IMG/VR virus record: IMGVR_UViG_3300020473_000017
Direction: 5' to 3' (one strand)
DNA length: 64,000 nt
From: a virus
In this document: positions 1 through 64,000 of the stretch, piece after piece
How positions within the stretch are numbered: the first letter of the stretch is position 1
How the letters are laid out: each line of letters begins with the position of its first letter
Position numbers and translations under genes: made by a program
The notes under the pieces: model-generated
Told to the model about the DNA's origin: nothing
Database searches by the model: none
Seen by the model: only the letters and a program-made list of their open reading frames with translations

Positions 1-277
1 CTCATCAGGAGTTGGACAAGGATCTATAGGTGTAGCAACCCAGACATCTGCTGGCGGTGCGTTCAGCTTTAGCCAATCATTCATCCAAGGAGACGTAATT
101 GAAACTACTGCTCCAGCTGTAGGTGCTCTTAGTGACTACTCCAACCAGTCAGCAACAGCTGTTGGTACTGGAACTGGTACAGGTACTGTAACCTCAGCAC
201 ATACTCTAACAGCAGTTGGTGGTGGTGCAGGTACTAATACTACAGGTCAATTTGTAACTGAACTACAAATTAGATAA
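1..277 (+). CDS. Partial (5'-truncated) Gly/Ser/Thr-rich hypothetical protein
   Basis: Open frame from position 2 (SSGVGQGSIGVATQTSAGGAFSFSQSFIQGD...) to TAA at 275-277, directly before the next gene. Confidence 0.75.
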   Translation, partial: SSGVGQGSIGVATQTSAGGAFSFSQSFIQGDVIETTAPAVGALSDYSNQSATAVGTGTGTGTVTSAHTLTAVGGGAGTNTTGQFVTELQIR

Positions 278-278
278 G

Positions 279-725
279 GTGTTTAAGAAGTTAGCTATAG
301 GGGTACTGTTCATGTGCGGTTCCGCTGCACATGCAGTTCCCGTGGTCCCTAACTTCACCCAGGGCTCGATGACGAGCCATACGGAAACAACGTCTACCGT
401 AACGGAGACGATAAATTCCATGGATTATGCTACAGGCTGGACTTATTCTGTCTCTGGGACAGGGGTTGAGTTAGAAGCAGGATCCACTAACGTCGCACCT
501 GATGCGACAACTAATACAAATGTAACCACTAATGGTGTGACTTCAACATGGACTGGATTAGATCTATCATCAGCAAACAAACCGAACTTCGTACAGTCAG
601 TTCCAGGAGCAGCCTTTCAATTTACAGAACATTACAGCGGACCAGGGCTTCAGACGCACACCGTGATTCAAAGATCCACCACCGTAACAAGCGTCACAGA
701 TACGACAAGTATATTCCAACAATAG
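279..725 (+). CDS. Conserved cyanophage hypothetical protein with signal peptide
   Basis: MFKKLAIGVLFMCGSAAHA|VPVVPNFTQGSM signal-peptide pattern; Thr-rich, beta-type body. Confidence 0.8.
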   Translation: MFKKLAIGVLFMCGSAAHAVPVVPNFTQGSMTSHTETTSTVTETINSMDYATGWTYSVSGTGVELEAGSTNVAPDATTNTNVTTNGVTSTWTGLDLSSANKPNFVQSVPGAAFQFTEHYSGPGLQTHTVIQRSTTVTSVTDTTSIFQQ

Positions 726-1612
726 CAGTAGCAGTACTAACATGCACACCTACATATGCAGCTGACGTTGGTGGTGTATCGGCAACTGCAAATCCCATAG
801 CCAACTCTTCGGGCTCAGTTACCAACCAGGCTATACAAGTACTACAAGGTCCATACATAACCAACACCTATGGTGGTGGAATCCAGTGCCAGGGTGCTAC
901 CATGAACATCACACCATATGTGACTGGAGCAGGTGCTTTCAAGCGTCCCTTTGAACGATACTATGATGAGCCAGTGTATGACGTTCATGATGCTGACGAC
1001 GATGGACAGATCGATAACCCAGGAAATGTTTTATATTATATGCCTACTCGTACCAATCAGACAGAGAATTATAACCTTTCATTAGGTGTGTCTGCTACAT
1101 GGTCACGTCCATTAGATAAAGAACTACAAGCATTATGTAAGACAGCAGCTGCAGCAAATATAGAAGCAATGAATCAAGCAACTGCTAACAAACGATTAGA
1201 CTTTGAGATAGCTCGTCTAAAAAATTGTGGTGAATTGATGAAGGCTGGTATCATGTTCCATCCTAAGTCAGACTACGCTAAGGTATGTGCAGACGTAGTA
1301 CTTGTTAATCCACCTGGAGTAGTAGCACAACACACACATACTCTCTCAGCAAATCCAAAAGGAATTACTCCTTCTTCTGTTCAGCTTTCTTCAGAGGTTT
1401 CTTCTTCTGACCAAACTTCATCGGAGCCTGCCCCTTCTTCTTCCGATACTCATTCGTCCGAATCTCAGATTGAGTCGGGCGGTAAGGGGTTCTTCCAAGG
1501 ATGGCGTTGGCCTTGGTCAAAGCCGTCTTTATCGCAGGACGAAAAACTCTCAGCAGCAGATCAGCTAGGGGTTTGGCAAGTAGGGCACTCGCTCCAGCAA
1601 CAGTCGCAATAG
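548..1612 (+). CDS. Conserved cyanophage hypothetical exported protein (true start uncertain)
   Basis: Long ORF; signal-like segment KYIPTIAVAVLTCTPTYA near 710-760; conserved-looking core (GGIQCQG, LDFEIARLKNCG). Confidence 0.75.
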   Translation: MDWIRSIISKQTELRTVSSRSSLSIYRTLQRTRASDAHRDSKIHHRNKRHRYDKYIPTIAVAVLTCTPTYAADVGGVSATANPIANSSGSVTNQAIQVLQGPYITNTYGGGIQCQGATMNITPYVTGAGAFKRPFERYYDEPVYDVHDADDDGQIDNPGNVLYYMPTRTNQTENYNLSLGVSATWSRPLDKELQALCKTAAAANIEAMNQATANKRLDFEIARLKNCGELMKAGIMFHPKSDYAKVCADVVLVNPPGVVAQHTHTLSANPKGITPSSVQLSSEVSSSDQTSSEPAPSSSDTHSSESQIESGGKGFFQGWRWPWSKPSLSQDEKLSAADQLGVWQVGHSLQQQSQ

Positions 1613-2207
1613 CAGCCGTAGTTGATGCTACCTGTGCACTAGGTAGATACTGTTCTACTGGTCCAATGTCCGTATATAATATCACACAAATTTGTTTACC
1701 AGGATTGACAGGATCTTTCTGTAACTCATATCCCGATACCTTTTCTTTCTCATTAGGTCCAAGTGTTCCTATCCTTGGTTGATTAGGACCAGGACAAGGT
1801 ACCTCTTCTTCTCCTAAGTCACCAGTTTCAGGGGTCTCAGGCGTTCCTGGTGGTTCTGGTGGAGGTACAACATCAGGGGGTGGTGCTTCTCTTGTAATTA
1901 TTAATTGCTCTGGTTCATAATTCATTGCATCGTATGATGGATAGAATCCATCAGGACACAACGTCATAATATCTTTAGGATCATCATCAGCCAGCTCAGG
2001 TAGAAATTTTGTCTTTCTATTCTCTTCCTTGTGTACCTCAACACAACCTGGCATGTCTATGATAGGTCTACCAATGAATTGTAGTACACTAGGGTGACCT
2101 GGTGCTACTACTGTTGGAGCATAGATATGAGGTACGTACCAACTATAAATGTTTGGTACACCTATCTCATTAATGTTTCCTACTTGTATCCTTGGGATCT
2201 CGCTCAT
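1365..2207 (-). CDS. Conserved cyanophage hypothetical protein (Pro-rich linker, C-terminal hydrophobic segment)
   Basis: 280 aa ORF with paired Cys, a PPPEPP linker and a basic tail. Confidence 0.75.
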   Translation of the reverse strand: MSEIPRIQVGNINEIGVPNIYSWYVPHIYAPTVVAPGHPSVLQFIGRPIIDMPGCVEVHKEENRKTKFLPELADDDPKDIMTLCPDGFYPSYDAMNYEPEQLIITREAPPPDVVPPPEPPGTPETPETGDLGEEEVPCPGPNQPRIGTLGPNEKEKVSGYELQKDPVNPGKQICVILYTDIGPVEQYLPSAQVASTTAAIATVAGASALLAKPLADLLLRVFRPAIKTALTKANAILGRTPYRPTQSEIRTNEYRKKKGQAPMKFGQKKKPLKKAEQKKE

Positions 2208-2371
2208 TACATCCAGTATTCATCTAATCTTTCTAGGACGTTCGTTAAAATTCTTTGGGCAGCACCACGCTGCCTCTCATCCCACTCAGGATACCAATAC
2301 TTTTCATGGAGACCAGTCTTCATCTTCATGACATAAGCCTCCATATCTACCTTAGTCAATCTGCCATTCAC
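2207..2371 (-). CDS. Small hypothetical protein (54 aa, not in ORF track)
   Basis: Read by hand: GTG start, NGRLTKVDMEAYVMKMKTGLHEKYWYPEWDERQRGAAQRILTNVLERLDEYWM*; its stop overlaps the next ATG (TAATG coupling). Confidence 0.7.
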   Translation of the reverse strand: MNGRLTKVDMEAYVMKMKTGLHEKYWYPEWDERQRGAAQRILTNVLERLDEYWM

Positions 2372-2582
2372 GGTAGAGTTCCTCACGTTTCATGTTATGT
2401 AGGTAGTCTAGTACATGATTGCGTACCATCATCAGCTCATGATAACATTTCTGGTTGTGGGCACAACTTCTTAGTTGATGATCAGGTTTGTGAAGAGATT
2501 CTAGAAGGATGCTTAACGCTCTTTCTATCTTCTCTTCCCTAGTTTCCTCACCATCAACACTATTTTGATCTTTTGATGCCAC
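2352..2582 (-). CDS. Hypothetical protein
   Basis: 76 aa ORF packed within the operon; LRSCAHNQKCY motif. Confidence 0.7.
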   Translation of the reverse strand: MASKDQNSVDGEETREEKIERALSILLESLHKPDHQLRSCAHNQKCYHELMMVRNHVLDYLHNMKREELYREWQID

Positions 2583-2584
2583 TA

Positions 2585-2824
2585 CTATAGAGGAAGTCCT
2601 AGTCCTGCAGCAGGTGCTCCTGGAGGTGCTTGTGCAGGTCCAGTTACGTCAGGTAGTGCTCCACCAACTGCGGGACCAAGTGCACCAGCCACGCTATCCA
2701 TGACTTGAGACTTGACATTATCAATAATTTTTCCACGGTTGGCATATAAAGTAACGCCACCAATAACAACGGCACCAGATACAGCGAAGCTCGCAATAGC
2801 AAGTACATTTACAATTTTTTGCAT
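2585..2824 (-). CDS. Small single-TM membrane protein
   Basis: Likely start MQKIVNVLAIASFAVSGAVV; Pro/Gly-rich tail. Confidence 0.75.
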   Translation of the reverse strand: MQKIVNVLAIASFAVSGAVVIGGVTLYANRGKIIDNVKSQVMDSVAGALGPAVGGALPDVTGPAQAPPGAPAAGLGLPL

Positions 2825-2828
2825 GGTT

Positions 2829-3290
2829 CTACATTGTGAATTTTTCAGGGGGTTTTGAATCAGTAGTGATTTTAAGAGGTGCTTGCTCAACTCTAATAGT
2901 TTGAACAGGACCAGCACTAACTTTAGCCATGATCGCTTCAATGTCTTTAGCAGTAACAGGTGGAGGTCCACCGTTAGGACTACCATTGCCATTCATCTTC
3001 ATAGTACCATCACCTTTCTTAGATGCGGTCTGAATTCCGAAGCTAGCTAAAACTCCAGTAAAAACTGAAGCTATAAATGTCGGATCTATTTTTTGTTGAG
3101 GTACTCCTGGAATCGACACGTAATTTAACGTCAAGATTCCGCCCGACCAGGCCAATACGGTAATACGGACAGCTGTACTTATGATAGCTGCTTGTTCCTC
3201 GGCATCAGGGAGTATTGCATCCTTGATCTTACCTAATGGACCTTTCGGTTTATCTTTCTTTTTTACTTCCTCCTTTACGGGGTCAGTCAT
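2829..3290 (-). CDS. Conserved cyanophage membrane protein (2 TM segments)
   Basis: Hydrophobic segments VRITVLAWSGGILTLNY and IDPTFIASVFTGVLASFGI. Confidence 0.75.
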   Translation of the reverse strand: MTDPVKEEVKKKDKPKGPLGKIKDAILPDAEEQAAIISTAVRITVLAWSGGILTLNYVSIPGVPQQKIDPTFIASVFTGVLASFGIQTASKKGDGTMKMNGNGSPNGGPPPVTAKDIEAIMAKVSAGPVQTIRVEQAPLKITTDSKPPEKFTM

Positions 3291-3323
3291 AAACAGTATT
3301 GTCGCTGTTTATATATAGCCCGA

Positions 3324-4133
3324 TTATATCACAGTATCCTTGATGCTGTCAAGATATTTCTTCTTCGATCCCTTAATCGTCTTCCAATCATCGTTAATTG
3401 CTGCATCAATGAACTTAGTAATGAGACTAGTATCCTCACCATTTTCATTCATTGTTTTAAACATATCTGGGAAATCATTACCAGCAAATACACTCTCATA
3501 CTTTGCAGCAGTCTTCTTATTGAAATCAGAAACCAATTTCTTATCCCAATGGTAGATTAGATTAAAGATACCAGACTGTTGCTGATAACATACTCCATCC
3601 ATAATCATCCACTGTGAATCCCACCACCTTCTTTTCTCTGTAGGTAATGCACGTTGAGCAGGTGACCTCCATACTGCTGTAATCTCTTCAACCTTACCAA
3701 CTAATTTAATAGGTTCAGGTACAAATATAACACTCTTCTCTACTCCACCAAGTGTAATGACTTTATCATTACCCTTGTACATATATCTCTTAGGTTGGAA
3801 GTCAGCACCAAACAACTTAGTAGTACTGTAGTCACTCATATCTTCATAGAAGACTACTGTACCCCTAATCAATACAACAGGCAGTCTACTGTTACTACAA
3901 ATAGTATGGTGTAACTGTGACTGCCTTATTGATGGTGGATATTGTACGAACTTATGTCCTCCCTTTCCGCACTGAGATTTAATCTCCTTAGTTACGTCTA
4001 GGTTAGTACCAATGAAATGAACTATTGCTTTCTTTCCTGGAAAGCCTACATCCAAAGTTCTTAATGCTGTGGTCGCTGTCTTGACGACAGAACTATTATC
4101 TGCCTTAACAACTATATGTGGTTGCCAATCCAT
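3324..4133 (-). CDS. Hypothetical protein
   Basis: 269 aa ORF preceded by a TAAATA late-promoter-like sequence. Confidence 0.7.
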   Translation of the reverse strand: MDWQPHIVVKADNSSVVKTATTALRTLDVGFPGKKAIVHFIGTNLDVTKEIKSQCGKGGHKFVQYPPSIRQSQLHHTICSNSRLPVVLIRGTVVFYEDMSDYSTTKLFGADFQPKRYMYKGNDKVITLGGVEKSVIFVPEPIKLVGKVEEITAVWRSPAQRALPTEKRRWWDSQWMIMDGVCYQQQSGIFNLIYHWDKKLVSDFNKKTAAKYESVFAGNDFPDMFKTMNENGEDTSLITKFIDAAINDDWKTIKGSKKKYLDSIKDTVI

Positions 4134-4148
4134 TTATACAAAAGCTTT

Positions 4149-4298
4149 TTATTTATTTAGCTTGTCATCCAGTGAATGAATTGGTGGTCCCAATGTCTTG
4201 TACTCCAATTGCATCTGAAGGAAAGCAACTTCTTCCCTAAGTTCCTCGTTCTCTTTCTCCAGCAAATCACAATGCTCTTGATAGATAATTACACTCAT
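4149..4298 (-). CDS. Small coiled-coil hypothetical protein (49 aa, not in ORF track)
   Basis: Read by hand: MSVIIYQEHCDLLEKENEELREEVAFLQMQLEYKTLGPPIHSLDDKLNK*. Confidence 0.7.
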   Translation of the reverse strand: MSVIIYQEHCDLLEKENEELREEVAFLQMQLEYKTLGPPIHSLDDKLNK

Positions 4299-4310
4299 GG
4301 GTTTTTAGAT

Positions 4311-4469
4311 TCAAATATCGCAGATGCCATCCATAATAGATGGATCGTGTGGAACCATCATATATTTGTTACCATCTGGTTTAGTTACCAGTATAGCTTC
4401 ACCTTCCTCTGCTAATTTTATGTAGTGATTTTCTTTTTCCTTAAGATCTGATTCGTTAATTTCAATCAT
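4311..4469 (-). CDS. Small protein resembling a Phd/YefM-type N-terminal domain (52 aa, not in ORF track)
   Basis: MIEINESDLKEKENHYIKLAEEGEAILVTKPDGNKYMMVP...; ATGA overlap with the upstream gene. Confidence 0.6.
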   Translation of the reverse strand: MIEINESDLKEKENHYIKLAEEGEAILVTKPDGNKYMMVPHDPSIMDGICDI

Positions 4470-5209
4470 TGTTGTACCTTCCATAAAGTTCCAGCAGGAA
4501 TTGCACCTAGTGGTCCAATTAAATCTATACGTTTGTGATTACATTCTAAACCTATGGTCTTGGTCTCGCCAAGATAAGCAGTTGGTTCTATAGATGGACA
4601 ACCTATAAAGGTAGATCTATGAGTCGTATCAGAAAGAAATCCTCTACGAGGTATTCCAACTCTCTCCATATAGTTTGGTTTGTATCCCCATACATTATAC
4701 CATAAAGAAGTGCGACCTTTACTTCCTGGTAATATCCCGTGTATATAGGTGGGATCATATGCAACCATCTTACCTCTAGAAGGGTAAGAAAAGACTGCTT
4801 CTGTAGGTGGCCAAGGTTCTACATGTCTCTCAAACTTACTCTTGTGTTGAGCATTTAAAAAGATAGTTGGATTGCTATCTTGATCAAAGTATGTACATGT
4901 AGATAATAATGGATACTTCATCTCACCTTCTTGTATTCGATGAGCTTCATCATGATCAGCATGAAATGTAATCATACTTCTATCATTATCCATGACATGA
5001 AACCACCATTCAAATCCAACTACACCATGAAACTGATCCTCAAATAAAAATGAGTATGAATCTAAGATGTATGCTTCAATTGCATTGTCAGGTTCATCAT
5101 GTATACCTATCCAAGCATTACGACTAAGAGGATTAAAGTCACGGATCTCATGGAGTATCTTAAGACAAGAAAATCCATTCACAATCTTTTCAAACTGATA
5201 AACGTTCAT
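4466..5209 (-). CDS. 2OG-Fe(II) oxygenase-like protein
   Basis: HxD (FHADHD), distal His (YIHGI) and RTSL. Confidence 0.7.
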   Translation of the reverse strand: MNVYQFEKIVNGFSCLKILHEIRDFNPLSRNAWIGIHDEPDNAIEAYILDSYSFLFEDQFHGVVGFEWWFHVMDNDRSMITFHADHDEAHRIQEGEMKYPLLSTCTYFDQDSNPTIFLNAQHKSKFERHVEPWPPTEAVFSYPSRGKMVAYDPTYIHGILPGSKGRTSLWYNVWGYKPNYMERVGIPRRGFLSDTTHRSTFIGCPSIEPTAYLGETKTIGLECNHKRIDLIGPLGAIPAGTLWKVQQ

Positions 5210-5448
5210 CGAATGTCTACATCAATTAATCTAGTTCTTCTTTTCCTAGGTGCATCTGTTCCCAACTTAAGTTCTGGTTCTATCTTAGGTGGTTTAGGTG
5301 TAGTTACTTGAACTACCTCACTTAAATTATTACCACCCATTATATCACCTCTTACATAAGTTTGGTTGGAACAACCACACACTTTGTAATCATGTTCATG
5401 CAGTGAAGTAATAGTTTCGTTACACTTATTGCAGCGTACTGTTATCAT
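5206..5448 (-). CDS. Zn-ribbon small protein
   Basis: CNKC...CGC motif. Confidence 0.7.
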   Translation of the reverse strand: MITVRCNKCNETITSLHEHDYKVCGCSNQTYVRGDIMGGNNLSEVVQVTTPKPPKIEPELKLGTDAPRKRRTRLIDVDIR

Positions 5449-5938
5449 CGGTCTTTTGAATATCTAAAAATAGAAACACCATATCGTTTTCTGAATGATT
5501 ATAACCAGAGTGAGGATGATCCATAACATCCCACACCTGTGCTTCTCCATCGTGCCAGTGAACAATTTCTCCAGTCTCTTCCCAGATCATATATTGTTCA
5601 GGACATACGCTCAATGGAATCTGTATCCTCCTATAAGGTTTATCATATACATCTGGATCTTTGTGTTTCGGTAAATCTGTATCGGGAGTGAAGACTGCTA
5701 CTGTTGCAAGCAGTATCTCTTCCTGTTGTAATATTTCTAATGCTCTAGGATCATCAACAACACTTTCTCTGACACCACCATGAGTATCTCTTCTTGCCTT
5801 GAGCCAACAGAAGTATATATCTTTATCATCTCCTGTATTACTATCCTTTGCATAACCAACAGAGGTTGGTGCCTTTCTCAAAGGAAATTCAGTACGAGAT
5901 GCCCAATCATATAGGTAATCTACGTCAGATTTCTTCAT
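5426..5938 (-). CDS. Aspartyl/asparaginyl beta-hydroxylase-like 2OG-Fe(II) protein
   Basis: LPKHKD, RIQIPL, HPHSGYN, FLFLD. Confidence 0.75.
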   Translation of the reverse strand: MKKSDVDYLYDWASRTEFPLRKAPTSVGYAKDSNTGDDKDIYFCWLKARRDTHGGVRESVVDDPRALEILQQEEILLATVAVFTPDTDLPKHKDPDVYDKPYRRIQIPLSVCPEQYMIWEETGEIVHWHDGEAQVWDVMDHPHSGYNHSENDMVFLFLDIQKTDDNSTLQ

Positions 5939-6113
5939 CTCTAACCAATGCTAATAATGTAGGGTTGTCTTCTTCAATCCACTCGTGCCATTCATTATAC
6001 AATGCAAACATATCATCATACTGTTTGTCTAATATAAGTTCATCACTACGATTCTGCATCCATTCCAACAGTCTATGACACTGCTCTTTAAGTATCGGTG
6101 GTGCGTTGTTCAT
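5925..6113 (-). CDS. Hypothetical protein
   Basis: 62 aa ORF overlapping both neighbours. Confidence 0.65.
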   Translation of the reverse strand: MNNAPPILKEQCHRLLEWMQNRSDELILDKQYDDMFALYNEWHEWIEEDNPTLLALVRDEEI

Positions 6114-6564
6114 TGAAATAATCCTTCTTCATATAGCGTCCGAGAATGTTTGAATTATAAAAATTCTCATCCTCACTCAGTACATTATTTAGGAACAATT
6201 GTCTGGTCTCTTCGTAGTTTACCCACCCCTTTGTCCTGTGGAGACTGAGGATTTCTCTTCTGAAAATTGAGCGTCCAAGTTTCTTAACGTCGTCTGTAAG
6301 CTGTTTAGAACTTCCGTAGTAGCGTTTCCAGTCACTCTCAGACGTAACTTTGCGTTTCCCACCTCTAGGCTTTCTACTACTGGTAAAGTACTTGCGGCCG
6401 ATGTACTTCCTACCCGTTGTGAGATTTGTAATACAGTAGACGTAACCGAAGAAGCCGTTAATGTCAGAAGAAGTAAAAGTTGTACCCTTATAGGTCCAGG
6501 GGTTCTCATAGTCTCCTTCCAAAGTTTGCTGATCTGTTTCATTATTAGTCTGGATAGCCGTCAT
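6088..6564 (-). CDS. GIY-YIG endonuclease (T4 Endo II/Seg-like); start may be TTG at 6522
   Basis: GYVYCITNLTTGRKYIGRK...WKRYYGS...E...FYN. Confidence 0.8.
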   Translation of the reverse strand: MTAIQTNNETDQQTLEGDYENPWTYKGTTFTSSDINGFFGYVYCITNLTTGRKYIGRKYFTSSRKPRGGKRKVTSESDWKRYYGSSKQLTDDVKKLGRSIFRREILSLHRTKGWVNYEETRQLFLNNVLSEDENFYNSNILGRYMKKDYFNEQRTTDT

Positions 6565-6697
6565 CGTCATCACCACTATACCATTGATCACCATTTTTGT
6601 CAAGATAAGAATCTTTATCTGCGTAAACTTCTACCTTTAATTCTGTTAATAACTCCTCAAGTTGATCTATTAATATTTTTAATCTTCCTTTTTGCAT
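6545..6697 (-). CDS. Small acidic hypothetical protein (50 aa, not in ORF track)
   Basis: Read by hand: MQKGRLKILIDQLEELLTELKVEVYADKDSYLDKNGDQWYSGDDDDGYPD*. Confidence 0.7.
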   Translation of the reverse strand: MQKGRLKILIDQLEELLTELKVEVYADKDSYLDKNGDQWYSGDDDDGYPD

Positions 6698-6735
6698 AAA
6701 AAATATCCCCGATTACAATATGTAGTCAGGGATAA
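6697..6735 (-). terminator. Intrinsic terminator after the DUF4278 gene
   Basis: Minus strand: TATCCCTGACTACA-TAT-TGTAATCGGGGATA followed by a T run. Confidence 0.65.
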
Positions 6736-6754
6736 GTTTAGAATAAGCAAGTGT

Positions 6755-6889
6755 CTAAGGGGTGACTACACAGTACTCTTTTTCCTGTGAGTGCTTGATC
6801 CCCCTGTAGGTCAGATCAGTTTTGATCTTCTGACAAGATTTCTTGTCATTGGTGTCATAAGTGACACCACGGTAAGTGACTTGTGCCAT
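6755..6889 (-). CDS. DUF4278-family small protein (44 aa, not in ORF track)
   Basis: MAQVTYRGVTYDTNDKKSCQKIKTDLTYRGIKHSQEKEYCVVTP*; duplicated (L/V)TYRG(V/I) motif; AGGAG RBS upstream. Confidence 0.85.
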   Translation of the reverse strand: MAQVTYRGVTYDTNDKKSCQKIKTDLTYRGIKHSQEKEYCVVTP

Positions 6890-6922
6890 GGAATTACTCC
6901 TAAAGTAGTTGGGTTTTTAATC

Positions 6923-7110
6923 CGTTCCTTTAGTCGTTTGCGTCCCAACAACCTGGTTCAGTGTTTGCTTTAATAACTTCTGTTAGTTCTTCTTGAGCCT
7001 CCTTTGAGAGATAACTGTTAGTTACAGCATTCTCTAAGAGATGATCAGCACCTTGACAGGTTAGAACTAAAGTACCAAAACTAGCAATGAGTAGGTTCAT
7101 GAGATGAACG
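6923..7110 (-). ncRNA. Glutamine riboswitch-like aptamer 2 (Downstream-peptide/glnA class) with an ORF in its P2 loop
   Basis: CGTTCA-TCTC-[~145 nt]-GGGA-CGCAAACGACTAAA-GGAACG; P1 CGTTC/GAACG; lies upstream of the DUF4278 gene. Confidence 0.65.
6930..7100 (-). CDS. Small hypothetical protein nested in the riboswitch (56 aa, not in ORF track)
   Basis: MNLLIASFGTLVLTCQGADHLLENAVTNSYLSKEAQEELTEVIKANTEPGCWDAND*; hydrophobic N-terminus and two Cys. Confidence 0.7.
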   Translation of the reverse strand: MNLLIASFGTLVLTCQGADHLLENAVTNSYLSKEAQEELTEVIKANTEPGCWDAND

Positions 7111-7114
7111 TATC

Positions 7115-7152
7115 CGTTCCGCGACTTACTTGCGACCCTAATGGGTTGAACG
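7115..7152 (-). ncRNA. Glutamine riboswitch-like aptamer 1
   Basis: CGTTCA-ACCC-ATTA-GGGT-CGCAAGTAAGTCGC-GGAACG: P1 CGTTC/GAACG, P2 ACCC/GGGT and a CGCA junction. Confidence 0.75.
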
Positions 7153-7190
7153 TATGTGCTAATACTAACACAGTTATACTATATAGTCAA
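7152..7190 (-). promoter_or_regulatory. Sigma70-type promoter overlapped by an NtcA-like box
   Basis: TTGACT-N17-TAGTAT; GTA-TTAGCACA-TAC (7152-7165) overlaps the -10 element and start region. Confidence 0.6.
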
Positions 7191-7411
7191 CCTTTTTCGT
7201 ATCTCTTGATACTTTTTTCCCATTCTTGTAACGAACTGCTACAGTCTGGGGGTTCAGGTTCTTTATATCCCTTCATCTTCTTCCACTTGTTATACAATGC
7301 ACCTAGTATCCATGACTGCGATAAACTTTTAGGTCCATTCTCAAGTAATTCAAGATACTTTTTATTGCTTGTATATGCTTTATACTCTTCTCTCCAATTA
7401 GTATCATCCAC
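7187..7411 (-). CDS. Conserved cyanophage hypothetical protein
   Basis: GTG start DDTNWREEYKAY...GPKSLSQSW...PPDCSSS. Confidence 0.7.
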   Translation of the reverse strand: MDDTNWREEYKAYTSNKKYLELLENGPKSLSQSWILGALYNKWKKMKGYKEPEPPDCSSSLQEWEKSIKRYEKG

Positions 7412-7526
7412 CAGCAAAATCCTCCCACTTATCACAACAGGATTCTTTATATGCTCTTATCATATCATCAAGTTCCCATTCTATTTTATCAGAGGGAGAA
7501 TCCTGAGAAGGTGTCTCCTTCGACAT
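7404..7526 (-). CDS. Small acidic ORF overlapping the nrdB 3' end (40 aa)
   Basis: Read by hand: MSKETPSQDSPSDKIEWELDDMIRAYKESCCDKWEDFAGG*; fills the gap between nrdB and the next gene. Confidence 0.45.
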   Translation of the reverse strand: MSKETPSQDSPSDKIEWELDDMIRAYKESCCDKWEDFAGG

Positions 7527-8652
7527 CTTGTTTGATTCCTCCGACGACATAAGATTCAATCTCCGTCTCTTGTGGTGCGTTTTGTTGTCCCTTACTATTT
7601 AACCAGTACTGTGTCCATGGTAAAGGATTATTTCTCTGACCTATATCATAGATAGGATCAATTCCTATCGCTCTCATACGTCTATTAGCAATAAACTCTA
7701 CGTATTGTGATAGTAACTTCTCATTAAGTCCTATCATACTACCGTCTTTAAAGAGGTATTCAGCCCATGCCTTCTCTTCATCAACAGCATTCTTGAACAT
7801 CTCTATGACGTTGGATTTTTCTTCTGCAGCGATTTCCACCATTTCTTCATCGTCACCATTTTCCTTCCAGTTTTTGATGATCTGTTGAGTAAGGACAAGA
7901 TGTTGGCTTTCATCTCTGGCGATAAGAGAGATAATTTTAGCTGATCCTTCCATAATCTTGAGTTCACCAAATGCAAACGAGCAAGCGAAGGAGACATAGA
8001 ACCTAATACCTTCAAGAATGTTGACGTTGACGATTGCTCTATAGAGTTTTCTTTTGAGTTCTTTTCTGTCATAAGTGCCGTTGGGATGCCCTTCCGTGGC
8101 CATCCTCCAGAGGTTCCCGCTGTCATATTCGTGTGCATGATTTATTAATTCATTATAAGCTGAAGTTACTGAGTCTGCGCGACTTAATATCTTTTCATCA
8201 CCGAGTACTGTATCGAAAACTTCACCTGGATCTGGGTATACGTTCTTTATTATATATGTGTACGACCTACTATGGATCATCTCCATGAGTTGCCACACAT
8301 TCATTGCACCCTCCAACTCTGGAAGAGAACAGTAAGGCATGAATGCCATACCAGGTGCTCGACCCTGTACTGAGTCTAGCATGATCTGATACTTCAGATT
8401 AGAAGTATATATATGCTTCTGCTCTGGTGTCAGAGTTTTATAATCTGCTCTATCTTTCTGAAGGGATACCTCTTCAGGTCTCCAGAAATATCCCAACTGC
8501 TGTTGTGTAAGTTTATCAAAAGCAGGATACTTATATTCATCATACCTTTGGAGACCTAGTGGTTGTCCAAAGAACATAGGTTGTTTTTTAGTATCAACAG
8601 GGTTGGTATTGAATACCGTTACCCCCTTGAACTTCTCTTCATGACTATACAT
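7489..8652 (-). CDS. nrdB: Ribonucleotide reductase class Ia beta subunit
   Basis: FWRPEEV, EMIHSRSY, LEGIRFYVSF, DESQH, APQETEIESY. Confidence 0.97.
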   Translation of the reverse strand: MYSHEEKFKGVTVFNTNPVDTKKQPMFFGQPLGLQRYDEYKYPAFDKLTQQQLGYFWRPEEVSLQKDRADYKTLTPEQKHIYTSNLKYQIMLDSVQGRAPGMAFMPYCSLPELEGAMNVWQLMEMIHSRSYTYIIKNVYPDPGEVFDTVLGDEKILSRADSVTSAYNELINHAHEYDSGNLWRMATEGHPNGTYDRKELKRKLYRAIVNVNILEGIRFYVSFACSFAFGELKIMEGSAKIISLIARDESQHLVLTQQIIKNWKENGDDEEMVEIAAEEKSNVIEMFKNAVDEEKAWAEYLFKDGSMIGLNEKLLSQYVEFIANRRMRAIGIDPIYDIGQRNNPLPWTQYWLNSKGQQNAPQETEIESYVVGGIKQDVEGDTFSGFSL

Positions 8653-8654
8653 TC

Positions 8655-10988
8655 TTAGATCGTGCAGGATTCACATGCTTCCTCATTGGAAGTTTCAATT
8701 TCATTTACTAAACTTTCTAAAGCAGATACCTTAGATTCTGGAACATCATCCTTCCATCCAATTGGATGTGCTGGTTCATCATCCTTCTTAGCATCATATG
8801 TATTCTGATAGTAAGAAGTCTTCCACCCATACTTGTATGTGGTGAGAAGATCTGTTGCCATTACTGACACAGGTACTTCATTATTAGGATAGTTCTCTGG
8901 ATTATAACTCCAGTTGCCAGAAATTGCTTGGTCAAAGAACTTCTGTATAACTGCTGTAACTTTTATGTACCCATCATTATTCTTCATATCCCACAGTAAT
9001 GTGTAGGCATTCTTCAGAGTAGAGTACGAAGGTACGATCTGTTTGAGTGGTCCTTTCTTGGACTTCTTGATTGAGAGGTAGTCCCTTGGTGGTTCAATGC
9101 CATTAGTTGCATTAGAGACAACGGATGAACTTTCGCTTGGCATCTGTGCAGATAGGGTGCTGTGCCGTAGACCATCCTCCAATATGGATGCTCGCAAAGC
9201 TTCCCAATTATAGTTAAGTTTGTTTGGTACAAGGTCATCAACATCTTTCTTATAAGTATCTATTGGTAATATTCCATCACAGTATTTGGTGTGCTGGAAA
9301 CCTTCACATGCTCCTCTCTCTTTAGCCAAACTATTAGATGACTTAAGAAGATTGTACTGGAATGCTTCAGTTAGATCATGTACTAATTGCCATGCCTCTT
9401 GTGAATCATATTGAACTTTGTTCTTAGCAAGGTAATGTGCTAGTCCAATGTATCCTATACCTAATGATCTACGTGCTAAGGTACTACGCTTGGCAGCATC
9501 CACAGGGTATTCCATGTAGTCAATCAACTCTTCCAGTCCTCTAACTGCAAGGTCACATAGTTCTTCCAACTCTTCAAGATGATTAACCTTACCTACATTA
9601 ATAGCAGATAGAATACACAATGCTATCTCACCACCCTGATCATTAATATGATTGATAGGATCTGTAGGTAGAGTAATCTCCTGACATAGGTTACTCATGT
9701 TAACCTTGTCTTTGAAAGATGAATGACTATTACAATGATCGATGTTCATGATATACATACGACCTGTCTCTGCTCTCTCCTTAAGGAGATCTAATATAAG
9801 ATCCTGTGCACCTATCTTTGTCTTAGGTATTGAATCATCATTCTCATACTTTACATATAACTCATCAAAGCTTTCTGTACCAAAACTATCATAAAGCCCT
9901 GGGACATCATGAGGAGAAAAAAGCGTGATCTCCTTGTTGCTAATAAACCTTTCGTAAAAAAGTTTTGAGATTTGTATGGAATAGTCGAGTTTCCTGACAC
10001 GGTTGTCCTCAGTTCCTTTATTATTTTTAAGTACAAGGATGTCTTCTATTTCTTGGTGCCAGATTGGGAAGTGGACAGTCGCTGATCCACCTCGGATGCC
10101 ATTTTGAGTGCAACATCTGACAGTGCTCTCAAATTTTTTGAGAAACGGGACGACACCCGTGTGTTGAACTTCTCCACCACGGATCTTCGCATTGATACCA
10201 CGGATTCTACCCGCATTGATGCCAATTCCTGCCCTTTGAGCAACGTAGTAACCAATAGCCATGTCGCTGCTGAAGATGCTGTCAAGCGTGTCATCAACAT
10301 CAACGAGAACACAGGATGCAAACTGTCGTAAAGGGGTTCGCACCCCTGCCATGACTGGTGTTGGGATGTTGATTCTGTGCTTGCTGACTGCGTTGTAGTA
10401 TCTTCTGACATAATCTAACCTCGTCTCCTGTGGATAATTCTGGAATAAAGTCACAGCAATCATCATATACATTTGCTGTGGGGTTTCATAGTGTTCCCCA
10501 GTGCTTCTATCCTGTACCAAATATTTATCTACTACCTGTCTCAATCCAGCATAAGTGAAAAGGTAATCACGACCTTGATCTATCCAACTGTCAATCTCTT
10601 GCCACTCCTCTGGAGTATACTTAGTAGCAATACCAGGATCATACACACCCTTCTTTACACATGCCTCTATATGATTAGGAAGAGGTGGTGTCTTTTCATA
10701 ATGGTTATGGACTGCCTTGTGTAATCCAAACAACAATAGTCTAGCAGCAACAAACTGATAGTTAACATGATCTAAATCAATCAAATCAGATGCAGACTTA
10801 ACCAGAATCTCTTGTACCTGACTAGTCTTTATACCATCAAAGAACTGTAAACCTGATTGTATCTCTACTTGACTAGCAGATACACCTGCTAATCCTTCAC
10901 AGGCAAACTCCACCATCTTGTGAACTTTCTCTAAATTGATGGGTTCTTCTACACCATCTCTCTTAACTACTTTAATTCCGTTGCTCAT
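8655..10988 (-). CDS. nrdA: Ribonucleotide reductase class Ia alpha subunit
   Basis: ATP-cone VVKRDG, QFASCVL, SNLCQE, KTSYY, C-terminal CESC. Confidence 0.97.
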   Translation of the reverse strand: MSNGIKVVKRDGVEEPINLEKVHKMVEFACEGLAGVSASQVEIQSGLQFFDGIKTSQVQEILVKSASDLIDLDHVNYQFVAARLLLFGLHKAVHNHYEKTPPLPNHIEACVKKGVYDPGIATKYTPEEWQEIDSWIDQGRDYLFTYAGLRQVVDKYLVQDRSTGEHYETPQQMYMMIAVTLFQNYPQETRLDYVRRYYNAVSKHRINIPTPVMAGVRTPLRQFASCVLVDVDDTLDSIFSSDMAIGYYVAQRAGIGINAGRIRGINAKIRGGEVQHTGVVPFLKKFESTVRCCTQNGIRGGSATVHFPIWHQEIEDILVLKNNKGTEDNRVRKLDYSIQISKLFYERFISNKEITLFSPHDVPGLYDSFGTESFDELYVKYENDDSIPKTKIGAQDLILDLLKERAETGRMYIMNIDHCNSHSSFKDKVNMSNLCQEITLPTDPINHINDQGGEIALCILSAINVGKVNHLEELEELCDLAVRGLEELIDYMEYPVDAAKRSTLARRSLGIGYIGLAHYLAKNKVQYDSQEAWQLVHDLTEAFQYNLLKSSNSLAKERGACEGFQHTKYCDGILPIDTYKKDVDDLVPNKLNYNWEALRASILEDGLRHSTLSAQMPSESSSVVSNATNGIEPPRDYLSIKKSKKGPLKQIVPSYSTLKNAYTLLWDMKNNDGYIKVTAVIQKFFDQAISGNWSYNPENYPNNEVPVSVMATDLLTTYKYGWKTSYYQNTYDAKKDDEPAHPIGWKDDVPESKVSALESLVNEIETSNEEACESCTI

Positions 10989-11980
10989 ACCTTCCAGTTT
11001 GATAGTTGTAACTTTGCTTTTAATCCTTGGTACACATTAGATTGTACCACATCTTTTACATTAATGCCAGCATTGGACATATCATTGATGTCCTTTTGCT
11101 CAATATTATTTGGCCAAATCACTACTTTATCTCCGTGGTCGATTGACTTGGAGAGTTTGTCTGTGATTTGTCTACTACGAGGTTCGTTATCATAAACCCA
11201 AATATAATTGCCCCAACCAAACGACCGAATATCAACATCAGACCCAGCCATCGCAACGGCATTGTCCAAGAAGAGGGAGTCAATCGGTCCTTCCACGATG
11301 TAAATTGGTTCACTTTCATTTATCTTATCAAGTCCAAATAGTTTAGGTGCATCCTCTTCCAGCATCACTGTAATATATCTCATCTTAGGATTTGCTTCCA
11401 TAGATCTACCCTGAAAACCTATAAGGTTTCCATCTTTATCCTTGAGTGGAATGATGATTCGGGGCTCGTCATTAGAGATACTGGAGAACGTTTGTTTCTT
11501 TGTGTTTGTCCATTTTTTAAACTCTGGACAGTAGTATAATTGATTAATTTTATTCTCTGGTATTCCCCTCCCTAATGCGTAGACCTTTGCTGGATGTGAT
11601 TTATTTAGACTGGAGAGAGGTTCGAGATTAACCTTTCGTTTCGGTTTGAAATCAGGTTTTGTAATAAACTTATTAAGGTCAGGTTTAGGTACATTTTTAC
11701 CTGTAGTACCCTCCTTATATCTCTCCATCACATACTCATCATACACATGAGGAGCCTGATCCTTTAGGAAATTAGAAAAGGATCGTGTGATACCACAGTT
11801 GTGACATTTAAACACATGATCCCCTTTAACCGAGAAGATATATCCTCTGGTCTTATTTCTATGTTTCTTTGAATCTCCACAGTAAGGACAACGGAATGTC
11901 CATACGCCAGGCTTAAGTCTTTTGTACTTCTGTAGTGATGCTGATGCCAAGTTCAGATACTTGGTATCCAGATAACTCAT
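10985..11980 (-). CDS. gp61: DNA primase gp61
   Basis: CPYCGDS...CHNC zinc finger; EGPIDS and DNE TOPRIM motifs; KDIND. Confidence 0.95.
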   Translation of the reverse strand: MSYLDTKYLNLASASLQKYKRLKPGVWTFRCPYCGDSKKHRNKTRGYIFSVKGDHVFKCHNCGITRSFSNFLKDQAPHVYDEYVMERYKEGTTGKNVPKPDLNKFITKPDFKPKRKVNLEPLSSLNKSHPAKVYALGRGIPENKINQLYYCPEFKKWTNTKKQTFSSISNDEPRIIIPLKDKDGNLIGFQGRSMEANPKMRYITVMLEEDAPKLFGLDKINESEPIYIVEGPIDSLFLDNAVAMAGSDVDIRSFGWGNYIWVYDNEPRSRQITDKLSKSIDHGDKVVIWPNNIEQKDINDMSNAGINVKDVVQSNVYQGLKAKLQLSNWKV

Positions 11981-12386
11981 CCATTTGTCTTAGCGGTGGT
12001 ATTACTGTAGCAGATCCTGGCGGTGCTGTCAAGAGTGGACGGATTACTTTCTGTCCGACTGGACTAACCAAGAAAGATATAATAGCAAGACCACCAAAAA
12101 TAGACCACATCTTCTTCTCCATGACCTGAAGACGGTCATCAACTTTTCTGATATCTCTTTCACAACCCTTCTTTATCTCCTCTGCTTTACGATTTACTTC
12201 TCGATGGACACTCTCTACTTTCTCAAAAAGAACTGCATCTATTCTGTCCTGCTTATCCAACTTCTCAGAATGAACTGCCAGAAGTTGGCTCATCTTTACA
12301 GAGTTATCCTGTAAGGAATCTACGATCTTTTCCAGACGTATTATAATTGCATTGTTAACGTCTGTCACGTTTACCCCTTGTCCCAT
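11913..12386 (-). CDS. Conserved coiled-coil protein with C-terminal TM segment
   Basis: Heptad-rich body followed by WSIFGGLAIISFLV. Confidence 0.75.
   Translation of the reverse strand: MGQGVNVTDVNNAIIIRLEKIVDSLQDNSVKMSQLLAVHSEKLDKQDRIDAVLFEKVESVHREVNRKAEEIKKGCERDIRKVDDRLQVMEKKMWSIFGGLAIISFLVSPVGQKVIRPLLTAPPGSATVIPPLRQMDELSGYQVSELGISITTEVQKT
12004..12032 (-). promoter_or_regulatory. Internal sigma70-type promoter for primase/nrd genes
   Basis: TTGACA-N17-TACAGT inside the upstream ORF, about 25 nt before the primase ATG. Confidence 0.55.
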
Positions 12387-12423
12387 CCTGAGTATTTATC
12401 CTCTTCATTTTTTCTTTAGAATA

Positions 12424-13128
12424 TTAATCAAGGTTAGCCCATACCCCTGTAGATCTACAAGTAGAAACCAACTCAGGATAATCTTGGAACCGTACTACGG
12501 TATCAAATAGAACCACATATCTCCACCCATTAATCTGATTAATGACTGAGTGAATTGCATTAGGTTGAAATAAGCATACTGATTCGTTCTTAATATCCCT
12601 TGTGTGCCATGTTTTCTTAGGTCTATTCCTTACCATGATATAACACCTCTTCCCCTCTTCTACGGGCACGTCCAGTCCAATGATGCCACGTAAAACAATA
12701 CCATCTGGGGGATTAGGATCTCCATCCCTATGTAATGGTATCTTTGCCTTGGGTTTCATACTAGCAATAGATGCTCTCCTAGTAATTCCTATATCAATTA
12801 AAGTTTGAGAAAGAGTAGGTAACCAATTGACATTCTTATGAGCACGTAGACCTTGCCACTGAAACATATCCTGCTCAAACTGTTCTATCATACAAAGTTG
12901 TTCCTGCTGCTCATCCATCTCACCATAGAGAGGTGCAGCAACTGGATTATAAACACCACCACTCTTAGAGTGTGCTACATCATCATACCAATGGCCAAAC
13001 TTTAAACTCTCTAGATTATCACGAAACTCTTTCTGGATGTCAGGAAATCTTTCATGTATCAAATCAAACTTGGGATGTAATTTATATACATCTACAAATC
13101 CCCAGATGCTCACCAGAATAACCTCCAC
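12424..13128 (-). CDS. Aspartyl/asparaginyl beta-hydroxylase-like protein
   Basis: IPLHRDG, AIHSVIN, RYVVLFD. Confidence 0.75.
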   Translation of the reverse strand: MEVILVSIWGFVDVYKLHPKFDLIHERFPDIQKEFRDNLESLKFGHWYDDVAHSKSGGVYNPVAAPLYGEMDEQQEQLCMIEQFEQDMFQWQGLRAHKNVNWLPTLSQTLIDIGITRRASIASMKPKAKIPLHRDGDPNPPDGIVLRGIIGLDVPVEEGKRCYIMVRNRPKKTWHTRDIKNESVCLFQPNAIHSVINQINGWRYVVLFDTVVRFQDYPELVSTCRSTGVWANLD

Positions 13129-13997
13129 TTACCATCACACTTCAAACCATGACCTTGAAATGTAATCCTATAATCACCCTTCTTAAAACTATCTCCTAAA
13201 ATCATCTGATGCATGATCATACCATAGTAATAGAATGAATACCCTTCTATATGTGGAATAATAATTGGGACATACTGCTCCAAGTCACCACAATCATCAT
13301 CAAACAATTTATACTTCCATGGATCCTCAATAGTATTACCTGCTTTTATCTCCTTAACATACTCTACGTTCTCATATCTACCTATGATGTCTCTGTATAT
13401 CCAATACTTAATATCATTTGCCTTCCTCTTATGTTCTTCTGGAAGATCCCACAATGCAATAGCAGCACCATTATGAGGTACCTTAATGCTAAAGGTGTAA
13501 CTTAACTGGTTCTTGAAATCAATATCCTTATACTTCTTTCTGAAATGATTCCTACCATACCACCACTGTCCATCATAATGAAGACAACGATGATGCTTTC
13601 TCTGATCAGGTGCTTGATCGAACTCATAGATATGAAACCCTGGAAGACCTAGACCATCCTCATACTCACAATCTCCTAATTCTTTCTGTAGTTCTATTAT
13701 AAACTTATCATATAACCATCCGAGTTTCTTCCTAAGAACACGGTTATACATTTGATATAGTTTATGATAAAACTTCCATCCTCTATCCCTAGCATCCATA
13801 TAGAGAGTAGCACCAACAGTATAGTAATGAACATAATCCTCTATACCACTATCTGCTCCTGCTATTTCTAATGCTGGATGCCAGTTAGTCCTTGCTAACC
13901 ATATGTTCCTCATCCCAAGGAGTTCTTGGAACACACGTTCATTCTCTTCCTCAGTAAGGACAGGTATCCTATTAAATCCTAAAAGTAAAGTCTCCAT
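13110..13997 (-). CDS. 2OG-Fe(II) oxygenase-like protein
   Basis: PGFHIY, LHYDGQ, SYTFSI, MHQM, RITFQGHG. Confidence 0.7.
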   Translation of the reverse strand: METLLLGFNRIPVLTEEENERVFQELLGMRNIWLARTNWHPALEIAGADSGIEDYVHYYTVGATLYMDARDRGWKFYHKLYQMYNRVLRKKLGWLYDKFIIELQKELGDCEYEDGLGLPGFHIYEFDQAPDQRKHHRCLHYDGQWWYGRNHFRKKYKDIDFKNQLSYTFSIKVPHNGAAIALWDLPEEHKRKANDIKYWIYRDIIGRYENVEYVKEIKAGNTIEDPWKYKLFDDDCGDLEQYVPIIIPHIEGYSFYYYGMIMHQMILGDSFKKGDYRITFQGHGLKCDGKWRLFW

Positions 13998-14929
13998 ATC
14001 CCATCACATCTCACAGCATGTCCTTGCAAAGTAACTCTTCTATCATCAGTTGTAAGTTTATAACCTGGAACTATCTGGTGCAATACATGCCCAGTATGAT
14101 AGCATGATTCTCCTATTGTATAGGGCATAACCATTGGTTTAGTATCGTATATAGGATCATACTTCATAGGTATTGATCCATTATCCCAGAACTCTTTACT
14201 CTCTCTAGGATCACCAACACCTCTAATGAATTCATCAGCAGTTGTAGTAACTCTTTCTAATGTATGTTGTAATGCTGGATTTGATTCATAAAACTCTGGA
14301 CGGTTCTTGAAGTCTACATCCTCAGCATGTTCCATAAAAGTCTTAAGGGTTGCATCCTTATCAGAGTTTGATTGAAAATTAAACTTAGCAATCATCTCTT
14401 TATCCATGTTCATCCAGTCCCATACAAAAAGACCACCACCATGCTTAGGTAGCTCTAAAGGTAGAGTAAATGAAAATGGTTCTTCTAAATCATACTCATC
14501 ATAAGTCTTCCATATAGGCATGTGATCTCTATACTGGATATCAACATGCAAAGATGCTAAAGGTTTAGTAAACCTATCAGCACACTCAGGTGCAGAGACT
14601 TGACCTGGTTTATGACCAAAGACATGGAACCCAGGGTAAGCTAACTTATCATCCAGTTCTACTGGATCACCAAGCAACTCCGAAAACTTCTCACAAAGAA
14701 TATCATAAACCCATCCAAAGTGTTTCTTAAGTACAGGATTTAAAACCTCCTTATGCTTATGATACTTTCCAATACTAGTTACACCTTCCATGTAAGTTAC
14801 TGCACCGACAGTAAAAAAATCCATAGGGACTGGTGCCCTACGGATCCAAAGTTTTTCTAGTTTGTCTACACTTTGTACTACTTTCTTGGATTGTTCTTCA
14901 GTTAATATATCACAATATCCAAGCTTCAT
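13979..14929 (-). CDS. 2OG-Fe(II) oxygenase-like protein (paralog of 13110-13997)
   Basis: PGFHVF, LHVDIQ, SFTLPL, LHQI, RVTLQGHA. Confidence 0.7.
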   Translation of the reverse strand: MKLGYCDILTEEQSKKVVQSVDKLEKLWIRRAPVPMDFFTVGAVTYMEGVTSIGKYHKHKEVLNPVLKKHFGWVYDILCEKFSELLGDPVELDDKLAYPGFHVFGHKPGQVSAPECADRFTKPLASLHVDIQYRDHMPIWKTYDEYDLEEPFSFTLPLELPKHGGGLFVWDWMNMDKEMIAKFNFQSNSDKDATLKTFMEHAEDVDFKNRPEFYESNPALQHTLERVTTTADEFIRGVGDPRESKEFWDNGSIPMKYDPIYDTKPMVMPYTIGESCYHTGHVLHQIVPGYKLTTDDRRVTLQGHAVRCDGIWRLYF

Positions 14930-14930
14930 A

Positions 14931-15638
14931 TTACATGGTCATGAAAGTAGTAAAGATTTCCTTGCTCTCTGGAAGCATACCAACAAGTTTTTCTTTATGC
15001 TCTTCTGATAATTGATTGAACCTATCAACTATAACAGATGCTTGCTCTTGTGTCAACTCTAGTTCAGTGTCATCAGCGAAGAAGAAGGTTGTAATCTTAC
15101 CTTCATCAGCCAACTCACATAGTGATTCAAGATACACTAGACCATCACCAAACTCAAAGGAGTTCTTCTGTGTCTTTATTTGATTTGCTAACTTCTTCTG
15201 ACGTTCCTTACCTTTCTTAGCATAGTCAGCAGCCTTAGAACGAGAGATTAATTCAATCTCTTTCTTACGATTGGAAGCACGCTTCTCACGCTCTTGCTTC
15301 TTCTGAACCTTACGCTTCTGATTTATAAATTTGTATGCCTGTTTGGTAGTCTCACCACCAGCTCCAGATGACTTCTCATCTTCTTTGATTAGTTCCTCAG
15401 CCATTTTCTTTTTCTTAGTAAGACGTTTAATAAGTTTACGAGCCTGTTTACTCCTACCATCTATGTAGGTTGGATCATCTCTACGATGTTCCCATTGTTT
15501 ACTAGCAGATTCTTTTTTCTTTCGTGCTTTAGTAGATCTACGAGAGAACTTTAAAACAGGATCGAATCCCATTATAGCACCCTTACCAGTGGTAGCGGTG
15601 TTAATTGGTCCAACGTTGGTAGGTGGTCCTCCTTCCAT
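14931..15638 (-). CDS. Basic hypothetical protein, probably head-associated, with a capsid-like N-terminus
   Basis: N-terminal PTNVGPINTATTGKGAIMGFDPVL matches gp23 residues 54-77; Lys/Arg-rich middle. Confidence 0.75.
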   Translation of the reverse strand: MEGGPPTNVGPINTATTGKGAIMGFDPVLKFSRRSTKARKKKESASKQWEHRRDDPTYIDGRSKQARKLIKRLTKKKKMAEELIKEDEKSSGAGGETTKQAYKFINQKRKVQKKQEREKRASNRKKEIELISRSKAADYAKKGKERQKKLANQIKTQKNSFEFGDGLVYLESLCELADEGKITTFFFADDTELELTQEQASVIVDRFNQLSEEHKEKLVGMLPESKEIFTTFMTM

Positions 15639-16012
15639 TATAGTTGCCTAAGTTCTTCTAGTATACAATCATTAACAGCAATCGCTCTAAGACTTTCACT
15701 CTCATCCACTTGAGGATACTTATTTAAAAACATCATGATTGCTTTAATATCTGACCAGTAATCTCTTTCCATTTTATAGAAGAGAAGTAATGGTGCAGCG
15801 TCACCGAATACATTGTATATTATTATAATATGATTCAAAAGAAGACTGAGTTTGACCTCAGTTCCCTTATGATATTTCTTGAGGAGACGCTTAATATACT
15901 TAAAGCGTCTCATGTCCTCAAAGAAATCTTCCTTCGTTGCCGCTTGAGGGTTATCATAATGTTTAATAGCAAAGAGAACGTAATTGTCCTCGTTCAATTC
16001 ATCAAATCTCAT
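15638..16012 (-). CDS. Conserved T4-like phage hypothetical protein
   Basis: FAIKHYDNP...F.ED..RFKYIKRL...LNHIII.YNVFG. Confidence 0.8.
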   Translation of the reverse strand: MRFDELNEDNYVLFAIKHYDNPQAATKEDFFEDMRRFKYIKRLLKKYHKGTEVKLSLLLNHIIIIYNVFGDAAPLLLFYKMERDYWSDIKAIMMFLNKYPQVDESESLRAIAVNDCILEELRQL

Positions 16013-16018
16013 GCGTCA

Positions 16019-16882
16019 TTACGTTCTGTCGTTAACAGTTAGTGTACCTGCAGTACTATATGCTGTAGTACCACCAATGCTGTTGTTAACTACACATCTG
16101 TACTTGGCACCGTTGTCAGCAGCAGCAGTAAGTCCTGTAAGGGATCCTGTATTAGCTGATGTCTTACCTGCAAGGTTAGACCAGTTGGTGTTGCCAGATT
16201 CCTGTCTCTGCCACTGATAGGTGAGCGAAGCACCTGATCCAGTAGAAGATGCACCAGAAAGTGTGAATGTAGCAGCAGCTGTAGCAGCAGTTGTAACTGT
16301 GACAACAACAGCAGCACCGCCACCACCACCAAGTGATGCGTCAGCGATTGTTATTGTCTCGTTATCTGCATAACCTGTACCACCAGATACAAGAGTGATG
16401 GTTGGATCACCGCCAGATGGAACTTCAACTGTGAAGTCAGCACCTGTACCAGATCCTGAACCAGCAGCATCAGTTATTGTGTATGTTCCAACAGTTCTGG
16501 ATCCATCAGCACCACCATTGTCACTGAATACTGCAACCGCACCAGCAGGAGCGTATGTAGTTACGTTAGCAACTGTTCCTGGTGTGATTACAGAAGCAAC
16601 GTCTGCACCGAGTGTATCATCTGCTTGTGTCTCAGATGCGTTAGCTTCAGGTCCACAAATGTTTACTAGATGTTCTGTTTTGAAGCGTGTCTTACCATGA
16701 CAGTCTGTGTATGTATCGACAGCCCACCAGCCAGGACCGCTAAGTCCTTTGTTTTTATTGACTGCTAGTTGTGCTTCTGTATCATCTATAAAGACAATAG
16801 TTTTTGTGTTAGACGATTTTGCGACACCAATTTCCGCTTTGGTTTTGTTGGCGTTGCTATCGTCACTTCCGTAAAGGGACAT
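16019..16882 (-). CDS. Virion structural protein with C-terminal Ig-like domain
   Basis: MSLYG/GPGWW N-terminus, GGTGY repeat, YQWQ...YRCVV Ig motif; TAAATA upstream. Confidence 0.7.
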   Translation of the reverse strand: MSLYGSDDSNANKTKAEIGVAKSSNTKTIVFIDDTEAQLAVNKNKGLSGPGWWAVDTYTDCHGKTRFKTEHLVNICGPEANASETQADDTLGADVASVITPGTVANVTTYAPAGAVAVFSDNGGADGSRTVGTYTITDAAGSGSGTGADFTVEVPSGGDPTITLVSGGTGYADNETITIADASLGGGGGAAVVVTVTTAATAAATFTLSGASSTGSGASLTYQWQRQESGNTNWSNLAGKTSANTGSLTGLTAAADNGAKYRCVVNNSIGGTTAYSTAGTLTVNDRT

Positions 16883-16927
16883 TGGGACGCTCCAATTCTA
16901 TAAGTTTCCTATATTTTATTTATTAGA

Positions 16928-17116
16928 TCATGACTCTAGTAGTGCCTTACCTAAAGCAGCAACTAGTTCATCATCTACTTTGTTTCCTGTCTTAGCAGCT
17001 GCCTTCTTAAGCAACTTAATTAGGAAATCTTTGATTACAGAATCAAGGTCATCAGGTATCCTATCAACTGCTTTATTGATGATACTTATAGCAATGGGCA
17101 TTAAAAAATTAATCAT
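16928..17116 (-). CDS. Conserved small hypothetical protein
   Basis: 62 aa amphipathic protein; KTGNKVDDELV. Confidence 0.7.
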   Translation of the reverse strand: MINFLMPIAISIINKAVDRIPDDLDSVIKDFLIKLLKKAAAKTGNKVDDELVAALGKALLES

Positions 17117-17133
17117 GGTTATGTAAAACGCTG

Positions 17134-17838
17134 TTATATATAGTCCTCTTCATCTTCCCATTTCTCCATAACGACACCTTCCTTTTCAAGTTGTGACAAA
17201 GAATAGTCAAGTATAACTACAATTCTGTCGTGAGTACCGTTATGTTGTGCCCAATGTTTATCGTGATCATGGAAAGCAAATGGTTTTCCCACCTCCCATG
17301 TTCTCTTACGACCACGTACACTTAACCATGCACCTGGATCAGTAACTATAGGTACATGCAACCTCAATGAATCTATGTCACCACTATGAGGATTGATCTT
17401 TGTACCTGGAGATAACTTACTTATAGTACAACTCTTTAATATCTTAGAATCTATCTCAGGTTGCAATGCTAAATGAAATACAGGACAACACTTCTTCATA
17501 CTCTCAGTTAGTTTGGGTAGTACTTCCTGTACCTTCTCTACCGTAGTATTAAATAACTCAACGAATGAAACCATTTCGCTGAGTTCAAAGTCTTCTTCTG
17601 TTGCTGTATCACCTACAGCATTAAGTGGCATAGGGATGACTGTCCATGAGCCATCCCAAAGCTGCACCCTGCCAAGGTTCCTATCCTCAACCCACTTATC
17701 TAATACCCATTCCTTTAAGATGGGTTGGTTTGTTTCTACAAACTTTAGAATCTCTGGGATGATCCATTTATGATGTACTTTTACATTCTGAAATGAGGAT
17801 AGATGTGATATCATATCCTCTTGCCAAATCTTTCTCAT
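17134..17838 (-). CDS. Aspartyl/asparaginyl beta-hydroxylase
   Basis: SKLSPGTKINPHSG, LRLHVPI, KHWAQHNG, RIVVILD. Confidence 0.85.
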   Translation of the reverse strand: MRKIWQEDMISHLSSFQNVKVHHKWIIPEILKFVETNQPILKEWVLDKWVEDRNLGRVQLWDGSWTVIPMPLNAVGDTATEEDFELSEMVSFVELFNTTVEKVQEVLPKLTESMKKCCPVFHLALQPEIDSKILKSCTISKLSPGTKINPHSGDIDSLRLHVPIVTDPGAWLSVRGRKRTWEVGKPFAFHDHDKHWAQHNGTHDRIVVILDYSLSQLEKEGVVMEKWEDEEDYI

Positions 17839-17841
17839 ATA

Positions 17842-18024
17842 TTATGGGTCAGTATCCCTTGGGGGACACTCCTTTAATCCGTGTACTGGACAGTCTACAC
17901 CTTTTTTCGTATGATTGCAAGCTTCCTTTAATTTCTCTTTAGGAACCTTCTTCATCTTCTCTTCAGATGGCTTGCGCCCATCAGGATCATCCAGTTGAGG
18001 CATGATCTCAACGGGGCCTTTTAC
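17842..18024 (-). CDS. -1 frame extension of the 18021-18998 gene, or a separate small ORF from ATG 18003; Cys/His tail
   Basis: Open -1 frame VKGPVEIMPQLDDPDG...CNHTKKGVDCPVHGLKECP* starts exactly at A-AAA-AAG. Confidence 0.65.
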   Translation of the reverse strand, partial: VKGPVEIMPQLDDPDGRKPSEEKMKKVPKEKLKEACNHTKKGVDCPVHGLKECPPRDTDP

Positions 18025-18998
18025 TTTTTTTCAGAGATGCTCCTGAAAGTTGAGAAAGATCTCTTCTCTCCTACTGTTTCATTGCGCTTGTTTTGTTCCT
18101 TTCCAATCTTCGTATCAGAACCCTTCTTAGTATAGGATTTCTTACCTTCTGATTTAATTGCAGGTTCTACATATACAGTTCCGTGTGGTCCTGCAGGTAG
18201 TTCTGGATTTACTTCATCAGGATTTTGTGATCTTGGATCAGCTGCGTGCTCATGCACAACTTCTTTAACTACTTCAAATGATTCAGCAGGTACTGCTTTC
18301 TCTATACCATGCTCAAACATAATATCATAGTGAGATACATTCCCATCCTCGTCTAGTGTATGCATCTCACTAAGACAGTTACCAGATCCCCACTCTGGGT
18401 GCTCCACTTTGGTAACGCATGAATGTTTTACTTTCTTTACATCAGGCTTCCCTTCTTCACCTTTCGGTTCAGCAAGTTTCATACCTGGTGCATCACCACC
18501 ACCTACACCATCAGCTCCTTTGCCTTTGATGTCTGTATTACCTATCTTAGCGGAGTAATCAAATCTCCATGTCTCTTCGACACTTTTAAACTTTGTGTTT
18601 AGACTTGTTTCTGCAGCTAACTGTGCTAAAGTCTTTTCCTCGTGGTGATCCATCTTATCTTTTTTGGGGTCTGTTGGGATTGTTTGCTTAACTTCAACTG
18701 TGCCAGCAGGTTTCTGTACCTTCTGTCCAGGAGTAAGCGACATAACATACTCTCGATATGCATCAGTTCCAGTCTCGAAAACTTCTTGTATGTCAGTGAT
18801 CCAAGTGCGGAAGGTTGTATCTTCAGCAGTTAGACATAGTACATAGTTAGGTCCACGACGTAAGATCTTTCCTACCTGTCCGTTCTCAGTTAAAACCCAC
18901 TCACCTTTTTTATATACTTCGTTCTTATAGAACTTGTCACGAGTGATTTTTGCTTCCGCAACCTGAGTCTTTTTAGCAAAGTCAGAGAAAGATTTCAT
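18021..18998 (-). CDS. Conserved cyanophage Glu/Lys-rich protein (probable head-associated)
   Basis: MKSFSDF start, SH3-like GKILRRGPNY segment, E.GTDAYR motif; TATAAATA upstream. Confidence 0.75.
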   Translation of the reverse strand: MKSFSDFAKKTQVAEAKITRDKFYKNEVYKKGEWVLTENGQVGKILRRGPNYVLCLTAEDTTFRTWITDIQEVFETGTDAYREYVMSLTPGQKVQKPAGTVEVKQTIPTDPKKDKMDHHEEKTLAQLAAETSLNTKFKSVEETWRFDYSAKIGNTDIKGKGADGVGGGDAPGMKLAEPKGEEGKPDVKKVKHSCVTKVEHPEWGSGNCLSEMHTLDEDGNVSHYDIMFEHGIEKAVPAESFEVVKEVVHEHAADPRSQNPDEVNPELPAGPHGTVYVEPAIKSEGKKSYTKKGSDTKIGKEQNKRNETVGEKRSFSTFRSISEKK

Positions 18999-19022
18999 TA
19001 ATATATGTGTACATATCAAGTT

Positions 19023-19030
19023 TATTTATA
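19023..19030 (-). promoter_or_regulatory. T4-type late promoter
   Basis: TATAAATA on the minus strand. Confidence 0.75.
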
Positions 19031-19595
19031 AGCCCATACCTTTTTTGGTCAGCGCAAACAGTTTGTTCTTTTCACCTATGGATAAAGTATCTGGAAGATA
19101 AGAGTTGAAACTTGTAATATCATTCTTCTTAACGAATTCTTTTTGCTTACTAGATGATGCACCTGCAGCTCCCTTAGCATCAGCAGCTCTTGCACCAGCA
19201 CTCAGCACTTCTATCTTATCAAAAGTATAATCCTCTGTACCATTTCGTTCTGGTAAGAGCCTATTAAGCCAAGCATATTGATCATCACCAACAATACCTA
19301 CAACATGATCATAATCTGGCTGAAGGAATTGCATTACTTTAATAATAGTTTGCGAGTGTGGTCCTTCATAGATATGGTCAGCATGTTTAGGAAACATCTT
19401 CTTCAAGTACCTAATCTTATCCTCATAACTTATAGGATTTTTCTCCTTACCAGGAGTATGTGAATGAGTGGCCATAACCCACCAATCATCAGTTCCAGCC
19501 TTGCTAATAGTAAAGTTAATCAGCTTCTCATGGCCTATCGTAGGTGGATTCATCCTACCCCAACAGAATACAACTCTTTTTAATTCATCAGCCAT
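19026..19595 (-). CDS. Cytidyltransferase-like (HIGH superfamily) nucleotidyltransferase
   Basis: WGRMNPPTIGHEKL, KNPISY, VGDD, SAGAR, ASSS. Confidence 0.85.
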   Translation of the reverse strand: MADELKRVVFCWGRMNPPTIGHEKLINFTISKAGTDDWWVMATHSHTPGKEKNPISYEDKIRYLKKMFPKHADHIYEGPHSQTIIKVMQFLQPDYDHVVGIVGDDQYAWLNRLLPERNGTEDYTFDKIEVLSAGARAADAKGAAGASSSKQKEFVKKNDITSFNSYLPDTLSIGEKNKLFALTKKGMGL

Positions 19596-19596
19596 C

Positions 19597-20799
19597 TTAG
19601 ATATTAGGTGATTTGTTCAGGTTCTCAGCACTGAAAGTTAAACGATCAACAATCTTATATGCTTTCTTACCATACTGAATAGCAACATAACCTTCTGGTT
19701 TTGTAACTTGATAACCATCTTCCTTCTTAAAGAAAGTACCAAACCTAGTTTGTGTAGCTCCAAGTTTATCAATGAAAGGAAGCTTAGCATCTTGTATAGA
19801 TTTATATACTGTAACAAGTGCAGCAAGCTCTTTCATATTATTATTTACAATTTCTCTACCATCCCTCCTATGCAATTTGTATTTAGAAATTGACTTAGGT
19901 TGTTTCTTACTAGCAATCTCCTTCTTCAACCTAGCATTCCACCAATCACAAAACTCCTGAGCAAACCTATCAGGATTACTTACTGGTTTCCTATCACGTA
20001 CAAACTTATTAAAAAAGATCTTCATGTTTGGTCCAAGCAACCATGTATTCTTTGGTGATCCAATATGCTCAGCCATAAGATCCATAAGATCACCAGCGAT
20101 CTCAATTTGTTTAAGAGTTTCCTTCCTTGTATCTCTATACTTCTTAATCTCTTTTTCAGTAATCAACGTACTGCTACCTAGTGATTCAGTCTCGGCACTA
20201 ATAATAAGGATATCATCCTGTTCAGTCAAATGAAAATCACCACCAAACCTAGCAGATAAACTGTCTATACTATCACCAACATATCTGGTATGAAATACTA
20301 CACAAAAACCTGCCCTCTTAGCTTTATCATATAACTCATCACCCTCTGGAATACAATATGTAATCTTATTAGGTGTAAAAATAATACACTTCTTACCATC
20401 AATATATCCTTCCTTAGCATCATCAGTAAACAGAAGGTCTCCTTGGTATACACCTTGAGGATTAAGTCTAGGAATATATTCCAAACAAGAATTCAATTTC
20501 TCTACAAGTCCAGCAGCATGACCATGATTCCGTTTGACATCATCCTTACTATAGTTAATCTTTGCATCCTTATTAAAGACTGACTTAGTAGCAACAAAGA
20601 TTCTATCACTACCTGGATACTTACCACAAAATATAGCAGGAGATCCATCCCACTTAACAGTAACGGATGCATTTTGATCTGGTTGGCCAACAAACATAGA
20701 ACATAAGTCATCCAAGAAAGTGAGTGCATCTAATGCACCCTGCTTCCCATCCATTAGAAGACTATCTTCTAAGTGTTCTAAGTGTGTGTTCTTACTCAT
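19597..20799 (-). CDS. DUF6267-like protein with ligase/nucleotidyltransferase motifs
   Basis: NTHLEHLED; VKWDGSPA, QGDLLF, PEGYV, YKIVDR. Confidence 0.7.
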   Translation of the reverse strand: MSKNTHLEHLEDSLLMDGKQGALDALTFLDDLCSMFVGQPDQNASVTVKWDGSPAIFCGKYPGSDRIFVATKSVFNKDAKINYSKDDVKRNHGHAAGLVEKLNSCLEYIPRLNPQGVYQGDLLFTDDAKEGYIDGKKCIIFTPNKITYCIPEGDELYDKAKRAGFCVVFHTRYVGDSIDSLSARFGGDFHLTEQDDILIISAETESLGSSTLITEKEIKKYRDTRKETLKQIEIAGDLMDLMAEHIGSPKNTWLLGPNMKIFFNKFVRDRKPVSNPDRFAQEFCDWWNARLKKEIASKKQPKSISKYKLHRRDGREIVNNNMKELAALVTVYKSIQDAKLPFIDKLGATQTRFGTFFKKEDGYQVTKPEGYVAIQYGKKAYKIVDRLTFSAENLNKSPNI

Positions 20800-22517
20800 T
20801 AATATATCTTGGCAAATGGTCCATAATCTCTACCAGCTTTCATTGATAACCATACTAATTTTGTTGAAAATCTATCCTTATCATCATTTTTAATCCCATT
20901 AAAGAAACAATAGAGCCACCTAATTTGCTGGAGTTTTGAATTAACAACATGAGGTTTTGTTCCATCAATACCCTTAGTCATTGCTACACACAGATTGCTA
21001 TAACATTCTTCTTTACTATCTACACTACCAAAATCAATATTAAATGTTGTTTTATTATCCCATAAGTAACCAACTACATCTTTCCATGACTTAGATCCTG
21101 GTGGAGTACCTAAATTGCGCTTCTGGAACTGGTCACAATTCTGAGCATACTTCATCTTGTCTTTCTCCATTTTTGGACCCTTTGAATAAGTATTAATTGC
21201 TTTAATTACCTCATCAACAGTTGCTTTACCTAATCTAGCATCACCATGCCCCTCAGCAGTAGCTTCATACTTCAGTCCAGACATCTCTGAACTATTGTTT
21301 GCTTTAATCTGAAATTTATATGTTGCACCCAAATGGTAAGTATCGTTAACAATAAACCAAGTATCCTGTGTCTCAAGTGTATTATCCTCATCCAATCCCA
21401 GCTTACATATAGCATTACTATACTTCATAACAGTATCATCAGTACCTTTACCAGTATATCCCTTACCAACCCAGTTATCCGTAAAGAATTCTTCTTTAGT
21501 ATTGAAGTAAACTATACTAGCTGGATCTTTAGTAACCTTCTTAAGGGATATGCCATATATTTTATGACTATTAAAGTACCCTCTCATTAAATGATTAACC
21601 TGTAGACGTTTAACATCTTCCTCAACAGATTTATCAAAAAGAATCTTATCTATACTTGCTCTCGCAGCTTCTTCTGATTTACTATCAATCAACCATATAT
21701 CAGCAGGGTTCCAGTTATCCTTACCCTTCACACCCATCTTACCTACAATCCCAGTAACATATTCCATGAAAGTTTTGGTTGGACTACCCGCATGTGGTAA
21801 AAATTTCATAGCCTCATCTGAATGGATGTACCTATCAAATAAACAGTTTCCACTTCCAAGTTTACTCAATAATGCTTTCTGTTGAATCCAAAAGTTTACA
21901 CACCACTCCTGACCATCATCCTCCCATGCATCATCATTCTTAGCAAAATGAGGCCAAACTCCTTTACCAAGAACTTCTATAACGCGAGGATCTTCATACA
22001 GTTTATCCCAAGTTGACCAGTTCCCTCCTTCACAGAGTGCAAGGTAAAAAATATATGCAGAACCAATCTCCTGCATCTTAGTTTTAGTAGAAGCATTAAT
22101 TTTAGTTGCACTACCACTAGTTGCTTTAGTTCCTTGGAATTTTACCATCTGGTTCCCTACCCAGAGAAATATATAAGGTTTTCCTGCATCAATACTCCTA
22201 CCAAACTTTGGCTCATCAGTCTTCTTTACTCTCGCAATCTTTGGACTAACATATTTACCCCTTGAATGTGCTTCTATAATCTTATCAACCCTATCATATG
22301 CAGACTTAAAGGTAATCATCTTCTTACCTGTCTTGGTTCCAAAGGACTGCTTATCCCAACTCTCTTCGTAAAACCATTTGTTTGATGACATCCAACCTTT
22401 GTCCTTGGCATCCTTATTGCCTTCAGCAATCATAAAAAGAAGTTGCATCTCACCCCAAACATCATGAGTTCTGATACGCTTTAGAATCTGAGCAGGGGTT
22501 GTCTGAACTAATGCCAT
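20799..22517 (-). CDS. Large hypothetical protein, possible PD-(D/E)xK-like nuclease
   Basis: QE...WNPADIW...GISLKK; CTAAATA late promoter upstream (22541-22547). Confidence 0.6.
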   Translation of the reverse strand: MALVQTTPAQILKRIRTHDVWGEMQLLFMIAEGNKDAKDKGWMSSNKWFYEESWDKQSFGTKTGKKMITFKSAYDRVDKIIEAHSRGKYVSPKIARVKKTDEPKFGRSIDAGKPYIFLWVGNQMVKFQGTKATSGSATKINASTKTKMQEIGSAYIFYLALCEGGNWSTWDKLYEDPRVIEVLGKGVWPHFAKNDDAWEDDGQEWCVNFWIQQKALLSKLGSGNCLFDRYIHSDEAMKFLPHAGSPTKTFMEYVTGIVGKMGVKGKDNWNPADIWLIDSKSEEAARASIDKILFDKSVEEDVKRLQVNHLMRGYFNSHKIYGISLKKVTKDPASIVYFNTKEEFFTDNWVGKGYTGKGTDDTVMKYSNAICKLGLDEDNTLETQDTWFIVNDTYHLGATYKFQIKANNSSEMSGLKYEATAEGHGDARLGKATVDEVIKAINTYSKGPKMEKDKMKYAQNCDQFQKRNLGTPPGSKSWKDVVGYLWDNKTTFNIDFGSVDSKEECYSNLCVAMTKGIDGTKPHVVNSKLQQIRWLYCFFNGIKNDDKDRFSTKLVWLSMKAGRDYGPFAKIY

Positions 22518-22543
22518 TACAATTATAAAATACTATTAAGTAT

Positions 22544-23185
22544 TTAGAATTGTTTCCAATATCTAGGATGTAGTAAACCCGATTCTGTATCTGTTCTATC
22601 TTTCAACGTCAATACAATGTCACCAGCGAGACTAACTCGTTGATGTTCTCTATGTTCTGGAGCAGTATAATGTTCAAGAGTACCAGGAAACATAACCACA
22701 TGTTCAGCTTTAGGTGTGATAGCATACCCATCACCATTGCAATAATTGTGTTCCGTTTTAAACTGGAATGCATCTCCAAACCACTCGTTACTATTTCTTT
22801 TATGTAAAACTATTGGATCTCCTGGTGTCTGAATGTAGTAAACATATGAAATATGTGAACACGAATGCCAATGCATAGGAACACTCTGACCTGGATCACA
22901 TATAGTAAACCATGTCTTGACAAAATTTATATCAAAACAATCTTCTATACAAAAATGATTTATATATTCTCTGGCAGCCTTCTTCAACTGCTTGAAGAAT
23001 GATTCAAGCCTACGATCCTGATGTATCAGAACCTTACCATTCAATTCCCCTGTAACTTTCCCAGTTGTATTATCAAACTTACCATCATCAAAACTCTTAT
23101 AGAGTGCTGATAGATGACCTGGTATATGTCCTTCGTATATTACAGTAGGAAATGCTTGATGAAACTTAGCGGTCGTCTTCTGCAC
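22544..23185 (-). CDS. TIGR02466-type putative 2OG-Fe(II) oxygenase
   Basis: AFPT, HWHSCSHISYVYY, MFPGTLEH, RVSLA. Confidence 0.8.
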   Translation of the reverse strand: MQKTTAKFHQAFPTVIYEGHIPGHLSALYKSFDDGKFDNTTGKVTGELNGKVLIHQDRRLESFFKQLKKAAREYINHFCIEDCFDINFVKTWFTICDPGQSVPMHWHSCSHISYVYYIQTPGDPIVLHKRNSNEWFGDAFQFKTEHNYCNGDGYAITPKAEHVVMFPGTLEHYTAPEHREHQRVSLAGDIVLTLKDRTDTESGLLHPRYWKQF

Positions 23186-23570
23186 GTACTTCAGAGTAGT
23201 TTATATCAAACTTACCACCTGGATATCTCTTCTCTAACTTAGAGATATTGCGTTTGATAACATCGTCAAAAGATACGTCCAAAGCCATACAAGCTTGTGC
23301 CACATACCACATAACGTCACCCAACTCAATAATAAGATGCTCTCTATTGTCGTCAGTCCAAGGTTTACCCTGGAACACCATCTTCTTAACGATCTCAAGA
23401 AACTCACCAGACTCAGCAGCAAGCCCAACGCCAGCAGTGGTAAGACGTTCAATATTGGCACCCTTTCTGTCAAGTTCAACCAAACGGTCAGCAAGATAGA
23501 CAAAATCTTTACTGGTATCGGATGTGACACCATCCACGAAATGAGAGTATCTATCAAAATCTATAGTCAT
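23166..23570 (-). CDS. mazG: MazG-like nucleotide pyrophosphohydrolase
   Basis: GLAAESGEFLEIVKK...ELGDVMWY...N..KL..RYP. Confidence 0.92.
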   Translation of the reverse strand: MTIDFDRYSHFVDGVTSDTSKDFVYLADRLVELDRKGANIERLTTAGVGLAAESGEFLEIVKKMVFQGKPWTDDNREHLIIELGDVMWYVAQACMALDVSFDDVIKRNISKLEKRYPGGKFDINYSEVRAEDDR

Positions 23571-25144
23571 GAAAATAATTGCATAGTCTCTGGGAACCAA
23601 ACGTAGTCTAACTCACACCTACTAAGAATGTCAAGTGCTTGTTGTGGTGTTTCAACTAACGGTTCCCCTGCTAGGTTGAAACTAGTATTTAATATTATAC
23701 CATGTCCAGTGAGTTTTTTCAACTCACTTAACAGTTCGTACAGTATACCATCAGTGACAGTCTGTACTCTACAGGTATTATCTATATGGGTTACAGCAGG
23801 AATTGAAATATCACTCTTAACAGTATAACACTGGGTCATAAATCTACTCGGTGTCTTCATGTCAAAATATAGATGTGCATCTTCCTGCAACACAGATGCA
23901 GCAAATGGTCTATACCATTCTCTCTTCTTGATTCTATTAACTATTTCTCTTCCGTCAACAACGAACGGGTTGAATAAGATGCTTCTGTTTCCAAGTGCTC
24001 TTTGTCCAGCTTCTGCGTGTCCAAAATAAGTTCCAATGCTTCTTTGTTCTTGAAGGAGTTTAGCAACTCCTTTCGTGTCGAGGGTTTGTGTTCCTCTGAA
24101 TGTTGATAGGTCATACTTCCAACCGTGAAATGAGGTAGTTTTTAATGGAGTTCTCTCCTTAGAGTATAGCATAGCAGCTCCCACTGAAATGCCAACGTCT
24201 GTAGACATTGGTTCAAAATAAAACTCAACGTCTGGGAAAGTTTCAACCAATAAGTTATTAGTAATAATATTCATTGCATAACCACCAGTCATGCAAACAT
24301 TATGTAGTCCAGTTTTCGCTAAGGATTCCCGTACAAGTTTAACTACCACGTTTTGTGTATCAATTTGCACCTCTTTTGCGAAATCTGCATAGGGTTTATA
24401 GTTAGATTGTGTCAATTCTGTAATAGTATCAAGACCTTTCTTACCATATAATTCCTGTGCTATATTCATATGATTCTCATCATAAAACATGAGATGAATA
24501 TCCTTACAGTGGAACAAATCATCGTCCACATACAAGTCATCTTTTATATGTGTCGTATGTGCATCTCCATAGGCACTAAGTCCCATAACTTTACCTGCTT
24601 GAAGACATCCTTCACCCATCTGCACCGCAGCAGCAGAATATAGATAACCCAATCCCATCATAGAATGACCTTTCATCCAAGGATATAATTTTATTTTATT
24701 CTCATATACTCTCTCAAATGAACCACCTATAAAAACAGTCTCAGCTTCAAACAATCCCTTAGAAAGTCCCCCCGAACCATCAATAACTACAACAAGAGCA
24801 TCATCGAATCCACTATTATAGTATGCACCTACTGCATGAAATTTATGATGACGACTATCCTTTACAATTTCAGGAAGTTTACCATGCTTTCTCTTATAAG
24901 ATTCAAGAAATACCTTAGTAAATTTTAAACTATCATCACCTAGAAATGTCTTATCACCAAAGTAAGATAATACTATAAGATCTACTGGTTCATCTACCTT
25001 CAGTATGTTTTTATAGATATGAAAGTGCTTATCATCATGCTTCTTACCACTAAATCTTTCTTCCAAAAAATAATGCTTGACCTCACCATCGTAGATACAA
25101 GCATTAGCATCATGATTGCCATAATGTATAGCAAGAACCCTCAT
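23567..25144 (-). CDS. O-carbamoyltransferase (NodU/CmcH/TobZ family)
   Basis: HD, EER, HH..HA, DGSG, GKVMGL, RALGNRSIL, KKREWYRPFA, RVQTV, LNTSFNLAGEPLV. Confidence 0.92.
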   Translation of the reverse strand: MRVLAIHYGNHDANACIYDGEVKHYFLEERFSGKKHDDKHFHIYKNILKVDEPVDLIVLSYFGDKTFLGDDSLKFTKVFLESYKRKHGKLPEIVKDSRHHKFHAVGAYYNSGFDDALVVVIDGSGGLSKGLFEAETVFIGGSFERVYENKIKLYPWMKGHSMMGLGYLYSAAAVQMGEGCLQAGKVMGLSAYGDAHTTHIKDDLYVDDDLFHCKDIHLMFYDENHMNIAQELYGKKGLDTITELTQSNYKPYADFAKEVQIDTQNVVVKLVRESLAKTGLHNVCMTGGYAMNIITNNLLVETFPDVEFYFEPMSTDVGISVGAAMLYSKERTPLKTTSFHGWKYDLSTFRGTQTLDTKGVAKLLQEQRSIGTYFGHAEAGQRALGNRSILFNPFVVDGREIVNRIKKREWYRPFAASVLQEDAHLYFDMKTPSRFMTQCYTVKSDISIPAVTHIDNTCRVQTVTDGILYELLSELKKLTGHGIILNTSFNLAGEPLVETPQQALDILSRCELDYVWFPETMQLFS

Positions 25145-26514
25145 ACTTTGAGTGATGCAAACTTCTTAGACAAATCTTCCTTAACATTTTCAATCTCATC
25201 TTGGCCAGCATCTGTAAGACCATCCTGTGCTGACTGTTCTACGTCATATAATCTCATCTTAGAACGATCAAGACCCACTACAAATCTCTTATTCATCGTA
25301 GGATCATTGTACCTATTCTTTAACTGCTTAACCATGATCTGATTCATCGCTTCCAACTCCTCAGTAGATATGAGAGCGAACATAAGGTCAGCAGTAGCAG
25401 GGAGTCCGAAAGATTCTGACGTGTCAGTAAGGTCAACATCGCTAGAAGCGAAACCAGACCTAGTAGTTTGAGTAGCACTGACAATCGGTAGATTTGCTTC
25501 CACAGCCAGACCACGAAGTTCCTCCGCAATCGCCTTGATGTATGAGTAAGAGTTGACATTGCCTACCTTAGAATAACGACTAGATGCACATATGTTTAAG
25601 TAATCTATGAATATAATATCAGGTCTAAAATCTTTCTTCAATGCTAACTCATTGATCAATGATCTAAAGTGTCCACTGTGTGCAGATGCAGTAGGATACT
25701 CTTTAATAATAAGTTTACCTTGTGTCTTGGCAGCAAGTTTCTGTACCTTAGATTCAAACATCATCTTAGGTAACTGGTGAAGTGAATCTGTATCAAGACT
25801 TAAAAGATTTTCATCAATGCGTTCCGCAATCTTCTCTTCAGCCATCTCCAACGTAATGTACAAAACGTTCTTGCTTTGGAGAAGCACACTACTAGCAACA
25901 TGACACATAAAGAGAGACTTACCCACACCAGTACCTGCAAGAGCAATGTTGAGAGTTTTATTAGGAAGTCCACCCTTTGTAATACGGTTGAAGTATTCCA
26001 AATCAAAAGGTATCTTTTCCTCAGTGGTATGGTAGAAATCGTATCGTTGCTCGTAGTCTTCAAGGTAATCATGTCCTACATGAGTATCGAATCCCACTGC
26101 TAATGCATCAGAAAGTATACTAGGTATTGCACCAGTAGCTCTCTTCTCATCATTACCTTCTGCAATCTTAATACTCTCCATGAGAGCAAGGTAAATAGCA
26201 CGTTCCTTACACCACTTCTCAGTACTATCTAAGATCCATTGAGGATCAGACTTCTCATCATCAATATCTCTAATGAGTTGCACAATTTGTCCATGCTGAT
26301 CATCAGATATAGTATCAAGATGTCCTACTTCAATCTCTAATGCTTCCTTAGTAGGTAAAGCATTATATGCAGTGAAGTATTTAGAAATTACATTGAATAA
26401 ATTCCTTTCAAGTGTCTCAGAAAAATACTCTGACTTAATGAATGGCAAAGTCTTCCGAACATACTCCTCCTCAAGAAGAAGGTTTTTTAATATTAGGTTC
26501 TCAACTTTGCTCAT
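25141..26514 (-). CDS. gp41: Replicative DNA helicase gp41
   Basis: AGTGVGKS, LEMAEE, IDYLNIC, SESFGLPATAD, KNRY. Confidence 0.96.
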   Translation of the reverse strand: MSKVENLILKNLLLEEEYVRKTLPFIKSEYFSETLERNLFNVISKYFTAYNALPTKEALEIEVGHLDTISDDQHGQIVQLIRDIDDEKSDPQWILDSTEKWCKERAIYLALMESIKIAEGNDEKRATGAIPSILSDALAVGFDTHVGHDYLEDYEQRYDFYHTTEEKIPFDLEYFNRITKGGLPNKTLNIALAGTGVGKSLFMCHVASSVLLQSKNVLYITLEMAEEKIAERIDENLLSLDTDSLHQLPKMMFESKVQKLAAKTQGKLIIKEYPTASAHSGHFRSLINELALKKDFRPDIIFIDYLNICASSRYSKVGNVNSYSYIKAIAEELRGLAVEANLPIVSATQTTRSGFASSDVDLTDTSESFGLPATADLMFALISTEELEAMNQIMVKQLKNRYNDPTMNKRFVVGLDRSKMRLYDVEQSAQDGLTDAGQDEIENVKEDLSKKFASLKV

Positions 26515-27046
26515 TCGTTTTAATCACCACTGGAATTGATAGTGTCATTCTAAGATCAGGATTTTCATTCATAGGAGAATTAGATTCAATCCATGATGGA
26601 TGTATTATAACATCTCCTTGGTTTACGTAAACCCCACTAGTGTCAGTCCATTCATTGACACCAGGATCAAAGGTACGAATAATCTGATGTATTGGATGCC
26701 AATACATATCTGACTTCTTACAATCACTTATGTAGTGAGTTAATGTATAATGACTTGGTAGAGTATCCATTCTATCTGTACTCTCACCTTTCTCAAGTGC
26801 TTTAAAAACATATGTTTGGAAGATCCATGAATGAGTATCAGAAGCACCAATCTCATCCATAAACTGATCCATTATATCACTATAATTTTGATATAAAGGA
26901 TTGGGTACATTAGGATATGCCATAATTACAGGAGATATTTCATTGAATCTTTCCTGTTTGTATTCATTATCCCAATAATCTACATGAGGTTGATTATTAG
27001 AGATAGCATACTTACGAATTGATGTAGAAAATAAATCTATCTTCAT
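26501..27046 (-). CDS. Degenerate TIGR02466-like (2OG-Fe fold) protein
   Basis: [14 protein letters not shown] and RMTLS present, but metal-binding His residues apparently missing. Confidence 0.55.
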
Positions 27047-28068
27047 GACTTATCAGTACCATACTTATATTCTTGACTAGCAGCCCAGTCAAGTTTCTCC
27101 ATCACTTCTTCCGTGAAGTATTTTTCGGGATCTTTAAGAATAGCAGAAGGATAAACGGAGCTATCGCCGACAACAATGCGGTTGCCTTTACGAGCGAAAA
27201 CTCCGTACTTCTCACCAAGTTCCAAGAGTCCATAGTGTCTATCGAGACCTCTAGCATCATAGTATAACCTCGTTTCTACTTGTGAATTCTCTACAGTCAA
27301 ACGTGACTTAGCAGCCTTTGCTTTGACAATGTTTCCGATGACATCTTTACCGTCTTTTTCTTTCTTTTTCGAGAGGTAAACGATCGTACTAGCAGCGTAC
27401 TTAAGACCACTACCCCCACCCATTTCCTTTGTGGGGATGTAAGCACCGACAACATCGTAGGTGTGATTTGTGACAAGTAAGGGGACATTTGCTTTGCCAA
27501 GTTTTAAGGTAAGTATTCTGAAGATTGCCTTGACAACTTGTGCCCTAGTCATGTCACGGGTGTCTTTACCCTCTGCACTATCTGCTAGTTCTTTAGAAGT
27601 CGAAAGCATTCCTAATGAGTCTAGCACAAACATCATAGGTTTACGATCCTTTATGTCCAATGCTAGATATTTGTCTAATATTTGTATTGCCTGTGTCCTA
27701 AACTCCTGTACTGTAGTAACAGGACATAGAATCATACGTGATCCGTCTATACCACGCTCATCTATCATGTCTTTGGTGATGGCAGCTTCACTTTCAAAGT
27801 AAACTACACCTGCGTCAGGGTTCTCTTTCAGATAATTCTGAACAATACCCAAACAAAAGAAAGTCTTACCAGTACCACTCTCACCTGCTAATGCAGTGAT
27901 CTTATTGCTTGGTACACCACCAAAGATTGAACCACTACAGAGAGCATTAAAAATATAAGAACCAGTGTCAATGAAAGATTCAATATCTCCCACACCACCC
28001 TCAGAAAGGAGACCAGCATATTCATTGTCAATTGTTTTCGCTATGTCGTTAAAAAATGATGAAGTCAT
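27043..28068 (-). CDS. uvsX: UvsX RecA-like recombinase
   Basis: [26 protein letters not shown]. Confidence 0.95.
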
Positions 28069-30551
28069 GCAAATAAAAATTCAAGGTTGGACACTCTCTC
28101 TGTTTCCCATCCTATCACGTTTGTGATCATTCGTAAAGGGTCTAAGAAAGATTTTTTAAATTGGGCATCACGATCTATACTCTTCTCCAAGTCCAACTCC
28201 CTAGGGAAGGTGTTAAGGAAAGAGATAACGTTCTCATTCATTTTGTTTGGAACTCTTAAGTACAGATACTTGATCTTCTCACCCTCTTGAACTAATGGAT
28301 ATTTGAATTCGAGTTTGTTTTTTGCGATATAAAAATTATAAAGCAAAGTTCCACGAACATGTAGAGGGCATCCCTTTGAATACACGGTTCCTGACGCTTT
28401 GAATTTGCGTAAGCCATTGACTGACCTCGGAAATGCTATGTCTTCAGGTGGTAATGAGTCGAACTCATTCCTGAAGGTATCTATAAAGGATATAAGTTCG
28501 TCTTCTGAACCAGTCACCATGATCTTTAATGCCTCTTTAATAGCAGTACGACATGGCATTGGTGTAGAAGACTTAACTGCTTCAAGACCCATGATCTTAA
28601 GTTTAGGTTCCTTATAACGAACACCCTCACTATCCCATACGTTAAGAATATACCTCTTCTTAGCAGTCCATATACCACTAGAAGCAATATTCTCACGCTT
28701 CATGAACATCTTCTGATCATATGCGTTTACGTAGTCGGCCAGTTCTTGGTAGCAACTTTCAATATAAGGCTCAAGTTCCACTTCACAGATCTTATCAAGG
28801 AACCTGACAACGCTTTCATCAGTTTTCTCTCTGCCCTTGTATACAGTCTCGACCAAAGGCCCCATATTAAGATAAATGGAATCAGTATCTGAAGCAATAA
28901 CATAATCAATCTCCTCTGTTTTTAATACCCTATTAAGGTATGTGTTCATTTTGTTTTCAATCCAACGGATGCTAAATTGCCCACCGTAAGTAATCGCCTC
29001 AGCATTAAGTAAGTTGTAGTATCTAAAGTACTGGTTTCCAATGGCACCATAAGCCGAATTGAGCTGTATTTTTCGAGCCATTTGGATGTTATTGAATTTA
29101 CTAATATCTCTTTGTAGTTTGGCACTTGGCGAAACTTCATTATCCCGTTTCGCTTGGAGCATTTTCTTCTTATATAACGTGCGTTCGTCATAGATCTTTT
29201 GCATAATTTCTGGTAGGAACCCATGAATATCTTTCCTATACTGTGCACCATTAGGTGCTACACAAAACTCACCATCAATCTCAACCTCCTTTCTTAAAAG
29301 CCGTTCAACGCTCGCGCTGGAATGTCTAGTCTCCCAGAGGGTCTCTGGGGAGATGTTGTACTGCATAATAAGGTGAGGATAAAGACTATTGAGGTCAAAA
29401 TTAACAACCCAATCATAGCGTCCTGGTTTCGGTTCCTTGACATAAGCCCCTTCGTACTTCTGATTTTTATCTGATCGTTTTGCTGGTGGTACAACAAGAT
29501 TTTTATTCTTAAGAAAATTATATATGATGGTATCCCACATACGTACTTGGAAATACACATCTCTTATGTTGACTTTAGCATCATATGCTAGAGCAATAGC
29601 AAGCTCTATCAACTTCATCTTCTCCTCAAGACGAACTACCAGTTCCACGTCTTTGATGTTGTAATCAATAAACTTCTGCCAGTCCTTTGTATAGAAATCT
29701 TTGAAGTTTTCAAACTCACTGTGATCAAGTTTCTTCTGACCTAGTTCTACAAATGCAATGTGATCTAAGCGATATGATTCTTGATTAGTATACGTAAATT
29801 TCTTATAAAGATCAAGATAGTCTACAACATTTATACCAAACATGTTGTATATTATTTGCTGACGACCTTTTATCTCCATCTCCTCACAGTGAACGATGCC
29901 CCATGGGGACATCTGCTTCATCTCCTTCTCACCAAACAACCGTTCTATACGTCCACACATATATGGTACGTCATACAGTTCTACATTCCACCCCGTGAGA
30001 ATATCTGGGAAATTAGTAGTCCAATAGTGAAGAAAACTACGGAGCAAATGTTCCTCGCCGTCACATAAGATATATTCAACGTCCTTGCGATCCGTCCTAT
30101 AAGGTTTGGTGCCCCATACTTTGATCTTACGGCTGATATAGTCTTGTACTGTAATGCTAAGAAGAGGTTCCGCGCATTCTTGCACGTTAGGAAACCCATT
30201 TTCACATGCCACTTCGATATCAAGAGATGTAACCTTAAGACTCTTAAGGTCATAGTCCACTTCTGCAGGAAACTCTTTTGATATGAATTGGTAGAGATAT
30301 CTGTCATACCCATGCACCTCAAAATTGTCTATGTCTTTGTACTTGTCCCTAAATGCCCTAGCTTCTCGTATAGATTCAAACTTAACAGGCTTTGCGTATC
30401 TACCATCAAGTGTTCTATGCTTAGTCTTCTTATCAGTAACGACAAAAAGGGTTGGAGAAAACTTAAACTTCCTTTGAATACGCTGTCCGTTCTCGTACCC
30501 CAGATAAAGTAGGTTATCCCCAACCATCTGAACATTAGTATAGAAACTCAT
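28065..30551 (-). CDS. gp43: DNA polymerase (family B) gp43
   Basis: DIE exonuclease motif, [25 protein letters not shown]. Confidence 0.97.
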
Positions 30552-30790
30552 TCTTTAGTAACTAGTTCGTACTTATTACGGATAGTTTCCGTAGGTTCTA
30601 CTATTGTAGCAAGAGTTTCAGAATAAATCAAGACATCTGTGTCAGTTGTCCAACTGGGCCATGGTTCTAATGTACCATCATCCTTGATTAGGTACGGATC
30701 CTGTAGGTGGCAATTCGGTTCCTCCTCCAGTTGTTCCACCTTCGAGATCAGGTGCATTCCCGACCTCAGAATCACTACCATCGTCTCCAT
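30548..30790 (-). CDS. Small Sm-like-fold hypothetical protein
   Basis: VVILRSGMHLISKV...LEPWP; GGAGG upstream of ATG 30790. Confidence 0.7.
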   Translation of the reverse strand: METMVVILRSGMHLISKVEQLEEEPNCHLQDPYLIKDDGTLEPWPSWTTDTDVLIYSETLATIVEPTETIRNKYELVTKE

Positions 30791-31202
30791 CTTCATCCTC
30801 CAATAATTTTTCTGCGTCAGCAAATAGCTGTTCCATGTCAACGTCAGCATCCTTACCAGCAATCATATCTTCATGCCTTTGGAAGCTCTTTTCATAGTTC
30901 TCTTCTTGTATAGCAGCGAGATACTGCTCGGTAATAGTATCCAATGGATCATATGCGGTTAACACATGATGACCAGGTAAATAAAAATCTCTATCTTTAC
31001 TCAAAGGTGCCCATGGGAACCAAGATACTTGATATCCTTTCTCTTGATTTATGACAATACCATCTTCATTGGAAACAATATCTAATCTAAAAGGCTTATG
31101 TAAATGAAAACCTATAGGATCCTTAGTATCAGGATCAGATATCTCCTTAACTTCAGTGATAATCTCTTCACCAGATTTCAATAATAAAAGTTTTACACTC
31201 AT
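30678..31202 (-). CDS. Sm-like-fold hypothetical protein with acidic tail
   Basis: VKLLLLKSGEEII...WFPWAPLS. Confidence 0.75.
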   Translation of the reverse strand: MSVKLLLLKSGEEIITEVKEISDPDTKDPIGFHLHKPFRLDIVSNEDGIVINQEKGYQVSWFPWAPLSKDRDFYLPGHHVLTAYDPLDTITEQYLAAIQEENYEKSFQRHEDMIAGKDADVDMEQLFADAEKLLEDEDGDDGSDSEVGNAPDLEGGTTGGGTELPPTGSVPNQG

Positions 31203-31588
31203 TCTACATTACCACCTATCTTCTGTACATTAGTAATGTATGTATCACGAAGACTAGGTACTGGTTCTAAAATAGTAACAACCATGTTATGATTAACTGG
31301 AACTCTAGTCTCAGGTGTTAAAGGACACCAAGGAGAATAGTTCACCCTAACCTCTGGATCCTCAACAATACCTGTACCATCAAGTTTTGGTTGTTGATAC
31401 TCTACCCTATAAGGATAGTTCATAATGTATGCTTGACGAGCACCACTGTCTTTATCCACAGCTTCTTGCAAATCACAGATAATATTATCACCATTGAACA
31501 TGATGACAACCTTTACTCTATCGCTATTGACTATGGCACCCTTTGGCTCCTTTGGAGTTACATTAATGGGGTCTTTCTTCTTAGCCAT
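31199..31588 (-). CDS. Sm-like-fold hypothetical protein
   Basis: VKVVIMFNGDNIICD...YSPWCPL...VVTILEP. Confidence 0.75.
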   Translation of the reverse strand: MAKKKDPINVTPKEPKGAIVNSDRVKVVIMFNGDNIICDLQEAVDKDSGARQAYIMNYPYRVEYQQPKLDGTGIVEDPEVRVNYSPWCPLTPETRVPVNHNMVVTILEPVPSLRDTYITNVQKIGGNVE

Positions 31589-31611
31589 TCTTATACTCTA
31601 TGTTAATTGAT

Positions 31612-31648
31612 ATTATAATAGGGGGACTGAAATTTGTCAATCCCCCCT
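31612..31648 (-). promoter_or_regulatory. Consensus sigma70 promoter embedded in a GC hairpin
   Basis: TTGACA-N17-TATAAT; the inverted repeat GGGGGATTGA/TCAGTCCCCC also fits an hsp20 terminator. Confidence 0.75.
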
Positions 31649-31666
31649 GATCCATCTCGAACCAAA

Positions 31667-32098
31667 TTATATATAGTCCTTCCTTGCGTGATGATCAGGA
31701 ACTATCTTTCCCAGTTGTACCACGAGCAATCCGTCTGTGAATTCAACTCCTCGTACTTCGGTATCATCTGAGAGTGTCCAGACCCTAGAGAAGTCCCTGT
31801 TGGCCAGTCCTCTATGTCTAAACTCTCTATCATCTTCCTGTTCTTCTTTGCTGCCTTGTACATGTAATTTTCCAAACTCCGTAAAGACTTTAATTTCATC
31901 TTTTTTGAAGCCTGCCAAGGCAACTTCCAATCTCGATTCGACATTACTAATTTCAACTATATTGTATGGGGGATAGTTTGAAGTTGTATCGACCCCATCC
32001 CAAAATCTGTTGAGATAGTCATCCATTCCAATGCTGTTTCTATGAATCTTCTCCATCAATTCTGGAAGATTCGCAGCGTGATATCTTGCTAAGTTCAT
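31667..32098 (-). CDS. hsp20: Small heat shock protein (Hsp20/IbpA)
   Basis: NYPPYNI, LEVALAGF, HRGLANRDF, DGLL. Confidence 0.95.
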   Translation of the reverse strand: MNLARYHAANLPELMEKIHRNSIGMDDYLNRFWDGVDTTSNYPPYNIVEISNVESRLEVALAGFKKDEIKVFTEFGKLHVQGSKEEQEDDREFRHRGLANRDFSRVWTLSDDTEVRGVEFTDGLLVVQLGKIVPDHHARKDYI

Positions 32099-32154
32099 GA
32101 TAGCATCTCCTTAATAAGCGAGTGTTTGATTTTGTGGACCCTTTCGGCATCCAC
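32096..32154 (-). promoter_or_regulatory. ROSE-like RNA thermometer in the hsp20 leader
   Basis: Hairpin GTGGAT-GCC-GAAA-GG-GTCCAC, then CTC(G)CTT-ATT-AAGGAG pairing the SD with a bulged G. Confidence 0.55.
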
Positions 32155-32160
32155 TATTAT

Positions 32161-32538
32161 TTACCACTTTTCCGCTACAATCTCAATAGTGTTATCTACA
32201 CTTTTGGATTCGGTTACTACTGTGAAGCCTTGCTCCTGTACGGTTTCCATAACCATAACTTTTGCATAAGCTTGTATGACTTTTTCCAAAAATCTCTCAA
32301 CAGGGAACGGTTCTTCCCATGTGTCCATCTCGGCAACCAAATGAAATGTTCCATCTTTATCTTTCTTGAAACCTACATCATTTGTGATACCAACTTCAAC
32401 TTGCCATTGCTTGTGATCATGACCATCAGGATTTACAAGCAACACATTCTCTTGTACAGCATAACCTAATTGATTTAATGCTTTTATAAGAGAATCTTTT
32501 TTAGTGATCTTGGTTTTGATTTTGCTGAAGTGAGACAT
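32161..32538 (-). CDS. DUF1257 / Ycf35-like protein
   Basis: MSHFSKIKT...L.KAL.QLG...DVGF...LVAE...V.QAYA. Confidence 0.85.
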   Translation of the reverse strand: MSHFSKIKTKITKKDSLIKALNQLGYAVQENVLLVNPDGHDHKQWQVEVGITNDVGFKKDKDGTFHLVAEMDTWEEPFPVERFLEKVIQAYAKVMVMETVQEQGFTVVTESKSVDNTIEIVAEKW

Positions 32539-32701
32539 CGTTAACTTTTTGAAAGTACTCTGGTTTTTCTTTTCTCCATTGTACCACACCAAGATCAGTT
32601 TCGATCCTCTCTGTGATATCTAAACACGAACTGCCAACGACACCTTCTACAGTCTCCTCAACAGTACCATCTTGAAGTATGCGAAAGATTATCCTTTGCA
32701 T
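32501..32701 (-). CDS. DUF2997 family protein
   Basis: FRILQDGTVEETVEGVVGSSCLDITERIE..LG. Confidence 0.85.
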   Translation of the reverse strand: MQRIIFRILQDGTVEETVEGVVGSSCLDITERIETDLGVVQWRKEKPEYFQKVNDVSLQQNQNQDH

Positions 32702-33123
32702 CAGTCCTCTTTCTTCTTACCAATGTTATATTTAGATTCTAATGTCCAGTCACCTTTCTCCTTGTAAGCAAGAACTTTAATTTGACTTAATGGTGCTACG
32801 TCAGCAATAGTTTCCTTTGAATTAATGGATACAAGACCCCAATCACTAAGCAATTGAACAATGCGATTTCTACGTTGAACATCATTCAAACTTAAATTTG
32901 CTTTCTTACCATCGAGAGCAAACAATTCTTTAAAATGTACTATAAAGTATCTACCCTGCTTGTGCAGTATATGACATGACTGATATAGTTTCTTTTCTTT
33001 TCTAGAAGCTACACCAATACGTGTCAATGTTTCTCTTACCTTAAGGAAGTCATCTGGTTCTTTCAAACCAACTTCCACCATACTGTCAGCAGACCACTTA
33101 ACCTCTTCTGAGACCGAGTTCAT
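32701..33123 (-). CDS. regA: RegA translational repressor
   Basis: DDFLKVRETLTRIG, LYQSCHILHKQGRYFIVHFKELF. Confidence 0.95.
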   Translation of the reverse strand: MNSVSEEVKWSADSMVEVGLKEPDDFLKVRETLTRIGVASRKEKKLYQSCHILHKQGRYFIVHFKELFALDGKKANLSLNDVQRRNRIVQLLSDWGLVSINSKETIADVAPLSQIKVLAYKEKGDWTLESKYNIGKKKED

Positions 33124-33506
33124 CTCTTTCCTCCCATGTCATGTTTATGTCGTAATGATTCAATTTGGGTTTTGGTGAGAAGAGTTAATGCGACCTTCGC
33201 TTTTTCGTTACTATATCCATAGTGTTTTTTGACCAGATCCAGATCTTCAATCTGTTCTTTCTTCAACCAAGGAGAAAACCTTTTCCGTTTTCTCAATGTA
33301 TTTAGCAAGAAAGAATATTGCATATCAGGGTCAAGATGAGCATTCAAATTCATCTCATTAGAAAATAAAATGCTATCAATAGTACCAGACAAACATCTAT
33401 TAACGATATAAGCAGGGTAAGAAGATATCGCATCAGGGTCTTCACGAGTAAGATCCTGCTTATTGTAGTTGATTGAATTGAGCCAATCCTTGAGTTCATA
33501 TTTCAT
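33120..33506 (-). CDS. gp62: Clamp loader small subunit gp62
   Basis: WLNSIN, Y..YIVNRCLS, RKRKRFSPW, YGYSNEKA. Confidence 0.92.
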   Translation of the reverse strand: MKYELKDWLNSINYNKQDLTREDPDAISSYPAYIVNRCLSGTIDSILFSNEMNLNAHLDPDMQYSFLLNTLRKRKRFSPWLKKEQIEDLDLVKKHYGYSNEKAKVALTLLTKTQIESLRHKHDMGGKR

Positions 33507-33718
33507 TAGAAAGTCCTGATAGGTCCAACCACACCAGTCTCATTATTATTAATTCTATAGATCTGAGTACGACCAGTCTTCATCTGACAATGGATTTCAC
33601 CACCTTGAATGATTGCAGACACAATACTTTGTCCACCGAAATTTGACAACACACCTTTACGTGTGTGATATAACTGTGCACTACCGCTTGGCAGTACACG
33701 AACCCCCAAACTTCCCAT
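33506..33718 (-). CDS. Hypothetical protein
   Basis: 70 aa ORF coupled to both neighbours. Confidence 0.65.
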   Translation of the reverse strand: MGSLGVRVLPSGSAQLYHTRKGVLSNFGGQSIVSAIIQGGEIHCQMKTGRTQIYRINNNETGVVGPIRTF

Positions 33719-34535
33719 AATTTGTAATTACTAATTCACGACGTTTTGTTTGATCCTTCATATAGTCACCAGTGGATCGCATGGTGTAGGTATGATCAAA
33801 GTCATACTGGCACCACTCAAGAAATCGCATAACGATATCAGGGTGGTTGTTATATGATATCATAACATTGCATAAGCAATTGTCCATGACATCAGCAAAT
33901 TTAGCATGGTCGAAACCTTTATGCATATCACCTTTATGTCCATAAAGTGCATCCTTAATATCATAAGGTGGATCAGCATAGATGAATGTTAAGGTGTCAT
34001 CTGAGGTGAGTTGATCATAGGATCCATGAGTAATGCGCCACCGCTGGATAAGTTCGGTATACCCAAGGAGTCTGTCGATGCCACGCATGGAGAAATTACT
34101 GTCTGAGGCTGAGGCTGAGAATGAGGACGATTCAGTAAGACCACTGAAAGAACACTTATTAATGATATAAAAATAAATCGCTCTGTCCTTGTTATCGGTG
34201 TCTCCTTCATTTAATTTCTCCTTTGACTTGTTAAATAAACATCTTGCCTTGTCAGGGGTATCATGTTCTTTCTTTAATTTGACTAGTTCTTTATGTAGAT
34301 ACTCACCATCATCTCTTAAATGAATCCAAAAGTTAATCAATGGTTCATACAGATCACTAACCCAAATAGGTACCTCTTCTGGCAGTCTCTTGGTCATTTC
34401 AATGGCCATACTACCACCCCCTAAAAAGGGTTCACGATACTCTGTAATCTCTCGACTAGGCAACCACTGCAATAGCTTGGGAACTGCCCTAGATTTGCCT
34501 CCTGGATACCTTAGAGGGGTCTTCAGGGACTTCAT
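33681..34535 (-). CDS. dam: DNA adenine methyltransferase (Dam/D12 class)
   Basis: LRYPGGKS, EPFLGGGS, DPPY. Confidence 0.92.
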   Translation of the reverse strand: MKSLKTPLRYPGGKSRAVPKLLQWLPSREITEYREPFLGGGSMAIEMTKRLPEEVPIWVSDLYEPLINFWIHLRDDGEYLHKELVKLKKEHDTPDKARCLFNKSKEKLNEGDTDNKDRAIYFYIINKCSFSGLTESSSFSASASDSNFSMRGIDRLLGYTELIQRWRITHGSYDQLTSDDTLTFIYADPPYDIKDALYGHKGDMHKGFDHAKFADVMDNCLCNVMISYNNHPDIVMRFLEWCQYDFDHTYTMRSTGDYMKDQTKRRELVITNYGKFGGSCTAKR

Positions 34536-34726
34536 TAATAGAACCTCTGCCTTTCTATGGTTACTGCTTCAAAGATCTCGTTAAGAGTATTTGATAATTG
34601 ACGGTATCCTGAACCGACATAAATCTGACCAGCAAATACTGATACAGTTGCAGCACCCCAGAACAGATAATAAAATCTGGACTTGACTTGTGCTCTTAGT
34701 TTTGTTCTTTTACTCATAATTGTCAT
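34535..34726 (-). CDS. Small membrane protein
   Basis: FYYLFWGAATVSVFAGQIYVG TM segment. Confidence 0.7.
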   Translation of the reverse strand: MTIMSKRTKLRAQVKSRFYYLFWGAATVSVFAGQIYVGSGYRQLSNTLNEIFEAVTIERQRFY

Positions 34727-35667
34727 TTGAATTCACACTCCACCATAATTTCAGTGAGAGCTGCTAATAAATTTATCTCCTGATCTGCTACGAAAGCAGA
34801 CTGATACTGATACTTTGCAATAATCAATACCGCTTGAGGTATACTAGAAGGTTTAAGGGCATCGTAAAGACTATCGTATACTGTTCTTAGTATAGCATTA
34901 GGATCATTATCTAAATTAGAAACAATCCACTTACGTGCTACAGAAAACTCTTTCTTCTTTAACGCTGATACCAACTCTCCAAGTTTAACTTCGTTGAGGA
35001 CTGCCAAGATCCCCGTATCGATTGATCCCGTGGAGCTATACCGCTGTAGTTCGTTGAGCGTTCTTCTGAAATCTGGAAAATATTTCTGAACGACCTCAGC
35101 GACCACCGCATCATCAAACCGTACATTTTCTCTGGTAAGTATGTCACGGCATCGCTCAAAGAATTTAGCAGCGATCTGTTGTTTGTTCTTTCCTCTAACA
35201 TTACAATCAATTACTGTTGTTCTGGAGTGGAGTGGTTCAATGATTTTGTTCTTGAAATTGCAGGTAAAAATGAATCTGCAGTTTCTGGAGAACTCCTCAA
35301 TACTCGCTCTAAGAAGGAGTTGTACGTCGGGAGTGGTATTGTCTGCCTCGTCGATGATGATAACCTTGTGTCTCGAGCTACTTGTGAGAGATACGGTAGA
35401 CGCAAAGCTCTTGGCACTATTCCGAACTGTATCAAGAAACCTTCCCTCATCGCTTCCATTAATGACATAATAATCAACTCCTAGTTCTTTACATAATGAT
35501 TTAGCAACTGTGGTTTTTCCGATACCAGCAGTACCACATAGTAGGAGATTAGGTATCTCCCCATTGTTAACAAAAGATTGAAATGTATTCTTAATATCGG
35601 ATGATAGAATACAGTCCTCAATAGTTTGTGGGCGGTACTTCTCCACCCACAGAAAATCATCCTTCAT
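34723..35667 (-). CDS. gp44: Clamp loader large subunit gp44
   Basis: WVEKYRP, GTAGIGKTT, DEAD, FPDFR. Confidence 0.96.
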   Translation of the reverse strand: MKDDFLWVEKYRPQTIEDCILSSDIKNTFQSFVNNGEIPNLLLCGTAGIGKTTVAKSLCKELGVDYYVINGSDEGRFLDTVRNSAKSFASTVSLTSSSRHKVIIIDEADNTTPDVQLLLRASIEEFSRNCRFIFTCNFKNKIIEPLHSRTTVIDCNVRGKNKQQIAAKFFERCRDILTRENVRFDDAVVAEVVQKYFPDFRRTLNELQRYSSTGSIDTGILAVLNEVKLGELVSALKKKEFSVARKWIVSNLDNDPNAILRTVYDSLYDALKPSSIPQAVLIIAKYQYQSAFVADQEINLLAALTEIMVECEFK

Positions 35668-36325
35668 ACTTAGAATCTGGCTCCAATGCGATAAGGTATT
35701 CTAAATCTCTATTCACATCTCTAAAGAGAGATGCATTCTGCTTACTAATTGTAACCTCATAATCACCAGGTAACAACTTCAGGTTCTCAACTTTAAAGTT
35801 GAATGTAAAATTACTATCAGTCTCTCCAACCTTTACAGCATAGGTATTTGAAGTATCATTCTTCTTGTCACGAACAACAAGTTTAACAACACCATTCTCT
35901 CCAACAACTGCTAAGTCTTCTATCTGATAAATCGCTGCTGCCTTAATTATATTAGAGATATCACTCCATGCTACTGTGAATGAAATATCACTGCTAGGAA
36001 GTTCCACCCTATTCTCTGGTGGTTGAACTATAGTAGATGGATCAGCAAAGAAATACCTTGATGTATTTCTCCTATCTTTAATAATGAGATAATTATCATT
36101 ATCAAAATTAAACTCAGGATCATCAAATAAAGTAAGTCCAGATAAGAACTCACTTAAATCATAGATAGCAAAATCCTTTGGAAATGCCTCTTCAACAACA
36201 GCACGAGATAAGATATTCTTCTGGATGGATAGAGTGGATAACTCAGTACCTTCCTTGAAGCAAATGGACTGATTAATATTAGAGAAGTTCTTGAGGATAT
36301 CAAGAGTACTCTTAGAAAGTTTCAT
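35657..36325 (-). CDS. gp45: Sliding clamp gp45
   Basis: MKLSKSTLDILKNFSNINQSI, IYDLSEFL, IALEPDS. Confidence 0.95.
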   Translation of the reverse strand: MKLSKSTLDILKNFSNINQSICFKEGTELSTLSIQKNILSRAVVEEAFPKDFAIYDLSEFLSGLTLFDDPEFNFDNDNYLIIKDRRNTSRYFFADPSTIVQPPENRVELPSSDISFTVAWSDISNIIKAAAIYQIEDLAVVGENGVVKLVVRDKKNDTSNTYAVKVGETDSNFTFNFKVENLKLLPGDYEVTISKQNASLFRDVNRDLEYLIALEPDSKYEG

Positions 36326-36773
36326 AACGTTGATCTGGTTCAATTTCAATTGGTTTGGATGTAAAATGATATAGTAACACACAATAGTGTATTGCCTTTA
36401 GTATATCATGTTGTGGGCGACCCTTCTTATCATAGCGACTTAAGTACTTTATAGCATTAGATCTACAAAATGCTTCAGCGTCACCAACTGATTCGATAAG
36501 ATCAAGTGTTTGGATGTTTGAACCTTCAGTAGTATAATGTCCTGAGTATGTACTAGTGATATACTCACTAGCTTTTTTAAGGATTTCATCCTCTCCATAC
36601 TTGACCGTAACCTTATTAGATTCAATTCCTAATTCAATGTTGTCCTGTGCAACATTAGGATCGTATATAGTTCCGACCCCCTCGTGGAAGGTGATGTGGT
36701 CATCACCCATTCCACCCTTAAGGTTTGCTTGTTCCATTTCCTCTAAAACATCATAAAGTAACCACCATGCCAT
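36312..36773 (-). CDS. DUF3310-like protein
   Basis: TYSGHY...QTLDLI...FCRSNAIKYLSRYDKKG...DILKAIHY. Confidence 0.75.
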   Translation of the reverse strand: MAWWLLYDVLEEMEQANLKGGMGDDHITFHEGVGTIYDPNVAQDNIELGIESNKVTVKYGEDEILKKASEYITSTYSGHYTTEGSNIQTLDLIESVGDAEAFCRSNAIKYLSRYDKKGRPQHDILKAIHYCVLLYHFTSKPIEIEPDQRYETF

Positions 36774-36775
36774 TA

Positions 36776-37840
36776 TTATACCTCAAAGTCCACGTCCGCG
36801 TCAACCTTGTCGTATAACTCCTGAAACGCTTGCTTAGTTTCATCATCAAAACGAGAGATACAAGTAGTAATTGCTTTAGCACGAGTACCAAAGATTTGGT
36901 ATGCTCTAACGATGTGAACTAGTCTACGTGTACTAATGACTTCATCTATACCACCATCAAAGAAGGTCTTACGGATGATGTCTGCCCAGTCTACTAACCT
37001 CTTATTGAAATCAGTCTCGTCACATACTGCATCGAGTATCTTAATTTCATTAGCAGGTGTTGGGTACTCCTGCTCAAATGTTACTGGGAACCTTTCAAGG
37101 AAGGCTTCATTAAGCACGTTAGTTCCAACAAAACGTCCGTCATCTGAACCTTTACCTTTAGTGTTTGCGGTTGCGATGACGTTGAACCCTGCTGCTGGTC
37201 TGATGTACTTTCCAATCTTCTTAAGGAAAACTCCTTTACCTTCAAGGATTGACTGGAGGCAGAGGATTTTGTTTGAGGCAAGGTCGATCTCGTCAAGGAG
37301 CAAGATAGCTCCTCGCTGGAGAGCTTCCACAACAGGTCCGTTGTGCCATACGGTTGCGCCGTCAACAAGACGGAAGCCGCCAATGAGATCATCTTCATCT
37401 GTTTCGATAGTAATGTTTACACGGATAAGTTCTCTCTTTGCTTGAGCACATGCTTGCTCTACAGAGAAGGTCTTACCATTACCTGACAATCCAGTAATGA
37501 ATGTAGGGTAGAACAAGTTAGATTGAATGATCTTCTTAACATCATTGAAATTTCCAAACTTAACAAAAGTATCATCAAGTTGTGGAATCAAATCTTGCTC
37601 TACATTAGGTAGAACAGTTGGTTGAGCAATTGACTTCTCTAGGATCTCACGTCCTTCTTGTACGGTAAGGTTCCATGATCCACGCTTAACCTGATACTGC
37701 TTCAACTTGCGTGCTACTGTAGGATATGCTGCCCCACGAGAAGTAGCAAACTTCTTTACATGAGAGGCATCTATCTCATTACCAAATTCTTCACGTAATT
37801 CATCAACGAAGTTGACGGATAGTTTTCTCTCGAAAGGCAT
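36776..37840 (-). CDS. cobS: CobS-like MoxR AAA+ ATPase
   Basis: GLSGNGKT, LLDEID, ATANTKG, NEAFLERF, STRRL. Confidence 0.92.
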   Translation of the reverse strand: MPFERKLSVNFVDELREEFGNEIDASHVKKFATSRGAAYPTVARKLKQYQVKRGSWNLTVQEGREILEKSIAQPTVLPNVEQDLIPQLDDTFVKFGNFNDVKKIIQSNLFYPTFITGLSGNGKTFSVEQACAQAKRELIRVNITIETDEDDLIGGFRLVDGATVWHNGPVVEALQRGAILLLDEIDLASNKILCLQSILEGKGVFLKKIGKYIRPAAGFNVIATANTKGKGSDDGRFVGTNVLNEAFLERFPVTFEQEYPTPANEIKILDAVCDETDFNKRLVDWADIIRKTFFDGGIDEVISTRRLVHIVRAYQIFGTRAKAITTCISRFDDETKQAFQELYDKVDADVDFEV

Positions 37841-37849
37841 AATGATTAA

Positions 37850-37925
37850 ATGATTTGTGTATGTACGTAGTATAGCAATAAAAAACCCCCTGTTAAGGGG
37901 GTGTGTGACAGTTTGTTGATTGGTT
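37850..37925 (-). promoter_or_regulatory. Cyanophage early-promoter-like element with hairpin
   Basis: CCAATCAACAAACTGTCAC, then ACCCCC-TTAACA-GGGGGT plus T run, then TATACT...GTACATACA; similar to 41320-41390. Confidence 0.55.
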
Positions 37926-38968
37926 TAATCTTCTTCTGTTTCTTCCAGTTTATCTTTCTTGGCAGACTTACCGTGGATACCTGTATCGGTTCTCCAATCA
38001 TCCCAAGTTTTGTCACCTATGGTTGCCCAACCAAAACCAGGTGTCAGTACACGATAAACCTTAACAATTTCCTGAAGGATTAAGATGTCTTGAATAGGAC
38101 CAGCAGAGTTGGTGGTAAAATCCTCAATCGGATAATGTTTGATAGAAGTATTAAGGAACGTATTAAAGTTCTCATACCTATCTCCACTATTCGTAACCGA
38201 GATACTATCAAGGAAACTATATGCTGCGGCAAGACCGAAAATAAATCCACCGTTAAGTGGTTTAGACCACTTACATAGTTTTGAAGCGTCTCTATTATGA
38301 CCCTTGTATGTTTCAATTGCCTTTCTGACAAAAGTAGTACCATACTTACCAAGAGCAACTCTCAGTTTATCATAACCTTGTACACGATTTGTACCATCAT
38401 CAGGGGCACCAATAAGTTCAACATGAATATTGAGTGACTTGAACTTTTCCTCAAGATCTAGTGCATACTCTGCACCTTGAGCAACATCAGCACGCAACTT
38501 AGCAACTGAACTTACTTTGTTCCTAAGAGTATTAAACTCTTTAAAGTACTTTGCTTCTGCCTTCTCACACTGATCGATAGTGTAATGAGATGGATGTACC
38601 TGTACCTGACAAGGTAGTTTAAATGATTCAGGATCTTGAACGTAAGTCGCTGCAAGAACTGAAGTGTGTTGACCATCAACCACAACTAAAGTCCCATCAG
38701 GTCTCTTAAAGACTGATAGGGGTTTTACAAACTCAGGTTTAAACTCCTGTGCTTTTCTTATGAATGTGGTGTTTATTAATCTCTGATACTTAGGATCAAC
38801 TGTCAGATCCTTAAGTGGAATATATGTAACTGGGATGAAGGGACCATCTGGTCCTTCGTTCGTAAATACTTTTCTTATTCCTTGTGGAATAATTTTGTTT
38901 GCAATGTATCCTAATGCGACGGATAAGACATTGACAACCGCAGTTAGCGGCTTAGTAATTGTAGCCAT
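37925..38968 (-). CDS. ParB/Srx-like (DGQH, DUF6551-type) domain protein
   Basis: VDPKYQR...LSVFKRPDG..VVVDGQHT; AAGGAG RBS. Confidence 0.7.
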   Translation of the reverse strand: MATITKPLTAVVNVLSVALGYIANKIIPQGIRKVFTNEGPDGPFIPVTYIPLKDLTVDPKYQRLINTTFIRKAQEFKPEFVKPLSVFKRPDGTLVVVDGQHTSVLAATYVQDPESFKLPCQVQVHPSHYTIDQCEKAEAKYFKEFNTLRNKVSSVAKLRADVAQGAEYALDLEEKFKSLNIHVELIGAPDDGTNRVQGYDKLRVALGKYGTTFVRKAIETYKGHNRDASKLCKWSKPLNGGFIFGLAAAYSFLDSISVTNSGDRYENFNTFLNTSIKHYPIEDFTTNSAGPIQDILILQEIVKVYRVLTPGFGWATIGDKTWDDWRTDTGIHGKSAKKDKLEETEED

Positions 38969-39081
38969 GGGATTTTCTCCTTATGTGAATTTAGCGTTTC
39001 TATCGATGTTGCACGACTTAGCGAAACGTGGTGATGTAGAAAAAAAGAAATCCGTAAGGATTTCAATTTTCCTCAATCAAC

Positions 39082-39135
39082 AGTATATATCAAATGGCAA
39101 TACAATGTCAATTAAATGTTAAGATCTCTTAACAT
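39082..39135 (-). promoter_or_regulatory. Sigma70 promoter with an upstream 20-bp palindrome
   Basis: TTGACA-N18-TATACT; ATGTTAAGA-NN-TCTTAACAT at 39116-39135. Confidence 0.6.
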
Positions 39136-41309
39136 CATGCTATTCTCTCAATGAATGAAGATAAGATCTTCTTATTCATAGCCTTAGACTTAAGTGACTT
39201 AGCAAATGCTCTCTTAATCTGGGTCTTATTTGCATCCTCTGCAACTTCAAACTCAGTATCAGCATCAAGGGCACCAACATGAAGTGCATACTGTACTGTG
39301 TAATAAGAACTAGTGCATATGAAAGATCTTGTTTTCTTCCACTCAGAATCTGCTCTTTCCCATGCATCATAATCATAACCTAAGCACTGACGCTTAAACA
39401 TTCTCCAATCATTCTTACCAATAAGACGGATGTTCATAAACTCACACTCAGGGAAACGAGTTCTAAGTTGTTCAACGAATGTTCCAGTCATATCACGAGA
39501 ACAAGTGAACTTATGAGTATGACCAGTCTGACGATCACGCAAAACATCATTTATAGAAACATGACCATTGATTATCATTTCACCATCTTCATGGTACTTC
39601 TTAACTCTCTTAGCATAACCAATAGGATATCCTTCACCATCAGTTAAGTTAATAACATGAAGCTTCTGAACACCTGTTCTCTTTTTGAACTGAGGAATGA
39701 TTTCATTCATAGCAACCATTGCTTCATTCAATGGAGTTCCACCCAATGAGAATTGATGTGGTGCACCTGCATTATAACCATGGAATGCATTTACTACACG
39801 GAATAAATTCTTTGCCTGTCGTTCATGCTGACGATTGTTACTTTTACTAGTTAAAACATTAACCATATTGAAGTTTCTGCAAAGAACCTTACCCTCAAGT
39901 CCCCAGTCCTGATCTACATAACTCTCTTGCCTTTGATATGAATCACTGAAGAGATAAACATCATAAGCAATTCCAACCTTACGGCAGAATGATACTAATG
40001 TAAGTACCTGCTTCATAGTTGCTTCAATACATTGATGCATTGAACCTGACCAATCTATATTAAAGATCAATCCATGGTTCTTTGCATCAGCAACAGTACT
40101 TACTTTTCTGAAAAGATCTTCGTTATATTTGTAAGTGTGAAGCTTCGTTGTATCGAGAACCCCAGTGCGATTAACAGTAGTACGAGCATAACCGTCAGCT
40201 GCTTTCTTACACTCAAACTCCTTAACCAAGTAATTGACTTCCTTAGTGTTTGAGGATTTGAACTTTCTGTAACTTTCATCAATGTCCTTCAAATTTCTTG
40301 TGTACTGTCTAGCGAGAATCAACTCATAGTCATCAGAATAATCCTGCTGGTTCACAAGACCTTCTTTTGCACTATAGAAACTATCTAGTATTTGATATGT
40401 TTCATCAAATGGTACAATAGAATTTGTTGTCTTAGGAAGTTCAATATAAGTAATCTCATCCCCACTCCTATCAGTTATATTTCTTAATGCTTTATCAAGA
40501 CTATCAACAGTACGACACTTAACTTCAGTCTCTACTGGTGATCCATCATTACGACCTGCTTCACCATCACCAGAACCACCTTGCTTACCTTCCTGCTGTT
40601 CAAGATGATCTTCAAGATGTTCTTCTACTTCATTCTTTGCTTCTGGTTGTGCTGGTGCTGGTATTGGTGCTTCAGATTTCTCCTCTTGTTCACCTTGACC
40701 TTGACCTTCACCACCCTCTAAAGGTAACTCTTGCTGAACACCCTTTGCTTCTGCTTCTTCCTTCTGCTTCTTTTCCAATTCTTGCTGACAATATGCATGG
40801 ATTTCTCTAGCAAGATCACATGCCTGTTCAAAAGTTTCTATCTTATTTGCCTTATCAATATATACTTGCTCTCCTTCTTGGAAAGGAATATCAGTATAAT
40901 TACCAATCTTAAATTCTAAATTTATTCTATCTCCAAGATTAAGATCACAAAGATTAACACCATCAAGTTGAAAGAAATCCTCATCATGAAGAACCTTGTA
41001 TCCATTATAGAATGTCTTAGGGATACCAGCGTACCTACGCTTCATTAACTTCTCAATTCTTACATCCTCTGTGATGTTAATAAAATGATGAGGAACATCT
41101 TTTGGGGGATCCTCATTAGGAGTAAAGAGAGCATGACCAACCTCATGAGCAATGAGAGAATCAATTACAGTAGCCTCAGCGTGCTTCCATATTGGAAGGG
41201 TCAGTACTCTACGCTCTACATCAAACTGTGCAGTTTCAACCTGACGATGTTCTACAATCAGATCTTCCTGAGCAAGAAGTTTAGCAAGTGATTCTTTTAC
41301 GAGGTTCAT
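39135..41309 (-). CDS. CobT-like metallopeptidase/vWA protein
   Basis: LAKLLAQE, HEVGH, EDVRIE, DWSGSM MIDAS, GGTPL, LTDGE. Confidence 0.88.
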   Translation of the reverse strand: MNLVKESLAKLLAQEDLIVEHRQVETAQFDVERRVLTLPIWKHAEATVIDSLIAHEVGHALFTPNEDPPKDVPHHFINITEDVRIEKLMKRRYAGIPKTFYNGYKVLHDEDFFQLDGVNLCDLNLGDRINLEFKIGNYTDIPFQEGEQVYIDKANKIETFEQACDLAREIHAYCQQELEKKQKEEAEAKGVQQELPLEGGEGQGQGEQEEKSEAPIPAPAQPEAKNEVEEHLEDHLEQQEGKQGGSGDGEAGRNDGSPVETEVKCRTVDSLDKALRNITDRSGDEITYIELPKTTNSIVPFDETYQILDSFYSAKEGLVNQQDYSDDYELILARQYTRNLKDIDESYRKFKSSNTKEVNYLVKEFECKKAADGYARTTVNRTGVLDTTKLHTYKYNEDLFRKVSTVADAKNHGLIFNIDWSGSMHQCIEATMKQVLTLVSFCRKVGIAYDVYLFSDSYQRQESYVDQDWGLEGKVLCRNFNMVNVLTSKSNNRQHERQAKNLFRVVNAFHGYNAGAPHQFSLGGTPLNEAMVAMNEIIPQFKKRTGVQKLHVINLTDGEGYPIGYAKRVKKYHEDGEMIINGHVSINDVLRDRQTGHTHKFTCSRDMTGTFVEQLRTRFPECEFMNIRLIGKNDWRMFKRQCLGYDYDAWERADSEWKKTRSFICTSSYYTVQYALHVGALDADTEFEVAEDANKTQIKRAFAKSLKSKAMNKKILSSFIERIA

Positions 41310-41478
41310 TGGGTTCCTTATGTATGTACACATTATAAGACCCCTTCCGTGGGGAAGAGGTCTTGAGTAGACACTTTATCAACTGGTTGCGTCTAGCTCT
41401 CGCTTGCCGCAACGCTTGGGGTTTTAGTTTTCGTTTGGCATCCTTCTTTGAGTGATGCTGCCAATTCGGAACTTTCAT
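41281..41478 (-). CDS. Conserved small basic protein
   Basis: PNWQHHSKK..KR.LKPQA.R. Confidence 0.65.
   Translation of the reverse strand: MKVPNWQHHSKKDAKRKLKPQALRQARARRNQLIKCLLKTSSPRKGSYNVYIHKEPNEPRKRITC
41320..41390 (-). promoter_or_regulatory. Cyanophage early-promoter-like element
   Basis: CCAGTTGATAAAGTGTCTAC, then an AAGACC...GGTCTT hairpin, then TATAAT-GT-GTACATACA. Confidence 0.55.
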
Positions 41479-41581
41479 TGAGTTTCTCCAATGCGGTTAG
41501 CAGGTCAGGTGTTTCCTCCCACGACCATTCTTGGTTGTGCTGAGGGTTCTTCTTCTCGATTACATGTGTCCTTGTGGTCAT
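41393..41581 (-). CDS. Small hypothetical protein
   Basis: MTTRTHVIEKKNP...WSWEETP; two tandem TTGACA -35-like boxes upstream. Confidence 0.6.
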   Translation of the reverse strand: MTTRTHVIEKKNPQHNQEWSWEETPDLLTALEKLNESSELAASLKEGCQTKTKTPSVAASES

Positions 41582-41657
41582 AGGGTACGAGCAATTACAT
41601 ACCATAATACACCACCTGTCAACAGTGTGTCAAGTAGCACCAGAGAAATATTTATTA

Positions 41658-41954
41658 TCATGTCTGACCTGCTGGTGTTTTAGGTGGACATTCTAGATGA
41701 ACTGTCCCTGTGATAGGTTGATGCAGATGCTCTAGAACATGTTCTAGTTTAGCATTGATCTCATCCAACTTTGCTTGTATCTCATCATGATCGTGACTAC
41801 CTGTATTAATAGTAATGTCACCTGTTGGTACAGTGGTTGTTTCTGGATACAATCCAGGACCACCATCAGATATATCAATACCAGGAATTGCTGATCCTGT
41901 ACCTGAACCTCCGTTTGGAACGAAGTTTCCGTCTATGCCGCCTGAATATGTCAT
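41658..41954 (-). CDS. Hypothetical protein (Gly-rich N-terminus, His-rich coiled coil)
   Basis: 98 aa ORF with ATAAATA late-promoter-like sequence upstream. Confidence 0.65.
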   Translation of the reverse strand: MTYSGGIDGNFVPNGGSGTGSAIPGIDISDGGPGLYPETTTVPTGDITINTGSHDHDEIQAKLDEINAKLEHVLEHLHQPITGTVHLECPPKTPAGQT

Positions 41955-41978
41955 ATGTTTAAAGGGTTTGGTGAATAT

Positions 41979-43694
41979 TTATTCTTCCTTAGTAATTACA
42001 GAGAAGTTTTGTTTCTTTTCTACAACTAAAGTGGAAGCAAATTTATCTTGAAGTGATTCTGTCTTATGGGATATAACAAATACATTAGTATTGTCAGAGA
42101 CAGTATGTAAGATCTTCAAAAAGTCATCAGTACCTGATACATCAAGACTACTATCAAAGATCTCATCCAGTATCAATAGATTAGTATTGGCACTGTTCTT
42201 CATCTTAGCAATAGTTCTCCATGTAAACAGGAGTGCCAGATCAATTCTCATCTTCTCTCCTTCAGAGAAGGATGCATATGAAAACTCATCCCTGAACCTT
42301 GACTTGATAGTCTCCTCAAAATTCTCATCAAGATCAAAAGAAACATAGAAATCTAGTTCCTTAAGATACCTATTAATCAATTGATTCATAACAGGTAAAA
42401 ACTTTTTAATGATAACTGATTTGATACCAGTATCACGTAACATGTTTGTTACAGTATCATAGTTATCACGGGTCTTTCTATTAGTGGATAATTCATTCTC
42501 CACTTTCATACCAACACTTGCTAACTCTTGTAACTTCTCCTTCTCTCTACTAAGGTTATTAGTGTCAGCAGAATTTATCTTATCCTCTATCTTTTTAATC
42601 TCTTTCTTCTTCCACTGTATCTCCTTATTACAAGCACTGATCTTCTGTTGTACTTGCATAAGATCTGATAATACAATCTGCTTATCAGATACTTGTTGGA
42701 GAATACTTTCTAATTTTTTCTGTAATGTAATTGATGCCTTATCAATCTCATCTATAGACGCAGTAATTTCAGCTTTCTTATCAGCTCTAACGTCTTCGGT
42801 GATGATGGACTTGCAAGTCGGACAACTATCATTCTTATCAAAAAACTTAAACTCTTTTTTGAATGCTTTCTTCTTATCAACAAACCTCGATTCATATAAA
42901 CGAAGTTGTGCCAATTCATCTTCTACATTCCCATAACTATCTAGGCTCTTATCATGAGATGCAGAAACCTCCAATCCTTCTGCAACATCAGTCATAAGAA
43001 AAGTTATTTCATCCTCTAATGATTCTATATCTTTTTTACGTCTAGCATTATTTGCAGATGATTGTTCTTTAAGATCAGAAATAAACCTTTGCTGCATCTC
43101 AACCTTCTGCTTTACCAATTCATATTGATAATCACATTCCCTAAGAGTTTCTTTAACTCCTTTAACCTTTTCTTTAAGAAGAGTATTCATGGTAGAGAAG
43201 ATACGAATATCTAAAAGATCTTCAATAACTTCTCTACGGTTAGGGGGTGTAAGTTGCATGAATGGAACAAAGCATGATGATCCTAAGATCACCACCTGAG
43301 TAAATGATTTATAATTCAACCTCAGTACACTTTGCTCCAGATGTTTTTGCTGCTCTTGTGCAGATGCTTCTTGATTAAGCATCTCACCATTAAGATAGAT
43401 TTCAAACACATTAGGCTTTGCACCTCTGCGTATCATATAGTCACGAGAACCAATACTAAATTCTATCTCAACAAGCAGATCCCTCTCGTTGACAGCATTG
43501 ACCAATTGGCCTTTTGTTATCTTACGAAAGGGTTTGTTGAACAAAGCAAAGCACATGGCATCCAAGAATGTGGATTTACCAGCACCGTTTGTACCAACTA
43601 TCAGGGTAGCAGGACTTGCATCAAGTCTTATCTCACTAAAAACATTACCAGTTGAAAGAAAATTCTTCCATCTGACAGACTTAAAAAGAATCAT
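41979..43694 (-). CDS. gp46: Recombination ATPase gp46 (Rad50/SbcC-like)
   Basis: GTNGAGKST, CPTC zinc hook, FSEGEK, LDEIFDSSLD, ISH. Confidence 0.96.
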   Translation of the reverse strand: MILFKSVRWKNFLSTGNVFSEIRLDASPATLIVGTNGAGKSTFLDAMCFALFNKPFRKITKGQLVNAVNERDLLVEIEFSIGSRDYMIRRGAKPNVFEIYLNGEMLNQEASAQEQQKHLEQSVLRLNYKSFTQVVILGSSCFVPFMQLTPPNRREVIEDLLDIRIFSTMNTLLKEKVKGVKETLRECDYQYELVKQKVEMQQRFISDLKEQSSANNARRKKDIESLEDEITFLMTDVAEGLEVSASHDKSLDSYGNVEDELAQLRLYESRFVDKKKAFKKEFKFFDKNDSCPTCKSIITEDVRADKKAEITASIDEIDKASITLQKKLESILQQVSDKQIVLSDLMQVQQKISACNKEIQWKKKEIKKIEDKINSADTNNLSREKEKLQELASVGMKVENELSTNRKTRDNYDTVTNMLRDTGIKSVIIKKFLPVMNQLINRYLKELDFYVSFDLDENFEETIKSRFRDEFSYASFSEGEKMRIDLALLFTWRTIAKMKNSANTNLLILDEIFDSSLDVSGTDDFLKILHTVSDNTNVFVISHKTESLQDKFASTLVVEKKQNFSVITKEE

Positions 43695-43704
43695 TCGACA
43701 AAAA

Positions 43705-43962
43705 CTATTCTCTAGGCGGTACTACTATATCATCAGGAGTGACAACATAATATTCATGACCGTGTGTTACGCAAGCATGGATGATCTCTCGATCGTCAAC
43801 CTCTACCACTGACATGTCTGGAAAGTCATCAGCTTCCAGAAGTCCAGCATAGCGTATTGCGTCGTCTTTGTCAAGGAACATATATACTAATTGCTTTCCT
43901 TGATTGCCATTGACTGCATAAGCACCTTCATTCTCTTTTCCTTTTATGGCTAGAATGTGCAT
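43705..43962 (-). CDS. Conserved cyanophage hypothetical protein
   Basis: EGAYAV...F.DKDDA.RY...TPDDIVVPP. Confidence 0.75.
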   Translation of the reverse strand: MHILAIKGKENEGAYAVNGNQGKQLVYMFLDKDDAIRYAGLLEADDFPDMSVVEVDDREIIHACVTHGHEYYVVTPDDIVVPPRE

Positions 43963-45008
43963 TATACCATCTCCAACGCTTCAACATAAAGAGATTTTAA
44001 AATAGTTTTAAGTGCAGGTTTATCTGAGTGTTCCATATCATCCACATACCTTTCAAGTATGGTGAGAGTATCTTCTTTATCAATATCAATCTCTTCATTC
44101 AAGTCTTGCTCAAAGGAAGGATCCTCAATTATTTTAATATCATGTACACCAGCAGCGTATAGTTGACTGATAAAGAATTCAAATTTATCTGAATCAGTTT
44201 TCTTTTCTACTATAACTTTTATAAAGTTGTTAGTATACTTACCATAATCAAATCTAGTACTATTTAACTGTTCTTCATTGTAATATATCTTGCTATAAAT
44301 CTCATAGGGGTTCGGTATAAACTCCAAGTTCATAGAATTTGTATCAAATATATGGAACCCACGTTTAGAATTATAATCATTCCAATAGATTTGATAGGGA
44401 TTACCCAAGTATGTTATATTCTCTCTAGTACTTTTCTGATGATAATGTCCTGAGAATACCTTTTCAAATTTCTTATAAGGAGAAGTAGCATGGCCATGAT
44501 CCATGATATATCCTCTATGTGCTTCAAATCCATTGAGTTCTAAGTGACCCATTGCTATAGGGCAATCTGATTCTTCAATGAGAGCATAGGTCTTATCATT
44601 ATTCTCTGAGTTAATCCAAGGTATGAATAAGATAGGTAGTCCACCTATCATAACTTCAGTAGCCTCTTCATATATGTGTATATTATTATACTCGCTTAGT
44701 ACACTCTGAAGTGTATTGACTTTATTAGTATCTTTAAAATATGCTGTATGGTTTCCAACTAAAGAATGTATTGTGACACCCATCTCCTTTAACTTAGTAA
44801 AGTAATTATCTTTACCCCACTGAGCAGACCAAAGATCTAAATTCCTACGGTTGTCAAAGGTATCTCCAAGATCCAATACAATATCGATCCCGCGTTTTTT
44901 TAGGGTAGGAAAGAATACATTATCATAAAACTTCTTAAAGAACTCATGAAAGATACGACTAGACTTCCTAGCACCGAAGTGCTGGTCTGTTATTATTGCT
45001 ATCTTCAT
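43962..45008 (-). CDS. gp47: Recombination nuclease gp47 (Mre11/SbcD-like)
   Basis: ITDQHFG, LGDTFD, VGNH, GHLE, SGHYH. Confidence 0.96.
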   Translation of the reverse strand: MKIAIITDQHFGARKSSRIFHEFFKKFYDNVFFPTLKKRGIDIVLDLGDTFDNRRNLDLWSAQWGKDNYFTKLKEMGVTIHSLVGNHTAYFKDTNKVNTLQSVLSEYNNIHIYEEATEVMIGGLPILFIPWINSENNDKTYALIEESDCPIAMGHLELNGFEAHRGYIMDHGHATSPYKKFEKVFSGHYHQKSTRENITYLGNPYQIYWNDYNSKRGFHIFDTNSMNLEFIPNPYEIYSKIYYNEEQLNSTRFDYGKYTNNFIKVIVEKKTDSDKFEFFISQLYAAGVHDIKIIEDPSFEQDLNEEIDIDKEDTLTILERYVDDMEHSDKPALKTILKSLYVEALEMV

Positions 45009-45376
45009 TTAATTCTTCTAGGTACTTTAATTGTCCATGCTGGTGATACTAGATCAACCATCTCAAATTGTTTCCTATTCTTTTCTATCTGATTAAGGTA
45101 TGCTTCACGTCCAGGTTCAGGTTGTATCTCACCATAATGAGTTTCTTTTATATCTAAGTATTCTAAAAGAGCATCATCTACCATCTGAAATAATGTATCC
45201 CATGTTAATGTATCTCTTAACTTGGATGCAATTCTATCAACATCATTCTCATCAAGATACTCACCTTTAGATACTTTCTCTGAATAATCATCATACTGTG
45301 TCAAGAGTTTTGCTCTTATCGTTACCAACTTATTAAGGTTGATAGTGATTTTAATGTCATCTTCAATTGCCATCAT
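45005..45376 (-). CDS. Hypothetical protein
   Basis: 123 aa ORF with ATGA coupling on both sides. Confidence 0.7.
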   Translation of the reverse strand: MMAIEDDIKITINLNKLVTIRAKLLTQYDDYSEKVSKGEYLDENDVDRIASKLRDTLTWDTLFQMVDDALLEYLDIKETHYGEIQPEPGREAYLNQIEKNRKQFEMVDLVSPAWTIKVPRRIK

Positions 45377-46026
45377 CTTGCACGAACTAATGGTGGTTTC
45401 TTACCTGTGATCTCCATACCAAAAAAGTTTAATGTTAGTCTTTCCTTAGTACCAAAAGTTTTAACTCCATGATGTGTCCTGTTGTTGAATAACACAAATC
45501 TATTATAGACGTTCTCTACAGAACATGTTTCAACATACTGTTTACTCATAGAATCAAAGGCTTCATTGTACTTATCTATATCAAGATCCTTACCAAGATA
45601 TAAATCCTCCTTCTGTTTCATCTCTTCTCTATACTGTAAAGAATATCCATTCTTAACCTTATAGATGGACGTACCCGAATTAGGACTTGGATCCTTTGAC
45701 AAGTATACTACACCACCAAACCATGTGTCAACATCTTGATGGATCCAACCTTGATTTCTCTTATCCCATTGGTCATCTCCAAATGGTTTTATCTTTTGAA
45801 AATGACATTGTAATTTCCAATACTCTGGTACTTCATCATGGAATAACCAATGAATTCTTTCACCAAAATAATCGAATAACCTAGGTGTCTCAAGATGAAG
45901 TTGCTTTGTTCTCTCGCCTGGCCAGTTTCCTATATCAGGCTTATACCACTTAAGAGACTGAGCTATCTTTACAACTTCATCTGGATCCTCAAAGAAATCA
46001 TCAACAATCGTAATAGGATATGTCAC
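45373..46026 (-). CDS. 2OG-Fe(II) oxygenase (DUF6445-like)
   Basis: IVDDFFEDP, WPGERT, GWIHQD, GVVYL, NRFVLF...HG, RLTLNFF. Confidence 0.8.
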   Translation of the reverse strand: MTYPITIVDDFFEDPDEVVKIAQSLKWYKPDIGNWPGERTKQLHLETPRLFDYFGERIHWLFHDEVPEYWKLQCHFQKIKPFGDDQWDKRNQGWIHQDVDTWFGGVVYLSKDPSPNSGTSIYKVKNGYSLQYREEMKQKEDLYLGKDLDIDKYNEAFDSMSKQYVETCSVENVYNRFVLFNNRTHHGVKTFGTKERLTLNFFGMEITGKKPPLVRAR

Positions 46027-46496
46027 TTGATCTTGATTTCAACGTTCTCCTTAATTGTATTATAGTCTGAATGTCCTGTCTTGTCATCAGTGTGGAAGAC
46101 CTGATCATATCCTGACTTAGTTAGAATCTTATTCTTAATTTCTAACTGACGCTTCTCTTTCTGAATCCTTCTAAGGAATGCGTAGTATATAATCTGAGTA
46201 AAATATGCAAAGGGATTGTTTGACTTTGCTGGATTAAAATTCTGTATGTATTGTACACAATTCTCAATGCCATCACATATCATGTCCTCTCGGAACATGT
46301 AGTTGACAAAGTTTGGTTTGTATGATAAATGTGTAGCAATCTTTAAAAAACATTCCCCAATATAATTGCTGATGGGTGGTCGGGGTTCACCCGCTTCCTT
46401 CGCTTCAGCACATGCTTTTTTAAAAATAACAAGTGCCTCAAGGAATTCTTTGTTATTTACATAATGCTCACTAACTACTTTCTTTCTAACTGCCAT
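46023..46496 (-). CDS. gp55: Late-transcription sigma factor gp55
   Basis: HYVNNKEF, YIGECFLKIA, EDMICDGIENC, NPFAYFTQI. Confidence 0.95.
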   Translation of the reverse strand: MAVRKKVVSEHYVNNKEFLEALVIFKKACAEAKEAGEPRPPISNYIGECFLKIATHLSYKPNFVNYMFREDMICDGIENCVQYIQNFNPAKSNNPFAYFTQIIYYAFLRRIQKEKRQLEIKNKILTKSGYDQVFHTDDKTGHSDYNTIKENVEIKIK

Positions 46497-46520
46497 ATAT
46501 TTGTATGGGTGAGTACATAT

Positions 46521-46549
46521 ATTTTATACAAAAATGATACAAAAGTCAA
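46521..46549 (-). promoter_or_regulatory. Sigma70 promoter for gp55
   Basis: TTGACT-N17-TAAAAT. Confidence 0.7.
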
Positions 46550-46556
46550 GGGGGGC

Positions 46557-46585
46557 TTGACAAACCGTAATTCCGTCTGTAGAAT
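46557..46585 (+). promoter_or_regulatory. Divergent antisense sigma70 promoter
   Basis: TTGACA-N17-TAGAAT on the plus strand with no convincing plus-strand gene downstream. Confidence 0.55.
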
Positions 46586-46609
46586 ATGAGTGTGCGAGTT
46601 CAGAAAGGG

Positions 46610-46984
46610 TTATATATTAAATAGCTTGTCTAGGTTAATACGAGCCTCTTCAACTGTAGCTATTCTACCTTTAGCATCTGTAATAGTATCACCATTAAGT
46701 CTTCTTAGAGACATTGCATAAAATATTTGAACTTCAGTATCTACTTCAACGATAGTAATAATTTTATCTTTAGGTATAATAAATTCTTCTTCTTTAGAAA
46801 ATTTCATCCACGGCGAAACCTTAGCACCTTGTGCTTTGTTGGGTAGAGTTACCTCTTCAATTTGGATGGGATTTTCTACTATTAGATAATCTCCGTTCTC
46901 ATCACGTACATGGGATACTACAGATAGAATCTCTTCCCCAGATACTAATTTTAATGCGGCGAGAAAGTCTGCTTTTTCTTCCAT
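46610..46984 (-). CDS. Sm-like-fold hypothetical protein
   Basis: LKLVSGEEI...ENPI...VSPWMK...KIITI.E. Confidence 0.75.
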   Translation of the reverse strand: MEEKADFLAALKLVSGEEILSVVSHVRDENGDYLIVENPIQIEEVTLPNKAQGAKVSPWMKFSKEEEFIIPKDKIITIVEVDTEVQIFYAMSLRRLNGDTITDAKGRIATVEEARINLDKLFNI

Positions 46985-46988
46985 TGTT

Positions 46989-48455
46989 TTATTTAATTCG
47001 GACATCAATAAATTCATAATCAAAATTTTCTTCATTGTATATCTTCACACGTTCAACAAGATGATTCAAGGTATAGTTTCTTTTAGATCCTTTAGAGATG
47101 TTATCTGCGATGTCGTACAGAACTGCTTTACGATTGTCTAAACCTCGTCTGAGGACTCTTCCAATGGATTGTAGATTTCTAATTCTGGACTTTGAGGGGC
47201 TTGCGAACACGACGTTGTTAAGATTCCTAATGTTGATACCAGTACTAAAAGTCCCATAGCTGGCAACAATGATAGAATCCTTTGTTGTTTCTGCAATCTC
47301 TCTTGCGTTTTCTCGATCTTCAACTTCTACTCCTCCATGGACTAAAAAAACCTGACGGTCTTTCCCTACCTTATTATTTATTAATTCAAATAAAGGCATA
47401 CCATGCCGTTCAACGTAGTTGAACAAGACGAGTGTGTTACCATCTAACTGAGAAACTAGGTTACGTATAAACTTATTCCTTCCTTCATGCTCTACAAGGT
47501 AATCCATTTCCTGTTGATATGAATCAAACTCTTTATCATCATGATTAAGGATTAAAACTTTGATTTCAAATTCAGAAAGGTGTCCTTCTTTAATTAACTT
47601 CTCTGTTCTAGTAACTTTATCAACAGTACCAAATACACCCTCTAATACCAGACGGTTCGTTTGTGTGCCGTCTAAGGTGCCTGTGAACCCCACACGGTAC
47701 TTACAATCGTAAAGCTTATTCATTATACTAGTCAGAGATTTTGCTTTAAAAAGATGAGCTTCATCTCCTATTATAGCACCAAATCTTTCAAAATAAACTT
47801 TAGGTAATTTGTATACTGATTGCCATGTAGTAATAATAACATCCTTATCTGATCTAGGATCAGTACCTGCATATACCTTATGACAATGGTGGTTTGAATC
47901 CCAACCATACTTTTGAAAATCTTTATACATCTGCTCAACGAGAGATGTAGTTGGAACAACTATTAGTGTTCTTATATTCTTTCTCTCCCAAAAACGTGCG
48001 AGAGCATATATCATTAAAGACTTACCAGAACCTGTAGGTGATAAGAGTAACTTTCGTTTATGTCTTAACGCTTCGTATATACCTTTGTACTGATAGTCTC
48101 TAACTTTAAACGGCAGGTTCAGTGATTTTACGAAGTCTCCGATCCCTTGGGGCGTAATGAACTCATCCACTTGCGATGGAAGTCCGTAAAATTCGTTGTC
48201 CCTATGGATGACTTCATACCCCCTTTGCTCGCAAAACGCAATAATATAAGGGAGAAGACCAACATAAATCTCGCCTGTACCTGGGGAGAATAATTTAATT
48301 TTCCCATCCCAAAACCTCTTCTTGTACGCTGACATGAACTTGGCTTGAGGCACTTCAAAAGTAAACTCGTCTGCTAGCTCGTGACCTACATGAGGTTCAC
48401 ATTCAATTGTTAGATAGACTTCGTTCTTCTTCTGTATAATAACATTAGATTTCAT
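46989..48455 (-). CDS. uvsW: UvsW SF2 helicase
   Basis: SPTGSGKS, DEAH, TGT, QSIGRVLR. Confidence 0.95.
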   Translation of the reverse strand: MKSNVIIQKKNEVYLTIECEPHVGHELADEFTFEVPQAKFMSAYKKRFWDGKIKLFSPGTGEIYVGLLPYIIAFCEQRGYEVIHRDNEFYGLPSQVDEFITPQGIGDFVKSLNLPFKVRDYQYKGIYEALRHKRKLLLSPTGSGKSLMIYALARFWERKNIRTLIVVPTTSLVEQMYKDFQKYGWDSNHHCHKVYAGTDPRSDKDVIITTWQSVYKLPKVYFERFGAIIGDEAHLFKAKSLTSIMNKLYDCKYRVGFTGTLDGTQTNRLVLEGVFGTVDKVTRTEKLIKEGHLSEFEIKVLILNHDDKEFDSYQQEMDYLVEHEGRNKFIRNLVSQLDGNTLVLFNYVERHGMPLFELINNKVGKDRQVFLVHGGVEVEDRENAREIAETTKDSIIVASYGTFSTGINIRNLNNVVFASPSKSRIRNLQSIGRVLRRGLDNRKAVLYDIADNISKGSKRNYTLNHLVERVKIYNEENFDYEFIDVRIK

Positions 48456-48858
48456 AACCTTTCAGGAACTTAGCAAACTCAATTGCATTTTTAATATAGA
48501 ATGAACGGTTATTGATCGCTTGTAGAATTGCTTTCAATGCCTCGACCATTTGGTTATAGTACTTTAGCTTAAGAACGGATTTAGAATATTCTTCATCAGA
48601 TTCCAGATAGATTGGAACATCTGTCTTGATGAGTTTAAGGTGAAAAGGTTTCTCCGCTTTACCCGTATAGTACTCCCACCTCTCTCGGTAGGTACGTTTA
48701 CAATCCAACTCACCTTGATCCCGAAGGACAATGAAGTTGTTGTAAAGTCTTAAATATTTAGCATGTAATCTGGGGATCTCTAAACTGTCATGATCTAATT
48801 TTTCATCATTTAGTTGTGAGTCTTTCTCCCACATGTCATTCAAAGTGTCTAGGTTCAT
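48445..48858 (-). CDS. uvsY: UvsY recombination mediator
   Basis: IPRLHAKY, YYTGKA, R.FYIKNAIE; position next to uvsW. Confidence 0.9.
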   Translation of the reverse strand: MNLDTLNDMWEKDSQLNDEKLDHDSLEIPRLHAKYLRLYNNFIVLRDQGELDCKRTYRERWEYYTGKAEKPFHLKLIKTDVPIYLESDEEYSKSVLKLKYYNQMVEALKAILQAINNRSFYIKNAIEFAKFLKGYEI

Positions 48859-49412
48859 ACTTTAAGTCCGTCTTTATCAGTTATCTCGTAGAGTGTATAC
48901 TTGAAGTTAACCTGAGCTGTAAAGTAATTGATGTCAGTTGCAGATGCATCAAACTCTAAAGTGGTTAAACTTGTTGGAAATATATTAAAGAAGTTAATAG
49001 CAGAGATTGTATTATAGTTACTATTCAGAATCAATAAACGAGCATCACTCATTGTTTTCTTAAATTTACCTATCCTACCTTTCTCATCAACTGTATTAAT
49101 ATAATCATAAAACTCTTGCTGCTCTTTAGGGGTAGTAAGTCCCTTCAACCATTTGTAGATTTCATAATAGTTATCAAGATCTTCATTAACTAGGAAACTT
49201 AATTGCAAATCTCCAAACGTCATCTTATCACCAGGAATTGAATAGTCCTTTATTGGTGTCTGTATGTCCCTTACACCAATACTAACTTCAGGTATAGAAG
49301 CCGATTGACAAAAGTAATCTACATTAGGTGTCCTACCAATAACAAATTTAAAACCTACGGGAGATAAAAAGTTTTTGTTAGCAGGAGAGAATAGGGATTG
49401 ATCGTAAGCCAT
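48855..49412 (-). CDS. gp3: Tail tube terminator / sheath stabiliser gp3
   Basis: NFLSPVGF, YFCQ.A.IP, FLVNEDLDNY, FPTSL. Confidence 0.88.
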   Translation of the reverse strand: MAYDQSLFSPANKNFLSPVGFKFVIGRTPNVDYFCQSASIPEVSIGVRDIQTPIKDYSIPGDKMTFGDLQLSFLVNEDLDNYYEIYKWLKGLTTPKEQQEFYDYINTVDEKGRIGKFKKTMSDARLLILNSNYNTISAINFFNIFPTSLTTLEFDASATDINYFTAQVNFKYTLYEITDKDGLKV

Positions 49413-49448
49413 TAGTTCACGCAGGTCTCCGTATTATTTAGAGACATA

Positions 49449-49475
49449 AAAAAAGAGGGTCTTTCGACCCCCTCA
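49449..49475 (-). terminator. Intrinsic terminator
   Basis: GGGGGTC-GAAA-GACCCTC followed by a T run. Confidence 0.8.
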
Positions 49476-49500
49476 AACTAAAAGTTTTCAGTGCATGGTT

Positions 49501-49680
49501 CTAATCGAATACGTTTTTACACATTGATTTGCATGATGCTGGTAAGTCTTCACACTCTATAAGACACTCAAAATAATCATCGATCAAATTTATATCAGCG
49601 TCGTTTTCGCTTAAAGTTGTCATACTACTATCGATACGATTCCAACTGCCTAGTTGATTTTGTGAGACTATGTTGTGCAT
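49501..49680 (-). CDS. Small Cys-rich protein of cyanobacterial/cyanophage type
   Basis: HNIVSQNQL..W...DDYFECLIEC....SCKSMC; strong AAGGAGGT RBS. Confidence 0.8.
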   Translation of the reverse strand: MHNIVSQNQLGSWNRIDSSMTTLSENDADINLIDDYFECLIECEDLPASCKSMCKNVFD

Positions 49681-49768
49681 GTGCACCTCCTTAAATTGAA
49701 CTTCATAATAAAACCATTTGGTTTCATCTTGTTCTCCAATTCTACTATTATGTATGCAAATACTAACC

Positions 49769-49782
49769 GTATTTACCGATAC
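49769..49782 (-). promoter_or_regulatory. NtcA-like box upstream of the Cys-rich gene
   Basis: TGTA-TCGGTAAA-TAC in intergenic DNA. Confidence 0.45.
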
Positions 49783-49822
49783 ATTTTAACAAAAAGAAAT
49801 GCCTACGAGATTATACCTAGAC

Positions 49823-49850
49823 AAAAAAAGAGACCCCGTAGGGTCTCTTT
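49823..49850 (-). terminator. Intrinsic terminator after gp23
   Basis: AAAGAGACCC-TACG-GGGTCTCTTT followed by a T run. Confidence 0.85.
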
Positions 49851-49872
49851 GAAAGTATGTATATCCCGTGGA

Positions 49873-51243
49873 TTACATGAGGTTTGCAACTTTAACTCTT
49901 CTGTAGTAAGCGTTAGCGTTGAGGTTACCAGCTGCCTGTGGATCTGAATCAGATAGAGCAGCAAGTCCCTTAGCAAATGGGTTAAGAACCATTCCGTAAC
50001 GAGTTTTAAACCCGATACGTGGTTGGAATGAATCCTGACCAATCGCTCTGTACATCTGGAGAGGTACATAAGGACAGTAGAATAATCCAGCATCGTATGC
50101 GTTGGATCCTTTATAACCTACAACGTAGTACTGATCAGAACTTACGTTTGCAGAATATGGGTCAATGTAGACCTTGAAGCGTCCGTTGAGTGTTCCAACG
50201 AAAGTGTTGCCTGTGTCATCAACTTCGCCAAGTCCACCAGTAGCACCAGTGATACCTGAATCGTAGTCAAGGATACCAGACATAGCAAGAGCAGAAGCTA
50301 CATCAGCAGATGTGATGATAACGTTGCCCTTCCCGCGACGAGTTTCCTGCGCGATTGCGTTAGCGTCTCTTTCGATTTGGAAGAGTAGACCTTTGAATTT
50401 CTCAACAGACCATCTACCATTACTGTCAACGTCAAGGTCGAATACACCTTGGTTTGCTACGTTTGCCTGAGCACCTGGCTTAGCACCACGGTAAACAGTA
50501 CGTACAACTTCACGGTTGATTTCAGCAAGGATCTCTGTTGAAAGAATGTTTGCTAGTTCAGACTCGGCATCTAATCCGTGGATTGCTTTCAAGTCTTGAG
50601 CAAGTTCAACTGAGTAGTCAGCTCTTAGCGCACGACCTTTTGCTTCTACAGCAATACGGTCTATGCTAAATGCCATCTCCATGAAGGCATTACCAGCTGT
50701 ACCATCGCCTAGTCCTTCAAGATCGCCAGTAGAGAACTTGCTAGAAGCAAGGTCATAGTTAGTGGATGTTGTACCACCACCAGTTGCGTCGTTGATAAGA
50801 CCTGGGTTTTTCTCAGTGGTAGCTGTAGGAGGTGTTCCACCCTTAGTACCAGAGAACTGTGCATCTGGCTCATCGAAGAATGCTTCGTTACCAGCCTGAT
50901 TGGTGTAACGAGAACGCATTGCGAAAATAAGTCCAGTTGGACCTGACATAGGCTGAACGCCAGCGATGTCATAAGCAATTAGCTTAGGCATAGCACGACG
51001 GATCAAGCTGATGAGGATAGGGTCGAAACCATATACAGCACCAGAACCTGTTGTCTGAGTGTTGATAGGACCAACGTTTGTTGGTGCCTCTGTAAGAACG
51101 GCACGTTCTTCTTGTAGTGCCTTCTCTTGGTTCTCCAAGAGGATGGCGGTTACCGACTTACGATAGTTGTCCTTAATTTCAGGAAGACCATCATGGTTAA
51201 GTACTGGTGCCCACTTCTCTTGGAGTTGTTCTGCATTAAACAT
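49873..51243 (-). CDS. gp23: Major capsid protein gp23
   Basis: KWAPVL, LENQE, FDPILISLIRR, GVQPM.GPTG, ELAQDLKAIHGLDAE, YCPYVPL, KTRYG. Confidence 0.98.
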   Translation of the reverse strand: MFNAEQLQEKWAPVLNHDGLPEIKDNYRKSVTAILLENQEKALQEERAVLTEAPTNVGPINTQTTGSGAVYGFDPILISLIRRAMPKLIAYDIAGVQPMSGPTGLIFAMRSRYTNQAGNEAFFDEPDAQFSGTKGGTPPTATTEKNPGLINDATGGGTTSTNYDLASSKFSTGDLEGLGDGTAGNAFMEMAFSIDRIAVEAKGRALRADYSVELAQDLKAIHGLDAESELANILSTEILAEINREVVRTVYRGAKPGAQANVANQGVFDLDVDSNGRWSVEKFKGLLFQIERDANAIAQETRRGKGNVIITSADVASALAMSGILDYDSGITGATGGLGEVDDTGNTFVGTLNGRFKVYIDPYSANVSSDQYYVVGYKGSNAYDAGLFYCPYVPLQMYRAIGQDSFQPRIGFKTRYGMVLNPFAKGLAALSDSDPQAAGNLNANAYYRRVKVANLM

Positions 51244-51281
51244 GCTAGATACTCCGAATTTGTTTTTTGGGTTTACAGTTT

Positions 51282-52340
51282 TTAAAGTCTCTTAGCTAAT
51301 TCAGCGACATAAGATGTCATTGATTCACTAAGTTGCTTTTCAACTTTTGCTTGTGGCTCTTCAGTAGAGATTTCTTCTGCTACTTCAGGTGTCTTAGCAC
51401 CAAAGTAACTCTCTTTGATTTGTCCAAGCTTTTCACGATACGTCTCTTCTGATTTGAACTCGACTGCTTCGGCTAGAGAGGTAAACTTGTCCTTCTGAAC
51501 TTCTGCAAGTCCTCTGGATAGTTCTGTCAAAATCTCATTCTTACGATAGGTAGATACCTTCTCATGCAGTCCGACGTTCTTCTCAACTTGTTCGTTAAGA
51601 CGGGTCTCCATTTCATCAAGTTTCTCGCTCATATCAGCGACTGCATCAAGCTTCTCATCTGGAAGATTGATGTTGCTTTCAATGAACAATTTCTTTAATC
51701 CATCCATGAATGCCTCTGTTACTTCTGAACGGAGTCCTTTCTCGATAGCGAGTTCGTTCTCGGACATCCATTCCTCAGTGGCATACTGTAGGAAATTCTC
51801 TACGCGACCAGCGAACTCTTCTTTGATCTTTTCGAGTTCTTCACCAATTCTGGTCTCTGCGGTTTCCTTAAGTCCAGCGACTTGCTCTTGTACCTTTGCG
51901 TGTACAGCAGCTTCAAATACAGTCGTTGCTTTCTTTTGGAATTCTTCGTCAAGATCGGCACCTGCAAGAATTGCACTGATGTCTTCTTTGACTTCTGTTT
52001 CGGAGATTGTGTCTCCTTCCTTTTCTACATCATCAAAGATCTTAGCGGAAAGTCCACCTGGAAGACTAGGTGAAGCACCACTTGGCTTTGTTTGAATTGT
52101 AGAATCTTTTGTTGCACCTACAGGAGCAGCCGCTTTAGCACCAACATTTTCTGGTCCTTCTGGCTTCTCTTTTGTGCTTCCACCTACTTCGATAGCATCG
52201 TTTTTTAGGTCGGATTTCTGTTGAGGTACTGCGCCTTTCTTGATGGCTGCATCGCCGACTGCGGCATCTTCCTCGATTTTTTCAGCTGGAGCTTTGCTTT
52301 CGGCAATCACCTTCTGAAATTTTTCATCAATACTTGACAT
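51282..52340 (-). CDS. gp22: Prohead core scaffold protein gp22
   Basis: Acidic coiled coil, EEF..KA..VFEAAV, EEWM.ENELAIE.GL; gene position. Confidence 0.93.
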   Translation of the reverse strand: MSSIDEKFQKVIAESKAPAEKIEEDAAVGDAAIKKGAVPQQKSDLKNDAIEVGGSTKEKPEGPENVGAKAAAPVGATKDSTIQTKPSGASPSLPGGLSAKIFDDVEKEGDTISETEVKEDISAILAGADLDEEFQKKATTVFEAAVHAKVQEQVAGLKETAETRIGEELEKIKEEFAGRVENFLQYATEEWMSENELAIEKGLRSEVTEAFMDGLKKLFIESNINLPDEKLDAVADMSEKLDEMETRLNEQVEKNVGLHEKVSTYRKNEILTELSRGLAEVQKDKFTSLAEAVEFKSEETYREKLGQIKESYFGAKTPEVAEEISTEEPQAKVEKQLSESMTSYVAELAKRL

Positions 52341-52387
52341 TTAAGTAACTCCTTACTGGATAATTAGACGGGGTAATTTCTATAATT

Positions 52388-52395
52388 TATTTATA
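52388..52395 (-). promoter_or_regulatory. T4-type late promoter
   Basis: TATAAATA upstream of gp22. Confidence 0.75.
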
Positions 52396-52397
52396 AA

Positions 52398-53048
52398 TCA
52401 CAGACTTCTGAGAAGTTGATTGAAAGCGCGGAGCTTTCTCTCAGCAAGTTCTTGCGATGAGGGAGCGTTATCAAGGGATTCCTTGACAGCTTCTAATTGT
52501 GCTTCTTTAATCTTACCATCAACTAAAGTCCACTCTTTACCTTCATAGATACCTTCAACAAAAGCATCAGGTGCAGAAGGGTCAGCAACTATATCTGCTG
52601 CTGTAGATAGGATAAAGTCGTCGGCGACTACAGATGTAGCACCCTCTTTTTTAAGAGAGCCTAAACCTCTAGAAGAAACACCAAGTTGTACCCCTTCCTC
52701 AAGCAAGTTCTTTGCGATCTTACCCATTGGGGTTTCTAACAACTTTGCCTTACCCACGAAGTTTTTACCTTCAGGAGTAAGTTCAACGATCTTATGGGAA
52801 ACGCGATCCAAATTAATTGTTGGACCTTCAGGATGACCAAGTTCTCCGAGTGCTCTTCCGCGTTGGATGAACTCCTCATTGTACTTGTTTACCTCACGAG
52901 CCATGGTATCGTACTTATACATACGACCATTGCGATTGGTGATCTCGGTCTGTAAAAACACACCCTTAATGTAGGTATCCTTCTTACCGTCTTTGTCTTC
53001 GGTAAGAACTTCTACAGGTTCAATTTGTTCCGTGATCAGTTTCATCAT
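52398..53048 (-). CDS. gp21: Prohead protease gp21
   Basis: MKLITE, NRNGR.Y, ALGELGHP, GVSSRGLGS, DIVADPSAPDA. Confidence 0.96.
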   Translation of the reverse strand: MMKLITEQIEPVEVLTEDKDGKKDTYIKGVFLQTEITNRNGRMYKYDTMAREVNKYNEEFIQRGRALGELGHPEGPTINLDRVSHKIVELTPEGKNFVGKAKLLETPMGKIAKNLLEEGVQLGVSSRGLGSLKKEGATSVVADDFILSTAADIVADPSAPDAFVEGIYEGKEWTLVDGKIKEAQLEAVKESLDNAPSSQELAERKLRAFNQLLRSL

Positions 53049-53325
53049 CGTTTTCCTTTGCTTCGTTGTCATCTGGATTGCGGTTAATCACATCTGCCAT
53101 TTCCTCTGGTGAAGCTTCACCTTCTGGTGGTAGACCTGTTTCCCTAGAATTCACATTACCTTCATCAGGAACATGCGGGAACATGCGATTAGCAATATCC
53201 AATTTGCTGGCATCAACGGACGCGGCCGCCTTTACCTGCAACATGTCTTTGAGTTTGTCCAGAGCAGCAGCATCCTGCCCTCCGTCCCAAAGTAAATCAA
53301 CGATTTCTCGTTCTTGTGTAGCCAT
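53020..53325 (-). CDS. Small acidic prohead-core-region protein (gp67/68 position)
   Basis: Acidic 101 aa ORF between the portal and protease genes. Confidence 0.65.
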   Translation of the reverse strand: MATQEREIVDLLWDGGQDAAALDKLKDMLQVKAAASVDASKLDIANRMFPHVPDEGNVNSRETGLPPEGEASPEEMADVINRNPDDNEAKENDDETDHGTN

Positions 53326-53345
53326 AATGTAACGTTGTCTAAGAT

Positions 53346-54959
53346 TTATTTATTACCGTTTGCTTTTTGAGGCGCGGGTTTGAGTGCTTGCTTGGTCTGA
53401 GCCTTCTTCAATTCTATGTCTTGTTCCGCGCTAGCCTGGTCGGTTTCCATGCTCTGAACGTCCATTGCAAGTAGATCTGAAGGTGCCAATGCAAGTCCAT
53501 TCTTGATATCATCAGCCATCTCTCCATCTATTTCTTCTATCTCAGTTTCAGTCTGACCAAGAATCTGAGTACGGATATATTCCGTAGAGAAGTACTTACC
53601 AACAAAAGGATCCATAGCAGCAATGACATTTAATTTCTCATTCATCATCTCAAGATTTTTAAGTTCCGTGAAATGATTATCATAGAGATAGTCATATTGA
53701 ATATGCTCCTTCATGTCTTCCCAATCTTCAGGAGTAATAACACCCTTAAGAATGAGTTGAGTCTTTAGAGTATCTTGGAAGATATCACTAAACTTCTTGC
53801 GGAGTTTTCCTACAAACTTAGTGAACTTCAGTTCATCTCTAGTGATTTCTGAAGATCTACCAAGGTTAAATGATGTCTGAGAATCTAATCTACCAGCAGG
53901 AACATTTAACGCTTTGTAAAGTTTTGTTTGGAAATATTGCACGTCTGTAAGCTCTCCAAGGTTTTGACCCCCTGGAAGTGTGGTAATTTCCGTTCCTCTA
54001 CCACCTTCACGGCGAGGTAACCAGAAATCTTCCATCATAGACATGTATTTACGATCATCTCTGATCTCACCAGTAGCAGCATCGTATACTAATTTGTTAC
54101 GATACCTACCCATAACTTCACGAAGGTACTGTTCCGCTTTAACTTTCGGAAGATTACCTACGTCAATATAAAATATTCTACGCTCTGGTGCACGAGATAT
54201 ACGATAGATGACCAAAGAATCTTCAATCATTCTAAGTTGATTGAGTACTTTGATACCTTTGTGCAAATAAGATAATACAATATTTCTATTGGTATCCATG
54301 ATACCAGAAGTAATATAGGTTATTGCATCCTTTGCAATCTTGATTCCACTATTAGCAGATGTGTTATTCAACCCTTTAGGATTGTATATGAAGTATTCTT
54401 CTGACTTACCAAAGTCATACTTCATAAATTCATCTGCAGTTTTAGGTTTATTAATCTGCCTTACTTTCTTAATCTTTGAAGGATCAACATAACGAACCTC
54501 AAGAATACCATCTTGGGGTGCATCTAAATTGATTACCTTATGATAATATAAACGCCCATCAATGTACCATCTACGGAACATCTCATGGGCTTTACTATCA
54601 AATGCAAATAAGTTTTTAATATAATCAAACTCTGTACGAATCATCCCCTTAACACTTTCGCTAACTTCGAGGTTATCTAAGTTAACTTGTACAGGACTAT
54701 CGTTCTTGTCAGCAACGATTGCTTCATGGATAATATCTTCGATAGCTGAATCCACTTCAGGATGCATCGCCATCTCACGATATTTTTTCACCATATCGTA
54801 CTCGGTCTTGAAGTTACCGTCTAGATCAAGATACTGACCATAGTAACCACCCGCAATAAAACTGGTTGCGCCGTCCTCGCTTGAAGGGGCAATTGGAGAA
54901 GGAGCTCTGTCCTTCTCCTGAACCTTCTTCTTAAACGAGAAACCGAATAACTCTGCCAT
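53346..54959 (-). CDS. gp20: Portal vertex protein gp20
   Basis: LFGF, RRWYIDGR, YRISRAPERRIFYIDVGN, EDFWLPRREGGRGTEI. Confidence 0.97.
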   Translation of the reverse strand: MAELFGFSFKKKVQEKDRAPSPIAPSSEDGATSFIAGGYYGQYLDLDGNFKTEYDMVKKYREMAMHPEVDSAIEDIIHEAIVADKNDSPVQVNLDNLEVSESVKGMIRTEFDYIKNLFAFDSKAHEMFRRWYIDGRLYYHKVINLDAPQDGILEVRYVDPSKIKKVRQINKPKTADEFMKYDFGKSEEYFIYNPKGLNNTSANSGIKIAKDAITYITSGIMDTNRNIVLSYLHKGIKVLNQLRMIEDSLVIYRISRAPERRIFYIDVGNLPKVKAEQYLREVMGRYRNKLVYDAATGEIRDDRKYMSMMEDFWLPRREGGRGTEITTLPGGQNLGELTDVQYFQTKLYKALNVPAGRLDSQTSFNLGRSSEITRDELKFTKFVGKLRKKFSDIFQDTLKTQLILKGVITPEDWEDMKEHIQYDYLYDNHFTELKNLEMMNEKLNVIAAMDPFVGKYFSTEYIRTQILGQTETEIEEIDGEMADDIKNGLALAPSDLLAMDVQSMETDQASAEQDIELKKAQTKQALKPAPQKANGNK

Positions 54960-54996
54960 AATATTTTTGGTTTCTGCTTACCTACTATTTAGTCGC

Positions 54997-55599
54997 TTAA
55001 CCAGGGTCTGTTTCAGCGGAAACTAAATTAACTCCATCACCATCCTTAGTGACGTGGTATTGATATGCAAACTCAACATCAAATTCTTCATAAGAATCGT
55101 TGTTGTCATATGCAACAGAAATTTGAGAAACACTTACAGGCCATGCTCCTATCAAATCATAGGAACGAATGACTTTTAGTGCATCCGCACTGCTGAACTT
55201 ATCAAGTTGTGAAACAGTAATCTTTTGGAATGTTGCAGCGATGTCTGCTTCTGCTAGGTTAGCATCTACAGCATTTGTTAATGAGATCCACTTCTCATAA
55301 GCGGCACGCATCTTAAATGCATCATCGTTGTAGAATGTTCCAGTCCATGTCTCGTAAGTTCTGTCACCAGGAACTTTTACGACACGACCACGGAAAGGAA
55401 GTTCAACTGTTCCAACATTAGTTGCAGGTAATGCAGCAGACTTACACATAAATTGTACTGGATCGGAATCAGCACCTCTAATTACAGGTGCTGTAACTCC
55501 ACCAGGCCAACCATGTGTAACTGAAAAGAGGTTAGGGCGAACACCACCTCTTATAGCTTCCTGAAAACTTAGTAGCCCTAGTTTGGTTGCTTCAGCCAT
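54997..55599 (-). CDS. gp19: Tail tube protein gp19
   Basis: GGVRPNLF, ALPA, FRGR..KVPGDRT..TW, EEF.VEF. Confidence 0.95.
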   Translation of the reverse strand: MAEATKLGLLSFQEAIRGGVRPNLFSVTHGWPGGVTAPVIRGADSDPVQFMCKSAALPATNVGTVELPFRGRVVKVPGDRTYETWTGTFYNDDAFKMRAAYEKWISLTNAVDANLAEADIAATFQKITVSQLDKFSSADALKVIRSYDLIGAWPVSVSQISVAYDNNDSYEEFDVEFAYQYHVTKDGDGVNLVSAETDPG

Positions 55600-55624
55600 T
55601 TTCTTTTAATACTCCTTAATTAAT

Positions 55625-57631
55625 TTAGCGTTTGGGGACGACTTCTTCAAAGCTAACACCAGTACGGGTAGCGATAAAGGTCAATGTGATAAAGTTGATC
55701 GAGCGTGCTGGCTTGATGTAGAAATCAGCCTTAAACTCGTTAGCGTCAATGATTGCACCAGTATTATTGGTACTATCACAAACAACCAAGAAGTCAGTGA
55801 TACCTCTTTCGGCTTGAATGCCTCTAAGATATGGTTCAACAACATTCTTAAAGTTGTTACGAGTGAACTCGTCATTAAGTTCAAAAAGAACCCCCTTCGC
55901 AGCGTTACCGATTGTCTTCTCTATCACGTTGAAAAGACGGCGAACGTTAATGCGATCAAAAGCAGATGGTGAAGCGAGAGCAGTTTTGTCTCCGAACAGG
56001 ATGATACCCTGACCAGGAAGAGAAGTAACTGGGTTAATTCTATTCTGATAGAGTTTATCTCTCTCTGTTCTTGTTGGTGAGAATGCAAGTTTAACAGCAT
56101 TCTTGATTGCACCACGATTCAAACCAGCAGGTGAGAACCAAGGCAATCCATTAGCAGTAGTAGCGGCACATAATCCTGCTGTGTCTCCATTGCAGGGAAC
56201 GTAACGATACTTGTCACTAAATCTGTCGTAGACATACTTCCAAGTATTGTCAAACACACCGAATGATGTTGCTTGAAGTGTATCGTAGAAGTCAACTACG
56301 TTTTGTGTTTGTGTTGCAGAGCTTGTTACTCCAACAACATCTCCTCTATATGGTGAGAGGAATGCGATACAATCTTTACGAGCAGAAGCAATTGTTAATG
56401 CAGCAGCTGCAACAGCCTTTGTATTAGTCTTTGCAGATGCACTACTTCCAGTATCTCCTGGACCTGCCAGTAGATAATCGATCATGATTGTTTCAGGATC
56501 AGCAAACTCTTGCATTGCTGAAATGATTTCTCCAGATGTCGCACCACCTGATTCAGCACCTTTTGCCAAGGTGTAAGATCTTCCACCGATTAAGTCAAAT
56601 GCAGTTGTGCTATCATTACCAGCATTATTAGTACCAGCAATGTTACCAGTAGCTAGTTGATTAGCACTTACATCATAAAGATCAGTAGCTTCATGAGATC
56701 CCCAGTATACCCAATTGGATTTATCTAGGAAAACTTGTGGATAGTAATTACCAGATCCTTCAGATGTCTTACCGTTATTTGCTTTAGACAAATAAGTAAA
56801 CTTCTCAAGAACTGTATTTGGAACTCCGCTGATATCGCCTGTTCCGTCATATACTACTACATGAACTTCATCATTAGATCCACCACGAGCAGCTACGTAA
56901 GGAGAAGTTCCAGGACGAGGACCGATTGAACTCCAGTTAAGACCTGTGAAGACTTCTTGCTCATCATACCAAGGAGCTTTTGCTGTGACGTTGAGGTCGG
57001 TAACACCGTTCTCAATGAGGTCAGTTGCAATCCAAGTGTCAGAAGTAATTATGGATACTTTATTATTAGCAGCATCCCAATCGAAAATGTACCCAGATTT
57101 AGCACCGTTGGGGCTAGCAGAGGCAGTGGTTATTTGGGTACCTACTGTTGTTGTTCCTAATGCACCGTCAAGTGTTAGAGTAATGTCAGCACCAGCATCT
57201 ATAGTTGCAACTCTCAGAGAGTTTTGCTCTGTTCCTATATTTCTTGATGCCCACTTGAATGCATTATTACCTGCATCGAAATAGGTTGCTTCATATACAT
57301 CCTTAGTTGGAATTGAAAGAAGGTATGGAGAAGTCGTACTGTCGTCTGAAGCACTTAGTTGTCCTGAAGTAGATGCTCTAACTACATCCACTACTCCACC
57401 GTATGATAGGAAACTTGCAGCAGTCCACCATGTTTCTGCGTTTGCATCAGTGGGTTCACCGAAGGTTTCAATTAATTGAGCTTCTGTTGATATGCGTATC
57501 GGTGTCAGTACTGGTCCTTTTGTGAAGGCCCCAGCAATAGCTCCTACGTTTACGTCAACGGTCTCAATCGAACCAATAGTCAGATCCCTTTCCTGGATCT
57601 CAACTCCTGGCGATAAGAGCGTGCTAGCCAT
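55625..57631 (-). CDS. gp18: Tail sheath protein gp18
   Basis: SPGV...E.DLT, WFSPAG.NRG, FDRINVRRLF, KPARSINFI. Confidence 0.96.
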   Translation of the reverse strand: MASTLLSPGVEIQERDLTIGSIETVDVNVGAIAGAFTKGPVLTPIRISTEAQLIETFGEPTDANAETWWTAASFLSYGGVVDVVRASTSGQLSASDDSTTSPYLLSIPTKDVYEATYFDAGNNAFKWASRNIGTEQNSLRVATIDAGADITLTLDGALGTTTVGTQITTASASPNGAKSGYIFDWDAANNKVSIITSDTWIATDLIENGVTDLNVTAKAPWYDEQEVFTGLNWSSIGPRPGTSPYVAARGGSNDEVHVVVYDGTGDISGVPNTVLEKFTYLSKANNGKTSEGSGNYYPQVFLDKSNWVYWGSHEATDLYDVSANQLATGNIAGTNNAGNDSTTAFDLIGGRSYTLAKGAESGGATSGEIISAMQEFADPETIMIDYLLAGPGDTGSSASAKTNTKAVAAAALTIASARKDCIAFLSPYRGDVVGVTSSATQTQNVVDFYDTLQATSFGVFDNTWKYVYDRFSDKYRYVPCNGDTAGLCAATTANGLPWFSPAGLNRGAIKNAVKLAFSPTRTERDKLYQNRINPVTSLPGQGIILFGDKTALASPSAFDRINVRRLFNVIEKTIGNAAKGVLFELNDEFTRNNFKNVVEPYLRGIQAERGITDFLVVCDSTNNTGAIIDANEFKADFYIKPARSINFITLTFIATRTGVSFEEVVPKR

Positions 57632-57671
57632 GCGTTTTACTCCTGATGATAAATCAATTTTTGTCTAATAT

Positions 57672-57678
57672 TATTTAG
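57672..57678 (-). promoter_or_regulatory. Late promoter (CTAAATA variant)
   Basis: Upstream of gp18; the same motif occurs at 54986-54992 (gp20), 49435-49441 (gp3) and 22541-22547. Confidence 0.65.
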
Positions 57679-57690
57679 AAAAAAGTGAAT

Positions 57691-59379
57691 TTAGCGATAC
57701 TCCCACATAAAGTTTCTATCTCCATATTCATCTACCTTCCAGTTTTCTGGATCCTTTTCATTCATATCGACAGTCCAAATGTTTCCTTCAGTATCTACTA
57801 TCTGTTCATCTTCCAACCCATCATCGATAAAACCAAAGGGAGCCATATCCTGTTCTATCTGATTCTTCTGCTCTTCATATATTCTTTTACGGATATCTTG
57901 ATCCGTCATCTCTTTAAAGTATTCTTGCTGTACTAACCAAGCAAATATAACGAGACACATCACAAGGTCGTCGTTGTATCCTTCGTCAGCTTCAAAGGAT
58001 TGTTTGTTTTGAATGAAGGTAGTTAACTCAGCAACAATGTTATAATCCTTAACAAGTAACTTATCATCTTCTATTAAATGCTTCAAGTTAGAGCACCCTT
58101 GTGCTTTAACTGTCTTACTCATCTTGACACCCATCTGGGTCTTAGTACCTGAGAATCCCTGACCTACTATTTGACCTGCTCTACCACGCATAGCACACAT
58201 GAGAACATTCTCATACTCAATATCATAAAATAAACTCGAAGCAACTGCTTCTCCAATATCATTTACTTCTATAAGAATATGTGCATTATTATAATTTGTA
58301 CCAACATTATACATTACGTTGGGGAATAACATAGGTCTTACTTCATTACTCCTATACTTAGCAACCAATGACCATGGTGCTTTTGTTATATCAATGACTA
58401 CAAAGGCAGAGTAATCCTGTGATAAACCACGAGATACGTCAACACATATGATGTAATCATGACCATCCAAAGGATCTTCATAAACATCTAATCCAGCATT
58501 TTTTACAATTGGGTCGTCATAAACTAATGTTCTCAGTTTAGCAGCCGATATTAAAGTGTCAACAGATCCTAAGAACTCACACTCAAACTCTTGAGTGAAC
58601 TGTCTTTCGGATGTATTGGCAATAGTTGTCTCTTTCCATTTAGCATCTCGACCAGGCACTTTACTCCAATGTACCTCAGTCCATGCATATCCATTCCTAC
58701 CTTTCTGAGCATCAACCCAAAGTTTGTAGAAATGATTCATCCCATATGGAGTTGAGATGATGATGACTTTCGTTTTTGTACCAGACGTAATAGTAGGATA
58801 AACAGAACTAAAGAATGCTTCTGCGATATGATTTGGGATAAAGGCGAACTCGTCGAGGAAAATGATATTGAACGACATGCCTCGGACAGCACTTGCAGAT
58901 GTAGAAGCTGCCAAAATCTTTGATCCATTTTCTAACTCCATGCTACCTTTGTTGTACACAACAATACCCTGTTGTAGCCACAAAGGTAATTGTTCATATG
59001 CTAATTGCAATCTTCCAAGCAAGTCCCTAGCAGTGGATAACTTGTTTGCAAGAATACCAATATTAACATTATCATTAAACAAAGCATAATGAAGAAGATA
59101 AGACACACACGTAGTGGACTTACCAGTCTGTCGAGGTAACTTTGCTATATTGAATCTATTGTTATGAAATTTTTCAATCAGTTCTTCCTGAAAATCCCAC
59201 ATTGAAAATGGAACTATACCTTCATCAAGAGATATGATCTTGATATAGTTCCTAGTGAAATAGATAGGATCATCCTTGCACTTAAGATACTCCTCAATTT
59301 GTTCTTGAGTGAATTGTATCTCAGTACCAACCTTTTTAAGATTGGGGTTACCTAAGTAAAAATCTGATTGATCTGCCAT
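57691..59379 (-). CDS. gp17: Terminase large subunit gp17
   Basis: YLGNPNLK, PRQTGKST, FLDEFAF, DVSRG..DYS, DDLVM. Confidence 0.97.
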   Translation of the reverse strand: MADQSDFYLGNPNLKKVGTEIQFTQEQIEEYLKCKDDPIYFTRNYIKIISLDEGIVPFSMWDFQEELIEKFHNNRFNIAKLPRQTGKSTTCVSYLLHYALFNDNVNIGILANKLSTARDLLGRLQLAYEQLPLWLQQGIVVYNKGSMELENGSKILAASTSASAVRGMSFNIIFLDEFAFIPNHIAEAFFSSVYPTITSGTKTKVIIISTPYGMNHFYKLWVDAQKGRNGYAWTEVHWSKVPGRDAKWKETTIANTSERQFTQEFECEFLGSVDTLISAAKLRTLVYDDPIVKNAGLDVYEDPLDGHDYIICVDVSRGLSQDYSAFVVIDITKAPWSLVAKYRSNEVRPMLFPNVMYNVGTNYNNAHILIEVNDIGEAVASSLFYDIEYENVLMCAMRGRAGQIVGQGFSGTKTQMGVKMSKTVKAQGCSNLKHLIEDDKLLVKDYNIVAELTTFIQNKQSFEADEGYNDDLVMCLVIFAWLVQQEYFKEMTDQDIRKRIYEEQKNQIEQDMAPFGFIDDGLEDEQIVDTEGNIWTVDMNEKDPENWKVDEYGDRNFMWEYR

Positions 59380-59380
59380 A

Positions 59381-59542
59381 CTAATGGGTCGCTAGCCACT
59401 CCTCCGCTTCCTGCTTGGTATTAAAGAAATGAAGGTGTCTGTTTAATTGTAGAGTATATTGATGATCAACTTGATCATACCCTATGATACCTTCATAGTC
59501 GATCCAATCAGGATCAAGACGATCTTCTGGAACTGTTGTCAT
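59381..59542 (-). CDS. Small hypothetical protein
   Basis: MTTVPEDRLDPDW...F.TKQEAEEWL; GGAGGT upstream. Confidence 0.65.
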   Translation of the reverse strand: MTTVPEDRLDPDWIDYEGIIGYDQVDHQYTLQLNRHLHFFNTKQEAEEWLATH

Positions 59543-59669
59543 GGCTCGGGACCTCCGATTTCTTGAGCTCATATTCTAGCATAGATCTAAGCAATTTGGA
59601 TCTAGTAGAATCCCCGAATGCTTCGAGGACTTGTAGTTCAGATTGTAATTCGGCAATTCGCTTATCCAT
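59514..59669 (-). CDS. Small hypothetical protein
   Basis: MDKRIAELQSELQVLEAFGD... Confidence 0.6.
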   Translation of the reverse strand: MDKRIAELQSELQVLEAFGDSTRSKLLRSMLEYELKKSEVPSHDNSSRRSS

Positions 59670-59685
59670 TATATAGGTCCGTATG

Positions 59686-60219
59686 TTATTTTTTCTTGTT
59701 GTGTTGAGCCCACGCAAATGCGTATGCTTTGTCTTTTCCGACTTTCTTTTTTAAAGATTTAACTTGTTTCTCTCTTCCAGGAGGTGCATCCTCTCCGAAG
59801 ATACCACCAACTGCAGGTGGTAAAGATTGTTTACTACTATCAGCTGACCAATGACCATCTGAAATATTTGGTTTAAGAGGTTTCTTACCTCCACCTTTCT
59901 TTTTCCAGTTAGATGACTTTTTTGTTTTTGCTGCTAAACCTGCAGAACCCCCATCAGTCTTTGCTGCTAAACCTCCTCCACCACCAGAGATTGATGCTAA
60001 AGATTCATTAGTCATGAATACAGTTCCATCAGTAGGATCTGATTCATGATATTTAATAACCCTACTACCAGGATAGACACTCTGTGCTATCTTCTGTGCT
60101 TGAGGTCTTTGAAGTTTTTGTAACTTACTTCTAAACACAGTGATATCATATTCTCTACCTCGCCATACGAGGGTGAGAACGTAGTACCTCCCGTACATTG
60201 TAGGGATGCGTGATGCCAT
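59686..60219 (-). CDS. Hypothetical protein, probably virion-associated
   Basis: Folded N-domain (YPGSRV), Gly/Lys linker, C-terminal EDAPPGREK..K.LKKK....AYAFAW. Confidence 0.7.
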   Translation of the reverse strand: MASRIPTMYGRYYVLTLVWRGREYDITVFRSKLQKLQRPQAQKIAQSVYPGSRVIKYHESDPTDGTVFMTNESLASISGGGGGLAAKTDGGSAGLAAKTKKSSNWKKKGGGKKPLKPNISDGHWSADSSKQSLPPAVGGIFGEDAPPGREKQVKSLKKKVGKDKAYAFAWAQHNKKK

Positions 60220-60476
60220 TATGCGGATATAGCGTTGCAGTCTTTATCATGACGCTGATACGCAGCAGGAGTTCTAGCAGTGTTGTTAGTATTCCTTGCC
60301 TGATATGTACCAGGTGTTCTCGCAGTATTGTCAGTATTACGAGCTTGATAATCTGCATTCCAATTCTTGAAGGTCTTGGTAGACCATCCTTCATTACCAC
60401 TGAACCAATTGACAGTTGTACTGCCTGGTTGTGGACTTACGGGATCACAGTTTTCGTCGTTTCTTTGATATGCCAT
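60219..60476 (-). CDS. Small repeat-containing protein, probably virion-associated
   Basis: YQARNT.NTARTP repeats; ATAAATA upstream. Confidence 0.7.
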   Translation of the reverse strand: MAYQRNDENCDPVSPQPGSTTVNWFSGNEGWSTKTFKNWNADYQARNTDNTARTPGTYQARNTNNTARTPAAYQRHDKDCNAISA

Positions 60477-60480
60477 GTGA

Positions 60481-60960
60481 CTATTTATCGTTTTCCTTAG
60501 ATACCTTTTTCAGCATCTTTTGAAGATCAGCAGTACTACCAACAAACAATGAATTGTTAGTTACTACCTTCTTAGCACTCTCTTCCTTGACAGCTTTCTT
60601 GTCTTTTTGTAGTGCCATTAATTTGTCAGCTACATCTCCGACGTGCTTGATGAGTTGTCCAGCAACTTCATATGCTCTAGGGTGATCAGAAGACATAGCC
60701 AAATCAAGAGCACCGTTGACAGCTTCTTGTCCCTTATCCACCAATAAGTAAAGGTTTCCTCGTGCATACTCATAATCATCCTGTACTTGATCTTGTCCAT
60801 CAACTTTTTTGAGTTGATCTTTTCTTGTGCTACACCCACCTTCAGGTGTAGTACTAACTTCAGTTGCAACTGCTTCTACAGTTTCAAATGCTTCATCCAA
60901 TCCAGAAGTATCATCTTCGATTCTATCTTCTGCTGTTTTTTTCTTTGCCCAATTACTCAT
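60481..60960 (-). CDS. gp16: Terminase small subunit gp16
   Basis: DDYEYARGNL, HPRAYEV, NNSLFVGSTADLQK. Confidence 0.93.
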   Translation of the reverse strand: MSNWAKKKTAEDRIEDDTSGLDEAFETVEAVATEVSTTPEGGCSTRKDQLKKVDGQDQVQDDYEYARGNLYLLVDKGQEAVNGALDLAMSSDHPRAYEVAGQLIKHVGDVADKLMALQKDKKAVKEESAKKVVTNNSLFVGSTADLQKMLKKVSKENDK

Positions 60961-61954
60961 AATATGCTATGGTTTCTCCAAATCCAAAATCATCATCACT
61001 TGTTAACAGTGCATCATCAGCAGCATCAATTAGATCAACCTTAGTACCAGATGCTGCAGCTGCAGCAGTGGTTCCATTCTGTGCTCTACGTACAGATAAT
61101 TTGTTTGGTGATGTCTTACTCTTGACATAGAATACTTCATTGCCAATCTCAATATAGGATTGAGTAGGAATGTTGCTGTAGTCTTGAACTTCTATAACAA
61201 GATTTCTTGCGGTAATTGCACCTGCAAGTTCTGTAGTACCATCCTGGTCTTTGTCTGTCTTTGCTTTTGGTACAACCTGATAAGCAATCTGCCTTGTCTT
61301 GGAAAGATCGACATCCAAAGTAGTATCGATTTTTGCTTTCTTGATAGGACCAGCAGTTCCAACAGGTCCAAAGATGTAAGACTTGACTGTAAACTGCATA
61401 GTGATTAAGGTTATCTTCTTGTCATCAAAAGAACCTTCGTAATCATCACTATAGTTAATGCTATTTAATATGATAGGAATATCTCTATACTCATTCATGT
61501 CCTCAACCAACTTAATAGTCATCTGATATGATGGTTGAAACACTGGAACAATCTGTTCAGTTATTTCTAATGCTTCATCATTAGTCTTAGATATAATATT
61601 CAATTCAAAATCTATATTATATGGAACAGGAGTGAACTGTTTCTTTACAGCATCCTTAGTATTTGCCTTTAGTGTTAAAGTTGTAGGAGCAAGTTTCCTA
61701 CCAGCATCATATGAGATACCTGTCATTTCAAATGACAAACGAGGAACAGTGATAGCAACCTTCTGGTTGAGATCTGCCTGTTGTTCTAGTCTTGCTAAAA
61801 ATTTCTGTCGAGGACCATAAGCAAGAGGTACCTTCATTCTGCTATAAACAGAACCATCACTCTTTTCTTTACGGACTTCTATATTATTGAATAGTGTACC
61901 AAATCCTATGACGCACTTTCTAATAATCTTATTGTATGTGTATGCACCTAACAT
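60953..61954 (-). CDS. gp15: Tail sheath stabiliser gp15
   Basis: FGTLFN, VPLAYGP.QKF, PRLSFEM, VPYN, EQI.P.FQP. Confidence 0.93.
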   Translation of the reverse strand: MLGAYTYNKIIRKCVIGFGTLFNNIEVRKEKSDGSVYSRMKVPLAYGPRQKFLARLEQQADLNQKVAITVPRLSFEMTGISYDAGRKLAPTTLTLKANTKDAVKKQFTPVPYNIDFELNIISKTNDEALEITEQIVPVFQPSYQMTIKLVEDMNEYRDIPIILNSINYSDDYEGSFDDKKITLITMQFTVKSYIFGPVGTAGPIKKAKIDTTLDVDLSKTRQIAYQVVPKAKTDKDQDGTTELAGAITARNLVIEVQDYSNIPTQSYIEIGNEVFYVKSKTSPNKLSVRRAQNGTTAAAAASGTKVDLIDAADDALLTSDDDFGFGETIAYYE

Positions 61955-63294
61955 TACAAGTTACCTGCTAATCCAAATGGGTTTGTTTCAGTGAAGTCTA
62001 ATATATCATCACCAGCTGTCTCAAAAGTAACAGCTTCAGAATATTTAGGATCTGCTGTTGCCATTTCGTCTCTACTATCTAGCACAATTGTAGCACCAGA
62101 ATCTGAACCCATGATCGTTTCACCTATAACAAAGGTAGCGGTTGGCGACTTCAATTTAATCCAACCCTCCTGTGCTTCCCACTCAACTATCTGAGCAGTT
62201 GCACCAGTAGTACCACCAGTAACTGTTTCTGGAACTTGGAATGTACCTGTTAAACCAGTAGGTGCTGCAGAGAATGTAGCAGTTGCAGACGTATAAGAAC
62301 TACCAGCATTTGTAATATCCACTAACTTAACACTCTTATATCCAGACCCACCATTAACTATATTAAGAGCAGTTAAAACTCCACCAGTAAATGTAGGTGT
62401 TATGACTGCAGGAACAGCACCACCATCAGGGGAACTAACTACTAAAGTAGTTCTATCCTCATCATATCCAGAACCACCATTAACAATCTGAACAGATCTA
62501 ATCTGACCTTCTTTAACAGTACCTCGAATCTCAGCTTGGGTAGTTGGTGTTCCACCACTAAGTGTTATATTACATAGGTATGCTGTTGCTGTTGCATCAA
62601 TACCATCTCCAGAAATAGTAACAGTGGGAACTTCGTTATACTTAGATCCATTATCACTGATATAGATATTCTCTATAGTATTGGTGCTGCTAATAACTGG
62701 AGTACCAGTAGCAGTAATACCATTTGTAGGAAGATAGAAATGCTTGACTGTGTACCCGTAATCGACGAGATCCTCATCACTCTCGAATAGATCACCTTGC
62801 TCATCACTGTACTCAAATAATTCTGCCTTAAGTTTATAAATGTATCCTTTACCTAACTGATAAAATGGTTCTTCATGCTCTACAAATTTTATCTCAAAGT
62901 AATTACTTGTTAGTGGTAGGTATATTAAATCTCCTTCTTGTGGTCTCTCTGGTGCTTGGTAGTCTTTATCTAATAAAAGAAACTGAGAAATAAGATCAGT
63001 AAATCTTTGCTGAGATATAACCATTGTTATCTCATCAGTCTGTGCCACACCAAACTTAGTTAATAGATCTCCACCACCTTGGAATCCATCATAGTTTTCC
63101 ATGTATGCTTCAATAATATATGCATCATTAAACTCACCAATTACTTCCTCATTAAACACACCATCCTTTTCCATAATCTCTCTAGGACAGTAAAGGATAT
63201 CCATCCCATACATCTTAAGAAATTCTTCTGTAAGATCTTGCTGTAAGAACTGTTCGTTCCTAGTACCGTGAGTAAAATAAGTAGTTCTTGCCAT
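61954..63294 (-). CDS. gp14: Neck protein gp14
   Basis: Y.PRE, LTKFG, RPQEGDLIY.P, FVEHEEPFYQLG, DFTE.NPFG. Confidence 0.93.
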   Translation of the reverse strand: MARTTYFTHGTRNEQFLQQDLTEEFLKMYGMDILYCPREIMEKDGVFNEEVIGEFNDAYIIEAYMENYDGFQGGGDLLTKFGVAQTDEITMVISQQRFTDLISQFLLLDKDYQAPERPQEGDLIYLPLTSNYFEIKFVEHEEPFYQLGKGYIYKLKAELFEYSDEQGDLFESDEDLVDYGYTVKHFYLPTNGITATGTPVISSTNTIENIYISDNGSKYNEVPTVTISGDGIDATATAYLCNITLSGGTPTTQAEIRGTVKEGQIRSVQIVNGGSGYDEDRTTLVVSSPDGGAVPAVITPTFTGGVLTALNIVNGGSGYKSVKLVDITNAGSSYTSATATFSAAPTGLTGTFQVPETVTGGTTGATAQIVEWEAQEGWIKLKSPTATFVIGETIMGSDSGATIVLDSRDEMATADPKYSEAVTFETAGDDILDFTETNPFGLAGNL

Positions 63295-64000
63295 TATCCA
63301 ATCATGTCAAGTGGTGGTGTTTCGTAACTACGGATCATTTCATCCTCAAGTTTCTCAATTGCTTGCTTACCTTCATTATAAATGAACTCACCATTCATAG
63401 TAATTCCACCTGGTAATTGTGCTCCTTGGAATTTAATTAAATTTGATCCCCACTGCCTTTTAACTAATGCAGTAACATATCTCTTCATCCAAAGATCATT
63501 ATATACAGCAGCTGTACTGCTAGGATCTATTGCACGATAGACTTCAAGAATCAAGTAATCATTCTCTTTGACATCAGTTTTAAAGTCAAGATCCAAATAA
63601 AGTCTATCTCCTCTCATCTGGAATCTAGTTTGCTTCTGTCCTTCCAGCAAGAAGTATATATCTTCCAACCTACGGTTAACCATTTCGTAAGTAAGAATTT
63701 CTGTATTAGTTAAATCCCAAAGATCATTTAATCTCCACTGATACCTAACATCAAACAAGTTTGTGACATTCTTAGATACAAAATCAAATACTTTTATAAC
63801 ACTAGTGACATGCTCAGGAACTTTAATATAATTATTTTGCTCTTCCCAATTAACTGATATTGCTGATGAAGTTGCAGCAGCTACTGCTGTAGTTGAATCA
63901 GTAGTCATGTCATCAATCATGGCTTGACTAAACTTCACCTTCAAGTGAGTTCTAATATAACCGTCCATGTGACGTTCATTATAAAACTGGATAGCATCAT
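63294..64000 (-). CDS. gp13: Neck protein gp13 (5' end outside the window)
   Basis: WMKRY.TAL.K.QWG.NL.KF...LPGG..MNG, PP.DMIG; the frame stays open to the window edge. Confidence 0.93.
   Translation of the reverse strand, partial: DAIQFYNERHMDGYIRTHLKVKFSQAMIDDMTTDSTTAVAAATSSAISVNWEEQNNYIKVPEHVTSVIKVFDFVSKNVTNLFDVRYQWRLNDLWDLTNTEILTYEMVNRRLEDIYFLLEGQKQTRFQMRGDRLYLDLDFKTDVKENDYLILEVYRAIDPSSTAAVYNDLWMKRYVTALVKRQWGSNLIKFQGAQLPGGITMNGEFIYNEGKQAIEKLEDEMIRSYETPPLDMIG

Follow-up and report, generated by a model that had tools for sequence, protein, structure and literature searches.

The stretch of DNA that we analysed (the window) comprises 64,000 nucleotides of a marine cyanophage (IMG/VR record IMGVR_UViG_3300020473_000017). 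From 7190 to 6755 on its minus strand lie, in order, a promoter, a glutamine core (core 1), a second core (core 2) that is split by an open reading frame (ORF), a ribosome binding site (RBS) and a DUF4278 gene (Table 1). All of the elements named in a preliminary description of this DNA are present on the minus strand where it had placed them, and the 4-nt spacing that it gave between GGAACG and CGTTCA matches the sequence. The loop of core 2 has been replaced by an insert, as had been proposed. However, the insert, which separates TCTC from GGGA in place of a hairpin, is 154 nt long rather than the approximately 145 nt originally given.

Table 1. Features of the glutamine leader and the flanking DNA in the window.
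Feature	Position	Strand	Remarks
Putative NtcA-type box GTA-N8-TAC (GTATCAAGAGATAC)	7199..7212	-	Centre ~53 nt upstream of core 1; read from sequence
Putative sigma-70-type promoter TTGACT-17 nt-TAGTAT, TG-extended -10	7162..7190	-	Transcription predicted to start near 7155
Core 1	7152-7114	-	CGTTCA, ACCC/ATTA/GGGT, CGCA, AGTAAGTCGC, GGAACGG
CGUUCA of core 1	7147..7152	-	5' strand of outer P1 if the cores are interlocked
Core 1 P2 hairpin ACCC-AUUA-GGGU	7135..7146	-	Compensatory changes at all four pairs
Core 1 CGCA-AGUA junction and P3 5' strand AGUCG (7126-7122)	7121..7134	-	From Rfam alignment
GGAACGG (first), AUA, CGUUCA (second)	7105..7120	-	Local hairpin GAACG/CGUUC; inner P1 if the cores are interlocked
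Linker ATA between cores		-	4 nt separate GGAACG from CGTTCA
Core 2, 5' half CGTTCA-TCTC	7110-7101	-	ATG follows directly, at 7100
Inner P2 5' strand UCUCA	7100..7104	-	Pairs with UGGGA (6947-6943); ends on the A of the nested AUG
Nested gene, 56 codons and UAA	6930..7100	-	ORF; last codons TGG GAC GCA AAC GAC TAA (W-D-A-N-D-stop)
Core 2, 3' half GGGA-CGCA-AACGACTAAA-GGAACGG	6946-6922	-	Holds the last codons of the ORF
Order of elements in the 3' half	6922..6947	-	UGGGA (inner P2 3'), CGCA, AA, CGACU (P3 3'), A, GGAACGG; UAA stop at 6932-6930
Probable expression platform	6897..6933	-	CUAAAG (6933-6928, includes the stop codon), able to pair with CUUUAG (6905-6900)
RBS AGGAG	6901-6897	-	Overlapped by CUUUAG
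DUF4278 gene, 44 aa, two YRG repeats, IF17/gifB-like	6755..6889	-	Pfam PF14105, 27.9 bits (cut-off 25.3); phrog_5049
Terminator-like hairpin and U run	6697..6734	-	Closes the cassette; RNAfold: 13-pair hairpin, then AUUUUUU

Of 164 related loci, 105 have a GTA-N8-TAC box no more than 110 nt upstream of core 1, compared with 4% of random windows, and the box is mostly centred 51-54 nt before the core. A consensus terminator scan listed no terminator at the downstream end, despite the hairpin and U run found there with RNAfold. Two metatranscriptome contigs correspond to parts of the locus, one to 6790-6966 with no differences and one to 6937-7102 with a single difference. We do not take them as proof of transcription because RNA libraries can contain DNA and the contigs show neither strand nor ends.

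The same layout is found in more than 120 cyanophage contigs from IMG/VR and in several isolate phages (P-SSM2, ACG-2014d, ACG-2014i and S-SZBM1). A scan with the 5' junction alone as the query returned 119 unique loci. The 3' half of core 2 lies at the end of the ORF in every one of them, and the stop codon is exactly 4 nt before GGAACGG in 117. The layout is not due to chance and is far beyond it. Related phages contain the same cassette with a tetraloop where the ORF would sit, and among these phages either loop of the cassette may or may not hold an ORF. When the 154 nt are removed from the window, the remaining sequence and one ORF-free cassette, in effect an empty site, share 86% identity across 283 nt. 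The junction was not found in genomes of cyanobacterial species: a contig scan gave 21 hits in all, approximately the number estimated for chance, mostly in unrelated taxa, with a few in marine metagenome-assembled genomes and none in cyanobacteria.

Judged from its pattern of substitution, the nested ORF is a genuine gene under purifying selection. There are 134 distinct homologs at the same position, and dN/dS is 0.235 in close pairs and below 1 in all 27. The reading frame has stayed open in 137 of 143 split loci even though dS exceeds 1, and the lengths of the ORF-bearing loops differ by multiples of three. The predicted protein is small, with two helices and two invariant cysteines (AF2 pLDDT 81), and its residues 13-56 match phrog_504 (E = 5e-10, 39.9 bits), a family without an assigned function. 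It has no match in Pfam and nothing meaningful in searches of PDB sequences or of the PDB with Foldseek, and a search of the ESM Atlas gave unnamed viral clusters only. In isolate phages, tblastn hits to the protein are at the syntenic position but have weak E-values (0.2-0.9), because the protein is only 56 aa long. If the insert were merely a structured spacer RNA with an untranslated ORF, one might expect the poor signals for initiation that are seen in the window, where the nested ORF has GGAUA in place of the GGAG Shine-Dalgarno sequence of most loci and its AUG is buried in every predicted fold, either paired or flanked by helices. However, selection on the frame, indels in multiples of three, the two cysteines with a confidently predicted fold and recognition as phrog_504 all argue against a spacer, and we regard this explanation as highly improbable.

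The codons that overlap the aptamer are held by a second constraint, at the level of the RNA. Two Asp codons are GAC in 133/133 and 134/135 cases and the Ala codon is GCA in 135/135, so these codons are frozen at their synonymous sites. In the interior of the ORF, the corresponding frequencies are 23% for GAC and 41% for GCA. The start and stop codons lie exactly at helix ends in 137 of the 143 split loci.

The two halves of core 2 pair with each other across the nested gene. The pairing of this inner P2 is retained by 29 distinct haplotypes (for example, UCCUCA/UGAGGA, CCCCA/UGGGG and UCUAUG/CAUAGA), with 97% of cells paired and covariation at two pairs (U-A 106 and C-G 2 at one; C-G 89, U-A 9 and U-G 7 at the other). 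Thus the earlier claim that core 2 is split by a gene has held up, and two of the checks proposed with it, covariation of P2 across homologs and selection on the ORF (dN/dS below 1), came out in its favour. The whole fold is 97.6% paired, compared with 32-55% when slid, and 0 of 500 shuffles reached this value. The interiors of the ORFs themselves favour closure of inner P2, which has a probability of 0.71 with the native interior and 0.23 with the interior shuffled (34 of 36 loci). The folding z-score of the ORF segment in the window is modest (-1.68), and RNAalifold found no positionally conserved structure within the ORF. A downstream CCC run that could pair with the GGGA of inner P2 forms 6 bp in the window, and we dropped it as a conserved element because other loci conserve at most 3 bp.

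No part of the window matches Rfam at the gathering thresholds (35 bits for RF01739 and 33 bits for RF01704), and below threshold only core 1 is found (27.4 bits with RF01739 and 23.2 bits with RF01704). In homologs without the ORF, RF01739 spans both cores as one aptamer and scores 38.4-41.4 bits. Since these natural loop-less homologs pass the cut-off, assignment of the leader to the glutamine-riboswitch/DUF4278 system, proposed together with a check after removal of the loop, is borne out. Single cores score 23-34 bits with either model; one core of an unsplit homolog, L162, reaches 34 bits, just above the RF01704 cut-off. With both the Rfam type-I model and RNAalifold, the CGUUC at the start of core 1 is paired with the GAACG at the end of core 2 as an outer P1, with its 3' strand in the final GGAACGG, and RNAalifold independently recovers outer P1, inner P1, inner P2 and the P2 of core 1. 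The local GAACG/CGUUC hairpin (inner P1), whose sequence is invariant, is present in both the RNAfold minimum free energy structure (MFE) and the RNAalifold consensus. In addition, AGUCG (7126-7122) pairs with CGACU (6936-6932) as a P3 that joins the two cores, with the compensatory variants AAUCG/CGAUU, AGUCA/UGACU and AGUUG/CAACU; a class with a longer P3 has an extra pair that is U-A in 43 loci and A-U in 14, with no exceptions. The three-way junction of glutamine-I RNAs (P1, P2 and P3) is therefore present, with an invariant P1 and compensatory changes in P2 and P3.

Because a covarying helix joins the two cores, it is likely that they are interlocked rather than side by side, and the description of the leader as a tandem is probably not the right one. 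In a plain tandem, each aptamer would fold independently, core 1 closed upon itself and core 2 over the ORF, the two would act cooperatively on DUF4278, and the helix between the junctions would be a tertiary bridge. The 7105..7120 segment would then be the 3' P1 strand of core 1 followed by the 5' P1 strand of core 2. This arrangement has a precedent in tandem glnA RNAs (PMC2864571), each core has all of the conserved nucleotides, and core 1 alone is what Rfam finds in the window. Furthermore, the P1 strands are identical and never vary among loci (the CGUUCA of core 1 is invariant in 108/108 aligned loci), so covariation cannot separate interlocked from tandem P1 partners. Nevertheless, we consider a plain tandem unlikely. 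A tandem would require the covarying P3 to form a pseudoknot that links two closed multiloops, the predicted energies favour the interlocked fold by about 4 kcal/mol (-72.6, compared with -68.4 kcal/mol for the tandem), the alignment spanning both cores outscores those of single cores, RNAalifold selects the outer P1, and the linker between the cores is always 2-4 nt (119 loci), the size of a hairpin loop.

A covarying helix between the stop region of the nested ORF and the Shine-Dalgarno region of DUF4278 (anti-SD helix) is probably the expression platform. The helix is 95% paired; at its middle position, 46 loci have A-U, 34 have G-C and 22 have G-U, and AAA never occurs with UUCAGG (0/60). 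It belongs to the MFE of the window (-73.9 kcal/mol). The preliminary description does not contain this helix, in which the stop codon of the ORF lies. The DUF4278 ORF begins 32 nt downstream of the last GGAACGG. In short marine homologs of its product, the C-terminal portion required for binding of IF17 to glutamine synthetase is absent (PMC6212724).

Might the outer type-I aptamer be the sole sensor, with the inner core an elaboration of P3 and the ORF a passenger moron with no regulatory coupling? The P2 hairpins of this family differ widely in length, related cassettes have or do not have ORFs in either loop, and at least two divergent types of ORF are found in the same loop, all of which would be expected of a passenger. 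However, the inner core is conserved beyond the needs of a scaffold: more than 100 divergent loci show little or no variation in its CGUUCA, CGCA and GGAACGG. The positions of the start and stop codons at helix ends, the inclusion of the stop codon in the covarying anti-SD helix and the stem closure favoured by ORF interiors also argue for coupling, and we find a mere passenger quite improbable.

We lean toward the view that two interlocked cores make the leader a double glutamine sensor, and that this sensor encloses a gene. The outer core would follow the type-I (glnA RNA) plan, with CGUUC (7152-7148) and GAACG (6927-6923) as P1, the first hairpin as P2 and AGUCG/CGACU as P3. Within P3 would sit a circularly permuted second core, with the local hairpin GAACG-GAUA-CGUUC as its P1 and the long-range UCUCA/UGGGA helix around the 56-codon gene as its P2. 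The nucleotides that surround the bound glutamine in the solved structure of a glutamine-II RNA, CGUUC, the GC of CGCA, and GGAACGG (PMC6698751), are present in both cores.

Starting from the observed anatomy, the pairings established by covariation and the coding status of the ORF, we infer that each core binds ligand, which way regulation runs and how ribosomes interact with the sensor. Without glutamine, CUAAAG, which adjoins outer P1, would pair with CUUUAG and partly mask the DUF4278 Shine-Dalgarno sequence. Glutamine would stabilise outer P1 and P3, the anti-SD pairing would be lost, and translation of DUF4278 would be turned on. Glutamine switches translation on from the gifB leaders of cyanobacteria (PMC6212724), and ON-switch behaviour and models in which the RBS is masked have been reported for glutamine riboswitches (PMC6212724, PMC6698751). 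The nested gene starts immediately next to inner P1 and inner P2, and the last six codons and the stop are the 3' half of the sensor. Since the start and end of the gene lie within the sensor, a ribosome initiating or terminating there would have to melt the sensor and the anti-SD helix. Conversely, the folded, glutamine-bound sensor should hinder initiation on the nested gene. Because a sensor stem closes around the gene, folding of the sensor and translation of the gene should compete on one mRNA.

Such competition might allow glutamine status to switch between two proteins. We offer, as a tentative and somewhat doubtful extension, that a pseudo-symmetric two-site glutamine sensor drives two cistrons in opposite directions on one phage mRNA. 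At high glutamine, the locked fold would bury the nested start and free the Shine-Dalgarno sequence of DUF4278; at low glutamine, ribosomes would gain access to the nested gene and dismantle the sensor while reading its 3' half. However, a terminating ribosome would also open the anti-SD helix, and this might prevent a clean reciprocal switch. If opposite control is correct, then sensor and ribosome compete for the same nucleotides, and this would be a riboswitch with a translated aptamer.

The cassette combines features of several known RNAs. Like glutamine-I RNAs (glnA RNA, RF01739; for example, the Synechocystis gifB/IF17 leader, Klahn et al. 2018, PMC6212724), it has a P1 of CGUUC/GAACG, a P2, an AAGUA...RAAG junction and a P3, it is the 5' leader of a DUF4278 gene, which is, like gifB, typical of the nitrogen-related genes that these RNAs precede, and sequence adjoining the 3' strand of P1 can pair with the RBS. 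Its ORF-free homologs pass the RF01739 cut-off, and the window itself misses it. It departs from glutamine-I RNAs in having the CGCA of type II in place of the CGGA of type I; its P3 is not a small hairpin and appears instead to hold a second complete core with a 56-codon gene in P2; and, in contrast to the gifB leader, it is encoded by a phage. Glutamine-II RNAs (Downstream-peptide, RF01704; PMC6698751) share CGUUCA, a hairpin, CGCA and GGAACGG with the cassette; they precede short DUF4278-type ORFs in marine picocyanobacteria and act as ON switches in reporters (PMC6698751). However, the cassette does not have their second hairpin enclosing GGAACGG, the window scores 23.2 bits with their model, and the two cores share a helix. 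Similarly, tandem glnA RNAs (Weinberg et al. 2010, PMC2864571) have two cores for the same ligand in one leader, but those of the cassette appear to be interlocked through P3, and one encloses coding sequence.

In the published literature we found no description of a glutamine sensor stem closing around a complete gene. Homing-endonuclease ORFs in the loops of group I and group II introns, and other dual-function RNAs, have a coding sequence in a peripheral loop around which the core folds. Unlike the introns, the RNA of the cassette is a predicted metabolite sensor in an mRNA leader, and the start and last codons of its ORF lie within the helices and core of the sensor.

Riboswitch aptamers are usually viewed as compact, non-coding units ahead of genes. 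In the cassette, a widespread natural RNA that is a predicted sensor closes around a gene, and codons are read from part of its predicted binding core. This arrangement would tie metabolite sensing physically and directly to translation, and would give one leader two outputs by a new route. Because standard covariance-model scans miss split aptamers, censuses of riboswitches in phages and metagenomes may be undercounts. Together, an NtcA-type box, a glutamine sensor, an IF17-like peptide and a two-cysteine peptide suggest that cyanophages read the nitrogen status of their hosts during infection, and possibly manipulate it.

Positions 7215-6697 on the minus strand of the window read as a self-contained cassette (see table). 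The preliminary description, made from the sequence alone, had placed here a tandem glutamine-riboswitch leader with a gene nested in the second of two cores (core 1 and core 2, each with CGUUCA, CGCA and GGAACGG). Its account of the layout was accurate, and all parts are present on the minus strand; the insert in core 2 is also there, although its length is 154 nt rather than approximately 145. The 3' half of core 2 doubles as the final codons of the nested open reading frame (ORF), UGG GAC GCA AAC GAC UAA. A candidate SpF36 sRNA (6700-6749, plus strand; Rfam 21.4 bits, cut-off 48) was rejected, and is the reverse complement of the terminator hairpin.

Elements of the glutamine-riboswitch cassette in the window
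Feature	Position	Strand	Remark
GTA-N8-TAC box, putative, NtcA-type	7212-7199	minus	just upstream of -35 element
Sigma-70-type promoter TTGACT-17-TAGTAT	7190-7162	minus	TG extension
Core 1: CGUUCA, hairpin ACCC-AUUA-GGGU, CGCA, AGUAAGUCGC, GGAACGG	7152-7114	minus	complete
Linker AUA		minus	3 bases, between core 1 and core 2 5' half
Core 2 5' half: CGUUCA-UCUC	7110-7101	minus	
Nested ORF	7100-6930	minus	56 codons, AUG at 7100
Core 2 3' half: UGGGA-CGCA-AACGACUAAA-GGAACGG	6947-6922	minus	
Shine-Dalgarno of DUF4278 gene, AGGAG	6901-6897	minus	
DUF4278 gene	6889-6755	minus	44 codons; PF14105, 27.9 bits (cut-off 25.3)
Hairpin, then U run	~6734-6697	minus	

The layout is conserved and is no chance occurrence. 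The same order of parts is found in P-SSM2, ACG-2014d, ACG-2014i and S-SZBM1, isolates from different Kyanoviridae genera. Scanning IMG/VR with the 5' junction alone returned at least 120 contigs; among the matches listed there were 119 unique loci, all of which have the core 2 3' half at the end of the ORF and 117 of which place the stop codon precisely 4 nt upstream of GGAACGG. Another scan, with the 3' junction as query and both P2 strands left free, brought the pooled total to at least 170 unique loci. Among the matches listed, 109 of 170 resemble the window (hairpin in core 1, ORF in core 2), 34 contain an ORF in each core, 7 contain one in core 1 alone, and 20 have two plain hairpins and no ORF. 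The ORF-free version has the same promoter, both cores, the ribosome-binding site and DUF4278, and a tetraloop stands in place of the ORF; once 7100-6947 is removed, the window matches one such locus (L150) at 86% identity over 283 nt. The UAA or UGA that closes the nested ORF exists in ORF-free aptamers too, where it belongs to the sensor motif ACU-RAAG-GAACGG; the nested ORF borrows its stop codon from the sensor. The junction motif was absent from every cyanobacterial species genome scanned.

Small ORFs flank the cassette on the minus strand at 6545-6697 and 7187-7435 (phage families phrog_878 and phrog_16908), and the NtcA-type box lies within the 3' end of the upstream one. This box occurs in 105 of 164 related loci (4% in random windows), and its spacing from core 1 is fixed, mostly at 51-54 nt. 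The cassette may sense 2-oxoglutarate through NtcA in addition to glutamine. Directly downstream, where other cyanophages have talC, is a gene for a SegE-type GIY-YIG homing endonuclease (6088-6603, minus strand; PF19835, 2.5e-48). A cassette known in filled and empty forms is thus neighboured by a mobile endonuclease gene in the window.

Several features indicate that the nested ORF is a gene. Among the matches listed, 137 of 143 split loci have an in-frame AUG 3-10 nt past CGUUCA and a frame open to the sensor stop, and an alignment of 134 distinct proteins shows two cysteines that never vary. Loop lengths vary by multiples of three. The proposed check on dN/dS gave, for the ORF interior, 0.47 overall and 0.235 in close pairs, all 27 of which are below 1. 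The protein matches phrog_504 and is predicted by AlphaFold2 to be a confident two-helix hairpin (pLDDT 81); no informative PDB match was found for it. The window's ORF lacks a good Shine-Dalgarno sequence, with GGAUA versus GGAG in most loci. At codons shared with the sensor, synonymous sites are frozen: GAC for Asp in 133 of 133 and 134 of 135 cases (23% in the ORF interior), GCA for Ala in 135 of 135 (41%), and AAC for Asn in 74 of 76 (29%). In one locus (L026) a natural frameshift ends the ORF early and the downstream 3' half is intact. Different kinds of ORF share this sensor frame: a divergent 66-aa type in the same loop (L029, L088, L093) has a signal-peptide-like start (MKFLLPLLLL...) and ends in ...RDAND-stop. 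Given the frameshifted locus and this shared ending, the nested C-terminus is dictated by the RNA.

The ends of the ORF are joined by inner P2, the long-range helix UCUCA/UGGGA, whose covariation had been proposed as a check and was found. In an unbiased set among the matches listed, the bases 3' of the second CGUUCA and 5' of the second CGCA form 29 distinct haplotypes, nearly all retaining 4-6 contiguous pairs (including UCCCA/UGGGA, UCUCA/UGGGA, UCCUCA/UGAGGA, UCCUUA/UAAGGA, UCUAUG/CAUAGA, CCCCA/UGGGG and UUCUUA/UGAGAA). The non-coding 5' strand tracks substitutions in the coding 3' strand, which argues for an RNA helix over a coding artefact. In a 108-sequence alignment, inner P2 is 97% paired, with changes on both sides at two pairs, and for the proposed fold as a whole pairing reaches 97.6%, versus 32-55% with slid partners (0 of 500 shuffles match). 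RNAfold places inner P2 in the minimum free energy (MFE) structure of the window leader. Across 36 loci, its pairing probability is 0.71, versus 0.23 after dinucleotide shuffling of the ORF interior only, with a drop in 34 of 36 (Wilcoxon p = 3e-10). The coding sequence seems shaped to bring its own ends together; RNAalifold found no positionally conserved structure within the ORF interior.

Two cores are present, as the preliminary description stated, but their arrangement is probably interlocked rather than tandem. In the window, Rfam detects core 1 only, below threshold (RF01739, glutamine type I, 27.4 bits versus 35; RF01704, type II, 23.2 versus 33). In ORF-free homologs, RF01739 finds one aptamer spanning both cores above the cut-off (38.4-41.4 bits), aligning P1 to the first CGUUC and last GAACG (outer P1) and P3 to AGU...ACU around a 38-39-nt insert. 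The core 1 junction AGUCG is complementary to the core 2 junction CGACU, and the two covary (AAUCG/CGAUU, AGUCA/UGACU, AGUUG/CAACU, GGUCG/CGACU). Among the matches listed, a longer junction class adds a P3 pair, which is U-A in 43 loci, A-U in the other 14 and has 0 exceptions, and linker length always falls within 2-4 nt, as would suit a hairpin loop. With no structure supplied, RNAalifold recovers outer P1, the local GAACG/CGUUC hairpin (inner P1) and long-range P2. The P1 strands are invariant, which allows either choice of partner and puts that choice beyond proof from sequence; two cores simply side by side are nonetheless unlikely, given the P3 covariation, the spanning RF01739 match and the window energies (interlocked -72.6 kcal/mol, tandem -68.4). 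In the interlocked fold, the inner core would be a circular permutation of the outer, with P1 loop-closed, P3 open, and P3 common to both. Both cores retain CGUUC, the GC of CGCA, and GGAACGG, the nucleotides that build the glutamine pocket of the solved type-II RNA (PMC6698751).

Cyanophage glnA RNA matches are on record (PMC9964418), and tandem glnA RNAs (PMC2864571) and the link between glutamine riboswitches and DUF4278 genes (PMC6212724) have been published. Our literature search found no published description of a gene within a glutamine aptamer or of interlocked cores. By score, the window falls outside the Rfam families and the ORF-free allele inside. We class the element as a probable glutamine riboswitch of variant form.

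In about one quarter of related loci (L010, L015, L019, L026, L087 and approximately 35 others), an ORF of approximately 65 codons (MLSILLALTLAHH...WHMSCERF...; in L087 approximately 210 nt upstream of the junction) replaces the core 1 hairpin. Its AUG abuts CGUUCA-UCUC, its stop (UGA, UAG or UAA) lies within the 3' strand of the stem, and the stem covaries (e.g., UCUCA/UGAGA, UCUUA/UAAGA). Since its product starts with a hydrophobic segment and contains two cysteines, it could be paralogous to the nested protein.

A third covarying helix, in addition to inner P2 and P3, involves the DUF4278 Shine-Dalgarno (SD) sequence and probably serves as expression platform. CUUUAG (6905-6900) overlaps the SD and can pair with CUAAAG (6933-6928), a stretch shared with the 3' strand of P3, the stop codon and the initial G of GGAACGG. 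Among the matches listed, the variable pair of this anti-SD helix is A-U in 46 loci, G-C in 34 and G-U in 22, and AAA occurs with UUCAGG in 0 of 60. The window MFE structure includes this helix and is more stable than the interlocked aptamer fold by only 1.3 kcal/mol. In some loci (L032, L059, L078, L087, L090, L115, L133, L165, L178, L184), the stretch from the last GGAACGG to the SD holds an additional conserved insert of approximately 35 nt (AAACGGAUCC-hairpin-GAGAAGGUUAA) that the window does not have. In the published model, glutamine-stabilised P1 competes with a pairing that masks the ribosome-binding site, turning translation on (PMC6212724, PMC6698751), and the arrangement here agrees with it.

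The nested coding sequence is under selection, and its ends are sensor parts. We postulate that glutamine would stabilise the interlocked fold and free the DUF4278 SD. A ribosome initiating at 7100 would cover inner P1 and inner P2, and one terminating at 6932-6930 would cover inner P2, CGCA, P3 and outer P1, with the anti-SD helix melted. With these footprints, translation of the nested gene and folding of the sensor would be mutually exclusive; possible outcomes would be a reciprocal switch, translational coupling or a product made in the first round only. Ribosomes would be expected to initiate less readily on the nested gene when the sensor is folded.

Follow-up and report, generated by a model that had tools for sequence, protein, structure and literature searches.

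Why should a small, basic protein that is not a capsid protein begin with a capsid protein's N-terminal arm? The question arises in a 64,000-nucleotide stretch of viral DNA (the window), in which one gene, hereafter the target, opens with a segment nearly identical to the start of the mature major capsid protein gp23 encoded in the same stretch. The window comes from a relative of the Prochlorococcus phages P-HM1 and P-HM2, and MED4-213 is also among its nearest isolates. T4-like cyanophages count among the ocean's most numerous viruses and, to our knowledge, have none of the T4 internal proteins.

The target protein and its gp23-arm copy

The features of the locus and of the gp23 region are collected in Table 1. 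The target gave a full-length match to the phrog_4187 profile (E 3.6e-52, residues 7-233), which also recovered the S-PM2 ortholog S-PM2p150 (E 2e-121) and P0138, a protein of the type called B below (E 6e-16). About 1,900 phrog_4187-type relatives of the target were found in marine metagenomes. We take the family to be of unknown function, T4-GC 538 being annotated 'hypothetical' in Sullivan et al. 2010. In the nearest isolates (P-HM2, P-HM1 and MED4-213), gp23 is 92-93% identical to that of the window, whereas the target is merely 61-63% identical. A PDB sequence search with the target gave no functional lead, a Pfam search returned one sub-threshold Mac match and nothing else, and a search of the ESM Atlas recovered its own cluster alone. 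No T4 internal protein was matched in Pfam, PDB or PHROG, and no Soc or Hoc capsid decoration domain in Pfam or PHROG.

Table 1. Features of the target locus and of the gp23 region, in window coordinates.
Feature	Position	Strand	Remarks
Target gene	14931..15638	(-)	235 aa; phrog_4187; PHM2_171 (T4-GC 538) positional ortholog; S-PM2p150 (T4-GC 844) distant ortholog
gp23-arm copy, target residues 6-29	15552..15623	(-)	19/24 identical; disordered in monomer model; pN/pS 0.20
Basic run, target residues 30-42	15513..15551	(-)	x-F-S-R-R then K/R-rich, directly after arm; arm-plus-basic-run module also heads GC426 proteins
IKE, target residues 84-86	15381..15389	(-)	Hydrophobic-x-Glu motif preceding variable Ser/Gly/acidic linker; all subfamilies
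Basic helix, target residues 96-156	15171..15353	(-)	Long, confident, pLDDT 82-91
Acidic C-terminal helical domain, target residues 161-235	14934..15158	(-)	Net charge -12; low model confidence; fastest-evolving
DUF7207 / T4-GC 198 gene	15638..16012	(-)	TAATG overlap with target = translational coupling; precedes slot in all cyanomyoviruses examined
'Head protein' phrog_613, T4-GC 537	16019..16882	(-)	First gene of late cluster; weak Ig-like C-terminus
Late-promoter-like box AATAAATA	16917..16924	(-)	Fits cyanophage late-promoter consensus NATAAATA; 35 nt upstream of head-protein ATG
gp23 major capsid protein	49873..51243	(-)	456 aa; Pfam Gp23 E 4e-143
gp23 residues 54-77, copied arm segment	51013..51084	(-)	~ residues 66-96 of mature T4 gp23
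gp23 LTE 50-52, predicted maturation cleavage site	51088..51096	(-)	Aligned to T4 gp23 LTE 63-65 (HMMER)
gp22 scaffolding core protein	51282..52340	(-)	PF25623
gp21 prohead protease	52398..53072	(-)	Peptidase_S77

The likeness to gp23 is confined to residues 6-29: BLASTP aligned them with gp23 54-77 without gaps (pairwise E 2e-11), and the local-alignment score was 109, against 28.1 +/- 4.5 when the target N-terminus was shuffled 1000 times. Over this segment the nucleotides agree at 48/72 positions. A pair of arginines follows both segments (R33-R34 in the target, R82-R83 in gp23), with a spacer one residue shorter in the target. In gp23, the copied segment is immediately preceded by LTE. HMMER placed this tripeptide on LTE 63-65 of T4 gp23, the known gp21 cleavage site, which makes the copied stretch equivalent to the ~30 residues with which mature T4 gp23 begins. 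These data agree with the sequence-only reading, which had reported the 19/24 match and its coordinates, the nearby arginine pairs and the gp21-type site. Its count of different codons at 11 of the 19 identical residues also came out the same when repeated, and together with the nucleotide figure bears out its conclusion that conservation acts on the protein and that no recent DNA copy is involved.

The target itself starts with M-E-G-G-P-P and goes straight into the arm, with no leader or cleavage site; since an in-frame TAG lies four codons 5' of the ATG, the reading frame cannot be extended upstream. Its pI is 9.7. Residues 1-30 are uncharged and predicted to be disordered, and residues 31-160 carry a net charge of +28 and form long helices in an AlphaFold2 monomer model (mean pLDDT 61), in which the arm is disordered and the C-terminal domain uncertain. 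Judged by its motif, IKE at residues 84-86 is a candidate internal prohead-protease site. Membership of the gp23 family was considered for the target and rejected: PF07068 (Gp23) was not matched at E <= 1, the Gp23/HK97-like capsid domain is missing, and the model is helical.

The arm is the most constrained part of the protein. In a family alignment of 20 sequences, 16 positions of the arm segment are invariant, the two Asn residues of the arm motif among them. Across 48 distinct family genes the arm had the lowest pN/pS, and the first six residues and the C-terminal domain both had 0.46. In the same 48 genes synonymous differences were near saturation throughout (pS 0.56-0.70; 0.60 in the arm).

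The copy is not a universal trait of phrog_4187. Proteins of the S-PM2 type (GC844) carry an 11-residue leader ending in hydrophobic-Asn-Glu, which resembles the cleavage site of their own gp23, and their N-termini had no significant similarity to the cognate gp23 arm in local alignments compared with shuffles. A resemblance to that arm matched by eye was not supported by alignment and was dropped; the conserved hydrophobic-Asn-Glu at residues 9-11 is what remains of it. In a third, uncultured subfamily (B-type, 40 IMG/VR loci), whose homology to the window type extends along the whole protein (hhalign probability 99.8%), a leader of 16 residues with Glu-Glu at its end comes before an abbreviated arm. 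Aligned by hhalign with a profile of 58 gp23 sequences, this subfamily gave one match, which covers in register the cleavage site and the two ends of the arm (E 7e-4, probability 26%). The in-register gp21-type site implies that such a protein is exposed to the prohead protease. Two distant metagenomic members of the family, P0147 and P0153, are similar to the beginning of certain gp23 arms (p 0.02 and 0.007, with a panel of 94 gp23 sequences standing in for their own gp23).

The gp23 genes of three IMG/VR loci (L124-L126), 67-69% identical to that of the window by tblastn, carry the same short arm type, PTN-x-GPIN..., which is therefore wider than the P-HM clade.

In the window the target follows the head-protein and DUF7207 genes, the three forming the upstream half of an arrangement that continues through gp61 in orthologous loci. 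S-PM2, Syn1, S-RSM4, S-CAM1/3/4, S-WAM2 and others share the gene order head protein, DUF7207, target, GC201, gp61, nrdA, with T4-GC 844, a distant phrog_4187 member, in the target's place. The promoter-like box upstream of the cluster fits the late-promoter consensus reported for cyanophages (PMC2984593), and in the P-HM2 infection transcriptome the three corresponding genes, PHM2_169, PHM2_170 and PHM2_171, are all of class Late (PMC5082946 supplement).

Several neighbours deserve a description of their own. In the head protein, a conserved N-terminal part of 90 residues (phrog_26159) is followed by a long Gly/Ala/Thr/Ser-rich middle and the weak Ig-like C-terminus; since the middle also matches tail-fibre and structural-protein PHROGs, the protein may form a surface fibre of the Hoc kind. 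At 17134-17838 (-), a TlmH-like Asp/Asn beta-hydroxylase gene (PF05118, E 9e-19) flanks the late head cluster. On the other side of the target lie two tandem phrog_24927 paralogs, at 13979-14929 (-) and 13110-13997 (-), which are 2OG-Fe(II) oxygenase-like and show an HxD...H pattern by eye.

Unrelated slot proteins that carry arm copies

In other cyanomyoviruses the slot after DUF7207 and before gp61 holds unrelated protein bodies with the same kind of N-terminus. A slot ORF of 167 aa in Marine virus AG-345-L05 matches the long arm type of its own gp23 with a score of 91, compared with 30 +/- 5 for shuffles; there are 13/21 identities, including the cleavage Glu, and 7 of these use different codons. 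Likewise, Syn9 gp190 and P-SSM4_163 reach 103 on the arm of their own gp23, an arm of a third type (shuffles, 28 +/- 4). All three copies align in register with the maturation-cleavage Glu.

These mimics score far higher with the cognate arm type. In a 10x10 matrix, those of the window type, AG-345-L05 and Syn9/P-SSM4 reached 91-111 with that type and did not exceed 68 with any other, and with one representative per arm type only 2 of 720 pairings reached the cognate sum (exact permutation). The exception was S-SM1_197, which scored 97 on a foreign arm type and 62 on its own gp23, suggesting that the slot gene or its N-terminal module has moved between phages. The foreign type is the gp23 arm type of an unrelated IMG/VR phage, which S-SM1_197 (L251:1106-1654, compared with L143 and L257) matched at 19/25 positions.

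This bears on a further claim of the sequence-only reading, that the arm has to co-evolve with gp23. It holds at the level of arm types, since the slot mimics match the cognate type. Pair-specific correlation did not appear within the P-HM clade: for five cognate pairs, cognate identity was not above non-cognate identity in amino acids or nucleotides, a weak test, since neither protein varies in the core motif. The result argues against ongoing gene conversion in that clade.

Syn9 gp190, P-SSM4_163 and S-SM1_197 belong to T4-GC 426, and in GC426 proteins the gp23-arm copy is followed by x-F-R and a Lys run. When they were compared with the target, hhalign aligned 33 columns (E 2e-4), the arm plus the basic run, and BLASTP the arm alone. 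Since this is all that the GC426 proteins share with the target, the N-terminus behaves as a portable module. An assignment of the target to GC426/phrog_696 was accordingly rejected: its profile match is to phrog_4187, and the bodies cannot be aligned.

The module also has a profile to itself. phrog_3286 (64 positions, unknown function) matches the arm plus Lys-run module alone, namely residues 100-148 of the AG-345-L05 slot protein (L248:1162-1665), 17-47 of P0138 and 4-38 of S-SM1_197. As this profile consists of an abbreviated arm and the Lys run alone, free-standing small ORFs made of nothing else may exist.

Two slots have unusual layouts. In the AG-345-L05 protein two modules stand in tandem, each with a helix that ends in Glu-Glu-Val; after the first comes a long gp23-type arm, and after the second an abbreviated arm and Lys run in the style of the uncultured phrog_4187 subfamily, soon after which the protein ends, with no basic helical body. 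In P-SSM2 the slot (L253:1145-2091) holds two genes: GC199, with an AG-345-L05-like start and a Gly/Asn-rich repeat at its end, and GC200, in which an arm-like segment and Lys run lie near the C-terminus, not the N-terminus, and inside which a tRNA-Asn is annotated.

A putative incorporation tag and its alternatives

We propose, with a probability of about 55%, that the target is an internal head protein that binds DNA and that its arm copy is a tag for head incorporation or anchoring, by analogy with the T4 internal proteins and their capsid targeting sequence (CTS). The target would be made late and built into the phage head as an accessory protein. Its first ~30 residues, a free-standing copy of the mature gp23 arm, would be the incorporation or anchoring module and would engage the surfaces used by gp23's own N-terminal segment. 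These may be on the prohead's scaffolding core, in the groove between neighbouring subunits once the lattice has expanded, or both; a special vertex is a further candidate site. The Lys/Arg run and the strongly basic helical stretch of ~130 residues that follows would be suited to lie on packaged DNA, and the small acidic domain would end the protein.

Mass spectrometry of purified S-SM1 virions detected the T4-GC 426 protein S-SM1_197, with 17 peptide counts (Sullivan et al. 2010 Table S8, PMC3037559), the counts for portal gp20, gp22 and gp23 being 18, 22 and 119; one protein with this arm module is therefore a virion component. According to the same table, GC426 was undetected in Syn9, and the head protein ortholog T4-GC 537 was detected in S-PM2 virions (5 peptides). 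The virion support comes from a protein that shares the N-terminal module alone, and phrog_4187 itself has no positive proteomic match. We found no published virion proteome of P-HM2, whose virion composition has been deduced from T4 by BLAST (PMC13041748).

A capsid-targeting tag had been offered by the sequence-only reading as one of its options. This option has gained real support from the constraint on the arm, the late expression of the gene, the cognate-matched copies on unrelated slot proteins and the presence of GC426 in S-SM1 virions; on the other side, the S-PM2 ortholog, T4-GC 844, is missing from the proteins detected in S-PM2 virions, in what was a shallow study (PMC3037559 Table S8), and Lys/Arg-rich proteins yield few usable peptides. 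Three further points weigh against a tag: the S-PM2-type members of the family, whose N-termini are not significantly similar to their gp23 arm; the window protein's want of a leader and cleavage site, in contrast to T4 internal proteins; and the better fit of S-SM1_197 to a foreign arm type.

That absence would also fit an assembly factor that leaves no trace in the virion. Here the arm would sit on the scaffold or the protease in place of the gp23 N-terminus, for example tuning shell geometry, and the protein would later be degraded by gp21. Cyanomyoviruses are without gp24, gp67 and gp68 (PMC2984593), and the target's long-helical, charged body is scaffold-like, with a hydrophobic-x-Glu before the variable linker in all subfamilies. 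In the unexpanded T4 head, gp23 residues 66-105 are disordered and lie inside; they probably touch the scaffold, because the head-length mutations A66D, A94V and G97S, ascribed to scaffold contacts, map to this segment, the equivalent of the copied one (PMC9546572). Yet the GC426 protein with the same module is retained in S-SM1 virions, and the strongly basic composition of the target is typical of DNA-contacting internal proteins, gp22 being acidic. We regard a purely transient role as plausible but less likely than incorporation.

The sequence-only reading had suggested that the protein docks by replacing a gp23 arm, for example at the portal vertex, and that its basic middle could anchor DNA. 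In a specific form of this model, the arm would enter the mature gp23 lattice in trans at places that lack a gp23 arm, close to the portal or to pentons, and so rivet the protein to the shell. After T4 expansion the homologous segment, ordered in the expanded lattice alone, forms an arm and an N-fist with extensive contacts within and between capsomers (PMC9546572). A core that is invariant in gp23 and mimic is what one shared pocket would lead one to expect, and P1 DarA and Hdf offer a precedent for DNA-contacting proteins anchored at penton-hexon junctions (PMC12810830). However, the S-SM1 spectral count of the analog equals that of the 12-copy portal at one-third of its length, which is hard to fit with merely five portal-adjacent copies. 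Moreover, the T4 arm ends up on the outer surface, so that an internal body would need threading through the shell. A complex prediction with two copies of gp23 84-456 (58-row alignment) and target residues 1-60, run without controls, scored 0.00 and carries no weight for or against binding. We consider this form of docking quite improbable.

A broader version of lattice docking would make the locus a hypervariable 'cargo slot' of cyanomyoviruses, with a trans-acting gp23-arm copy bringing its products into or onto the head. The arm would be kept matched by concerted evolution, through gene 23 recombination or co-selection, and a domain-swapped-like insertion beside pentons or the portal would rivet a DNA-binding or effector protein to the shell. 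Taken as a whole, this picture is speculative and rather unlikely.

The segment might instead be recognised by an enzyme that acts on gp23, either the prohead protease or a modifying enzyme such as the adjacent Asp/Asn beta-hydroxylase-like protein, making the target a co-modified protein or a decoy. The hydroxylase and oxygenase-like genes that flank the cluster, the invariant Asn residues and the cleavage Glu kept in register by other subfamilies all point this way. Such a role is nonetheless very improbable: the window protein has no cleavage site, the hydroxylase genes are missing from the slot in S-PM2, Syn9 and S-SM1, where mimics still occur, and PHM2_172, the downstream gene at the position of the oxygenase-like genes in P-HM2, is of the middle and not the late class (PMC5082946). 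Finally, these genomes often recombine into mosaics and members of the family exchange N-terminal variants, as might be expected had a gene 23 fragment once been fused to the front of the gene, but a functionless relic is very unlikely, and to us hardly credible, since the segment is translated and under the strongest purifying selection of the protein despite saturated synonymous change, is kept in about 1,900 relatives and has equivalents of different arm types on other proteins.

Comparison with known systems

The preferred reading of the arm copy as an incorporation tag can be set beside several known head proteins. DarA and Hdf of phage P1 are likewise accessory head proteins, which lie on the inner capsid surface with a positive face on the DNA, and DarA is cut by the prohead protease (PMC12810830); unlike the target, they are anchored by folded domains and not by a copy of a capsid arm, and their sequences are unrelated to it. 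With gp23 (PF07068) and its paralog gp24 the target shares 24 residues nearly identical to the cognate mature gp23 arm, but it lacks the HK97-like capsid fold, its remainder being helical and basic.

The closest parallel in genome position is T4-GC 426/phrog_696 (Syn9 gp190, SSM1_197, PSSM4_163), annotated 'major head protein', which occupies the same slot after DUF7207 and has an arm copy followed by x-F-R and a Lys run; it differs from the target in arm type and PHROG, and the bodies are not detectably homologous. The label indicates that the resemblance of these genes to gp23 was caught by annotation, and an arm tag, if true, would account for its use on the small proteins of Syn9, S-SM1 and P-SSM4. 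In our literature search, no paper turned up on an arm-copy tag or on its correspondence to the cognate gp23. The isolates Syn9, S-SM1 and P-HM2 are available for testing these points. An arm tag would give a direct handle on the partner bound by the gp23 N-terminal segment during assembly, and it suggests a simple route to loading foreign proteins into cyanophage heads.

In function, the nearest counterparts would be IPI, IPII and IPIII of T4, which are also small basic proteins of a T4-type phage with diverse bodies behind a short common N-terminal module for head entry. This module, the CTS, has 10 residues, loads the internal proteins onto the scaffolding core and is cut by gp21 after a Glu (PMC3012670, PMC9026906). 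Some relatives of the target carry a short Glu-ending leader that resembles it, whereas the window protein is leaderless and has no sequence similarity to the T4 internal proteins. The conserved module of the target differs from the CTS in that it copies the capsid protein arm and sits downstream of the cleavage position, and would therefore stay on the mature protein. If our reading is true, the portable arm copy would be a second, mechanistically different means of capsid targeting beside the CTS of T4.

Follow-up and report, generated by a model that had tools for sequence, protein, structure and literature searches.

The closest described systems share elements with the locus reported here. 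In the dnaX gene of Escherichia coli, two fixed isoforms, gamma and tau, arise from one gene at the slippery heptamer A-AAA-AAG, which is accompanied by a Shine-Dalgarno (SD)-like element around 10 nt upstream, a stem-loop around 6 nt downstream and, close by, a stop codon of the 0 frame or of the shifted frame. The same heptamer, with two isoforms predicted from one gene, is found in the window, the whole 64,000-nt stretch of viral DNA (IMG/VR record IMGVR_UViG_3300020473_000017) that was analysed; here, the SD-like element lies 9 nt upstream (7-12 nt in relatives), and the downstream structure and the nearby stop codon are placed likewise. In dnaX, however, the shifted frame stops almost at once and the shifted product is the shorter one, whereas the shift in the window would add a module of 60 residues. 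Unlike in dnaX, the 3' structure varies by clade and encloses a possible start codon, and the gene family is an unrelated one.

A -1 slip on an X XXY YYZ heptamer also fuses overlapping, separately annotated frames in the orfA-orfB genes of the IS3 family and in the G/GT tail chaperones of tailed phages, as is proposed here, and IS911 and IS150 use A-AAA-AAG, the very heptamer of the window. The IS3 and G/GT systems carry a large downstream functional domain and a long overlap, whereas the overlap in the window consists of the heptamer only and the -1 frame opens exactly there. Extensions made by 3' recoding are known from gene 10A/10B of phage T7, ORF5 of Lactobacillus phage A2, cps/tsh of Listeria phage PSA and gp17.1* of SPP1. 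These phage genes shift at or near the last codons of a late gene and thereby produce a minority isoform with an added C-terminal domain, which is the arrangement proposed for the window. The T7, A2, PSA and SPP1 products, however, are proven virion proteins made at other slippery sequences, in some cases by a +1 shift, whereas the window protein belongs to a cyanophage-specific modular family.

A preliminary description of this DNA had claimed that a -1 frameshift at A-AAA-AAG adds a Cys/His tail to a late gene, and the comparative tests described below support this central claim. A programmed -1 ribosomal frameshift of the dnaX/IS3 type is the likely explanation for the 3' end of this late T4-like cyanophage gene, and it is very likely that a trans-frame product is made.

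The gene, its neighbourhood and the anatomy of the junction

The window derives from a T4-like Prochlorococcus myovirus, whose DNA is approximately 75% identical to that of the isolates P-HM2, P-HM1 and MED4-213 (74-76% in the region of the site). The upstream frame is open from 18021 to 19019 on the minus strand; its likely start is the ATG at 18998, and the protein begins with MKSFSDF. Upstream of the gene lie a DUF6267 gene and a cytidylyltransferase-like gene, and the oxygenase gene tlmH lies downstream of it. Its homologue is labelled 'possible cytitidyltransferase' (T4-GC 534) in the P-HM2 record. A Pfam search with the 325-aa protein gave no match, and PHROG 22379, to which it belongs, is a family of unknown function. 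The AlphaFold2 model of the protein (pLDDT 40) was too poor for a fold search, and a search of the ESM Atlas returned unnamed viral clusters only. The label 'late gene' agrees with published RNA-seq data, in which P-HM2 PHM2_164 and PHM2_165 are both classed as 'Late' (PMC5082946, supplementary file 3). The further suggestion of a head-associated protein found no such backing: the family is of unknown function, Pfam gave no match, and the nearest annotated structural gene lies three genes downstream.

On the minus strand, the junction reads ...TTC AGG AGC ATC TCT GAA AAA AAG TAA AAGGCCCCGTTGAGATC ATG CCT..., and the -1 frame, read from G18024, ends at the TAA at 17844-17842 (Table 1). The heptamer before the stop codon, the open -1 frame of 60 codons and all coordinates and motifs of the preliminary description were confirmed on the sequence. 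The last residues of the 325-aa protein, F-R-S-I-S-E-K-K, match the N-terminal motif of gp186, a protein of other cyanophages that is considered below.

Table 1. Features at and around the predicted frameshift site, with positions in the window.
Feature	Position	Strand	Remarks
0-frame gene	18021..18998	-	325 aa; gp185-like; T4-GC 534; PHROG 22379
SD-like element AGGAG	18040..18044	-	9 nt before the heptamer; candidate stimulator on the 5' side, like that of dnaX
Slippery heptamer A-AAA-AAG	18024..18030	-	X XXY YYZ in the register of the 325-aa ORF; GAAAAAAAG invariant in 64-65 distinct junctions
0-frame stop codon TAA	18021..18023	-	adjoins the heptamer
-1 frame extension	17842..18024	-	60 codons plus stop, VKGPVEIMPQLDDPDG...CNHTKKGVDCPVHGLKEC...; predicted trans-frame product of 385 aa
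Spacer between AAG and the ATG of the tail	18004..18023	-	20 nt; read as (V)KGPVEI in the -1 frame
Two-part RNA hairpin	17974..18017	-	begins 6 nt past the heptamer; -21.2 kcal/mol, z -3.2
In-frame ATG of the tail	18001..18003	-	possible start of a free 53-aa tail protein; invariant; inside the conserved helix
CCHC module	17866..17919	-	C-x8-9-C-P-x-H-G-x3(4)-C, invariant
TlmH, Asp/Asn beta-hydroxylase-like 2OG oxygenase	17134..17838	-	ATG 3 nt past the stop codon of the tail
Predicted peptides starting upstream of the Met of the tail			GPVEIMPQLDDPDGR (window phage) and GPVVVMPTLDDPDGMK (P-HM2); sequence only

Conservation of the slippery site and of its flanking signals

Relatives were collected in two ways. 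With the tail as query, 14 loci were found in IMG/VR and 10 more in metagenomes, some of them 57-67% identical in the tail. All tail-found loci that span the junction, which represent 25 distinct sequences, contain GAAAAAAAG, constant at its three synonymous sites. Since this set had been fetched through the tail and was thus subject to ascertainment, the search was repeated using as query only the conserved N-terminal portion of the protein encoded upstream, which gave 80 loci, 24 of them cut by the contig end. Among the 56 complete homologues obtained in this way, 55 end with GAA AAA AAG and a stop codon and have a -1 tail of 52-62 codons; the exception (L104) has an early stop. Conservation of both the heptamer and the open -1 frame is thus found in diverged homologues as well. 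The isolates agree with this picture: in P-HM2, P-HM1 and MED4-213, GAA AAA AAG is followed by TAG or by CAA TAG, and the -1 frame is open into a small ORF.

In the pooled set of 64-65 distinct junctions, the nine bases of the site are constant, whereas the 45 bases upstream average 56% identity and the three codons preceding the site occur in 34 different versions. Neighbouring two-fold synonymous sites are freely mixed; a conserved Lys codon, for instance, is AAA or AAG in a ratio of 11:11. Of 64 junctions, 61 have TAA or TAG as the codon next to AAG; in the remaining three, AAG is followed by one sense codon and then, where the sequence could be read, by a stop. The codon pair of the site is avoided elsewhere in the window, where the 154 Lys-Lys pairs include 13 AAA-AAG compared with 64 AAG-AAA, and the in-frame heptamer occurs four times in 19,215 codons compared with 8.5 expected occurrences. 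The other three in-frame heptamers, at 59923, 59752 and 3264, open into -1 frames of 2, 25 and 2 codons, respectively. The site exceeds chance, because in-frame heptamers are rarer than expected, the -1 frames behind the other three are short and all relatives keep the site.

Upstream of the heptamer, GGAG or GAGG is present at a distance of 7-12 nt in 64 of 64 junctions, compared with a background of 3.9% of the positions in the window. The element is built from differing codons depending on the clade, namely AGG-AGC, TGG-AGA, an inserted AAG-GAG or AAA-GAG-G.

Downstream, the predicted hairpin consists of a lower stem GCCC(C)/GGGC and an upper stem GAUCAU/AUGAUC plus CC/GG; together with a second hairpin further downstream, an 81-nt stretch folds with -25.9 kcal/mol. 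Relatives of the clade of the window form the same fold, with the hairpin 6 nt after AAG and z values of -2.5 to -4.6, and related hairpins are found in P-HM1 and one divergent clade (z -1.9 and -2.2). The folds of other clades are different or weak (z -0.7 to -1.9, with -0.7 to -1.3 for the weak ones); in one clade, a local hairpin, CCUCGA-CUA-UCGAGG, begins 3 nt past AAG. When this two-part structure was scored on 36 distinct sequences, 76% of cells were paired compared with 26-51% in slid controls, and the covariation score was 0.142 compared with at most 0.093, figures which are inflated as the structure was derived from the very sequences that were scored. In the same 36 sequences, pair 27-47 is GC in 13, AU in 11, GU in 10 and another combination in 2, and pair 17-56 takes UA, GU, CG, AU and UG. 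The core helix shared by the clades starts 16 nt from the heptamer, which, in the clades with weak folds, is far for a stimulator. It encloses the ATG of the tail and may therefore serve the control of initiation as well as the stimulation of slippage. An H-type pseudoknot, formed by the hairpin GTTGAG-atcatgc-CTCAAC and pairing of its loop ATCAT with ATGAT, had also been proposed. The motifs are present and its second stem, ATCAT/ATGAT, is 86% paired and covaries; the first stem, GTTGAG/CTCAAC, is not conserved, as 47.5% of its cells are paired in relatives, and it is specific to few sequences. The outer stem GCCC/GGGC, which had been put forward as a further possibility, is present and covaries.

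The -1 frame, the tail and its one-frame relatives

In most loci checked, the -1 frame is blocked by a TGA immediately ahead of the heptamer, and no start codon was found in this frame before the ATG of the tail. Behind the heptamer, the frame is open for 52-62 codons, and for 212-228 codons in one clade from metagenomes. From AAG to the ATG, the spacer measures either 20 or 23 nt in all 64 junctions, which contain 35 distinct spacers. It varies with a period of three in the -1 frame (entropies of 0.44, 0.28 and 0.96 for the first, second and third codon position, respectively), and the pattern is the same as downstream of the ATG. Of the three frames, the -1 frame gives the spacer its lowest pN/pS ratio, 0.51, compared with 0.81 for the 0 frame and 1.87 for the +1 frame; the ratio of the MPxLDDPDG motif just past the spacer is 0.135. 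The spacer peptide follows the pattern V-x-G-P-[VI]-E-[IV]-M-P, with variants such as VTSTIEV and VASSSVEI; G3 and P4, which precede the Met, are invariant in 16 aligned tails and absent from other linker clades. By these measures, the spacer is under real but moderate coding constraint, and part of its periodicity could be imprinted by RNA pairing with downstream codons.

The 53-aa ORF that starts at the ATG corresponds to PHROG 32143 and T4-GC 535; it is annotated as a separate ORF in P-HM2 and P-HM1 and is unannotated in MED4-213. The tail module is composed of a DxDxDG-like motif, a basic stretch and the segment CNHTxKGxxCPVHGxKEC, in which the residues C36, N37, C45, P46, H48, G49 and C53 (numbered in the tail) are invariant, and it also occurs in frame inside other Lys/Glu-rich viral proteins. 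The AlphaFold2 model of the tail (pLDDT 64) is almost without secondary structure and too poor for a fold search. The tail had been described as zinc-binding, for which the invariant C-C-H-C residues are the one basis, and a Pfam search with the tail gave no match; metal binding by the tail, as well as its use as a substrate of the neighbouring hydroxylase, might be conjectured.

The CCHC motif of the tail recurs in the Synechococcus phages S-CAM8 and S-RIM12, where it is part of gp186. The gp185/gp186 genes of S-CAM8, S-RIM12, S-RIM8 and ACG-2014a occupy the same locus as the site in the window, behind the DUF6267 and cytidylyltransferase genes, and gp185 of these cyanophages and the window protein have the domain HxC...WG.GN...H.L.E.G...HYD in common. 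Their gp186 starts with MLSF(K/R)AL(A/S)EKK, followed by a Cys-rich segment, which is the same CCHC module in S-CAM8 and S-RIM12; in these two phages, a single frame encodes MLSFKALAEKK-TKVKINPKQ...C-x-H-[TS]-KKGLDCP-x-HG-x3-C. The codons for EKK (ERK in S-RIM12) are GAA AAG AAA or GAA AGG AAA and thus non-slippery. The N-terminal motif of gp186 is present in 215 phage records, in which other members have other Cys-rich segments behind it. Unlike the two frames in the window, gp185 and gp186 are separate genes with overlapping stop and start codons, and gp186, unlike the tail in the window, carries a long Lys/Glu-rich tail.

When the peptide predicted for the junction in the window, TFRSISEKK followed by VKGPVEIMPQ, is set against SFKALAEKKTK--VKINPK, the alignment runs through the shift point; four gp186 proteins give scores of 38-43, with a shuffle p value of at most 5e-4. 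The two sides of the heptamer are therefore one polypeptide elsewhere. In the clade of the window, the N-terminal motif of gp186 forms the in-frame end of the upstream gene and the remainder is reached in the -1 frame only. This suggests that the gp185/gp186 boundary moved approximately 10 codons downstream, a direction that we infer, and that the rest of gp186 then needed a -1 shift to be translated.

Proposed mechanism, competing readings and significance

According to the preferred reading, most ribosomes would decode GAA AAA AAG and terminate at TAA, giving the 325-aa protein. Some would slip back by one base with the lysine tRNAs on A-AAA-AAG, either in tandem or by P-site slippage with the stop codon waiting in the A site. 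Slipped ribosomes would then read GUA AAA GGC CCC..., adding 60 residues (...SISEKK-VKGPVEIMPQLDDPDG...CCHC) to give the 385-aa isoform. The AGGAG element 9 nt upstream and the hairpin 6 nt downstream are the likely stimulators. The sequences themselves establish the layout of the site, its full conservation, the coding behaviour of the spacer and the homology of the junction peptide to a protein read in a single frame; that ribosomes slip here, how efficiently they do so, what the flanking elements contribute and a metal-binding function of the tail are what we infer. Slippage would be favoured by a host with a single tRNA-Lys of anticodon UUU; no tRNA genes were found in the window or in a complete P-HM1-type genome.

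The tail could also be made on its own, since its ATG and the following Pro codon are invariant (ATG-CC) and gene callers find an ORF of 44-71 aa there. A free tail is biologically plausible because the CCHC protein is a separate gene product in S-CAM8-type phages. The invariant ATG may thus additionally yield a free 53-aa tail protein. If this were the only form, the locus would consist of two ordinary genes: ribosomes terminating at the TAA 18 nt upstream of the ATG at 18003 would open the hairpin that hides it and re-initiate there, and the A-run would have been kept for another reason, for instance as an A-rich leader. The invariant ATG-CC inside the core helix, the GAG that 33 of 35 spacers have 6-8 nt ahead of the ATG, the separate ORF listed by databases and gene callers and the stop-start coupled CCHC gene of S-CAM8-type phages all fit such an arrangement. 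It leaves unexplained, however, why the G of AAG and three synonymous sites are constant in 64 junctions of a codon pair that is avoided elsewhere, why the spacer preserves the frame, has its lowest pN/pS in the -1 frame and encodes a near-invariant Gly-Pro before the ATG, and why the residues before and after the heptamer together match an uninterrupted N-terminus of gp186. We therefore regard two ordinary genes as improbable, and re-initiation at the ATG of the tail may coexist with frameshifting.

A fusion protein could be real and yet be produced by a shift on the level of RNA, if the polymerase stuttered on A7 and some transcripts with A8 put the tail in frame. Transcriptional slippage on A/T runs is used by dnaX of Thermus, by some IS elements and by mxiE of Shigella; the known bacterial runs have a length of around nine or more, so that seven is short. 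A7 is a homopolymer, one added A would give exactly the same protein, and conservation of the run fits both mechanisms. However, none of the 64 junctions has a run of 8 or 9 A's, and each run is closed by a G, which makes it the slippery form best known from ribosomes; the SD-like element at dnaX-like spacing, the adjoining stop codon and the 3' hairpin at 6 nt are features of the ribosomal type, which makes stuttering by the polymerase quite improbable. The chance that the two frames reflect a homopolymer sequencing error or a recently broken gene is practically negligible. The preliminary description had itself named an error in the run of seven A's as a concern, and some long ENA contigs (P0020 and P0053) with shorter A-runs are indeed read through in frame. 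In these two, however, the same 60 codons are interrupted by additional frame breaks and the upstream gene is in fragments, the mark of homopolymer errors, and both contigs were rejected on this ground. A7 itself does not differ between three isolates that were sequenced separately and dozens of assemblies from IMG/VR and metagenomes, an agreement that excludes sequencing error. Apart from such error-ridden contigs, no in-frame fused form of gene and tail was found, neither in the tail search for longer forms nor in an HMM search of 1.84 billion representatives, from which P0017, P0020 and P0053 originate. Two other candidates were also discarded: P0003 is a chimeric contig of 900 nt, in which the first 28 residues of the tail are joined to a fragment of an arginyl-tRNA synthetase, and P0017, a 1589-aa invasin-repeat protein, matches in a short GPVNIMPQID repeat only, which was put down to chance.

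It is tempting to speculate, although we consider it doubtful, that three products are made in fixed proportions, the 325-aa protein, the 385-aa fusion and the free 53-aa CCHC peptide, with the ATG-enclosing helix as the switch. The helix would stimulate slippage of approaching ribosomes and would expose the ATG for re-initiation after termination, and only ribosomes in the frame of the tail would bring translation to the Asp/Asn-hydroxylase gene. If this were true, the recoding site would have been born when the gp185/gp186 boundary moved 10 codons downstream, and no earlier programmed frameshift would be known from T4-like cyanophages or from the ribosomes of Prochlorococcus.

Full-text literature searches gave no description of a frameshift at this cyanophage site; what PMC2938197 mentions is limited to dioxygenase clusters of cyanophages, and the two frames are entered as separate genes in GenBank. 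The -1 frameshift proposed here is very probably a new and well-supported example of a known recoding mechanism; since the mechanism is textbook knowledge, the site is a further instance and brings no new principle. The T4-like cyanophages belong to the most abundant viruses of the ocean, and their genomes are annotated as one frame per protein. T4-GC 534 and T4-GC 535 are very probably one recoded gene, so that gene catalogues, core-gene counts and proteome searches of this group of phages would miss an isoform. The site also illustrates how a frameshift site may originate from a shifted gene boundary. Furthermore, it offers a natural and deeply sampled test case of dnaX-like signals on cyanobacterial ribosomes, on which the use of Shine-Dalgarno sequences is thought to be weak.

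Domain architecture of the upstream protein and of gp186

An alignment of the gp185-like upstream protein (18024-18998 in the window) with its relatives revealed two stretches that are conserved: residues 20-90, and residues 192-251, which are rich in His/Cys and include numerous invariant histidines. The latter is followed by a variable region in which short modules, namely DNDGDxDxSD, KKGLWxNIHAKRKRGE and ASTCWxGYKAKGTKxKGGKxVPNCV, are gained or missing among relatives, and invariance returns only at the final residues F..R...EKK. L104 (2501-3295) is the sole homologue whose upstream gene stops after 264 codons, which may be due to a mutation or an assembly error.

The cyanophage gp186 family begins with the conserved motif MLSF(K/R)AL(A/S)EKKTK(V/I)KINPKQ (215 phage records); in the clade of the window, by contrast, this motif is found as the C-terminal end of the upstream gene. 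In gp186, the motif is followed by interchangeable Cys-rich segments of the CCHC, CxC...CxxC or CxxCxGxG-like type and then by a long Lys/Glu-rich region, which is probably disordered.

The tail module and longer -1 extensions

The module encoded by the -1 frame tail consists of a DFLDxDKDG-like motif, a basic stretch and CNHTxKGxxCPVHGxKEC. An HMM search found it in frame within other Lys/Ala/Glu-rich proteins of uncultured viruses, where it is often followed by ...QQAAIAIAKKK. This module appears to be small and mobile. In one metagenomic clade with an identical heptamer, the -1 frame extends 212-228 codons past the site, contains additional Cys-rich and basic modules and ends with ...DPDSRINKSLRAWNC; thus, the recoded extension can be large and composed of several modules.

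The HMM matches P0020, P0052 and P0053 come from long ENA contigs of 84 and 172 kb, in which the A-run at the site is shortened and several further frame breaks are located close by. Both are most likely due to homopolymer error, and these contigs illustrate how a spurious fusion can arise from the mis-assembly of such a heptamer site.

Further heptamers and neighboring genes in the window

Lys-Lys codon pairs are strongly ordered in the minus-strand genes of the whole window (AAG-AAA, 64; AAG-AAG, 54; AAA-AAA, 23; AAA-AAG, 13). The slippery order AAA-AAG is the rarest of the four, which fits selection against accidental slippage. At the three other in-frame A-AAA-AAG heptamers (59923, 59752 and 3264), the -1 frame is closed after 2, 25 and 2 codons, respectively.

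Only 3 nt separate the TAA stop codon of the tail (17844-17842, minus strand) from the ATG (17838) of an Asp/Asn hydroxylase-like gene. Since only ribosomes translating the tail frame would reach this start, there may be translational coupling of the hydroxylase gene to this frame. In P-HM2, one additional gene sits between the tail and the hydroxylase gene. The window encodes a second hydroxylase-like protein, a 2OG oxygenase.

Features in the window and in related records
Feature	Record	Position	Strand	Length
Asp/Arg hydroxylase-like 2OG oxygenase	window	5426-5938	minus	170 aa
A-AAA-AAG (ORF 59686-60219)	window	59923, 59752	minus	
A-AAA-AAG (ORF 2829-3290)	window	3264	minus	
gp186 family	L028 (S-CAM8)	2414-3211		
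gp186 family	L029 (S-RIM12)	2414-3337		
gp186 family	L030	1801-2907		
gp186 family	L031	1801-2739		
Long -1 frame	L021	2001-2669		
Long -1 frame	L022	2001-2654		
Long -1 frame	L023	558-1196		
Long -1 frame	L025	1621-2307		
In-frame tail module	P0030			361 aa
In-frame tail module	P0032			311 aa
In-frame tail module	P0034			
In-frame tail module	P0036
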